Shown: positions 1 to 34,126 of the stretch, in pieces
Position numbering within the stretch: the stretch's first letter is position 1
Layout of the letters: each line of letters starts with the position of its first letter
Source of the DNA: a virus
Lineage: Duplodnaviria; Caudoviricetes
IMG/VR virus record: IMGVR_UViG_3300025771_000087
Span: 1 to 34,126 of that record
DNA: 34,126 bases
Direction: 5' to 3' (one strand)
The notes under the pieces: model-generated
The model's database searches: none
What the model was told of the DNA's origin: nothing
The model's input: only the letters and a program-made list of their open reading frames with translations
Program-made: the position numbers and the translations under genes

Positions 1-9
1 TGTGGATAA
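1..9 (-). promoter_or_regulatory. Perfect DnaA-box consensus (TTATCCACA on minus strand), function unknown
   Basis: Bases 1-9 TGTGGATAA are the reverse complement of TTATCCACA; only one copy noticed, so it may be chance. Confidence 0.2.
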
Positions 10-94
10 CCCCGTGTACAAAACCCGAATATTTTCATGCGCGAGATTTTTTGTCAAGTGACGACACACCGTAACTAACCGAAGGAGTGGCGAG

Positions 95-571
95 ATGCCC
101 ATCTCTGGTGCGAAACCGACTGGGAGACCCACGGTCAACCGCAACAAACCCACCTACGAGTGGACAACAGTAGACCCCACCCCATACGACGGGTGGCGTC
201 CCGAACTGCCTGAAACAAGGCAAGTCATGGTTAAAAACGGCGACGTTACCATCGTCCCCATCGAACAGCGAACACGCGACTGGTGGGAGGCCGTCTCGAC
301 CATGCCACACTGCAGACTGTGGTCGAAATCCGACTGGGCATTCGCCCTCGACACCGCCATGGTGCACGCCTCGTCCGTGTACGGTTCAGTCACTGCAGCC
401 TCTGAGCTACGCCAGAGAGAGAAAATACTTGGAACGACCCTCGACGCGAGACGCGACCTGCGTATCCGCTACAGCGAGGACGAGTTCTCACAAACCGCAA
501 CAACCACAACTGCAACCGCGCCGGTCGCTCAAATATCTGAGCGCCGTGCGAGACTGCTAAATGACGCGTGA
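95..571 (+). CDS. terS: Terminase small subunit
   Basis: AAGGAG RBS; directly upstream of and overlapping TerL; ELRQREKILGTT..ARRDLRI resembles actinophage TerS C-terminal motif. Confidence 0.8.
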   Translation: MPISGAKPTGRPTVNRNKPTYEWTTVDPTPYDGWRPELPETRQVMVKNGDVTIVPIEQRTRDWWEAVSTMPHCRLWSKSDWAFALDTAMVHASSVYGSVTAASELRQREKILGTTLDARRDLRIRYSEDEFSQTATTTTATAPVAQISERRARLLNDA

Positions 572-2228
572 GCTGGTCAGGTCTAACTTACATGAACGCG
601 AACGGTCACTGGGCTGGTTAGCCGTCTGGTGGATTGAAACAAACTGCGTTCACGGACCTGGCGACGTACAAGGTGAACGTGTTGTCTTGGATGACGAGTT
701 CGCTGCTTTTATTGTGGATTGTTACGCTCTCGATGAAACCGGTCGCCGACTATACGATTCAGTCTTCTTATCACGTGCCAAAGGTCGCTCTAAGTCTGAG
801 CTGGCCGGTTTCATCGTACTTTTCGAGGCCATGGGTCCTTGCCGGTTCGACCGTTGGGCTGATGGTGGCGAAACGTATGAGTTTCAAGGCCACATTTACA
901 CGTACGCACCAGGCGAACCCATTGGCCATGAAGTCACCGCGCCAGTCATCCGGTGTCTAGCCACAGAAGAAGGTCAGGCTGGTAACACGTACGACAACGT
1001 GCATTACAACCTGACTGAAGGGCCGTTCGCCGAGTACCTACCGAAAGACGCTGCTGGTCTAACCAGGGTGTTCCTGCCTGGTGGTGGCGAAATCCTGCCG
1101 TCCACAGCGTCCAACTCCGCGAAGGACGGTGGTAAAGAGTCGATGGTGGTGTTCGACGAAACCCACCTGTATACTAAGCCTGAACTGAAGCGGATGTACG
1201 CCACAGTGCGACGTAACCTGGCGAAAAGAAAATCCGCTGAGCCTTGGTCACTTGAGACCTCGACCATGTATTTCCCTGGTGAGAACTCGGTCGCTGAGGA
1301 GACTCACGACCTCGCCCGTAAAATCGCTGAGGGTAAGACGAAACGCCAGCGTTTGCTGTTCGACCACCGTGAAGCCAACCCTGATGTAGACTTGACGGAT
1401 GAGAAACAAGTCATCGCTGGGTTGCACGAAGCGTACGGGCCGTTCGCTGAAATCATGGACATCGAACGTATCGTCTCTGAGATTTACGACCCACGGAACG
1501 ACCCTCAAGACTCACGTCGTTACTACTTCAACCAACCGACCAGTTCACGTGATGCGTGGCTTTCAGCGCCTGAGTGGAACTCCTGCTACGACGAGACCCT
1601 CACGGTGGAGAAGGGCGAGGCAATCACTCTAGGGTTTGACGGTTCTAGGCGTCGTTCCCGTGGTGTGGCTGACGCGACCGCTTTGGTCGGTGTGCGAGTG
1701 TCTGACGGTTTCGTATTCGAAATACAGGTATGGGAGCAACCTGATGGACCGGCTGGTGACGACTGGGAAGTCCCAACTGCTGACGTGGACGCTGTTGTTC
1801 GTGCGTGTTTTAGGGATTACAACGTCGTTGGTTTTTACGCGGACCCTGCTAAATGGGAGAGCTATATTGCGAACTGGGAAGCGGAGTTCGGTAAACGCTT
1901 GAAGGTTCGTGCCACCCAACGTCACCCTATCGAGTGGTGGATTGGTGGTAACCGTAACTATTTGATGGTGCGTGCACTTGAACAGTTCCACAGTGCGGTC
2001 GTTGACCGTGAGTTGAAACACGACGGTAGCCGTATCCTGACCAGACACATTTTGAACGCTCGACGTCGTGCAGGTCGTAGCGGTATGCAAATCAACAAGG
2101 AACACCCAGACAGCCCGAACAAGATAGATGGTGCCGTGGCTGCTACTTTGGCTTGGGCTGCGAGACTTGATGCTCTCGCTAAAAACGTGAGTCGAGGTGC
2201 GACGTTCGTACCACGACGTGTTAGATGA
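561..2228 (+). CDS. terL: Terminase large subunit
   Basis: Walker A-like SRAKGRSKS, Walker B VVFDETH, nuclease motifs LGFDGS and KIDGAVA; 555 aa. Confidence 0.95.
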   Translation: MTRELVRSNLHERERSLGWLAVWWIETNCVHGPGDVQGERVVLDDEFAAFIVDCYALDETGRRLYDSVFLSRAKGRSKSELAGFIVLFEAMGPCRFDRWADGGETYEFQGHIYTYAPGEPIGHEVTAPVIRCLATEEGQAGNTYDNVHYNLTEGPFAEYLPKDAAGLTRVFLPGGGEILPSTASNSAKDGGKESMVVFDETHLYTKPELKRMYATVRRNLAKRKSAEPWSLETSTMYFPGENSVAEETHDLARKIAEGKTKRQRLLFDHREANPDVDLTDEKQVIAGLHEAYGPFAEIMDIERIVSEIYDPRNDPQDSRRYYFNQPTSSRDAWLSAPEWNSCYDETLTVEKGEAITLGFDGSRRRSRGVADATALVGVRVSDGFVFEIQVWEQPDGPAGDDWEVPTADVDAVVRACFRDYNVVGFYADPAKWESYIANWEAEFGKRLKVRATQRHPIEWWIGGNRNYLMVRALEQFHSAVVDRELKHDGSRILTRHILNARRRAGRSGMQINKEHPDSPNKIDGAVAATLAWAARLDALAKNVSRGATFVPRRVR

Positions 2229-2235
2229 GGTTTAG

Positions 2236-3573
2236 ATGGCAGACACACACTTAGACGCTGGCCAGCAGGCTCTGTTGAAGAAGCTGAAGGGTCGGCAAGC
2301 GCACTACCAGTTGATGGAACGTTACTACGATGGTGACGCGCCGTTGCCTGAGTCAGCTGAAGGTCAATCACGTGCGTACCGTCGTTTCCAACGCAAATCG
2401 CGGTTGAACTTGGCTCAGTTGTCGGTGGCTGCTGTGCGTGAACGGATGGTCATTGGTGGTTTCCGCACTGGTGCTGAAGATGACGAGAACGGGGACCGCG
2501 AGGCTCGCCGTTTGTGGAAGGCCAACCACCTCGACTATTTGAGTTCTGACTTGCATTCGTTCTTCCTGCGGTTCGGTTCCGCCTACGCCATTGTCGGCTA
2601 CCCTGATAGTTCAGACTTCCCGGTTGTGACGATTGAAGACCCACGCCAGGTTTGTGCGTACACCGACCCGACTATGCCACACGTGGTGGTTGAAGCTATC
2701 AAGGTGTTCTCTGAGGGTGGTACAAACTATTTGTACTGCTACCGGCCCGACTTGATTCAGGTGTTCGTGAAGGACGCTGACGACAACATGTTCGACCCTG
2801 AAGGTTATATGTTGTCGATGGAGATGACCAACACCTTAGGTGAAGTGCCGGTGGTGAAGTTCACTAACGCTGATGAGCGTGGCGAGTACGAACCGTACAT
2901 CGACATCATCGACCGTGTGAACCACATGATTCTGCAACGTCTGATTATCGCCACCACGCAGGCGTTCCGTCAACGAGTGCTGAAGGGTGATTTCCCGACT
3001 CACGACGCTGACGGGAACGAGATTGACTACAACGGTATTTTTGAGTCGTCTGCCGGTTCCCTGTGGATGATTCCTGAGAACGCTGACGTTGAAGAGTTAG
3101 CTCAAGCTGAAATCACTGGTATTTTGCAGGCTGTTCGTGCTGACATTCAGGATTTCGCTGCTGTGACTCGCACGCCGATGCACTATTTCATTCCTGAGGG
3201 TGTGAACGGTTCCGCTGAGGGTGCCCAGTTAGCGCGTGAAGGTTTGGTGTTCAAAGCTGAGGACCGTATCGCCCGTGCGTCTGCTGGGTGGTCTAAGGTG
3301 ATGAGCCTCATTTTCAGGTGGATGGGCGACGATGTGCGTGCCAGTTTGCTTGACCTTGAGCCTCTGTGGAAACCAGCTGAACGGTACTCGTTGGCTGAAC
3401 GTGCCGACGCTAACGTGAAGTTCGCTGATGTGCCGTTCAGGTCTCGCATGTCGTTGATTGCTCAGTTCTCCCCTGCTGAAATCGAGGAGATGGAAGCTGA
3501 GAAGGCTAGCGAGTCGTTGATTGCTCAGGCCGTCTTCATGGGTGAGGAACAGACACCACCGCCAGGACAGTAA
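2236..3573 (+). CDS. Portal protein (SPP1 Gp6-like)
   Basis: Follows TerL; RYYDGD near N-terminus, GEVPVVKFTN, IDRVN, AFRQR motifs typical of actinophage portals; 445 aa. Confidence 0.9.
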   Translation: MADTHLDAGQQALLKKLKGRQAHYQLMERYYDGDAPLPESAEGQSRAYRRFQRKSRLNLAQLSVAAVRERMVIGGFRTGAEDDENGDREARRLWKANHLDYLSSDLHSFFLRFGSAYAIVGYPDSSDFPVVTIEDPRQVCAYTDPTMPHVVVEAIKVFSEGGTNYLYCYRPDLIQVFVKDADDNMFDPEGYMLSMEMTNTLGEVPVVKFTNADERGEYEPYIDIIDRVNHMILQRLIIATTQAFRQRVLKGDFPTHDADGNEIDYNGIFESSAGSLWMIPENADVEELAQAEITGILQAVRADIQDFAAVTRTPMHYFIPEGVNGSAEGAQLAREGLVFKAEDRIARASAGWSKVMSLIFRWMGDDVRASLLDLEPLWKPAERYSLAERADANVKFADVPFRSRMSLIAQFSPAEIEEMEAEKASESLIAQAVFMGEEQTPPPGQ

Positions 3574-3574
3574 C

Positions 3575-5008
3575 ATGACTATCCGCACGGATTTGGCTTT
3601 GGCCAGTGGGAATCTCACCACTCCGTTGATTCGGAACACCGGTAGGGTGGCTGGTGGTTTGTTTTCCACGTTAGGGTCGTGGCGTGACGATGACGTGTTG
3701 CGTTACGTGCAACAGTTGAACCCGGTGTTGGGTGGTGCTAAGAAACAGGCTACCCAGGCGACTATCGCGTTTTACCAAAACATCGCCCGTTTGACTGGTC
3801 AGCCGTTCAACCGACCCGTGATTGCTGCTTCAGATTTGGCCACTAAGACTTTACGCAACAACATCACTAGTGAGACTTTGTTTAGACGTCCGTTCGTGGA
3901 CATGCGTCGTGGTTTGGCTAGTGGTGCGCCAATGACTGATGCTATTCAGGCTGGTGCTCGTCGTGCGAACCAGTTGGCTCAAACTGAGGTACAACTGGCT
4001 AAACGCCAAGTTGGGTACCGGGTACGGCAAGCGAACCAAAACATTGTTGGTTACATCCGCACGTTGACTGGCAGTGAGAACTGTGCTTTGTGTTATGTGG
4101 CTTCAACGCAACGGTACCATAAAGGCGATTTATTGCCGATTCACCCTGGGTGTGACTGCGGTGAGATGCCGTTGTATGGGACTGATGACCCAGGGCAGAT
4201 TATTGACCAGCAACGTCTAGATGCGACACATGAGGCGGTTGAGGCCAGGTTTGGTGAGTACGACCGTTCCGCTAGGTCGATTGATTACCGTAACATCATG
4301 GTTGAGGACCATGGTGAGATGGGGCCGGTGTTGACGTGGAAGAAGCACAACACCGCTAAGCTTGCTGATTTGGGTGAGGATTTGGTGTTGCCAACACCGG
4401 ATTTGACTTTGGGTGAAGATTTGTACGCTGGGCCTGTCCAAACACCGTATACTGTGGTTGTGGAGAGACTAAACAAGTTCCAGAGAAATGCGCTCAAACG
4501 TTACACTGGCAACGGTTTCTTGCCTATGAACGAGTACTTGCGTGGTGGGCGACGCTCTGGCTCGTACGGCGAGGATTTGGTGGACGACGTCAATAAACTT
4601 GAAACTGCGTTCGAGCAGGCCAAGTTGACGCAAGACACGGTGGTTTACCGTAACGTTGGTAAGGATGCGTTTGGATTGGGAGACGTCGGCTTCAAGGACG
4701 CTCCCGACATGTTAAAAAAGTTGGAAGGTCAGACTTTTGTCGAACCGGGTTTTATGTCTACTTCTTCGCTACAGGGTAACGTCGCCACTGGTGCCCAGGT
4801 GAGGATGAAAATAAACGCGCCTGAGGGTACGCCAGCTTTGGACCTTGAAGGGATGGACGAAGCGTTCGGCACCCAACTTGCTTTTGAGGGTGAAAAAGAG
4901 ATATTGTTTGGCCCAGGTACTAGGATGCGTATTGATAAGGTTACGATTATACCGGATGAAAGGTTCTTAGTGGACATTGAACTTACCCTTTTGAAAGCAG
5001 GTGAATGA
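3575..5008 (+). CDS. MuF-like minor head protein fused to C-terminal VIP2-like ADP-ribosyltransferase
   Basis: Between portal and scaffold; CALC..IHPGCDC MuF-type motif; C-terminal RYTG..MNEYLR, VYR, STS, EKE (R-S-E ART signature); start placed at ATG 3575 just after the portal stop. Confidence 0.85.
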   Translation: MTIRTDLALASGNLTTPLIRNTGRVAGGLFSTLGSWRDDDVLRYVQQLNPVLGGAKKQATQATIAFYQNIARLTGQPFNRPVIAASDLATKTLRNNITSETLFRRPFVDMRRGLASGAPMTDAIQAGARRANQLAQTEVQLAKRQVGYRVRQANQNIVGYIRTLTGSENCALCYVASTQRYHKGDLLPIHPGCDCGEMPLYGTDDPGQIIDQQRLDATHEAVEARFGEYDRSARSIDYRNIMVEDHGEMGPVLTWKKHNTAKLADLGEDLVLPTPDLTLGEDLYAGPVQTPYTVVVERLNKFQRNALKRYTGNGFLPMNEYLRGGRRSGSYGEDLVDDVNKLETAFEQAKLTQDTVVYRNVGKDAFGLGDVGFKDAPDMLKKLEGQTFVEPGFMSTSSLQGNVATGAQVRMKINAPEGTPALDLEGMDEAFGTQLAFEGEKEILFGPGTRMRIDKVTIIPDERFLVDIELTLLKAGE

Positions 5009-5118
5009 TGAGTACACTTCAAGACCGCATGGACGACTTCCAACCGCTTATTATCGTTGAACGTGACGGGGTCGAAGTCCAAATCCCCATTGCTGAGTGG
5101 ATGGCTGACCAGCTGTAA
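5005..5118 (+). CDS. 37-aa acidic peptide coupled to the MuF-ART gene (not in ORF track)
   Basis: ATGA overlap with ART stop; translates MMSTLQDRMDDFQPLIIVERDGVEVQIPIAEWMADQL. Confidence 0.55.
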   Translation: MMSTLQDRMDDFQPLIIVERDGVEVQIPIAEWMADQL

Positions 5119-5189
5119 CTAAGTTTCCGCTATAAAACGCGGATTTGCCCGAGACGGGCTTTCCTAATCCGAGATGGAGAGGTACACCA

Positions 5190-5780
5190 ATGTCGCAAGA
5201 CGAAACAACCACAACTGAAAACACTGAGGTGGAAGCTGAGGAGACCGAACCGGTTGAACAGCCTGACCACCTTGAACTGCCCGATGACCACCCCTTGGTC
5301 AAGACTTTGGCTAAACAGCGAGCTGAGCTGAAGGAGCTGAAAAAGTCTTATTCTCAAGCTAATAAGGAGCTGGATGAATACCGACAGTCACAACTCACTG
5401 AGCAGGAACGCTTGGTCGCCAAAACCCAAGAGGAAACCAAAAAGGCCGTTCGCCTAGAGTTCGCCGAGAAACTCGTCGAAGCTGAACTGAAGAACGCATT
5501 GAAGGGTCGTCACCTTGCTGGTGATTCCGTCCTTGAGTTCAACAAAAGCAGTTTCATCGATGATGGTGGCGACATAGACAGCGAGGCTATTGCGACATGG
5601 GTGGAAGCTCATAGCACACAAGCTGAAGCACCGAAACCCGACTTGGGTCAAGGTGCAAGAGGTGTAACTAGCTCGCAGGCGATTATTCGTTCGCGTGATG
5701 AGCTAGCTAACATGTCCCCTGATGAAATCTTGAAGGCCCGTAAAGACGGCCGTCTGGATATGCTGATGGGCAAACTATAG
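5190..5780 (+). CDS. Capsid scaffolding protein
   Basis: GGAGAGG RBS before ATG 5190; acidic N-terminus, coiled coil, PKPDLGQGARG motif; directly before MCP. Confidence 0.85.
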   Translation: MSQDETTTTENTEVEAEETEPVEQPDHLELPDDHPLVKTLAKQRAELKELKKSYSQANKELDEYRQSQLTEQERLVAKTQEETKKAVRLEFAEKLVEAELKNALKGRHLAGDSVLEFNKSSFIDDGGDIDSEAIATWVEAHSTQAEAPKPDLGQGARGVTSSQAIIRSRDELANMSPDEILKARKDGRLDMLMGKL

Positions 5781-5796
5781 ACGAAAGGAGATAGCT

Positions 5797-6609
5797 TTGG
5801 CTATCGACAACTTTATTCCCGAGGTGTGGGCTGCTGGGGTTACCCAGTCGTTCATCTCCAACCAGGTGGTTATCCCCACCTTGAACAACGCCTTCACAGG
5901 CGACGTGGTGCGTGGCTCACAGGTGCACGTCATCAACGCCACCACTCCGACCATCGTTGACTACGCAGCTGCTGGACGTACCATCTCAGCTGAGGCACTC
6001 AACGACACTGAGGTTCTCCTCACCATCGACCAGGAGAAGGCGTTCTCTGTGAACGTTGACGACGTCGACCGTGTGCAGGCATCTTCGGAGTTCGCTCCGT
6101 GGGTTGACTCTGCTGGTCGTGCCCTGGCCGAGGACGCAGAAAACTACCTCGTTGACCTGATGGTTACCGGAGCTACCAACGCTAACACTGGTTCGGTAGT
6201 GGTGGACACTGCTGACGAGGCTAAGGCCGCTGTCCGCGACATCCGCAAGTCCATGGCTCTCGCCAAGGTTCCTGCAGGTGGTCGTTACCTGGTCATCAAC
6301 CCCGACATGACCGACCTGCTCATCCAGGGATTGGACGACGCTTCGACAGCTGGTACCGACTCTGAACTCCGCAACGGAGTGGTTGGTCGTCTCTACGGCT
6401 TCACCGTTTTGGAGTCGCCACTGCTTGAGAGCAGCGGAACCCCGGCGATGGTTGGTTACCACGAGTCCATGGTTGCATTCATCAACCAGGTGCAGTCGCT
6501 TGAGTCCCTCCGTAACCCTACGAAGTTCTCGGATATTGTCCGTGGCTTGAACGTGTACGGAGCCAAGGTCATCAAGTCTGAGGCTGTCGTCAAATACGTA
6601 TCTGCCTAA
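5797..6609 (+). CDS. Major capsid protein (HK97 fold, P22-coat-like family)
   Basis: AAAGGAG RBS, TTG start; FIPEVW, LTIDQEK, GRLYGF, DIVRGLNVYGAKV motifs. Confidence 0.92.
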   Translation: MAIDNFIPEVWAAGVTQSFISNQVVIPTLNNAFTGDVVRGSQVHVINATTPTIVDYAAAGRTISAEALNDTEVLLTIDQEKAFSVNVDDVDRVQASSEFAPWVDSAGRALAEDAENYLVDLMVTGATNANTGSVVVDTADEAKAAVRDIRKSMALAKVPAGGRYLVINPDMTDLLIQGLDDASTAGTDSELRNGVVGRLYGFTVLESPLLESSGTPAMVGYHESMVAFINQVQSLESLRNPTKFSDIVRGLNVYGAKVIKSEAVVKYVSA

Positions 6610-6625
6610 GCAGGTATCCCTTGAA

Positions 6626-6658
6626 GGTGGGGGTCGGCTGAACAAGTCGGCCCTCACC
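6626..6658 (+). terminator. Stem-loop after MCP (terminator or mRNA stabiliser)
   Basis: GGTGGGGGTCGGCT pairs with AGTCGGCCCTCACC (14 bp including G-U pairs); no U-tract. Confidence 0.55.
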
Positions 6659-6689
6659 ACCCTCATGAATAGTTAGGTGTACAGGTCAC

Positions 6690-7295
6690 ATGGCATTAGC
6701 TACAACTGCCGACGTTGAAGCGCGACTAGGTCGCTCACTCACAGCAGGGGAAACCTCGCAGGCTACGGCGTGGCTCAGCGATGCCTCTGCGATGTTTGTG
6801 CAACGAGCTATTCAAAAGTTTGAAGTGGACAGCTCAGTAGTCCGGTTGTTCCCACGCGACGGAGTTGTTCGTCTCGTTCAACGACCAGTCATCGAAATCA
6901 ACTCAGTCACCGATATTGACGGCACTGAGATTGATTACACATATGACGGCCACCAGTCAATCTACGAACTTGGCACTTATTCACCGGTGATTGTGGATTA
7001 CGACCACGGTTCGGCCACCATCCCTGATGATGTGGTGGCTGTGGTAGCTGGTATGGTGGTTCGCACCTTGCTCATCCCTGAAGATGCAGCTGCTGGTGTG
7101 CAACAACAAACAGTCGGCCCGTTCAGTCAAAGCTATGCGAACTGGGCGGTTGGACGGCAGGTTTTGATGAGTCCGTCCGACAAAGAGGTAGCTGACTACT
7201 ACCGAGAAAAGACTTTCCGCTCAGCATCGACATTTGGAAACGGTAACTATGGAGTCTATTACCCGAACCCGACGAAGTTCGACCTCTACCGATAG
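6690..7295 (+). CDS. Head-to-tail adaptor
   Basis: MALATTADVEARLGRSLT N-terminus and QQTVGPFSQSY typical of actinophage adaptors; position after MCP. Confidence 0.8.
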   Translation: MALATTADVEARLGRSLTAGETSQATAWLSDASAMFVQRAIQKFEVDSSVVRLFPRDGVVRLVQRPVIEINSVTDIDGTEIDYTYDGHQSIYELGTYSPVIVDYDHGSATIPDDVVAVVAGMVVRTLLIPEDAAAGVQQQTVGPFSQSYANWAVGRQVLMSPSDKEVADYYREKTFRSASTFGNGNYGVYYPNPTKFDLYR

Positions 7296-7572
7296 TTACG
7301 GCCAACCGGTCTACACTACCACCACTGCTACGCTTCAAGCGTATGTCTCAGTGCGTGTGTCCGGTACCAACTTCGACGCTGACCAAATCGTTATCACTGA
7401 CGGTTTGACTATTTACTTGCCTGCTGACACTGACGTTCAAGACGACGATACTTTCACCATCCGTGGCAAAACTTATGAGATTGATGGTGAAGCGTTTGAG
7501 TGGAAAGAAGGTCTAGGGTCTTGGAACCCTGGTGTTGTGGTGAACCTGCAACGCGAGAAAGACCGTGGGTAG
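7249..7572 (+). CDS. Head-to-tail stopper
   Basis: DSYGQP, TIYLP, IRGKTYEIDGE motifs; synteny; start uncertain (ATG 7249 or TTG 7234). Confidence 0.75.
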   Translation: MESITRTRRSSTSTDSYGQPVYTTTTATLQAYVSVRVSGTNFDADQIVITDGLTIYLPADTDVQDDDTFTIRGKTYEIDGEAFEWKEGLGSWNPGVVVNLQREKDRG

Positions 7573-7873
7573 TAGCAAAATACCCGGTGGTGGCGGTGAA
7601 GTCATACTGAACCGTAAGGGGATGGGTGACCTGTTGAGGTCACAACCTATCGCCAGCATGCTTAGAGCGCGGATGCTCAGGGTGCAAGCTGCCGTCCCAG
7701 GTAGCGAACTCGAAGTTACCACGAAAGGCCGACGTGCCCGTGCCAAAGTAGCACGCGGTTCCGACTTTGACGAGGCTAACACCGGGGATTTGGCCCGTGC
7801 GCTCGACCTGGCTGGTGGCCAACGAGGGTACAAAGTAAAAACGAACAAACCGAGAGCGCGTAGGAGTGGCTGA
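7565..7873 (+). CDS. Neck / tail completion protein
   Basis: Basic 102-aa protein with LNRKGMGDLLRS and LARAL; synteny. Confidence 0.6.
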   Translation: MGSSKIPGGGGEVILNRKGMGDLLRSQPIASMLRARMLRVQAAVPGSELEVTTKGRRARAKVARGSDFDEANTGDLARALDLAGGQRGYKVKTNKPRARRSG

Positions 7874-8256
7874 TGGCTGACGGCGTCATTTTTAGTGACA
7901 TCATGGCTCATCTGGTCAGCCGACTATCCACGGGCCTCACTGCTGAAGGTTTCACCTCGACTAGGGTCGGTGTTCTCGCTGACGACTCAAGTTCGCAGGT
8001 GATTATCCGCCGAGATGGTGGCACACGCCGGTCAAAAACTATCATGACCGATTCGATTGGTGTGAACGTCTATGAGACTTCATACGCAAACGCTGAAAGT
8101 TTGGCACGTACTGTGCTGGCTTTATTCGACGACATGCCTGACGGGAACCCCGTCGTGGATGTCAACGTTGAAAGCTCAGTGCAGGACGTGACCGACCTCA
8201 AAGCTCAACGTAGATTCATGCGTTTAGCTGTAGACCACAGAGGTACCAACCTCTAG
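7873..8256 (+). CDS. Tail terminator protein
   Basis: IRRDGG motif; directly before major tail gene; TGATG coupling. Confidence 0.7.
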   Translation: MADGVIFSDIMAHLVSRLSTGLTAEGFTSTRVGVLADDSSSQVIIRRDGGTRRSKTIMTDSIGVNVYETSYANAESLARTVLALFDDMPDGNPVVDVNVESSVQDVTDLKAQRRFMRLAVDHRGTNL

Positions 8257-8271
8257 GAATAGGAGAAAAAC

Positions 8272-8814
8272 ATGGCTTTAGACTCTGATAACGTAAGAGT
8301 GGCCGTAACCGGTGCGGTTTACGTCGCACCAACTGGAACAGCTGCACCAAGCTACAGTGATGACGCACTGAACGTGGCCTTCACCGACCTTGGGTATGTC
8401 AGCTCTGACGGCATTAGTGAGTCGTTCGACAAGTCCACCACGCAGATTCGTTCGTGGCAGGACGGGTCGTTGGTCCGTGAAATCGTCTCAGAAGGTACAT
8501 ACTCTGTGACGATGACTTTTATCGAGACCAACCAAGACGTGGTTGAGCTTTACTTTGGTGGTTCGCTAACCTCCGGAGCTATCGGCATCGACCCTCGTGC
8601 GACCGGTGGTCGTCAGTCCTTCGTGATTGACGTCATTGATGGCACGAACATCGAACGTACCTACATCGCTGCTGGTGAAATCACCTCAGTTGGTGAGCGC
8701 ACCCTCGCATCCGGTGAAGCTATCGGTTACGAAGTGACCATCACCGCGTACGCTGACGCTACCGAGGTTGTGGCCACGAAGCTGTTCAGCGCGTTCGGTT
8801 CAGTCGAACCGTAA
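8272..8814 (+). CDS. Major tail (tube) protein
   Basis: AGGAG RBS; GAVYVAPTGT, DLGYVSSDG, IRSWQ, GYEVTITAY motifs. Confidence 0.9.
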   Translation: MALDSDNVRVAVTGAVYVAPTGTAAPSYSDDALNVAFTDLGYVSSDGISESFDKSTTQIRSWQDGSLVREIVSEGTYSVTMTFIETNQDVVELYFGGSLTSGAIGIDPRATGGRQSFVIDVIDGTNIERTYIAAGEITSVGERTLASGEAIGYEVTITAYADATEVVATKLFSAFGSVEP

Positions 8815-8820
8815 CAAGTC

Positions 8821-8893
8821 ACTCCCACATTTTACGGCGGTGTTGGGAGTTAGAGGTGGTGGGTGTTTTTGTCTTCTTTTTGCACCCACCACC
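8821..8893 (+). terminator. Tandem stem-loops after major tail gene
   Basis: ACTCCCA/TGGGAGT (8821-8850) and perfect 11-bp GGTGGTGGGTG/CACCCACCACC (8855-8893) around a T-rich loop. Confidence 0.55.
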
Positions 8894-8922
8894 AGCCGTA
8901 ACTTAATGAAGGAGAAAGCCGC

Positions 8923-9153
8923 ATGTCGTACACATTGAAGCACAAAAGCAAAACCATCGAACTACCTGACTTCAACAACATTCCGGTTGGTGTGTTGCGT
9001 AAAGCACGGAACCTGAACGAACAAGAACAAACCTGGTTCATTCTGGAGTCTGTGTTGGACGAGAAAGCGTTAGCTATCCTCGATGAACTGCCCTTGTCTG
9101 AGTTTGCTAAGCACATGAAAGCTTGGACGGGTGGCGTAGCACTGGGGGAATAA
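8923..9153 (+). CDS. Tail assembly chaperone (gpG-like)
   Basis: AAGGAG RBS; between major tail and tape measure; ends at slippery GGGGGAA. Confidence 0.85.
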   Translation: MSYTLKHKSKTIELPDFNNIPVGVLRKARNLNEQEQTWFILESVLDEKALAILDELPLSEFAKHMKAWTGGVALGE

Positions 9154-9545
9154 CGGCGGTCCTCATCCTACGTGAGGACCACAAACCGGCGTTCGTTTAT
9201 GAGTTCAGGCACCGTTTCGGTCTTGGTTTGAAAGACTTAGGTACGACCGTCCCCTGGGATGAAGTGGTCTACCTGGTGGCGGTGTTGCTACGTGACCCAA
9301 CTTCGTGGTTGCAAACCAGTGTGAACAAATGGGACCACCCAATAACTTATGACTGGGCTGCTCAAGTCGCCACCTACGACCTGTTAGCTCAAGTGCATTC
9401 TAAACGTAAACCCAAACCGTACCCACGGCCGTGGAAGAACACAAACAGTACACGCAAGGGCACAGTCCGGAAGGACGCCCGTGAACTTTTGGCCAAAGCT
9501 AAGCAGGGAGAGATGAATTGGCAGAACAAGCCTACGCCTACGTAA
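9123..9545 (+). CDS. Tail assembly chaperone frameshift extension (gpGT C-terminal part)
   Basis: ORF in the -1 frame relative to 8923..9153; KPKPYPRPW motif typical of actinophage gpT. Confidence 0.8.
   Translation: MDGWRSTGGITAVLILREDHKPAFVYEFRHRFGLGLKDLGTTVPWDEVVYLVAVLLRDPTSWLQTSVNKWDHPITYDWAAQVATYDLLAQVHSKRKPKPYPRPWKNTNSTRKGTVRKDARELLAKAKQGEMNWQNKPTPT
9144..9150 (+). other. Programmed -1 frameshift site G GGG GAA
   Basis: CTG GGG GAA TAA at end of chaperone; the -1 frame is open to 9545. Confidence 0.8.
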
Positions 9546-11332
9546 CCCTCATCCCTGTAGCTAAGGGTTTCCAGTCGGCAATCGCCAAAGAAATGGGCGG
9601 TGCTGGTAACATAGGTGGCAAGGTCGGCGCTGAGGCTGGTGGCAAGTTCAAGTCCAGTTTTGGTGGTGCGCTCAAGGGCATAGCTGCTGTTGCTGGCACC
9701 GCACTAGCCACCATCGGTGTTGGTCGTTTCTTTGGTGACGCGGTTGAACAGTCCAGCCGGTTAGGTGAATCACTCAACGCTGTCAGTGTTGCTTATGGTG
9801 ACGCAAGCGCCTCAGTCATCAAACTGGGTGAAGATGCAGCCACCAGGCTTGGTGTTTCGACAGCCACGTTCAACGAAGCTGCTGTCCGTTTCAGTGCGTT
9901 CTCCGAACGTGTGGTTGGTGAGGGTGGCGACCAAGCCAAGTTCATCGATGACATCACCACCCGTGCGACCGACTTCGCTTCAGTGTTCAACATCGACGTG
10001 GCTGAAGCTTTGCAGGTGTTCCAGTCCGGTCTGTCAGGTGAGGCTGAACCGCTCAAACGGTTCGGTATCAACCTCCTTGATTCTGAGGTTCAAGCGTTCG
10101 CACTGGCTAACGGTATTGGTGAGGCTGGTCGTCAGCTCACTGAGACTGAGAAAGTCCAAGCCCGTTACGGCCTTTTGTTGGAGTCAACATCCAAAACCGC
10201 TGGTGACTTTGCCAACACGTCTGACGGTTTAGCCAACTCGCAACGTATCCTAGCTGCTAACTTCGAAAACATCAAAGCTCAAGTTGGTGATTCCCTCACA
10301 CCAGCGTTCGCTGAACTGACCACCGCTTTAGTGCCAGTTGCTGAACAACTTGGTGGTGTGTTGGGGGAAGTACTCGAAGAAGTAGCACCCATCATCACCA
10401 ATATCGCTGGCCAGTTGCCCAGCTTTTTGGAAGGGTTGCTACCTCTCATTTATGTCGGTGGCGAGCTGGCCGAAATCTTCTTCAACTTGGTGCAAGCTTT
10501 ACTACCGTTCGTCGGTGAGTTGCTGACTTTGCTGTTACCAGTGGTAACCGATTTAGCAGGCAGATTTGAAGACTTCATGGACATGGCGCTTGAACCGCTC
10601 ATGTTGTTGTTCTACACATTCCTGGACATCCTCACACCGCTCATTGACGCGTTATTCCCGGTGATGATTCGACTGGTCAACGCGCTAATCCCCGTGGTGC
10701 TTGAGCTGTTCTACGCGTTCGAACCACTCATCATGGCGTTGTTGCCCTTAATGATTCGAGCTATCGAGTTCCTCATCCCCATCCTTGAGGTGGTGGCAGG
10801 TATCATCGGTGAGGTGTTGGTGTTCGCCATCAACATGTTCATGGACGCCATCGATGCTGTCACCAGCGTTGTCGACATCTTCAGCGGTTTCTTCGAGAAC
10901 ACATTCGGTGGGTTGGGTGAGTTTTTCTACGCACTCATCAACAGAATGATTAGCGCCTTCGAGGGATTCACCAACTTCATGATTCGAGGCGTCAACTTCA
11001 TTATTGACGCGCTGAACCGCATCAGGGTTGACGCACCAGATTGGGTTGAGAAGCTCACTGGGTTCAGCAGTTTCGGTTTCAACATCAGCCGTCTGAGTGA
11101 GATAAGCCTACCACGTATCGCGCTTGCTGAGGGTGGTCTCGTCACTGGACCAACCAACGCGCTTGTTGGTGAGGCAGGGCCAGAGGTCGTTATCCCACTT
11201 GAACGGTTCGAGTCCATGATGGGGCTGGACAGGCCACAAGGTGCCATCAACTATTACGCTGCACCTAACAAGTCGTTCGATGCTGAACAAGAGCTGTTAC
11301 TGGCGATGAGAAGGGCAAGGTTAGTAGCGTGA
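9518..11332 (+). CDS. Tape measure protein
   Basis: AYVTLIP N-terminus, GEAEPLKRFG, hydrophobic helical repeats, C-terminal LAEGGLV..GEAGPEVVIPL; 604 aa. Confidence 0.92.
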   Translation: MAEQAYAYVTLIPVAKGFQSAIAKEMGGAGNIGGKVGAEAGGKFKSSFGGALKGIAAVAGTALATIGVGRFFGDAVEQSSRLGESLNAVSVAYGDASASVIKLGEDAATRLGVSTATFNEAAVRFSAFSERVVGEGGDQAKFIDDITTRATDFASVFNIDVAEALQVFQSGLSGEAEPLKRFGINLLDSEVQAFALANGIGEAGRQLTETEKVQARYGLLLESTSKTAGDFANTSDGLANSQRILAANFENIKAQVGDSLTPAFAELTTALVPVAEQLGGVLGEVLEEVAPIITNIAGQLPSFLEGLLPLIYVGGELAEIFFNLVQALLPFVGELLTLLLPVVTDLAGRFEDFMDMALEPLMLLFYTFLDILTPLIDALFPVMIRLVNALIPVVLELFYAFEPLIMALLPLMIRAIEFLIPILEVVAGIIGEVLVFAINMFMDAIDAVTSVVDIFSGFFENTFGGLGEFFYALINRMISAFEGFTNFMIRGVNFIIDALNRIRVDAPDWVEKLTGFSSFGFNISRLSEISLPRIALAEGGLVTGPTNALVGEAGPEVVIPLERFESMMGLDRPQGAINYYAAPNKSFDAEQELLLAMRRARLVA

Positions 11333-12180
11333 CCAACTTCAAACTGACCGGGGCGAACGGCGACAGTATCACCTTCGACAAAACCAACTACATCCTCAAC
11401 CCTAACCTCTTAGGTATGGGTATCCCACCGACTGCGGTGCGGATTGATGAAAGTTCACGTGTCGGTGGTGTTCACCGTTACACCAGACGGGCCGTCCGGA
11501 ACGTAGACCTACCCGTGACCGTCATTGGTACCGACTCTGCCGACGTGGAGACGAAACTGCGCCGTTTGGCCAGGTTGACCCAAGACGCTAGTGGCCCTAC
11601 CGTCCTCACCGCTCTACGCGATTCAGGTGACCTCACCCTCAACGTCCACTACACAGGCGGTGCTGAACTTGAATACGGTTCCGACAAAGCCGGTGACGTC
11701 TGGGCTAAACTGTTGCTGTCGTTTCAAGCACCAAGCCCTTACTGGGAGTCAGCCACCACTGAGTCTTTCACAGTCACGAGTGGTAACACGGGCCGTGGCC
11801 TACTCCCACAGTTGACCAAGTTGAAAGTATCTTCATCCCAATCGCTCGGTGTCATCAGTGTGGACAACACAAGTGACGTTGCGGTCTACCCAACCTTCGT
11901 CGTCACCGGCCCGATAACCGACGCAGAGGTCACTCTGAACGGTCAAGGGTGGAAGTTCACCGAAACTGTCGGTGCTGGTGAACAGTTCGTCGTGAACCAC
12001 GAAACCGCCACTGTCGTGAACACCGCTGGTGTCAACCGTTACGACATCCTCGATTCACTGCCGAAGTTCTTCCAAATCGAACCAGGTACTTCAGGATTGT
12101 TGGTGCTCGGTACTGGAACAACCGCTGACACTAGCGTCGAACTGACTTACAACTTAGCCTTCGAGGTGGTTCACGGATGA
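11329..12180 (+). CDS. Distal tail protein (Dit)
   Basis: Follows TMP with GTGA overlap; FQAPSPYW, YPTFVVTGP, FFQIEPG. Confidence 0.8.
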   Translation: MTNFKLTGANGDSITFDKTNYILNPNLLGMGIPPTAVRIDESSRVGGVHRYTRRAVRNVDLPVTVIGTDSADVETKLRRLARLTQDASGPTVLTALRDSGDLTLNVHYTGGAELEYGSDKAGDVWAKLLLSFQAPSPYWESATTESFTVTSGNTGRGLLPQLTKLKVSSSQSLGVISVDNTSDVAVYPTFVVTGPITDAEVTLNGQGWKFTETVGAGEQFVVNHETATVVNTAGVNRYDILDSLPKFFQIEPGTSGLLVLGTGTTADTSVELTYNLAFEVVHG

Positions 12181-13751
12181 GAATAGAGGACTTAGCCGTT
12201 GAAGTCCGAGACTCCGACCTCAAAAAAGTAGGTGCCTTATCAGGTGCTGACTTGGTCGGTGCTGAGTTCATCCTCAAGTTCAACGACGTAGGGTCGTGGT
12301 CGGTGCAACTGCACTCCACATCCGCCATGGTGACGCTGCTACGCACACCAGGGTACGGGTTGGTGGTGAGTGGCCCGAACGGGGTTCTCCTCTCCGGACC
12401 AACCACCTACGCTGAACTGCAACAATCACAAGATGACCCTGACGGTACCTGGATGATTCGTGGTGTTGACGATTCAGTCATCCTCGCTGAACGGTTAGTC
12501 TACCCAGACCCGATTGATGACGACGTCACATCTCAACAGTTCGCATACGACACCAGGAACGACGTCGCCGAAACCGTATTGAAAGAATACGTTGACGCTA
12601 ACTTAGTGAGTGGTCCAGCGTCACGGCAAGTCGCAGGTTTGACCGTTGAAGCTGATTTAGGTCGCGGTTCAACCGTCTACGGTGACGCCAGGTTCCAACA
12701 AATGCAGGGGTTCTTCCACGACTTAGCACAAACCGGCGGTATCGGTTACAAGATTGAACAGGCCGGCACCGGGTTGCAGTTTCAAGTGTACGAACCCGTT
12801 GACCGCAGTGCCCTCATCAGGTTGGACATCGAGAACGGCAGACTTACCACCTCGAATTACAGCTACACCGCACCGACCCTAACTAGGGCTATCGTGGGTG
12901 GTGCTGGTGAAGCTGAAGAACGCCTATTTTACGAAGGCACTTCAGCGACATCTCTCACTGCTGAAACGGAGTGGGGCCGTCGGATTGAGAAATTCGTTGA
13001 CGCTAGGAACGTCCAAGAAAATGCCGAATTCGTCCAGCACGCATCTGAAGCGTTAGTGGACAACGGCAAAACGAAAGTGTCCCTCACAGTCACACCAACC
13101 GACGACGGTTCGATGTTGTTCGGTGAGGAGTGGGGCTTGGGCGACACTTTGACAGTGGTGGCAGGTTCGATTATCACCACTGCGGTCGTTTACACCGTCG
13201 CCTTGTCTGTTCAAGTTGATGGTGTTTACATAGCTGCTGAAGTCGGCAAACCATTGGCTGCTGATTTCGAGCAGAAACTTGCCGAACAAACCGTGCAACA
13301 AACTAAACGCATCAGTGAGATTGAACGGAACACTACCGGGTACGGTGTGGTCACCCCGTTTTCTGGTGTAGAAGGTGGTACAATAGGGGGAACGCAACCG
13401 ACCTTCAGCGGTCCGGTGTTCACCGCAACGTACACCAGGTTTGGGGACATGATTCATTTTTCCTATTCAGTGGATTTTGATAACATCCTCACGTTCGGTA
13501 CCGGTCAATATTACATGACTTTACCGTACAACTCCAGGCGTCCAACCACCTTTGCTGGTGGTTCTCTGTTCGATGATTCGTCAGGGAAGATTTATTCAAT
13601 CTTAGGGCAGGTGGATGCTGGGTCAGACCAGATGAAACTGTATTACATACAATCGAACGGTCAAACGGATTCGTTCGAACACAACAAACCAATCACTCTC
13701 ACTGTGGACGACAGGTTCGACATCACGGGTGTTTACGAGTTAGAATACTAG
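12177..13751 (+). CDS. Tail hub / minor tail protein (Gp37-like) with C-terminal beta-rich extension
   Basis: KFNDVGSWS, WGRRIEKFVDAR, WGLGDTLTV motifs; extra ~130 aa after a short coiled coil. Confidence 0.8.
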   Translation: MRIEDLAVEVRDSDLKKVGALSGADLVGAEFILKFNDVGSWSVQLHSTSAMVTLLRTPGYGLVVSGPNGVLLSGPTTYAELQQSQDDPDGTWMIRGVDDSVILAERLVYPDPIDDDVTSQQFAYDTRNDVAETVLKEYVDANLVSGPASRQVAGLTVEADLGRGSTVYGDARFQQMQGFFHDLAQTGGIGYKIEQAGTGLQFQVYEPVDRSALIRLDIENGRLTTSNYSYTAPTLTRAIVGGAGEAEERLFYEGTSATSLTAETEWGRRIEKFVDARNVQENAEFVQHASEALVDNGKTKVSLTVTPTDDGSMLFGEEWGLGDTLTVVAGSIITTAVVYTVALSVQVDGVYIAAEVGKPLAADFEQKLAEQTVQQTKRISEIERNTTGYGVVTPFSGVEGGTIGGTQPTFSGPVFTATYTRFGDMIHFSYSVDFDNILTFGTGQYYMTLPYNSRRPTTFAGGSLFDDSSGKIYSILGQVDAGSDQMKLYYIQSNGQTDSFEHNKPITLTVDDRFDITGVYELEY

Positions 13752-13761
13752 GAAGGTCGGG

Positions 13762-15090
13762 ATGGCGCAGACAAGTTTCCCGTTTGAGAACATTGACACG
13801 ACTGAGACTCAGTTTAGTCAGATGTTCCGCAACCTGCAGGATGGTGTCAACGGCACTTATGGTGGCACTGAACTGAAGGTGGTCGCTGGCACTGGTTTGG
13901 CAGTTGATGTTCCAGCAGGCCAAGCCATGGTTCGTGGGCATTATTACATCAATGACGCGACGGAGTCTTTGGCGTTGGCGACGGCTGACGCCACTAACGG
14001 CAGACTCGACGTAGTGGTTCTAAGGCTGGACCCTAGCGCTAACACGGTTGTCCTAGCGGTGAAAACTGGAACACCAGCTGGTTCGCCGTCAGCGCCTGCG
14101 CTTGTTCAAACTGACGCAGGTATTTTCGAGTTCCCGTTAGCCAATGTGTTAGTGCCTGCCACTTCTGGTGTGCCGACAACGATTACTGACCGCCGTGTGT
14201 TCATGGGTACTCGCATTGGGTTGTGGTCGGACTCGACCAGGCCCACTACCGAGGTTCCGCACGTCGGTTTCAACACGACTGGTGGAACTTTTGAGGGGTA
14301 TGACCCAGCCACTGAGACTTGGGGTCCGATTGGTGGTGGTGGTGGTGTGACGATTTCGTCCACGGCACCTGGCGACCCGTCCGAGGGTGACTTATGGTGG
14401 GATTCTGACGACGGCAAACTGTACGTCTACTACAACGATGGGACTAGCTCTCAATGGGTGGACGCAGCTGGTCCGTCTGTAGCGGTCCAGTCCACAGCGC
14501 CCACGGGGTATGAGGGCCAGTTGTGGTTGGATGACACTGACGGGTCTATGTATGTGTATTACACTGACCCTGGTGGGGGAAGCTCGTCTTGGATTGGTGC
14601 TGTGTCGCGGTCTGGTGGGATTCTACAAGTTGTGTCAACAACTAAAACAGACACATTTACTGCTAGTGTTGGCGCTCGCCCTACTATCAGTGGCGCTGTA
14701 ACCGGCTTGACCGCAACGATCACTCCACGCTCAACCAGTAGCAAAATCCTTGTAATGGCTGAAGTTTCAGTTTCTACAAGCTCTGCCAATGACGGTGTGT
14801 TTTTACACTTGTATCGTGACGGTTCTTTGACTGGGTGGGCTGGCGACACTGCTGGTAGCAGACAACGCAACTCGCGCCTTTTGGTTGCTTCTAACTCTAC
14901 TCAGATTCTTGCGCCGATTATGTATCTTGATAGCCCCAGTACGACTTCTTCTATTACTTATGATATTCGGTTGTCGCACGATGATTCTGGTACGGCTAGC
15001 GTTTATGTTAACCGTAGTGAGGCTGATACAGACGCAGCAACTCACGGGCGCGGTGTTTCTTCTATTACTTTGATTGAGGTGGCTGGCTAA
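13762..15090 (+). CDS. Minor tail / fibre protein
   Basis: Actinophage baseplate-type N-terminus (GQAMVRG, RLDVVVLRLD, FEFPLA); two STAP..EG.LW.D.DG..YVYY repeats; C-terminal ILQVVSTTKTD domain. Confidence 0.75.
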   Translation: MAQTSFPFENIDTTETQFSQMFRNLQDGVNGTYGGTELKVVAGTGLAVDVPAGQAMVRGHYYINDATESLALATADATNGRLDVVVLRLDPSANTVVLAVKTGTPAGSPSAPALVQTDAGIFEFPLANVLVPATSGVPTTITDRRVFMGTRIGLWSDSTRPTTEVPHVGFNTTGGTFEGYDPATETWGPIGGGGGVTISSTAPGDPSEGDLWWDSDDGKLYVYYNDGTSSQWVDAAGPSVAVQSTAPTGYEGQLWLDDTDGSMYVYYTDPGGGSSSWIGAVSRSGGILQVVSTTKTDTFTASVGARPTISGAVTGLTATITPRSTSSKILVMAEVSVSTSSANDGVFLHLYRDGSLTGWAGDTAGSRQRNSRLLVASNSTQILAPIMYLDSPSTTSSITYDIRLSHDDSGTASVYVNRSEADTDAATHGRGVSSITLIEVAG

Positions 15091-15467
15091 TGGATATTCC
15101 AATGATTCTTTCTAAGCGCTACGAGGGCGCTGAGTGGTCGCTATCAGGTGACTCTTACAGTGGTCTGACCTGGCTATCCGAGGACATCACACAACCGTCC
15201 CTAGCTGACCTTGAGGCTGTATGGGCTGAGGTACAGTTCGAGGTTGCGTATGAGGCTGTGCAGAAACAACGCCAAGCAAAATACCAAACCGAGTCTGACC
15301 CTGTGTTTTTTGATTATCAGCGTGGTGAGGTTACTGAGCAGGATTGGTTGGATGCTGTGGAGGCTGTGAAGGTTGCGTTGCCTTATCCGGTGTTGGAGGA
15401 TTTCCTGCCCGAGCCGGAGCCTGAGATTCTTGCTGAGGTTGTTGAAGCACCTGTAGAGGAGGTGTAG
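15090..15467 (+). CDS. Putative tail fibre-associated / chaperone protein
   Basis: TAATG coupling to fibre gene; acidic; AEWSL..Y..LTW and R...YQ.ESDP pattern. Confidence 0.55.
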   Translation: MDIPMILSKRYEGAEWSLSGDSYSGLTWLSEDITQPSLADLEAVWAEVQFEVAYEAVQKQRQAKYQTESDPVFFDYQRGEVTEQDWLDAVEAVKVALPYPVLEDFLPEPEPEILAEVVEAPVEEV

Positions 15468-15469
15468 TC

Positions 15470-16369
15470 GTGGCGTTAGATTTTCCTGACTCACCAAGCA
15501 ATGGTGAGTTTTATGAGGGTTTTGTTTATAGTTCCGCTACTGGTGCTTGGCGTGTAACAAAGCAACCGGCTTTTATGCCTGTTCAACTTTTGGTTATTGG
15601 CGGTGGTGGCGGAGGCGGAGCCCGTGACGCTAACTCTGGTTCAGATGGCTCTGACTCTTTTTTTGATATTGTTCGAGCCTATGGCGGTGGTGGTGGGGCA
15701 TATGGTGGCTCAACCGGCCACGCTTCTAGAAATGGGCGACGGGGAGCATCTGGCGGAGGCGGCGGTGGTGCCAGTGGCGTAGGCGGTGACCGTTTGGTGG
15801 CGCAGGGTAACACTGGTCGTAACGCAAATGGTGGAACGGGTGCTGGCGGTGGTGGTGGTGGCGCTGGCGCGACTGGCAGTATTGTAGCGGGTAATGGTGG
15901 AACTGGATTATTTTCTTCAATAACTGGCACAAGTATTGAACGAGCCGGTGGTGGTGGCGGTGGCGGCTATTCTGGCGGTGTTGCTGGTACGGCAACGGGA
16001 GGCGGTCAAGATGGTTGGAACGCTTTTTCCTCACCAAGCACTCCGGCAGTAGCAAACACTGGTGGTGGTGGTGGTGGTGCTGCGGGTAACTCGCCATATA
16101 ATGCTCCTGGAGGTGGTGGCGCTGGTGGTTATCTAGAAACAGATTTTGCTTTGGAGTCTGGAAGCTACAATGTAACCGTCGGTGGCGGCGGCGCGGGTGG
16201 CCCCGCTGGTGTTGAGGCAGGTGGTAACGGTGCCTCTGGTGTTGTTATTCTTCGCGTACCTGGAAATACTACGCTGACGGTTGGCGCGGGTTTAACTTAT
16301 GCAACAGCTACGGCTGGCACTGATACTGTTTACACTTTCACGGCTGGAACGGATACGGTGAGTTTCTAA
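15470..16369 (+). CDS. Glycine-rich tail protein 1
   Basis: GAGGAGG RBS; many GGGGG runs, ANTGGGGGG, SGVVILR; N-terminus MALDFP. Confidence 0.7.
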   Translation: MALDFPDSPSNGEFYEGFVYSSATGAWRVTKQPAFMPVQLLVIGGGGGGGARDANSGSDGSDSFFDIVRAYGGGGGAYGGSTGHASRNGRRGASGGGGGGASGVGGDRLVAQGNTGRNANGGTGAGGGGGGAGATGSIVAGNGGTGLFSSITGTSIERAGGGGGGGYSGGVAGTATGGGQDGWNAFSSPSTPAVANTGGGGGGAAGNSPYNAPGGGGAGGYLETDFALESGSYNVTVGGGGAGGPAGVEAGGNGASGVVILRVPGNTTLTVGAGLTYATATAGTDTVYTFTAGTDTVSF

Positions 16370-16617
16370 TGGCACATTACGCTTTCCTGGATGACAACAA
16401 CATTGTGACCGAGGTGATTGTTGGCAACGATGAGACCACGGGCGATTGGGAAACCTATTACGGCAACATTCGCGGACAACGCTGTATCCGCACTTCCTAT
16501 AACGGGAATATTCGTGGCGTGTATGCCGGTATCGGTTACACCTATGACGAGGTAAATGATGTGTTCGTTGCTCCGGTTATCGAGGAGCCTATAGAGGAGC
16601 TAACTAATGGCGCTTGA
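16369..16617 (+). CDS. Small tail-module protein
   Basis: TAATG coupling; MAHYAFLD..VTEVIVG..RTSYN..YAGIGYTYD pattern accompanying glycine-rich tail genes. Confidence 0.65.
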   Translation: MAHYAFLDDNNIVTEVIVGNDETTGDWETYYGNIRGQRCIRTSYNGNIRGVYAGIGYTYDEVNDVFVAPVIEEPIEELTNGA

Positions 16618-17560
16618 TTTTCCTACTAGCCCCACTGACGGGCAGATTTACGACAACTATTACTGGGATAACACGAACTCTAGGTGGCAGTTGTTGGGTA
16701 GTGCCCTAGAGGTTCCAGCGAACTTCAGTAACACTGCTACTGGTACTTACACGGATGGGTACGACTACAAGTATGTGTCGTTCACTTCCGATGGTACTTT
16801 GACGGTTACTCGTGGTGGGTATGCGGATGTTCTGCTTGTTGGCGGAGGCGGTTCCGGTGGTCACGGCTGGGGCGGTGGAGGTGGAGCAGGTGGACACCTA
16901 TACATTGAGAACGCCTATATTCCTGCTGGTTCGCTAGATGTTGTTATAGGTAACGGTGGCGCTGGGCTAAATAACGGTGGCGCTGACATGGGTAATCAGG
17001 GCTTGAATGGCGAGCCTAGCTCTTTATGGAAATACTTTGCTCCTGGGGGTGGCGGTGGTGGCGCTTTCAAAAACCCCTACAGTAGCACATCTGTCTATGG
17101 AACTAAAGGAAAACTTGGAGCTTCCGGCGGTGGCGCAAGTGGTTACTCATCAGGTTCAGCTCAGCCAGGCGGTTCTGGGGTTGCTGGTCTTGGGAACGCT
17201 GGTGGTACGGGTGCTGGCTCCTCTGGGGCAGCCGGTGGAGGCGGTGGCGCTGGGGCAGTGGGAGCTGCCGGAGTTGGTAGTGGCGGTAGTTCGGTTGGCG
17301 GTAACGGTGGTGATGGTGTCGCAAACTCGATTACTGGCTCATCTGTAACTCGTGCTGGTGGTGGTGGTGGTGCTGCTAGTACTACCGCTGGTTCCGGTGG
17401 TGCCGGTGGTGGTGGCGCTGGGGCTATAAACTTTGATGTAGCCACAAGCGGAACGGCTAATACTGGCGGTGGAGGAGGCGGTGCTTGGCACGCTCAAGCA
17501 ACAGTTACTTCCGGCGCTGGTGGCTCCGGTATTGTTATCGTAAGAGTGAGAACAAACTAA
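16607..17560 (+). CDS. Glycine-rich tail protein 2 (paralogue of 15470..16369)
   Basis: GAGGAG RBS; MALDFPTSP N-terminus; LVGGGG, ANTGGGGGG, GSGIVIVR. Confidence 0.7.
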   Translation: MALDFPTSPTDGQIYDNYYWDNTNSRWQLLGSALEVPANFSNTATGTYTDGYDYKYVSFTSDGTLTVTRGGYADVLLVGGGGSGGHGWGGGGGAGGHLYIENAYIPAGSLDVVIGNGGAGLNNGGADMGNQGLNGEPSSLWKYFAPGGGGGGAFKNPYSSTSVYGTKGKLGASGGGASGYSSGSAQPGGSGVAGLGNAGGTGAGSSGAAGGGGGAGAVGAAGVGSGGSSVGGNGGDGVANSITGSSVTRAGGGGGAASTTAGSGGAGGGGAGAINFDVATSGTANTGGGGGGAWHAQATVTSGAGGSGIVIVRVRTN

Positions 17561-18198
17561 TGGTCAAGCTCTGTTATCCCTGGCCACCGGGCGAGTCGAT
17601 TCGGAGCGAGTGGGGGATGCGTAAACACCCCATCACCGGGAAGCCCAAGAAGCACAGAGGCGTCGACGTAGGTTACAACGGTTACATCTACGCACCAGCA
17701 GACGGAACAGTCGTGCACAAAGGTGCCAGCCTCAACAAGCGCACTGGTGGCGGTTACACCCTAATCCTCAAACACGACAACCCCAACATTCACACCGCCT
17801 ATTACCACCTCAGGGAACCATCAGCGCTACCCAAAGGTGCGAAAGTAAAACGCGGTGACATCATCGGCCACACTGGGACCACCGGTGCCAGTACCGGCAT
17901 ACACCTGCACTTCGAAACCAGGCGAGGCCGTGCGTGGGGTTCCGACTTCAACCCACGCGACATCCTCGACAACTGCCACGCCATCTCAGTGGCTGTGACC
18001 AAACCGATGGTGGACACTACCAAATCGAAGCCCAAGAAGCTCAAGGTTGACGGCATACTCGGTGCAAACACTTGGAAAGCCGTACAACGTATGCTCAATG
18101 ACCAAGGTGGGTACCGGTTGACCGTTGACGGTAGACCAGGTAGGTCAACAATCCAAGCGTTACAGCAGTGGCTCAACCATGGAGAATACGATGGCTGA
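17560..18198 (+). CDS. Endolysin, M23 peptidase with C-terminal peptidoglycan-binding domain
   Basis: HRGVD (HxxxD), YYHL, HLHFE (HxH); VDGILG..T.KAVQ and VDG.PG..T..ALQ repeats; start ATG 17560 (TAATG). Confidence 0.9.
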   Translation: MVKLCYPWPPGESIRSEWGMRKHPITGKPKKHRGVDVGYNGYIYAPADGTVVHKGASLNKRTGGGYTLILKHDNPNIHTAYYHLREPSALPKGAKVKRGDIIGHTGTTGASTGIHLHFETRRGRAWGSDFNPRDILDNCHAISVAVTKPMVDTTKSKPKKLKVDGILGANTWKAVQRMLNDQGGYRLTVDGRPGRSTIQALQQWLNHGEYDG

Positions 18199-18454
18199 CA
18201 CCGAAACTTCGATGAGGGTAACTTTGAGAGACGTTTACGCTTTGGTTATGGAGATGCGTTCTCAACTGGAGAAACTGAACCAAAACCTACCTAATACGCA
18301 CCAGAAACTGGAAGAGCATGAACAAGAGACGAACAAAAAGTTCGACGACCTTGAGTTGCGTCTTCGTAAAGTGGAGATGAGGGTGTGGCAAATCATGGCC
18401 ATCGCTGGTTTCGTCAGTGCAGCCATGCCACTCATCGTGAGGGCTTTACCGTGA
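18191..18454 (+). CDS. Lysis-cassette membrane protein (coiled coil plus C-terminal TM)
   Basis: GGAG RBS before ATG 18191; C-terminal hydrophobic VWQIMAIAGFVSAAMPLIV. Confidence 0.65.
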   Translation: MADTETSMRVTLRDVYALVMEMRSQLEKLNQNLPNTHQKLEEHEQETNKKFDDLELRLRKVEMRVWQIMAIAGFVSAAMPLIVRALP

Positions 18455-18681
18455 GCAAACCTTCGTGGCGAATTCGACGACGCGTCATCTGGTCTAGCAT
18501 CATCGGCGGTTTCGCCATGATAGGATTGGGTGCACTGGGATTATTTCAAGATAAAATGACAGGAGAACTGGTAGCTGGCGGTGTCGCCCTAGTCACGTTG
18601 GTGGCGTCAGCTTACATCGGTTTCGGAACTGTTGACGACAAATGGCATCACAAGCCGGAGATGGAGAACCCTGATGGATAA
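18451..18681 (+). CDS. Two-TM membrane protein, possible holin
   Basis: GTGA overlap; WRIRRR then two hydrophobic segments. Confidence 0.6.
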   Translation: MSKPSWRIRRRVIWSSIIGGFAMIGLGALGLFQDKMTGELVAGGVALVTLVASAYIGFGTVDDKWHHKPEMENPDG

Positions 18682-18874
18682 ATGGACTAAATACTGGAGT
18701 TACGCAGGGGAACGTGCGGTGAAAACCGTCGCACAGGTCGCCATCTCCACTATCGGTGTTGGAGCTATCGGCATCCTCGATGTTGACTGGGTGAACGTCG
18801 CATCCGTGTCTGCGCTTGCCGGTGTGATGTCTCTACTGACGTCCGTTCTTCAGTACGACAAAAAAGAGGTTTAG
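18674..18874 (+). CDS. Holin (r1t family)
   Basis: ERAVKTVAQ..VDW..VASVSALAGVMSLLTS signature. Confidence 0.85.
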   Translation: MDKWTKYWSYAGERAVKTVAQVAISTIGVGAIGILDVDWVNVASVSALAGVMSLLTSVLQYDKKEV

Positions 18875-18876
18875 CC

Positions 18877-18954
18877 GTGGATTTCGAAACAGTAGATGGT
18901 GTAGTGTGCCCAATCGACCCTATGGAAGCTCTACAGTGTGAGAGCTGCCAGTAA
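18877..18954 (+). CDS. 25-aa cysteine micro-protein (not in ORF track)
   Basis: AAGAGGT RBS 6 nt before GTG; MDFETVDGVVCPIDPMEALQCESCQ; fills the gap between holin and exonuclease. Confidence 0.6.
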   Translation: MDFETVDGVVCPIDPMEALQCESCQ

Positions 18955-18967
18955 CCGAAAGCCGTAA

Positions 18968-19699
18968 ATGAAGATTCTTCTTTACGACCTTGAGACTTCG
19001 CCGATTACGGCGCACACTTGGGGTTTATGGCAACAAAACGTGTCCATCTCGCAAATAGTCGAGTCCACTGAGGTGATTTGTTTCGGTGCGAGGTGGTTGG
19101 ACGGCAAGAACGTGAAGTTCAGGTCTGTTCATCACCACGGGAAACAAGCTATGCTTGAGAAGATTCACCAGTTGATGGATGAAGCTGACGTGATGGTCGG
19201 TTGGAACAGTGCTGCGTTCGACCGTAAACACTTGAACCGTGAGTTTCTGCAAGCTGGGATGACCCCACCGTCACCTTCACGTGAGTTAGATTTGATGAAG
19301 GTGGTGAAAGCTCAGTTCAAGTTCCCGTCGAACAAACTGGACTATGTCGCGCAAACGTTGGGTGTTGGCGGTAAGGTGAACCACACTGGGTTCCAGTTGT
19401 GGCTTGACTGCATGGCTGGGAACGATAAGGCGTGGCGCTTGATGCGGAAGTATCAGGTGCAAGATGTCCAGTTGTTGGGTGAGCTTTATGAGAAGCTGAA
19501 GCCGTGGATGAAGTGGCATCCGGATAAGAACATCATCGATGGTCAGGATGACGGGTGCACGGTTTGTGGTGGTGAACTTCGTGAGAGTGGCGAGTACCAC
19601 ACGAACAGTGGGGCTTACCTGAAGTTTGTGTGCCGGTCGTGTGGGAAGTACCACCGCGCCGTGAAGCGGTCTAGGACTTCGTCGGTACGGTCTATTTAG
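18968..19699 (+). CDS. DEDD / RNase H-like exonuclease with C-terminal Zn ribbon
   Basis: YDLET (ExoI), GWNSAAFD (ExoII), YQVQDV (ExoIII); CTVC..CRSC. Confidence 0.8.
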   Translation: MKILLYDLETSPITAHTWGLWQQNVSISQIVESTEVICFGARWLDGKNVKFRSVHHHGKQAMLEKIHQLMDEADVMVGWNSAAFDRKHLNREFLQAGMTPPSPSRELDLMKVVKAQFKFPSNKLDYVAQTLGVGGKVNHTGFQLWLDCMAGNDKAWRLMRKYQVQDVQLLGELYEKLKPWMKWHPDKNIIDGQDDGCTVCGGELRESGEYHTNSGAYLKFVCRSCGKYHRAVKRSRTSSVRSI

Positions 19700-19735
19700 G
19701 GCGTGTTGCTTTGGTGTGACACGCCCGTCTTTTTT
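19699..19735 (+). terminator. Intrinsic terminator ending the late operon
   Basis: GGGCGTGTT/GACACGCCC stem followed by GTC and a T run. Confidence 0.75.
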
Positions 19736-19748
19736 CATGTCACAAAAC

Positions 19749-19778
19749 TTGACAAATAGTCAAATCATATGATTTAAT
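19749..19778 (+). promoter_or_regulatory. Sigma70-type early promoter P1 with overlapping palindrome
   Basis: TTGACA-N18-TTTAAT with TG extension; perfect palindrome AAATCATATGATTT at 19762-19775. Confidence 0.75.
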
Positions 19779-19824
19779 TGAAATATAAACAAGGCCAACC
19801 GGCCCAAATGAAAGGAATCGCAAA

Positions 19825-20469
19825 ATGGACATGAAAAACCTGCAATGGGAAGACATCCACAAGTACACCCGTGTTTACATGTGGGGTGACGAGCCTAAGA
19901 ACACCTACCCTGCCGAATGGCAGTTGCACCCAGAGGACGCTCACACCGACGCATTCTGCTGGGTAGACCACACCGATGAGTTCACCCCGGCACTCGCCAA
20001 CAAGCACTGGGCATGTTGCCACTGCGGTTGTGGACAGCCAGCTAACAACTGGTACGTTCCTGGCCACGACCAAAAGCACTACGGCGCTCTACTGCGCGAA
20101 TGGGGAATGGCCGTCAACAACAGTGACCGCCTGCGCATCATCCGTAACGCACAGGAACACACCACCAACGGCGTGTGGTCGAAGTTCATGAACCGCACCG
20201 GATTCACCATCGAGCGTGGCTACGCAGGTGAAGGCGACTTGACCTACGTCGCCTTTCACGACGTCAAGACCGCCGTCACCAAGGTCGGACGTTGGTACTA
20301 CCCAGTAGTGTACAGCACGACTGGTCGGGCCTACCGTTCATCCAAGCCCATCAAAGACACATTCGAGGCTGGACACACCTTCGACATCAAGGTCAGCATC
20401 GCAGACGTCGAGTTGCTGTGGGACATCATGGAAGCACAGAAAAAAGAGAAGGAGGAGGTGGCTGCTTAG
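19825..20469 (+). CDS. Early hypothetical protein with CxCGCG..PGHD motif
   Basis: AAAGGA RBS; first gene after P1; CCHCGCGQPANNWYVPGHD. Confidence 0.7.
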   Translation: MDMKNLQWEDIHKYTRVYMWGDEPKNTYPAEWQLHPEDAHTDAFCWVDHTDEFTPALANKHWACCHCGCGQPANNWYVPGHDQKHYGALLREWGMAVNNSDRLRIIRNAQEHTTNGVWSKFMNRTGFTIERGYAGEGDLTYVAFHDVKTAVTKVGRWYYPVVYSTTGRAYRSSKPIKDTFEAGHTFDIKVSIADVELLWDIMEAQKKEKEEVAA

Positions 20470-20500
20470 GCAGTCACCCCTCACCCTAAAAGGAGGAATC

Positions 20501-20875
20501 ATGCGAACAATGCACATATCAGCGAGAGGTGGGGTCCAAGACCTCATCCTCGAAGAGGACACCCAGCTGGAGCAGATGCAACAGGCAGTGGGTGGCAACA
20601 TCGAACCGTACCGCGACCCCACTGAAGACCGCGACATCCACTTCTGGGTGAACGAAGACGGTATCGGCCTTGGCCTGCCGGTCAACATGGTGGCGTCAAT
20701 CCTCGCCGGTCACCAACTGCGCGGAGACGTCGTCATCACCTCAATGTCCAGGTCTGGTGTGCACCTAGCTGCCCTGCCAGACGAATACTGGCGCGAGGTG
20801 GCATTCCTCAAGCTCATGATGGCCGGTGGGTACCTGCCGTCCGACGACACGCAAATGAGCGATGATCATGACTAG
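20501..20875 (+). CDS. DUF3846-like protein
   Basis: AGGAGG RBS; LEQMQQAVGGNIE, WVNEDG, LPVN, GDVVI. Confidence 0.7.
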   Translation: MRTMHISARGGVQDLILEEDTQLEQMQQAVGGNIEPYRDPTEDRDIHFWVNEDGIGLGLPVNMVASILAGHQLRGDVVITSMSRSGVHLAALPDEYWREVAFLKLMMAGGYLPSDDTQMSDDHD

Positions 20876-20918
20876 GAGACAACGAGGTGCTAAACTGGAT
20901 GAGCCGAAAAGGAGAACC

Positions 20919-21398
20919 ATGAAAATCAGCAAACACTCATGCGGATTTTGCAGTACAGGCTCACACCAATACTGCCGTTCCGTAGTTACAAACGGTGACG
21001 AAGTCACACTAGTCAAATGCCCATGTGGGTGCCCAGCGTCCGAACAGCTCAGGTGCGTGGTTTGTGAAAACCGCACCGAAGAAGAAATCGACCCAGACAC
21101 CTACACCTGCCTCGACCCCACCGCGTGCATCAGTGAGTACAACATGCGGAAAGCCAGAGCGGAAAGCACCCTGTTCCCCAACGGTATCGAGGTCAAAGAG
21201 AAACCGAAAGGCGGAGAATGCAACTGTGGCTGTGGCAACTCTACAAGTGGTGGTTTGTTCAAACCAGGTCACGCCGACAAACTCGTCGCTGGCTTAGCAA
21301 AAGACGTAAAAGCAGGCGCGAAGTCGGAAGACGACGTACGGGAGATGCTGCTACACATCTCCGAAGGTCTACTCAAGAAGCTGGACGCTAGACTGTGA
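20919..21398 (+). CDS. Cys-rich hypothetical protein with CxCGCG..PGH motif
   Basis: AAGGAG RBS before ATG 20919; many Cys; CNCGCGNSTSGGLFKPGHAD. Confidence 0.7.
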   Translation: MKISKHSCGFCSTGSHQYCRSVVTNGDEVTLVKCPCGCPASEQLRCVVCENRTEEEIDPDTYTCLDPTACISEYNMRKARAESTLFPNGIEVKEKPKGGECNCGCGNSTSGGLFKPGHADKLVAGLAKDVKAGAKSEDDVREMLLHISEGLLKKLDARL

Positions 21399-21751
21399 CC
21401 GGCGCTACCAACCGGCGTAAGGGCAACCAAGCTGAAACAGCAGTCGCCCGGATGTTACGTGAGAACGGTTACACTGCCGTCACCTCACGTAACGCCCGTG
21501 GTGGCACCCAGATGGGCGGTGACATCATCTCAGATTTCCCAGCGAACATCGAGGTGAAAAACCACGCCAAACTGGACCTCGCCGGGTGGTGGCGTCAAGC
21601 GGTCGCCCAAGCTGGAGACCAACCAGCGGTCGTGTTCCACAAACGGGTCGGTCACGCCAACCCCATGTTTTGGTGGGCCACCATGGACGTCCAAACACTA
21701 ATCAGACTGTTGAAGATGGCGGAGAGGCAAGCACATGACAATGAGGATTGA
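21395..21751 (+). CDS. Holliday junction resolvase (PD-(D/E)XK, Hjc-like)
   Basis: NRRKG..AE, GGDI, IEVKN. Confidence 0.8.
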   Translation: MTGATNRRKGNQAETAVARMLRENGYTAVTSRNARGGTQMGGDIISDFPANIEVKNHAKLDLAGWWRQAVAQAGDQPAVVFHKRVGHANPMFWWATMDVQTLIRLLKMAERQAHDNED

Positions 21752-21896
21752 GCCGTACATTCCACCGTCAAACGGTAAGTGCAAACGTGGATGCTGCTGG
21801 ACCCCGTACGGGTGTGGCCGTAGCCTCATCTGCGAATGCCACCCCGTCACCCACGGTCAATACCTCAAAGCATTGGAAAAAGAAGATGGAAAATAA
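21735..21896 (+). CDS. 53-aa Cys-rich protein (not in ORF track)
   Basis: GGAGAGG RBS 7 nt before ATG; MTMRIEPYIPPSNGKCKRGCCWTPYGCGRSLICECHPVTHGQYLKALEKEDGK. Confidence 0.6.
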   Translation: MTMRIEPYIPPSNGKCKRGCCWTPYGCGRSLICECHPVTHGQYLKALEKEDGK

Positions 21897-22782
21897 AGTC
21901 GTATCATACTCAGAGCTGGACACTTACCGGCAGTGCCCACTGAAACACCTGTGGGCTTACAAAGAGCGGTGGAAGCGACCAGTCGCTGAAGGTTCCGCAC
22001 TGGCCAAAGGTTCACTGTGGCACCTCGTCCTCGAAACCCACTATCTCACCTTGATGGACGGTGGTACCCTCGACCAGGCGATTGAATCGGTGCAGCCTCA
22101 CCTGTCCGACCAAGCGAGTGGCCTGCAAACCCCTGACCAAGAGTTAATACAGTGGATGTACGAAGGTTACATCGAACGGTACGGTGACGACAAAGAGTGG
22201 GAGATACTCGCAGTTGAGTACCCGTTCGTCATCAACTTGGCCGACCCAGACGGGAACCCGTCACCTTACGACATCAAAGGGAAGATTGACCTGGTGGTGC
22301 GTAACCGACTCAACGGTTCCATCTGGGTGGTGGACCACAAGTCAGGGTCGCAACTACCTGACACCATGGACCTGGAGATTGACGACCAGTTCGGTTTGTA
22401 CGTTTGGGCGTTGAACCAACCAGGTCACGACCACTGGCGACCCTCAGGTGCTATCCACTCAGCGACACGGACCACACGGAACCAGGCTGACCACCCAGGG
22501 TACACCGGGAAGTCGAAACCGCAGACGTTGGACCAGAGACACCGTCGCACTTACCTGAACCGGTCGCAGACTGAACTGCAGTCTATCGCGTTAGACGCGT
22601 GGGCGGTAGCTGCTAACGCCTACCCAACATCAGACGACCGACCACTCTACTCAGCACCAGACCCTAGGCAGTGTGGCTGGAAGTGCGACTACAAAGAGGT
22701 GCACCTGCTGGCACGTAAAGGCAAAGATGCACACACGACGCTCAGGGACTACGGTTTCGAGCAGGACTTCACGAGGCACTGA
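21886..22782 (+). CDS. Cas4/RecB-like PD-(D/E)XK exonuclease
   Basis: SYSELDTYRQCP, GSLWH, GKIDL, VVDHKS, CGWKCDY; start moved to ATG 21886. Confidence 0.85.
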   Translation: MENKVVSYSELDTYRQCPLKHLWAYKERWKRPVAEGSALAKGSLWHLVLETHYLTLMDGGTLDQAIESVQPHLSDQASGLQTPDQELIQWMYEGYIERYGDDKEWEILAVEYPFVINLADPDGNPSPYDIKGKIDLVVRNRLNGSIWVVDHKSGSQLPDTMDLEIDDQFGLYVWALNQPGHDHWRPSGAIHSATRTTRNQADHPGYTGKSKPQTLDQRHRRTYLNRSQTELQSIALDAWAVAANAYPTSDDRPLYSAPDPRQCGWKCDYKEVHLLARKGKDAHTTLRDYGFEQDFTRH

Positions 22783-24821
22783 TGCGACCGTCAACCTTGC
22801 TTAGGCTTTACACTGAAGGGTACGCACCCTTAGGGCCGGTCGCGCTTGACACTGAGACGTCCGGACTCCACGTGGATGACGGTGCACGAGTCGCAGTGGT
22901 GTCCATCGCATTCCAGATTGATGAAGCCTGGGAGCATATTCTGGAAAGCCACGGAAGCCCAACGGAGACACCGAATGACCCGGTTTGGGGTGTTGAGCCA
23001 TATTGCGGTTCACTCAAGGTCTCCTTGGTGTCCTTCGCGTTCCCGTTCGACCAAGGAGTCGCAGGTACCGGTAAAGTGGAAGACACAGGCCAGCAGTCGT
23101 TCTTCGACCAAGACGACAACCTCGACCGTGGTGAATGGGAAGCGCTACTCGAATGGTTGCAACTGGTCGGACCGAACGGGTTCGTCTTCCATAACGCCAA
23201 GTTCGACATGCACATGATGAGAGCCGGTGTCCGTAGGTGGCCAGGGTTGGGTATTGACCTCGCCAGGTGGTTGTACTGGGACACGCAAAACGTCTGCCAC
23301 CTCGCATGGCCAGAGACCAAAACCACCTCACTCAAGCCGACCGCTAAACGACTGTGGGGAATCAAAGAGACTGACGAGTCGGAGTTAGTGCAGACTTATT
23401 TGCGCAAAGCTAAGCTGCCAAGAGGTCGTTGGGACTTGGTGCCTTGGGACGTCATCGCACCGTACGCCCAGCAAGACGCCAGACTGACCCTCAGACTTTA
23501 CCTACACCAACTGCACCTGCTTGAGCAGGGTGAGCTGGCACCGTGGCTGGACACTGAACACCTCACACCTTACGAAGCCATCCAACGTCGGTTGGAAGTC
23601 ACGTTGATGCTGTATCGGATTGAACAACGGGGTCTGCCGTTCGACGGCCAACGGGCAGAGACAGTCGGCAAAGCCATCGACCTGAAAGTCACTGAACTGC
23701 AAGCGCAACTGCCCTTCAAACCAGCGACCCTACCAGTCGCCAAACACTACTGGTTCGGTACCGGCGACCGTAACGGGGTGAAAGGTCTCGGACTGAAACC
23801 CTACGCCTTCACCCAATCCGGTCTACCCCAAGTGAACGCCCAAGTCATCGACAAGATGGTGGCTAATAAAGTCAAAGGTGCCCAAGAGTGGCGTGACCTA
23901 CAGAAACTGCAAACCGTAGGTTCAAGGTGGTACCACGGTTGGGCTGAACTGGTCGGCACCGACGGCCGACTCAGGGCATCGTTCAGGCAAAACGGTACAG
24001 TCAGTGGTCGGTTCTCGGTCGAACGGGTTCAACTGCAAGCCATCCCCCACGACTACCGACTCACTAACGAAGTCCTCAAAGGGATACCGACACCCAGGCA
24101 ACTCATCGCCGATGGTGTGCCAGACGGTTACGAACTGTGGGAGTTAGACCTAGCTCAAGCTGAACTGAGAGTAGCTGCTTTGTACGCCGACTGCACCAGG
24201 ATGCTTGAGCTGATTAGGAATGGTGACGACCTACACGGTGACGCTGCTAAGGAGCTGTTCAGTGTGGCACCTGACGACCCTAAGTGGGGTGAGATGCGGA
24301 ACGTGGCGAAACGCGCTAACTTCTCCCTCATCTTCGGTGTTGGGCCTGACAAACTGCGCGGTGATATTGAAGCTCAAACCGGTATCGTCCTCGGTCGCGA
24401 CGAAACCAGGGACCTCGTTTATGCGTGGCACAACCTGTACCCTGAGTACCACCGTTCAATCGAGTCGCACATGCGAATCGTGGAGAAACGGCAGAAACAA
24501 CACGGGTTCGGTTGGGTCAGCTTATGGAATGGGGAACGTCGGTGGTTTACTCATGAGGAAGAAGCGCACAAAGCGTTCAACCAGAGGGTGCAACCGGCGT
24601 TGGCTCAGTTCGGAATGGATTGGGCGTTAGCCACTGAGCAACGGTTGATGAATCAAGACGGCCAAGGTATTGTGATGACTATTCACGACTCGTTGGTGTT
24701 GCTGCTGAGGGCGGATAAAGCTGAGGATACAGCTAAGGAGATACAGATGTTGGGGACGCAACTTTGGGAGCGCGTGTTCCCTGGTGTGCCAGGTGGTATC
24801 GATTGTAAGAGATGGTCCTAA
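22782..24821 (+). CDS. Family A DNA polymerase with 3'-5' exonuclease; candidate DpoZ-like
   Basis: DTET, HNAKFD, YAQQD exonuclease motifs; SGRFS, DLAQAELR (A), RNVAKRANFSLIFG (B), IHDS (C). Family is secure; Z-specificity is inferred only from linkage to purZ. Confidence 0.92.
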   Translation: MRPSTLLRLYTEGYAPLGPVALDTETSGLHVDDGARVAVVSIAFQIDEAWEHILESHGSPTETPNDPVWGVEPYCGSLKVSLVSFAFPFDQGVAGTGKVEDTGQQSFFDQDDNLDRGEWEALLEWLQLVGPNGFVFHNAKFDMHMMRAGVRRWPGLGIDLARWLYWDTQNVCHLAWPETKTTSLKPTAKRLWGIKETDESELVQTYLRKAKLPRGRWDLVPWDVIAPYAQQDARLTLRLYLHQLHLLEQGELAPWLDTEHLTPYEAIQRRLEVTLMLYRIEQRGLPFDGQRAETVGKAIDLKVTELQAQLPFKPATLPVAKHYWFGTGDRNGVKGLGLKPYAFTQSGLPQVNAQVIDKMVANKVKGAQEWRDLQKLQTVGSRWYHGWAELVGTDGRLRASFRQNGTVSGRFSVERVQLQAIPHDYRLTNEVLKGIPTPRQLIADGVPDGYELWELDLAQAELRVAALYADCTRMLELIRNGDDLHGDAAKELFSVAPDDPKWGEMRNVAKRANFSLIFGVGPDKLRGDIEAQTGIVLGRDETRDLVYAWHNLYPEYHRSIESHMRIVEKRQKQHGFGWVSLWNGERRWFTHEEEAHKAFNQRVQPALAQFGMDWALATEQRLMNQDGQGIVMTIHDSLVLLLRADKAEDTAKEIQMLGTQLWERVFPGVPGGIDCKRWS

Positions 24822-24831
24822 GGAGGGAATC

Positions 24832-24972
24832 ATGAAGAGAAGAGAAACGTACGAACGTCCGAAGCCGAACATGGTCAAAGCGACTTTTGGTTGTCTTTGG
24901 TTGTTGTTCCTGTTGGGTGCGGTCACTGCGGTGGTCACGCTGGCTATCATGCTGGTGGTGAACGCTTTCTAA
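24832..24972 (+). CDS. Small membrane protein
   Basis: AGGAGG RBS; basic N-terminus then one long hydrophobic segment. Confidence 0.6.
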   Translation: MKRRETYERPKPNMVKATFGCLWLLFLLGAVTAVVTLAIMLVVNAF

Positions 24973-25196
24973 TGACGAATGAGAAAATCGGTGAGCTTAT
25001 CGGCTTGACCTACTCAGCGGTGTCACGTCTTAGACGTGGTGAGCGCTTGCCGTCGGTTGAGGTGATGGTAAACATTGATAAGCATTTCAAGTGGGATGTG
25101 GGTGACCAGGTGAAGGTTCGCCTGTCTGGTGGCCCTAAAGCCTACGCTAAGAAGCTGAATGAGTTGATTTATGCGGTGGTTGAAAAGCAGGTTTGA
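24972..25196 (+). CDS. HTH DNA-binding protein (XRE/Cro-like)
   Basis: TAATG coupling; MTNEKIGELIGLTYSAVSRLRRGERLPS. Confidence 0.8.
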   Translation: MTNEKIGELIGLTYSAVSRLRRGERLPSVEVMVNIDKHFKWDVGDQVKVRLSGGPKAYAKKLNELIYAVVEKQV

Positions 25197-25219
25197 CGAC
25201 ACGCCCGGACTGCAAATAC

Positions 25220-25249
25220 TTGTCAAAGTGTCAAGTCATATGATTTAAT
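25220..25249 (+). promoter_or_regulatory. Promoter P2, near-duplicate of P1
   Basis: TTGTCA-N18-TTTAAT with TG extension; shares TCATATGATTTAAT and the downstream AACAAGG with P1. Confidence 0.7.
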
Positions 25250-25297
25250 AGTTATATGAACAAGGGCACAAGCCCCAAACCGACAGGAGAATCGCTC

Positions 25298-25585
25298 ATG
25301 AAGACAGCAACACCCACCAAATTCGAAGCCTTCGTAAACGAACTGCGTGAGGCACAAGCCAAAGCAGCTGGGGGATACGGCACCACACTCCCCTACCCAG
25401 CCGACGTCCTCGAAGGCACCAACACCGACTTCGACGTCGCCATCAGCCAAGCACGCGCACTGCTCCAAAAGCGCCAAGAGCAAGTAGAGTCCCTCGCTTG
25501 CTGGTTGCGCTTGGTGGATAAGTGCGTCGCCGAGGGTGGCAAAGAAGAATACATCGCCGAAATCGAACGCATCTACAGCAAATAA
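25298..25585 (+). CDS. Hypothetical protein
   Basis: AGGAG RBS before ATG 25298. Confidence 0.65.
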   Translation: MKTATPTKFEAFVNELREAQAKAAGGYGTTLPYPADVLEGTNTDFDVAISQARALLQKRQEQVESLACWLRLVDKCVAEGGKEEYIAEIERIYSK

Positions 25586-25597
25586 GGAGAATCGCTC

Positions 25598-25768
25598 ATG
25601 TACTCAATCATCGAAACCCAACTGCCAATCGAAGGCACCAAGAAGCAAACCCAGCGGATATACCGCATTGATGGTCCGAGTTTCACCACCATCAACTCAT
25701 TCTGGCAGCACCTCGTGGACAACAACGTCATCGAGAGCTACACCATCTGGGAAGGGGAAATCAAATGA
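25598..25768 (+). CDS. 56-aa hypothetical protein (not in ORF track)
   Basis: Same 16-nt leader as the previous gene; MYSIIETQLP..WEGEIK; ATGA overlap with next gene. Confidence 0.7.
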   Translation: MYSIIETQLPIEGTKKQTQRIYRIDGPSFTTINSFWQHLVDNNVIESYTIWEGEIK

Positions 25769-26022
25769 ACGTCACAGTCACCCTCACACCAGATGAGCTT
25801 CGCGCTCTCTACACCGCACTCGAACTATTCGACGCAGACCGAGACGCCCTGATTGAGGAAGACGACACCTGGGAACCCACCTTCGCCTCAATCGACAGTT
25901 TCTACCGGAAGGTCGTCATCGAGAAGACCATCCAAGACCTGGCCGAAGAGCACCCCAACGCGTCACGCACCCTCATCCGTAAGCACGTCGTGAAAGCACT
26001 CAAAGAGAACGGAGACAACTAA
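25765..26022 (+). CDS. Hypothetical protein
   Basis: ATGA and TAATG coupling on both sides. Confidence 0.65.
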   Translation: MNVTVTLTPDELRALYTALELFDADRDALIEEDDTWEPTFASIDSFYRKVVIEKTIQDLAEEHPNASRTLIRKHVVKALKENGDN

Positions 26023-26240
26023 TGAGTTACCGCGTCTGGTACCGAACCTACACCGAAGAAGTAGACGCCATCCCAAACGTCAAACCCTTCGACACCTACG
26101 AAGAAGCAGTCAAATGGGCCAGCGACTACATGACCCAAGAAAGCAGTCGATGGGACCAATACGTCAGAGCAGTCGAAATCCAACACATCCAATGTGGCGA
26201 AATCGTCTACTACTGTGAATGCCCAGAGGAGGCAGCATGA
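26022..26240 (+). CDS. Hypothetical protein
   Basis: GGAG RBS; coupled start; FDTYEEAVKWA. Confidence 0.65.
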   Translation: MSYRVWYRTYTEEVDAIPNVKPFDTYEEAVKWASDYMTQESSRWDQYVRAVEIQHIQCGEIVYYCECPEEAA

Positions 26241-26320
26241 ATTACCAAGCACTCCGTTTTTGGACAATCACCGGCATGGTCACCCTCACCATCCTCACCA
26301 CGCTGTACGACAGGGTGTGA
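26237..26320 (+). CDS. 27-aa hydrophobic peptide (not in ORF track)
   Basis: GAGGAGG RBS, ATGA overlap; MNYQALRFWTITGMVTLTILTTLYDRV. Confidence 0.55.
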   Translation: MNYQALRFWTITGMVTLTILTTLYDRV

Positions 26321-26339
26321 TGACTCAGAGGCAAGGCCA

Positions 26340-26416
26340 TGGTAGAATAGAGGTCCCTGGGTGGGGCACCACCGGTCTCCACCAACCCCACCCAGGGCCG
26401 ACCCAGCGGTACTGGG
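26340..26416 (+). promoter_or_regulatory. Extended -10 promoter and structured leader
   Basis: TGGTAGAAT at 26340-26348; 12-bp inverted repeat CCCTGGGTGGGG/CCCCACCCAGGG; second hairpin CCCAG/CTGGG. Confidence 0.5.
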
Positions 26417-26437
26417 CAGAAATAACGAAAGAAGAAA

Positions 26438-27316
26438 ATGCCGAAACAAGAAGATAACCCAACAGAGCCGGAGCAAATCCCGGCCCCCAAGAAACAAACC
26501 AACAGTCTGTTCGCCACACTAGCCGACAAAGAAGAACACCTCAACGTTCTCCTATTCGGACGAGAAGGCAGTGGGAAAACCACAGCAGCCTGCACCCTCG
26601 CAAACCTAGGTTACGGCAAAGTGCTAGTAATCAACGCGGAGGGTGGCCTCAAGAAGAACACACTCAAAAGGAGAGGGATAGACGTCAGTCGCATCCTCAT
26701 CTGGCCAAACGACGGACAACCCATCACCTACCACGGGATGGTCGAAGTCTACAACCAGATGAGAGCCGACCTCGACAAAGACCCCAAATCCTGGGCAGGC
26801 GTCATCTTCGACTCCGCAACCGAAATCGTCCCAGCGTTAGTAGACCAAGTGGCTAAAGACCGCATGGAGAAAAGCGCCAGACGAGGACAACCCATCGAAG
26901 GTATCGACGAGTTCTTTACCGACAGGTCAGACTACGGCACCATGTCCAAGATGTTCAGGGACATCCTCCGTAAGTTCCGCGACCTGCCAGTCCACTTCAT
27001 AGTCACCGCACTGGAACGACGTGACGTAGACGAAGACACCGGTAAAGTCCAATACGGACCAGCCGTCACACCAGGTGTCCAAGCCGACCTGCTAGGGTAC
27101 GTGGACCTCGTCCTCGCCTGCTCATCAGCAGACGACGAAGAAGGACTGCCCTTCAGAGCGCTCACCCGTTCAGCCGGTAAATACCGAGGGAAAGACCGGC
27201 TAGGTGTGCTGCCTAAAGTGCTCGTCGAACCCACCATCCCACGTATCCTCGAATACGAAGACGGAACCCTGACCGAAGAGAAAGACCCCAAACAAAAGGA
27301 GCTAAAGAATGCCTAA
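26438..27316 (+). CDS. AAA ATPase, Sak4-like (AAA_24) single-strand annealing protein
   Basis: GREGSGKT Walker A, AEGG, VIFDSATE, DYG, KDR; upstream of SSB-like gene. Confidence 0.8.
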   Translation: MPKQEDNPTEPEQIPAPKKQTNSLFATLADKEEHLNVLLFGREGSGKTTAACTLANLGYGKVLVINAEGGLKKNTLKRRGIDVSRILIWPNDGQPITYHGMVEVYNQMRADLDKDPKSWAGVIFDSATEIVPALVDQVAKDRMEKSARRGQPIEGIDEFFTDRSDYGTMSKMFRDILRKFRDLPVHFIVTALERRDVDEDTGKVQYGPAVTPGVQADLLGYVDLVLACSSADDEEGLPFRALTRSAGKYRGKDRLGVLPKVLVEPTIPRILEYEDGTLTEEKDPKQKELKNA

Positions 27317-27809
27317 GTTAGACGCCAAACTCAGCAAAGAGGTGGCTAACGCCGAAACCACCGGCGGTGGTGAGTTCGCACTCATCGAACCCGGCCGGTA
27401 CTTCGCCACCCTGTCCAACGTGGAAGTGCGAGAAGGACGCTACGGCCCACAGTGGTCAGCCGAATTCAACGACATCCAAGACGCCAAAGGCAACCGTCAA
27501 CCCGGACGTCAATGGTACAACCTCAACGTCCCAGTAGACGGGCACATGCACCCAGCCTACCAAAACGGTGAAGACAAATGGTTGCGCTTCCAAGAAGTCA
27601 ACCGGTCACGGATGAAGCAGTTCTTCGAAGCATTCGGATACACCACCGATTCCGACACTGACGAGATGGTAGGCGAACGAGTCGCCATCGACATCGAAAT
27701 CCGGACAATCCAGAGCGGGCCTCGCACCGGCGAGCGCGTCAACGGCGTCAAAGCCGTATCACCAGCGACCAACCTCGCAGGTGGAGTCATCGAAGACGCA
27801 CCGTTCTAA
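27309..27809 (+). CDS. SSB-like protein (DUF669-like)
   Basis: FALIEPGRY N-terminal pattern; acidic EDAPF C-terminal tail. Confidence 0.75.
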   Translation: MPKLDAKLSKEVANAETTGGGEFALIEPGRYFATLSNVEVREGRYGPQWSAEFNDIQDAKGNRQPGRQWYNLNVPVDGHMHPAYQNGEDKWLRFQEVNRSRMKQFFEAFGYTTDSDTDEMVGERVAIDIEIRTIQSGPRTGERVNGVKAVSPATNLAGGVIEDAPF

Positions 27810-27815
27810 CAAGCC

Positions 27816-27856
27816 GGGGACCGGGGGAGTTTTTGAGCGATTCGCCCTCGGTCCCC
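27816..27856 (+). terminator. Intergenic stem-loop
   Basis: GGGGACCGGGGG pairs with CCCTCGGTCCCC. Confidence 0.5.
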
Positions 27857-27875
27857 ACCCTAAAAAGGAGACCAA

Positions 27876-30536
27876 ATGAAGCTCACAGATGAGCAAAAAG
27901 AAGCCGTAGACCGTTCAGGCGGTCAAAATCTACTAGCAGCACTCGAACTTGCTGAAGACGGCTGGCACGTATTCCCACTCAGACCAGGCAGTAAAGTCCC
28001 ACTAATCTCCAAAGCACAAGGTGGCCGTGGGTGCCTCGACGGGACAACCGACCCAGACCAAATCGTCGAATGGTGGACCAACGTCCCCAACGCAGGGATA
28101 GGTGCCAACCTAGGCCCAGACAGGGTCGCATTCGACATCGACATCCAACACGGAGGCCGACACCTAGACTCATTCCCCACAACACGCACCCACCTAAGTG
28201 GTCGCGGTAACGGAAACAAACACCTCATCTACCGGTACGAACCAGGCAGTAAAGCATCCCAACTGAAAAGCAAAACAGCAGCATTAGGCCGAGGGATGGA
28301 CATCAAAATCGGCACCGGCGGTTACATCGTCATGCCACCCACCAGGCACGAAAGCACCGGCCAACCCTACACCGTCTCACCTATCAACAACGGTGAGGAA
28401 CACCTACTAACCGACAGTGAACTTGACGCCATCCTCACTGAAGCCAACCAGCAAAGTGCAACACCCAAAACCAGTGTAACACCAACCACCGACAAGTCCA
28501 CCTTAGCTGCCCTACTGTCCGACCCACCAGCTGAAGGTGGCCGGAACGACTGGCTCACCAAAGTCGCCGGACACTACGCCAAAAAATACCGAGCCGACAA
28601 AGCACTCTACGACAACGGCGTCAACATCGCCAACGACATGCTCGACGACCCACTACCAAACGACGAAGTGGCCAAAACCGCAGACTCAGTGTGGACACTC
28701 GAACAAACCAACCACCCTGAACGTTCCGCCGTACTCGAAAACGGCTACCTCGTCTCCGACGGCCCAACCCTCATGTGCCAAACCATCGTCCGGCAAGGCG
28801 ACCAACAAATGCCAGCGTTGGGGCACTTCGCCGACTTCGACATCCAAGCCATCGGCGTCGCCATAGACAACCAAGACCGACGCACCTACTGGGTGAGGAT
28901 AATCACCTGGGAGAAACACATCGAAACCGCCATCTCAGCGGAAACCTTCGGCGACGACCGCGCCGTCAAACGGTGGCTCGCATCCAGAGGACTCAGTATA
29001 GACCCACCCATCAACGCCATGCCACGGACCGCCATCGGCACCAGACTACTCAGATACCTCAACTCACAAAACCCCATCAAAGTGCAAATCACCGACCACC
29101 TAGGGTGGGACCTCAACCTGCAAGCGTTCGTCACCCACGACGGCCTAATCACATCCGAAGGGCACACACCGAAAGAACAAGCTGGAGTCGTCGCATCCCC
29201 CGTCCTCGTCGAACGAGACGTCGCACCGTTCCACTACGGGTTCGAACACGGACCAGCGAAAGCGGAAGCGGTACTCAACGAAGTACTCACCTTCCAAGAA
29301 GACATCACATCGTCAGTGTTCGGAGCATGGTGGGCAGCATGTTGGCTCAAACCGCAAATCCAAACACGCACCTCACTGTTCCCCTTCTTCGGAGTTGAAG
29401 CCGTCAGTGAAAGTGGCAAAACCAACGGTTTCTTCGACCTCATGGTGCAACTCAACGGAAACACCAGAGGTGAAATCGCACCCACCAAACCAGTCCTCAG
29501 AGACTACGCCAGCGCGAACAAATCCGGCATCGTCTGGGCTGACGACCTCGACTCACTCGAACCCTACGGTGAACTGCTCAGAGCAGCAACATCCAACGGG
29601 GTGTGGTCCAAGATGGACATCGACCGTAACTCAGTCAAAAACATCCAAATGGTCGCGCCGTTGTTCCTCACCGGCGAAACGTTAGGGATGGACACCCAGA
29701 AAGCACTGATGGACCGGTCAATCATCCTCAACCCAATCAGTCCTAAAGGACGTAAAAGCGCACGCGGTGACTGGGCACAATGGGAAGACATCCTCGACCT
29801 CATGACCAACTTCCCCAAAGACAAGGGTGGCCTGACCGTCCTCAGCGGTTGGTACCTCATGAAAGCACTCGACTACAGTGGTGAGGTGATGGAAGCACTC
29901 AAACGAGCCAAAACGAAAGGCCAAGGGAGACACGGGGACAAACTCGCAATACTCAGGGCCGGTGCACACTTACTCGAAATCCTCACAGGGCAAGAAAACC
30001 CCGGAGAAGGTACACACACCGTCAACGTTGAACAGTGGATAGCGACCCAAGAACTGCAAGGGTGGTTAGACAGGGACAACACACTCACAACCCAACTCGT
30101 CCCCTGGGCACTCAGGTCATTCGGATACCCAGAGCACGCCAGCACCACAGACCACGGGCGGTTCGAAGGCATCGACACACCAGCATTCAGTAAAAACAAC
30201 GAAGACGAAACCGAAATCTGGGTGTCAATCCCACTGCTCGCACAAGCCTGGGCAAGAGACCGCAACCACCGTATCGACACCCGTACCCAAAGCGAAACCG
30301 CACTCAAACAACAAGCCGACTCACTCAAAACCGAAGGTGGCAAAACATTCCACATCCTAGGTGGGAACCACAAAGGCTGGTACCGGAAAATACCCAAAGA
30401 ATACGTCCAAGCTATCCTAGACCGTGCCCAAGGCACCCAGGTAAGGCCAGGTAAGGACCAGGTAAGGGGTATATCCTTACTTGAAGAACCCCGCAACGAC
30501 GGGCAAAAAGACCCAGGTAAGGAGGTAAGGCATTGA
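27876..30536 (+). CDS. Bifunctional primase-polymerase with PriCT and helicase-like domain
   Basis: VFPL..KVP, AFDID, HLIYR, GGYIVMPPT (Prim-Pol); EGGRNDWL (PriCT-1); SESGKT and WADD (NTPase). Confidence 0.88.
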   Translation: MKLTDEQKEAVDRSGGQNLLAALELAEDGWHVFPLRPGSKVPLISKAQGGRGCLDGTTDPDQIVEWWTNVPNAGIGANLGPDRVAFDIDIQHGGRHLDSFPTTRTHLSGRGNGNKHLIYRYEPGSKASQLKSKTAALGRGMDIKIGTGGYIVMPPTRHESTGQPYTVSPINNGEEHLLTDSELDAILTEANQQSATPKTSVTPTTDKSTLAALLSDPPAEGGRNDWLTKVAGHYAKKYRADKALYDNGVNIANDMLDDPLPNDEVAKTADSVWTLEQTNHPERSAVLENGYLVSDGPTLMCQTIVRQGDQQMPALGHFADFDIQAIGVAIDNQDRRTYWVRIITWEKHIETAISAETFGDDRAVKRWLASRGLSIDPPINAMPRTAIGTRLLRYLNSQNPIKVQITDHLGWDLNLQAFVTHDGLITSEGHTPKEQAGVVASPVLVERDVAPFHYGFEHGPAKAEAVLNEVLTFQEDITSSVFGAWWAACWLKPQIQTRTSLFPFFGVEAVSESGKTNGFFDLMVQLNGNTRGEIAPTKPVLRDYASANKSGIVWADDLDSLEPYGELLRAATSNGVWSKMDIDRNSVKNIQMVAPLFLTGETLGMDTQKALMDRSIILNPISPKGRKSARGDWAQWEDILDLMTNFPKDKGGLTVLSGWYLMKALDYSGEVMEALKRAKTKGQGRHGDKLAILRAGAHLLEILTGQENPGEGTHTVNVEQWIATQELQGWLDRDNTLTTQLVPWALRSFGYPEHASTTDHGRFEGIDTPAFSKNNEDETEIWVSIPLLAQAWARDRNHRIDTRTQSETALKQQADSLKTEGGKTFHILGGNHKGWYRKIPKEYVQAILDRAQGTQVRPGKDQVRGISLLEEPRNDGQKDPGKEVRH

Positions 30537-30600
30537 GAGACACATTCTTGCACGCGCACGCGCACGCGCCCGAGGTCACAATAAGTCCTTACCTACTTAC
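30437..30600. repeat. CCAGGTAAGG iteron-like array, candidate replication origin
   Basis: Direct copies at 30437, 30447, 30458, 30513, partial at 30523; inverted CCTTAC at 30475 and 30587; (GCACGC)n at 30550-30569. Confidence 0.7.
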
Positions 30601-30614
30601 GACACACACCCCAC

Positions 30615-30647
30615 TTGACAAAGAGGAACACCACCCAGTGGTACAAT
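30615..30647 (+). promoter_or_regulatory. Promoter of the purZ operon
   Basis: Extended -10 TGGTACAAT at 30639-30647; TTGACA at 30615 (21-nt spacer, longer than usual). Confidence 0.6.
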
Positions 30648-30682
30648 AGAAACACCGACACCGCAACACTAAAGGAGACACC

Positions 30683-31822
30683 ATGTCAACAATCGATATC
30701 ATCACAGGAGCACAATACGGCTCCGAAGGTAAAGGACACGTCACAGCACAACTCGTCCACCGGTACAACCACGACGGAGAACGTACCACCAACATAAGAG
30801 TGGCCGGACCCAACGCCGGACACACCGTCATCGACGAAGGAGGCATGGCATTCCCACTGCGCACCATACCAGTCGGAGCAGCCATCAACCACGACGCCGA
30901 CCTCTACATCGCACCAGGCTCAGAAATCGACCTCGAAGTGCTACACCAAGAAATCCTCACCCTGCGGCAAGCCGGACACCCAGTGCGGAACCTATACGTC
31001 AGTGGGGAAGCCACACTGCTCACCCAGAAACACAAAGACCGCGAAACCGAAATGGACATGCACGGCACCATCGGCTCAACCGGTAAAGGCATCGGAGCAG
31101 CCAGAGCCGACCGGATAATGCGCACAGGCGAACGAATCATCGACAACTGGGAAGCACGCACCCTCATCACCGCACTCAAAGCGCAAATCCTCACCGCACC
31201 CGAACACCTGCTGTTCATGGCCAACCAACTCAACCAACACAACCGGCACATCCTCATCGAAGGCACCCAAGGTTACGGCCTAGGGTTACACGCCGGACGG
31301 TACCCACAATGCACCAGCTCCGACGCCAGAGCCATCGACTTCCTAGGGATGGCCGGAATCTCACCCTGGGCACCAGGAGTTGAACGAGTCACACCCTGGT
31401 TAGTCGCCAGGGTGTACCCAATCAGAGTCGCCGGTAACAGTGGCCCACTCGAAGGCGAAACCAGCTGGGAACAGCTAGGTCTCCCCGAAGAGAAAACCAC
31501 CGTCACCCACAAAGTGCGACGAGTCGGAGAATGGGACGCCAAACTGATGCGAGAAGCAGCAGTGGCAAACGGAATCGCAGTGCACCAATACGGCATGCCA
31601 CCAACCAACTACAACGCACCCGGACGAGTCGCCCTAACCATGGTAGACCAGAAAATCCCACAAATCCACGGACTCAGCAACCTTGACGACGCAGACGACG
31701 ACACCCAAGACCTAGTCTGGGAGTTAATCCGCGACGTCGAGAGCAACGCCGGAACCAAAGTGGGGATGTTCACCACATCAGCCGACACCTGCATCTGGAA
31801 CGAAGGACAGGTAGACTGGTGA
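30683..31822 (+). CDS. purZ: PurA-like 2-aminodeoxyadenylosuccinate synthetase (PurZ, likely PurZ0 type)
   Basis: GAQYGSEGKG (Ser14 where PurA has catalytic Asp), GPNAGHT, IGSTGKGIG, EGTQG, YPQCTS, PIRVAGNSGP, TTVTHKVRRVG, TMVD. Confidence 0.9.
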   Translation: MSTIDIITGAQYGSEGKGHVTAQLVHRYNHDGERTTNIRVAGPNAGHTVIDEGGMAFPLRTIPVGAAINHDADLYIAPGSEIDLEVLHQEILTLRQAGHPVRNLYVSGEATLLTQKHKDRETEMDMHGTIGSTGKGIGAARADRIMRTGERIIDNWEARTLITALKAQILTAPEHLLFMANQLNQHNRHILIEGTQGYGLGLHAGRYPQCTSSDARAIDFLGMAGISPWAPGVERVTPWLVARVYPIRVAGNSGPLEGETSWEQLGLPEEKTTVTHKVRRVGEWDAKLMREAAVANGIAVHQYGMPPTNYNAPGRVALTMVDQKIPQIHGLSNLDDADDDTQDLVWELIRDVESNAGTKVGMFTTSADTCIWNEGQVDW

Positions 31823-32142
31823 GCGAACTCAACGAATGGTGGGTCGAAATGGCCCGTAAAGAAATCGACGACATGACCGCCAAGATGGTCGAATACGGAG
31901 GGAACGGCAGAGCTGAAGACCTCATCCAAATCGGCCAAACCGTCGCCCTCACAGCAAAACGGAAAGTAGACGACGAAGAAGCAACCGAACTAGGCATCTA
32001 CTTCTACCTCATCGGCAAAATGGCCCGATGGACGGCAGCAGTCGTCGAAGGAGACCGACCCTCAGACGACACCCTACACGACATCAGCGTCTACACGCGG
32101 ATGGCTCAACGTGCCCGTCACAGTGGTGGCTGGCCAAACTAA
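31819..32142 (+). CDS. All-alpha MazG-like nucleotide pyrophosphatase (DUF1599/Nmad1-like)
   Basis: GTGA overlap with purZ; K..EYG, K.AR, DDTLHDISVY pattern. Confidence 0.6.
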   Translation: MSELNEWWVEMARKEIDDMTAKMVEYGGNGRAEDLIQIGQTVALTAKRKVDDEEATELGIYFYLIGKMARWTAAVVEGDRPSDDTLHDISVYTRMAQRARHSGGWPN

Positions 32143-32155
32143 AAAGGAGACCCAC

Positions 32156-33025
32156 ATGTTAATCTACCTCGCACACCCAATCGACAACCGCACCAATAAA
32201 ATGCCCGACGAACTAGACCGACGGTTAGACTACATCCGCCACAGTGTCAAAGGTTCCGGACACCACCTCTACCACCCAGGTAAAGCGTTCGTAGTTGGTA
32301 AGAAAACCACACCTGACTGGACAATCGAACACATCAACCGGACAGCTCAAAACACCGCAGACGCCCTGTTGGTGGTGTGGCCCAAAGGGTCCAAATCATG
32401 GGGAGTCCCAGCTGAAGTGGAACGGGCACGCACCCTCGGACAACCAGTCGCCATCCTAACCGACGACCACACCAGCTGGGCCATGCCAATGCCAGAAGCC
32501 GACCCACTCGTCAAAGTGTTCAGTATGGACAGTGGCAACAACCTCAAAGCCATACAGTGGCTGGAGAAGTTCCACTCACCGAAACGACGCGACCTACAAG
32601 CCGTCAAATGGACCCGGACTGCAGAGACCGGCCAATCCCCACGGAGAGCATACATGGACGACGCAGGGTTCGACCTGTACGTCTCCAAAGAAGTCACCAT
32701 CCCACCCGGCAAGTTCGTAGACGTCCACACCGACGTCGCAGTTGAACTGCCAGACGACAGTTGGGCGATGCTCACCGGCCGTTCCAGCACCCTCAGGAGC
32801 AAAGGTCTCCTCGTCAACCAAGGCATCATCGACCCAGGCTACCGAGGTGAACTGTTCATCGGATGTTGGAACATGACCACCAAAGAAATCACCGTGCACC
32901 CCGGAGACCGAATCGGCCAACTCATCATCATGTGCAACCGCACAGCTCAAGTGAGCCTGGTCGAAACAGACCACCTGTCCTACCACCCGAGAGGCATAAA
33001 AGGCTTTGGCTCAACCGGCGAGTGA
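32156..33025 (+). CDS. Fusion: NDT/DNPH1-like N-hydrolase plus trimeric dUTPase-fold domain
   Basis: AAAGGAG RBS; N-terminal IYLAHP..ADALL..SWGVPAEVERA..GQPV; C-terminal AGFDL, GRSS, GIIDPGYRGE, GDRIGQL, RG.KGFGSTG. Confidence 0.85.
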   Translation: MLIYLAHPIDNRTNKMPDELDRRLDYIRHSVKGSGHHLYHPGKAFVVGKKTTPDWTIEHINRTAQNTADALLVVWPKGSKSWGVPAEVERARTLGQPVAILTDDHTSWAMPMPEADPLVKVFSMDSGNNLKAIQWLEKFHSPKRRDLQAVKWTRTAETGQSPRRAYMDDAGFDLYVSKEVTIPPGKFVDVHTDVAVELPDDSWAMLTGRSSTLRSKGLLVNQGIIDPGYRGELFIGCWNMTTKEITVHPGDRIGQLIIMCNRTAQVSLVETDHLSYHPRGIKGFGSTGE

Positions 33026-33689
33026 CACCCTGGAGTTTCCACTGTTGACGTTGATGAACAACATCGACAAACTCACCCGACCCTACACGGACCGGATAGA
33101 GCTTGAAGAGGACGGCCGTAGAAACACCGTCACAGTGGAACACCCAGCGTTGCTCGACCAACTGGACGACGCCATACTGAGCAGCCAAACCATGGTGAAG
33201 CGTGGCTCAACCCTAGCCTCCCAACGGAGCGTGTTAGACGCCTCCGCATTCATGCTCCAGCACGCCATCAGGCAAGCCATCAAACTGATGTGGTCACAAT
33301 ACATCGACGACCCCATGCCAAAGGACATGAAACACGCACTCAGGCTGTGGCACATGCAGTTCAGGAAAGAGGTCACCGACCGGCAACTCAGTGCCGACAC
33401 CATCTGGAAACACGTACGCCACACCAACACCTGGATAATGCAAATCGAGTTGAAGTTCGACCCACCAATCACCCTTGAAGTAACCAGGCCCTGCCCAGAG
33501 TGTGACCAACAGTTCGTCTACAACGACTATAACGAAAGGGTCGCCTCAGTGGTGGTTACCTGGCAAAGAAGCTTCGAACGGAGTGCTGCTATCTGCCGTG
33601 CCTGTGGCAAATCCTGGGTTGGTGAGTCAGAGCTTAGACAGTTGCGTTACGATATTGACCAAAGAGACACGCTGTGGGGTGGTGTTTGA
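33006..33689 (+). CDS. Zn-finger hypothetical protein, possible late regulator
   Basis: CPEC..CRAC; position before HNH and terminase; true start may be TTG 33045 or ATG 33054. Confidence 0.6.
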   Translation: MAQPASDTLEFPLLTLMNNIDKLTRPYTDRIELEEDGRRNTVTVEHPALLDQLDDAILSSQTMVKRGSTLASQRSVLDASAFMLQHAIRQAIKLMWSQYIDDPMPKDMKHALRLWHMQFRKEVTDRQLSADTIWKHVRHTNTWIMQIELKFDPPITLEVTRPCPECDQQFVYNDYNERVASVVVTWQRSFERSAAICRACGKSWVGESELRQLRYDIDQRDTLWGGV

Positions 33690-33715
33690 CTTTATGAAGA
33701 TGAATGTGATAAAAT
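33686..33715 (+). promoter_or_regulatory. Candidate promoter before HNH
   Basis: TTGACT-N18-TAAAAT with TG extension; overlaps the in-frame ATGs of the HNH gene, so interpretation is uncertain. Confidence 0.45.
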
Positions 33716-34047
33716 GGGAAACGCATGGCACCAGCGTATCTGAAAGCTGGAAAGGTAGTACCCGTCGCGAAAGACTCCCCTCTAACTGGTCACAGTTACG
33801 GGATACAGTCATCGCAAGAGCCTCCCATATATGTGAAGCCAAGATGAAAGACGGGTCTCGTTGTACCGATAAAGGTACTGACGTTGACCACATCAAACCG
33901 GGTGACGACCACAGCCTCGACAACCTGCAACTTTTGTGCAAGTGGCACCACAACAAGAAAAGTAGCCGGGAGGGTAACAAAGCAAGACCCCGGTTATCCG
34001 AGAAACGGCCGAAAGAAGCGCATCCGGGACTAAACCCCTCCCTATAG
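33694..34047 (+). CDS. HNH endonuclease (terminase-associated)
   Basis: RRERLPSNW, DVDHIKPGDDHSLDNLQLLCKWHHNKKS, EAHPG; adjacent to TerS if circularised; start uncertain. Confidence 0.85.
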   Translation: MKMNVIKWETHGTSVSESWKGSTRRERLPSNWSQLRDTVIARASHICEAKMKDGSRCTDKGTDVDHIKPGDDHSLDNLQLLCKWHHNKKSSREGNKARPRLSEKRPKEAHPGLNPSL

Positions 34048-34126
34048 GTGTGGCAACGGTGGCAGTGGTGGCATTGGTAATGTGGTATACAATGGAGGGA
34101 ATCTCCCCCCTGGGTGCTGCGCTACA

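What the first reader, a model, noticed from the sequence alone, without database searches (positions are those of the whole stretch)
30683..33025. Three-gene 2-aminoadenine (Z) operon with no recognisable DatZ: candidate variant Z-genome pathway
Seen: purZ, a translationally coupled MazG/DUF1599-like gene and an N-hydrolase-dUTPase fusion sit behind their own promoter. Known: characterised Z systems use PurZ plus host PurB and kinases to make dZTP, MazZ/DUF550 to supply dGMP from dGTP, and an HD-domain DatZ and/or a selective DpoZ to exclude dATP. I see no HD phosphohydrolase anywhere in this apparently complete genome. Inference: the two downstream genes take over dGMP supply and dATP removal using different folds.
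Basis: partly seen in the sequence, partly recalled or inferred. Interest (0 to 1): 0.92.

Follow-up and report, generated by a model that had tools for sequence, protein, structure and literature searches.

The report
Known PurZ0 Z-module, one unstudied gene
This uncultured phage carries the already published gene set (PurZ0, DmtZ-DutZ, DpoZ) with which related phages replace adenine by 2-aminoadenine in their DNA, so it likely does the same; only the small middle gene is unstudied, and it is possibly a further nucleotide-cutting enzyme.

Summary
The three genes are real and there is no DatZ; the genome is complete to about 11 bases. But the 'variant pathway' is published. Gene 1 is PurZ0. 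Gene 3 (start ATG 32156, 289 aa) is a DmtZ-DutZ fusion, 44.5% identical to the characterised Wayne enzyme, with the DmtZ catalytic residues kept. PMC12884076 shows DutZ cuts dATP and dGTP, DmtZ cuts dAMP, and 98 of 98 PurZ0 phages use dutZ. This scan reported like modules before on other DNA (e1-3426204). What remains is the 107-aa middle gene: an unnamed family, behind purZ0 in 66 of 80 loci, swapped for DUF5664 in the other 14 (one lineage), fused to PurZ0 in 3 database proteins, and not named in the papers I read. Its predicted four-helix fold weakly resembles MazZ/MazG and DUF6378, below significance. It is probably a core, untested part of the pathway, most likely a dGTP pyrophosphatase (about 0.4). 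Verdict: new member of a known kind, with one useful lead.

The parts
30615..30647 (+). candidate promoter: TTGACA, 21-nt spacer, TGG-TACAAT (extended -10 type); unproven
   Evidence: sequence; not listed by consensus scan; absent before purZ in L060-L062
30683..31822 (+). purZ0, 2-amino-deoxyadenylosuccinate synthetase, 379 aa; Ser14, Asp322
   Evidence: NCBIfam NF038379 349 bits, cut-off 300; PDB 7VF6 286 bits against phiVC8 PurZ 102; 49% to Wayne; residues
31819..32142 (+). unnamed four-helix protein, 107 aa, start overlaps purZ stop; homologue of Ghobes gp51 and Archimedes gp51; candidate all-alpha nucleotide pyrophosphatase
32156..32575 (+). DmtZ domain (NDT-family dAMP N-hydrolase/transferase), residues 1-140 of the fusion; Y4, D10, P41, N61, E87
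   Evidence: 40% to Wayne N-domain, E 1e-27; numbering; PF05014 weak, E 0.026
32603..33025 (+). DutZ domain (trimeric dUTPase fold; dATP/dGTP/dUTP diphosphatase in relatives)
   Evidence: PF00692 E 1.7e-26; 56% to Wayne over 130 aa
22782..24821 (+). Wayne-type DpoZ (family A polymerase), outside the given coordinates; Phe518 in motif B
   Evidence: NCBIfam NF038381 795 bits, cut-off 350; 48.8% to Wayne

Best explanation
This is a PurZ0-type gene cluster (purZ0, an unnamed gene, dmtZ-dutZ, plus dpoZ 6 kb upstream) that likely makes 2-aminoadenine (Z) DNA the way phages Wayne and Ghobes do. By homology: DutZ cuts dGTP to dGMP and dATP to dAMP; DmtZ cuts dAMP to adenine and can move its sugar-phosphate onto free Z; PurZ0 joins aspartate to dGMP; host PurB and kinases finish dZTP (no purB among the 48 ORFs scanned); DpoZ prefers dZTP. 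DutZ plus DmtZ stand in for DatZ and MazZ. The middle gene is inferred to be a conserved helper of PurZ0, most likely an all-alpha pyrophosphatase that adds dGMP supply (about 0.4), in the slot that DUF5664 holds in Wayne. Shown here: gene identities, residues, gene order, absence of DatZ. Inferred: every activity, and Z in the virion.
For: Family cut-offs passed for PurZ and Wayne-type DpoZ. Ser14 and nearest solved structure 7VF6. Gene 3 is 44.5% identical over its length to Wayne DmtZ-DutZ, E 1e-77; Ghobes Y6, D12, P57, N77, E103 align with Y4, D10, P41, N61, E87. Activities and mutants are in PMC12884076, which also reports dutZ in 98 of 98 PurZ0 genomes, dmtZ in 85, fused in 77. The 127 phage records that match the dUTPase domain at E<=1e-30 are Arthrobacter 105, Microbacterium 18, Gordonia 2, Micrococcus 1, Curtobacterium 1, the host genera of the purZ hits. 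Of 80 purZ0 loci, 79 have dut and 74 dmt nearby. Middle gene: 66 of 80 loci, DUF5664 in the other 14, never both; 43 of 44 loci found through the middle gene have purZ upstream; 3 of 186 homologues are fused to PurZ0; best solved fold match is S-2L MazZ (Z 6.5, rmsd 2.8, 64 aligned).
Against: No chemistry on this phage. GATC is almost absent (observed/expected 0.02; Wayne 1.14, Ghobes 1.05), which full Z protection would not require. For the middle gene as an enzyme: no HMM or Foldseek-PDB match at E<=0.001; Z 6.5 is within the range of unrelated helical folds; profile match to DUF6378 is not significant (E 0.043 and 0.21); invariant K67/R70 sit where, by spacing, MazZ has its E34/E35/E38 metal ligands; the swap with DUF5664 is one event; one locus (L047) has the gene with no purZ or dut within 6 kb; none of the fetched loci encodes a PurZ0 fusion, so the three fusions are unchecked at DNA level.
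Confidence: 0.9

Rival explanations
1. The system is the known one, but the middle protein is not an enzyme: it is a nucleotide-binding or structural partner of PurZ0 that steadies or regulates it.
For: Always directly behind purZ0, often overlapping it (window, Archimedes); fused to PurZ0 in 3 proteins; no EExxE metal cluster; many invariant aromatic residues (W7, W8, Y26, Y63, Y92, W105).
Against: PurZ0 of Wayne-type phages works without it (0 matches in Wayne); the gene in its slot there is a proven dNTPase; invariant K22, K67, R70, S82, D84, D88 look like a phosphate and metal site (inference).
Confidence: 0.25
2. The middle protein is an enzyme with another target than dGTP: dATP or dADP removal, or clearing ribo-Z nucleotides so that Z stays out of RNA.
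For: DUF5664 in the same slot prefers dATP tenfold over dGTP; the family is present in loci that lack dmtZ (7 of 20), where extra adenine removal would help.
Against: DutZ already cuts dATP fast (kcat 6-13 per s) but dGTP slowly (0.6-1.4 per s), so dGMP supply is the weaker step; fusions are to the dGMP consumer.
Confidence: 0.25
3. The phage makes only partly substituted or unsubstituted DNA; the cluster is weakly active or only shifts nucleotide pools.
For: Near-total GATC avoidance, and AATT 0.16, TTAA 0.21, unlike Wayne.
Against: All four genes are intact with key residues; GC-only 6-mer palindromes are more depleted (0.19) than A/T-containing ones (0.77), as in Wayne (0.28, 0.72); Ghobes also lacks AATT.
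Confidence: 0.1

Closest known systems
PurZ0 / DmtZ-DutZ / DUF5664-1 / DpoZ-1 system of Arthrobacter phage Wayne (PMC12884076)
   Same: purZ0 (49%), fused dmtZ-dutZ (44.5%), DpoZ (48.8%), no DatZ or MazZ, cluster near the genome end
   Different: Wayne has DUF5664 and a 73-aa gene between purZ0 and dmtZ-dutZ and lacks the 107-aa family; this phage lacks DUF5664
Gordonia phages Ghobes and Archimedes (PurZ0 structure 7VF6)
   Same: purZ0 followed at once by a homologue of the middle gene (gp51, 40-42%), then dmtZ and dutZ
   Different: dmtZ and dutZ are separate genes with small genes between; Ghobes encodes its own adenylosuccinate lyase; here the cluster is a compact trio
PurZ / MazZ / DatZ triad of S-2L and phiVC8 (PMC8342488)
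   Same: same product; weak fold likeness of the middle protein to S-2L MazZ (Z 6.5)
   Different: other PurZ subgroup, HD-domain DatZ, MazZ with an E34/E35/E38 and E50/D53 metal site; no sequence match to phiVC8 DatZ or MazZ-2
DUF6378 (PF19905) and DUF1599/Nmad1 (PF07659)
   Same: four-helix layout; K-x-x-R and D-(S/T)-x-x-D-x-x-x-Y in register; 16 of rows 8-50 in the viral fold search carry these names; Atlas score 0.91, on 10% and 14% of members
   Different: no HMM match; profile E 0.043-0.21; the middle family is tied to purZ0

Membership tests
PurZ / PurZ0 | Ser in place of the catalytic Asp13 of PurA | tested here: met
   S14 aligns with phiVC8 S14; criterion from PMC12884076
PurZ / PurZ0 | score over the curated PurZ cut-off | tested here: met
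   NF038379 349 bits, cut-off 300; below the PurA cut-offs
PurZ / PurZ0 | belongs to the PurZ0 subgroup | tested here: met
   7VF6 286 bits against 102 for phiVC8 PurZ; nested among Wayne, Ghobes and related rows (quick tree); D322 shared with Wayne and Ghobes where phiVC8 has N297 (its role in guanine recognition is recalled)
PurZ / PurZ0 | condenses Asp with dGMP; NTP donor | not testable with these tools
   needs assay; GTP use by PurZ0 is recalled, and one sentence of PMC12884076 gives the preferences the other way round
DmtZ | NDT-type domain with Tyr/Asn/Glu triad, Asp12 and Pro57 | tested here: met
   Y4, N61, E87, D10, P41; W108 pairs with W124 but not in the larger alignment
DmtZ | dAMP hydrolase and dAMP-to-Z transferase activity | not testable with these tools
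   shown for Wayne and Ghobes only
DutZ | trimeric dUTPase domain of the PurZ0-phage group, next to purZ0 | tested here: met
   PF00692; 56% to Wayne; 127 best phage records come from PurZ0 host genera; no dUTPase tree built
DutZ | dATP and dGTP diphosphatase activity | not testable with these tools
   shown for Wayne and Ghobes
Wayne-type DpoZ | curated HMM cut-off; Phe at the helix O Tyr | tested here: met
   NF038381 795 bits, cut-off 350; F518, as Wayne; criterion PMC8599892
DatZ | HD/YfbR domain anywhere in the genome | tested here: not met
   0 matches for PF13023, PF12917, PF01966; no tblastn hit of phiVC8 DatZ
MazG-like all-alpha NTP pyrophosphatases (middle gene) | MazG/HisE helical fold | tested here: inconclusive
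   model pLDDT 92.9; rank 1 is MazZ 7ody Z 6.5, rmsd 2.8, 64 aligned; 6 of the top 20 rows are of this superfamily (2a3q assigned from recall); all Z under 8; Foldseek no E<=0.001
MazG-like all-alpha NTP pyrophosphatases (middle gene) | EExxE plus ExxD metal ligands | tested here: inconclusive
   D84 186/187 and D88 187/187, E57 185/187, but K67/R70 invariant where spacing puts the first motif; no residue-level superposition available
MazG-like all-alpha NTP pyrophosphatases (middle gene) | dimer or tetramer | not tested
   the complex-prediction queue was full
DUF1599 / DUF6378 (middle gene) | Pfam HMM match | tested here: not met
   0 of 42 family members match either at E<=1; PF07659 0 in genome
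DUF1599 / DUF6378 (middle gene) | remote homology by profile, fold and motif | tested here: inconclusive
   motifs in register, E 0.043 and 0.21; Foldseek E 0.15-0.6; reverse search with a poor model (pLDDT 58) did not list the family in 50 rows
DUF5664 / DUF550 | Pfam HMM match in the genome | tested here: not met
   profile comparison with DUF5664 E 0.31

The most novel reading that the evidence does not exclude
The 107-aa family (944 clusters at 50% identity) is the overlooked, ancestral core enzyme of PurZ0 Z-genome pathways: an all-alpha pyrophosphatase with a Lys/Arg plus two-Asp site that feeds dGMP to PurZ0, lost only in the Arthrobacter lineage that took DUF5664. It would be a new MazZ analogue and a first biochemical handle on the DUF6378/DUF1599-like phage proteins.
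Probability: 0.4. Interest if true: 0.55.

Novelty: new member of a known kind. Interest (0 to 1): 0.27.

Why it matters
The pathway itself adds only one more uncultured member. The lead is the middle gene: it sits beside purZ0 in the model phages Ghobes and Archimedes and in 28 of 29 purZ0 lineages sampled, yet the paper that dissected the pathway does not name it. One purified protein and a nucleotide panel would settle it, and could improve Z-DNA production in cells. The compact trio here is a convenient minimal cassette for that test.

Tried and rejected
Overlooked DatZ: three HD HMMs, an HD motif scan and tblastn found none. Incomplete record: rejected by the end-to-start junction. GTG 32111 start: rejected for ATG 32156 (Shine-Dalgarno; match to relatives). 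Single-protein scan of viral contigs with purZ found nothing; the alignment found 202, of which the best 80 were kept. The middle family was not found in species genomes (239 candidates, 0 confirmed). Solved-structure sequence search with its profile: nothing under E 0.16. Foldseek on PDB: nothing at E<=0.001; second look rank 1 MazG 1vmg Z 5.6. Homodimer prediction could not be run, so oligomer state is open. The one-clade test on the purZ0 tree did not finish and the outgroup branch is very long, so 'ancestral' is provisional. The L047 record was not held, so purZ elsewhere in it is untested. Palindrome avoidance as a sign of Z: 3 of 3 purZ0 genomes and 1 of 4 controls (9NA) deplete GC-only 6-mers more than A/T ones: not diagnostic. 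The original PurZ0 paper and a 2013 paper on Nmad domains were not held; either may mention the middle gene. My notebook gives N62 for the DmtZ Asn; N61 is right.

Full report
Setting. The window is a tailed-phage genome of 34,126 bases, 54% G+C, with terminase, portal, capsid, tail and lysis genes, then replication genes and an HNH gene at the end. CheckV rates it 76% complete, but contig L023 is 100% identical over window 25819-34125 and goes on through 11 bases into window 1-420, so it is a full genome unit. Its purZ, polymerase and dUTPase are closest to phages of Arthrobacter, Microbacterium, Curtobacterium and Gordonia; an actinobacterial host is inferred, not shown.

Observation. The three genes exist as described. 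The second starts on the purZ stop (GTGA, 31819-31822); the third most likely starts at ATG 32156, 13 bases after the second stop, behind AAGGAG. No HD protein is present: three HD-type HMMs gave 0 matches at E<=1 while ringing in 8, 10 and 14 of 14 control genomes, and phiVC8 DatZ gave no tblastn hit. DUF5664, DUF550 and DUF1599 also gave 0. The promoter is a candidate only: good hexamers but a 21-base spacer, with TG before the -10; the scan did not list it and L060-L062 have other sequence there.

Gene 1. It passes the curated PurZ model (349 bits, cut-off 300), has Ser14, and matches the Archimedes PurZ0 structure 7VF6 at 286 bits against 102 for phiVC8 PurZ. It is 49% identical to Wayne and 41% to Ghobes PurZ0.

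Gene 3. It aligns over its whole length with Wayne gp53 (44.5%, E 1e-77). PMC12884076 (I read the abstract, introduction, part of the methods, all results and the discussion, and searched its one held supplement file) names this protein DmtZ-DutZ. DutZ cuts dATP, dGTP and dUTP to monophosphates, dATP about ten times faster than dGTP; DmtZ cuts dAMP to adenine and transfers deoxyribose-phosphate to Z; 98 of 98 PurZ0 genomes have dutZ, 85 dmtZ, 77 fused. The residues shown to matter in Ghobes DmtZ (Y6, D12, P57, N77, E103) align with Y4, D10, P41, N61, E87 here. [quoted passage not shown] So the missing DatZ is expected.

Polymerase. 22782-24821 passes the Wayne-type DpoZ model (795 bits, cut-off 350) and has the Tyr-to-Phe change that PMC8599892 gives as shared by both DpoZ groups (F518).

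The middle gene. It has no Pfam, PHROG or NCBIfam family. It matches 31 of 50,697 phage records: Microbacterium 18, Gordonia 6, Streptomyces 5, Micrococcus 1, Curtobacterium 1, none from Arthrobacter; the purZ search gave 18, 6 and 5 for the first three genera and 105 for Arthrobacter (records not matched one by one). It is gp51 in Ghobes and Archimedes, right behind purZ0, and absent from Wayne. A profile finds 944 clusters. Starting from the middle gene (57 loci, some duplicates and two of this same phage): 43 of the 44 with at least 600 bases upstream have purZ; 36 of the 37 with at least 1,600 downstream have dut; L047 is the one exception in both. Starting from purZ0 (best 80 of 202): 66 have the middle gene and no DUF5664, 14 have DUF5664 and no middle gene (DUF5664 sought with a one-sequence model, so distant copies could be missed). 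With the window, Wayne and Ghobes these fall into 29 groups at 70% identity: 28 with the middle gene, 1 with DUF5664. The DUF5664 carriers form one branch inside the others, so this is one swap, and its direction depends on an unsure root. Three of 186 homologues (P0047, P0170, P0175; 39-50% identical to each other) carry the domain fused behind PurZ0; I could not check their DNA.

Its fold. The model is confident (pLDDT 92.9) with four helices. Against 48,161 solved chains the best match is S-2L MazZ (Z 6.5, rmsd 2.8, 64 aligned) and 6 of the top 20 rows are MazG/HisE-type, but all Z are under 8, mixed with unrelated helical proteins; Foldseek finds nothing significant in PDB. Among viral models, after its own family, 16 of 43 rows are named DUF6378 or Nmad (E 0.15-0.6), and the Atlas agrees weakly. 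A profile comparison with a narrow DUF6378 set puts K67, R70, D84, D88 and Y92 on that family's invariant K, R, D, D and Y, but at E 0.043 and 0.21, and a reverse search with a poor model did not return the family. MazZ binds metals with E34/E35/E38 and E50/D53 (PMC8342488, one section and passages); the middle protein keeps an acidic pair but, by spacing, has Lys/Arg at the first motif. So it looks like an all-alpha nucleotide enzyme but is not shown to be a member.

Mechanism. Shown: identities, residues, order, absence of DatZ. Taken from characterised relatives: DutZ supplies dGMP and removes dATP, DmtZ removes dAMP, PurZ0 makes the succinyl intermediate, host enzymes finish dZTP, DpoZ selects it (0.9). 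Inferred: the middle protein belongs to the pathway (about 0.8) and most likely supplies dGMP (0.4), since dGTP is DutZ's slow substrate, the fusions are to PurZ0 and a dNTPase fills its slot in Wayne; rivals are a non-catalytic partner (0.25) or another substrate (0.25).

In print? Searches for PurZ/dUTPase/aminoadenine, PurZ0, DUF1599/MazG/phage, DUF6378, Nmad1, DpoZ/Ghobes, PurZ/Microbacterium phage/diaminopurine, Z-genome/Archimedes and DutZ/DmtZ/DUF5664 showed no paper on the middle family; PMC12884076 has 0 hits for its Ghobes accession, MazG or DUF1599 in text and held supplement, though figures are not held. The original PurZ0 paper and the 2021 Science papers were not available. Earlier notes of this scan reached the same verdict on other DNA; none matched this sequence.

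Verdict. New member of a known kind; interest 0.27, nearly all of it from the middle gene.

Noticed in passing
window 26438-33025: Strong third-codon-position bias in the replication and Z genes: T 0.03-0.07, G 0.14-0.17, A about 0.3, C about 0.5, against T 0.23-0.28 in the main structural genes. Shared by purZ of the three closest relatives (L060-L062), not by Wayne or Ghobes. Unexplained.
   Followed up: partly
whole window: GATC occurs twice in 34 kb (observed/expected 0.02), AATT 0.16, TTAA 0.21; GC-only 6-mer palindromes 0.19 against 0.77 for A/T-containing ones. Wayne and Ghobes do not avoid GATC.
   Followed up: partly
window 19744-19808 and 25215-25279: Two 65-base intergenic copies, 78% alike, each with a -35-like and a TG-extended -10-like element and a GTCAA inverted half-site: likely paired early promoters or operators.
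   Followed up: no
L047:6001-6321: A copy of the middle gene with no purZ, dmt or dut within 6 kb on either side, among small unknown genes; the rest of the contig could not be searched.
   Followed up: partly
window 3521-5008: Head-morphogenesis protein fused to an ADP-ribosyltransferase-like domain (PF03496, E 3e-27).
   Followed up: no
L142:2963-4315; P0042, P0043, P0066, P0087: The middle domain often has long, variable N-terminal extensions (450 aa in Streptomyces phage Keanu; zinc-finger-like repeats in some) and is doubled in P0042 and P0043.
   Followed up: no
L144:32089-33222; L142:7474-8297: Ghobes and Keanu encode their own adenylosuccinate lyase; this phage showed none among 48 ORFs scanned.
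   Followed up: no
P0014: A homologue of the middle gene (67%) named from Streptosporangium on a 306-kb contig: possibly a PurZ0 prophage in a bacterial chromosome.
   Followed up: no
window 8923-9545: Tail assembly chaperone pair in overlapping frames, probably joined by a programmed frameshift.
   Followed up: no

Follow-up and report, generated by a model that had tools for sequence, protein, structure and literature searches.

What does a phage protein that joins an NDT-fold domain to a trimeric dUTPase-fold domain do directly downstream of a purZ0 module? We addressed this question in a window of 34,126 bases (the whole stretch of viral DNA analysed), in which the first-pass annotation had proposed a dNMP N-glycosidase fused to a dUTPase-fold pyrophosphatase. 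Judged by homology, the protein is very probably a two-domain DmtZ-DutZ enzyme that would drain dATP in two steps and feed the 2-aminoadenine (Z) pathway. The features on which this reading relies are:

22782..24821, + strand: family A DNA polymerase of the Wayne type, by homology DpoZ-1, from its identity to Wayne gp47
30683..31822, + strand: purZ0, 2-amino-adenylosuccinate synthetase (Ser14, Asp322); best PDB match 7vf6
31819..32142, + strand: protein of 107 aa and four helices from a PurZ0-linked family without a name, predicted nucleotide-pool enzyme
32145..32149, + strand: AGGAG, ribosome-binding-site-like by sequence, 6 nt ahead of the ATG at 32156
32156..33025, + strand: dmtZ-dutZ fusion gene, 289 aa; 45% full-length identity to Wayne gp53 (ALY10777.1)
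32156..32575, + strand: DmtZ domain, NDT superfamily (Y4, D10, P41, N61, G83, E87, W108)
32597..33022, + strand: DutZ domain, trimeric dUTPase fold, motifs 1-5

The fusion ORF runs from the ATG at 32156 to a stop at 33023-33025 and is the third of three tightly spaced genes, after purZ0 and a 107-aa ORF that overlaps the purZ0 stop by 4 bases. A single ORF with two domains, as first described, was borne out by the ORF coordinates, Pfam, the AF2 model (two domains, pLDDT 83), Foldseek and a profile of the N-domain. The motifs quoted for the N-domain were likewise found, with IYLAHP at aa 3, SWGVPAEVERA at aa 81 (containing Glu87) and TSWAM at aa 106. The N-domain alone gave a weak Pfam match to NDT (E 0.026, below the cut-off). 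However weak that match, residues 1-140 belong to the NDT superfamily: a profile of 22 relatives matched NDT, DNPH1/Rcl and MilB chains in the PDB (best E 2.8e-4), PF05014 was matched by 15 of these 22 aligned relatives, and an Atlas model of aa 1-142 matched NDT clusters at TM 0.75-0.79.

We then mapped the residues of the DmtZ from Gordonia phage Ghobes onto the fusion: Y6 corresponds to Y4, D12 to D10, P57 to P41, N77 to N61, G99 to G83, E103 to E87 and W124 to W108. The catalytic triad Tyr/Asn/Glu of Ghobes (Y6, N77, E103) is retained, and so are D10 (dAMP specificity), P41, G83 (phosphate pocket) and W108 (lid), which stand for Ghobes Asp12, Pro57, Gly99 and Trp124. In the accessible part of the published mutant analysis, E103A, Y6A and the D12 mutants were inactive on dAMP and N77D was impaired (PMC12884076); the residues essential there are all kept here as Y4, D10, N61 and E87. 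When distinct near-complete DmtZ domains were compared, the Y, D, P, N, G and E were the same in 57/57, and the Trp was present in 32 of the 57. The S-x-G-x-x-x-E segment had been likened to DNPH1-type hydrolases more than to transferases, and this comparison holds: it aligns with rat DNPH1 (4fyh), while the transferases 8pqp and 7m5h have D at the Ser position.

The C-domain was recognized directly. Pfam dUTPase covers aa 160-288 (E 1.7e-26), PDB sequence matches start from E 2e-20, and Foldseek of the full AF2 model returned only trimeric dUTPases among the matches listed (best E 2.5e-12). All five trimeric dUTPase motifs announced in the first-pass annotation are present, starting at aa 169, 208, 223, 250 and 279, where the numbering 1-5 follows the established scheme. 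Identity of this domain is 53.9% to Wayne and 45.1% to Ghobes. The RSS and DPGY variants singled out earlier are both there but are not diagnostic, and as marks of altered specificity they do not tell dUTPases linked to purZ from the rest: of the 12 dUTPases from loci without purZ, 10 have RSS and 4 have DPGY, the latter being present in 5 of 59 purZ-linked ones, and Wayne itself has DAGY. The longer GRSS was found in 59/59 purZ-linked dUTPases and 0/12 others, a split that is partly circular because the metagenome search selected on the GRSS motif. In a dUTPase tree (66 domains used of 81 rows, 15 near-copies having been dropped, with bootstrap not fully settled) the fusion C-domain fell inside a 50-row clade with support 99/90, together with Wayne and Ghobes (L001 and L005). 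In this DutZ clade 43 rows are purZ-linked and the other 7 lie on contigs too short upstream to reveal purZ.

A tblastn search with the fusion matched 1135 phage records, and in 113 of these the match covered 80% or more of the query. Searching with the N-domain alone gave 113 records, of which 105 were from Arthrobacter phages, 5 from Streptomyces phages and 3 from Gordonia phages. The nearest cultured phages are at most 45.4% identical to the fusion. One homolog, gp53 of Arthrobacter phage Wayne (ALY10777.1), was named DmtZ-DutZ by Poubanne et al. (NAR 2026, PMC12884076). According to the parts of that paper available to us, the C-domains of the Wayne and Ghobes homologs convert dATP, dGTP and dUTP to dNMPs, with apparent kcat values for Wayne of 16.4 per s on dUTP (the fastest), 5.9 on dATP and 0.56 on dGTP, so that hydrolysis of purine dNTPs, and not of dUTP only, is seen in a published homolog. 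The same parts give adenine as the main product of the fused protein on dATP, and report that its N-domain releases adenine from dAMP and passes the sugar-phosphate to the Z base. Wayne gp53 therefore performs both reactions that the first-pass annotation had offered as alternatives, a sink from dNTP through dNMP to free base and an exchange of adenine for 2-aminoadenine (PMC12884076, accessible part). Hydrolysis by the N-domain is described there as limited to dAMP, with the Ghobes DmtZ additionally cleaving dZMP and Wayne's not, and therefore DmtZ members differ.

The protein encoded in the window is likely a further copy of this published enzyme, with no new mechanism and with its activity assigned by homology. 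N-domain identity is 41.6% to Wayne and 20.7% to Ghobes. Hydrolysis of dAMP only is the better guess for the fusion, over hydrolysis of dZMP as well, because its N-domain is closer to Wayne than to Ghobes by a factor of two and has Wayne's Trp82 (Wayne Trp86). At 45% identity to Wayne gp53, specificity could have drifted.

Following Wayne and Ghobes, the first step would be cleavage of dATP, dGTP and dUTP by the trimeric dUTPase-fold C-domain to dNMP and PPi, which would thereby remove dATP and supply dGMP, the PurZ0 substrate. In the second step Glu87 of the NDT-fold N-domain, itself held by Tyr4 and Asn61, would attack dAMP, with Asp10 reading the adenine 6-amine. The covalent deoxyribose-5-phosphate intermediate on Glu87 would be resolved by water to free adenine, from which host kinases would therefore be unable to rebuild dATP. 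Z base, where it is free, may accept the sugar-phosphate from the intermediate to give dZMP. The pool available to the Wayne-like polymerase would then be dZTP-rich and dATP-poor, and the fusion would stand in for the DatZ and MazZ of other Z-phages.

The dATP sink is likelier the main role than the transfer, which depends on free Z base. A stricter version allows the protein no in vivo function besides the sink and treats transfer from A to Z as a side reaction at the covalent intermediate, free Z base being scarce in infected cells. In its favor, dZMP is already made de novo by PurZ0, and the accessible text of PMC12884076 gives about 20% transfer with 1 mM Z supplied, and its authors themselves propose salvage of Z from cleaved phage DNA. 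The same source, however, finds transfer exclusive to Z among five bases tested, for both homologs, and we consider the stricter version evenly poised between right and wrong. It refines the explanation by a two-step dATP drain and does not contradict it.

Next, we considered the company that the fusion keeps. The purZ0 product matched 7vf6 (Archimedes PurZ0) at E 3e-84 versus E 3e-28 for a 6fm1-type PurZ. Its Ser14 lies at the PurA Asp13 position, and its Asp322 is aligned with 7vf6 at a position that is Asn in VP5 PurZ. The Asp at this position presumably has a role in GTP use. The polymerase is 49% identical to Wayne gp47 versus 25% to the Vibrio phage VP5 polymerase. Among PurZ0 phages, Streptomyces phage Hiyaa has its own PurB-like lyase by annotation (gp76; L004 11024-12397), for a step that is usually the host's.

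The window is a siphovirus-type record extending from terminase/head genes to an HNH gene, and CheckV puts its completeness at 76%. The genome is nevertheless apparently complete, because the identical record L099 (7970-8401) runs from the window's end into its start, matching to base 34125, then continuing with 11 bases and then with bases 1-420; most likely it is circularly complete at ~34.1 kb despite the 76% estimate. A search for YfbR/DatZ, whose control matched in 6 of 14 genomes, found none in the 34,126-base genome, and a custom DUF5664 profile, which did match its positive control (L001), found none of that family either. The DUF5664 and DUF550 family searches of the genome also gave no match, and neither matched any control genome; the absence of DUF550/MazZ is the weaker of these results. 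Across the YfbR/DatZ, DUF550 and DUF5664 searches, no dATP-removing gene other than the fusion was found in the genome. Elsewhere on the + strand, 3521-5008 encodes a head-morphogenesis/maturation protein that ends in an ADP-ribosyltransferase-family domain (aa 325-488, PHROG E 5.8e-14), possibly a virion-delivered anti-host enzyme, and 18968-19699 encodes a stand-alone DnaQ/RNase H-fold 3'-5' exonuclease, besides the polymerase's own exonuclease domain.

A search for related loci with the single fusion protein found no relative, and an alignment of fusions was needed to retrieve loci. With it we fetched 70 viral and 27 metagenome loci, which after dropping two self-copies (L099 and L100) and 12 exact duplicates left 83 distinct loci. 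The DmtZ domain was present in 48 of the 83 and fused to the dUTPase in 34. We found purZ in 42 of the 48 DmtZ loci and in 29 of the 34 fused ones, all six misses having less than 700 bases upstream; where at least 1.5 kb was available upstream, purZ accompanied the fusion in 26/26 loci. By comparison, a purZ/purA match was found in 13 of 35 dUTPase-only loci. No datZ appeared in the 34 fused loci when as much as 6 kb of flank was searched with a single DatZ query. The co-occurrence of the fusion with purZ in the absence of datZ, raised as a possibility in the first-pass annotation, is what these loci display; dUTPase or DmtZ motifs had been the basis of selection in both locus searches, and the 34 fused loci are not independent, because 13 are closely related Arthrobacter phage records. 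Congruently, the accessible part of PMC12884076 counts dutZ in 98/98 PurZ0 genomes and dmtZ in 85/98, fused in 77, and a 2025 preprint, as far as its available portion goes, independently associates Wayne-like Z genomes with NDT and with dUTPase/NDT fusions (10.1101/2025.10.22.683976).

Other arrangements were also seen. L056, L058, L064 and L065 form a PurZ0 subgroup ordered purZ-dutZ-(gap)-dmtZ, unfused and with neither the 107-aa gene nor DUF5664. In L089 (2-1476) the order is dUTPase, 107-aa family and a distant DmtZ-like domain, and the contig ends upstream. In L085 and L086 the dUTPase, which lies outside the DutZ clade, is directly followed by a distant PurA/PurZ-like gene.

The strict purZ link and the failure to find another dATP-removing gene argue against a plain house-cleaning dUTPase whose N-domain is vestigial or inactive. 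The canonical motifs 1-5, the N-domain score below the Pfam cut-off and the preference of the Wayne enzyme for dUTP, its fastest substrate in the accessible data of PMC12884076, would suit such a protein, but the DmtZ residues whose mutation causes loss or impairment are intact here and invariant in 57/57 relatives, and we regard this explanation as very improbable. Equally hard to credit is a nucleoside (not nucleotide) purine-purine transferase converting dA to dZ like NDT-M2, an enzyme from the Z-enriched contigs of the metaGPA preprint that prefers dA as donor (10.1101/2025.10.22.683976, available portion): the two top PDB profile matches of the N-domain carry nucleoside transferase annotation, but Ser81-Trp82-Gly83 fits the DNPH1 monophosphate pocket and the Ghobes model, not the transferase Asp, and the closest assayed homolog works on dAMP (PMC12884076, accessible part).

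The 107-aa gene that separates purZ0 from the fusion occupies the slot of DUF5664-1 in Wayne. Its family matched 31 phage records, none from Arthrobacter phages; the counts in Microbacterium (18), Gordonia (6) and Streptomyces (5) phages equal those of the purZ search. Members occur in Ghobes, Archimedes, Hiyaa and Microbacterium Z-phages, and the gene adjoins purZ0 in 7/7 such phage records inspected. The viral loci found with the 107-aa protein carried purZ in 18 of 20 cases, both misses being truncated loci, and a dUTPase in 20/20. Among 55 loci with a purZ/purA match, 31 had the 107-aa gene only, 15 DUF5664 only, none both and 9 neither, two of these nine being distant PurA-like matches. 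At 50% identity the family falls into 944 clusters. Of 145 newly listed representatives, 3 exist as a C-terminal fusion to PurZ0.

The model of the 107-aa protein has four helices (pLDDT 92.9). VIA comparison with 48,161 chains placed S-2L MazZ (7ody) on top, with Z 6.5 and rmsd 2.8 over 64 aligned residues, which is under the trust level for helical models; the runners-up were MazG/HisE entries at Z 5.3-6.2, with unrelated helical proteins within 1 Z. Foldseek against the PDB gave nothing at E<=1e-3, and BFVD returned only members of the family itself at that threshold, its weak rows being DUF6378 and 'nucleotide modification associated domain' (E 0.15-0.6, TM about 0.5-0.6). The family bears weak resemblances to DUF6378, DUF1599 and nucleotide-modification domains, with no DUF1599 match when this was searched. 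No Pfam family scored over the cut-off in 42 members, no PHROG or PDB sequence matched, and the family profile matched neither DUF5664-1 nor the VP5 gene between purZ and datZ. The metal ligands of MazZ are four acids, E35, E38, E50 and D53, as given in the accessible part of PMC8342488. In the 107-aa protein, the last helix bears the conserved acids D84 and D88, and the helix before it bears E57 with the invariant K67/R70; judged from the positions of residues along the helices, a MazZ-type ExxE pair is not evident. We found no description of the family in the literature searched, and Pezo 2021, Zhou 2021, Tong 2023, the figures of PMC12884076 and the supplement of the preprint may mention it.

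These observations make the 107-aa family a candidate for the missing enzyme of the PurZ0 module. That the protein is a dNTP pyrophosphatase has roughly an even chance. The fuller proposal, which we would neither favor nor discount, is a fourth component of the PurZ0 module: a divergent all-alpha dGTP/dATP pyrophosphatase (MazG/MazZ-, DUF6378/Nmad1-like) feeding dGMP to PurZ0 and non-orthologously replaced by DUF5664-1 in Arthrobacter phages.

The pathway has already been characterized biochemically and the fusion alone therefore matters little, as one more uncultured lineage in it, though usable as a divergent copy for probing the preference for dAMP versus dZMP and for dATP versus dUTP. The 107-aa family is the more important, being nearly universal beside purZ0 outside Arthrobacter phages; its activity, once defined, would complete the PurZ0 module and could aid the building of Z-DNA in cells.

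Finally, we compared the locus with known systems. The DatZ and MazZ of S-2L/phiVC8-like Z-phages are alike in removing dATP and supplying dGMP (PMC8342488, accessible part), but have unrelated folds (HD and all-alpha), and neither was detected in this genome. The dNMP/NMP N-hydrolases DNPH1/Rcl and MilB share the NDT fold, the Tyr/Glu catalysis and the S-x-G-x-x-x-E phosphate pocket; unlike them, the protein studied here has Asn61 for the usual Asp, a transferase-typical Pro and the dUTPase fusion, and DmtZ homologs also move the sugar-phosphate to Z (PMC12884076, in its accessible part). Ghobes has the catalytic residues and its 107-aa family member (gp51) directly after purZ0, but a split DmtZ (AOE44404.1) and DutZ (AOE44406.1), two genes against the single fused one in the window; identity between the N-domains is only 20.7%, and its DmtZ, by the accessible account, also cleaves dZMP (PMC12884076). 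Wayne differs in length (306 aa against 289 aa here) and in carrying DUF5664-1 and gp52 between purZ0 and the fusion where this separate uncultured lineage has the unnamed 107-aa family. The Wayne DmtZ-DutZ is alike in domain order, 45% full-length identity, DmtZ active-site residues including Trp82 (Wayne Trp86) and dUTPase motifs, and its context is alike too: a fusion downstream of purZ0, without datZ and with a polymerase of the Wayne type.
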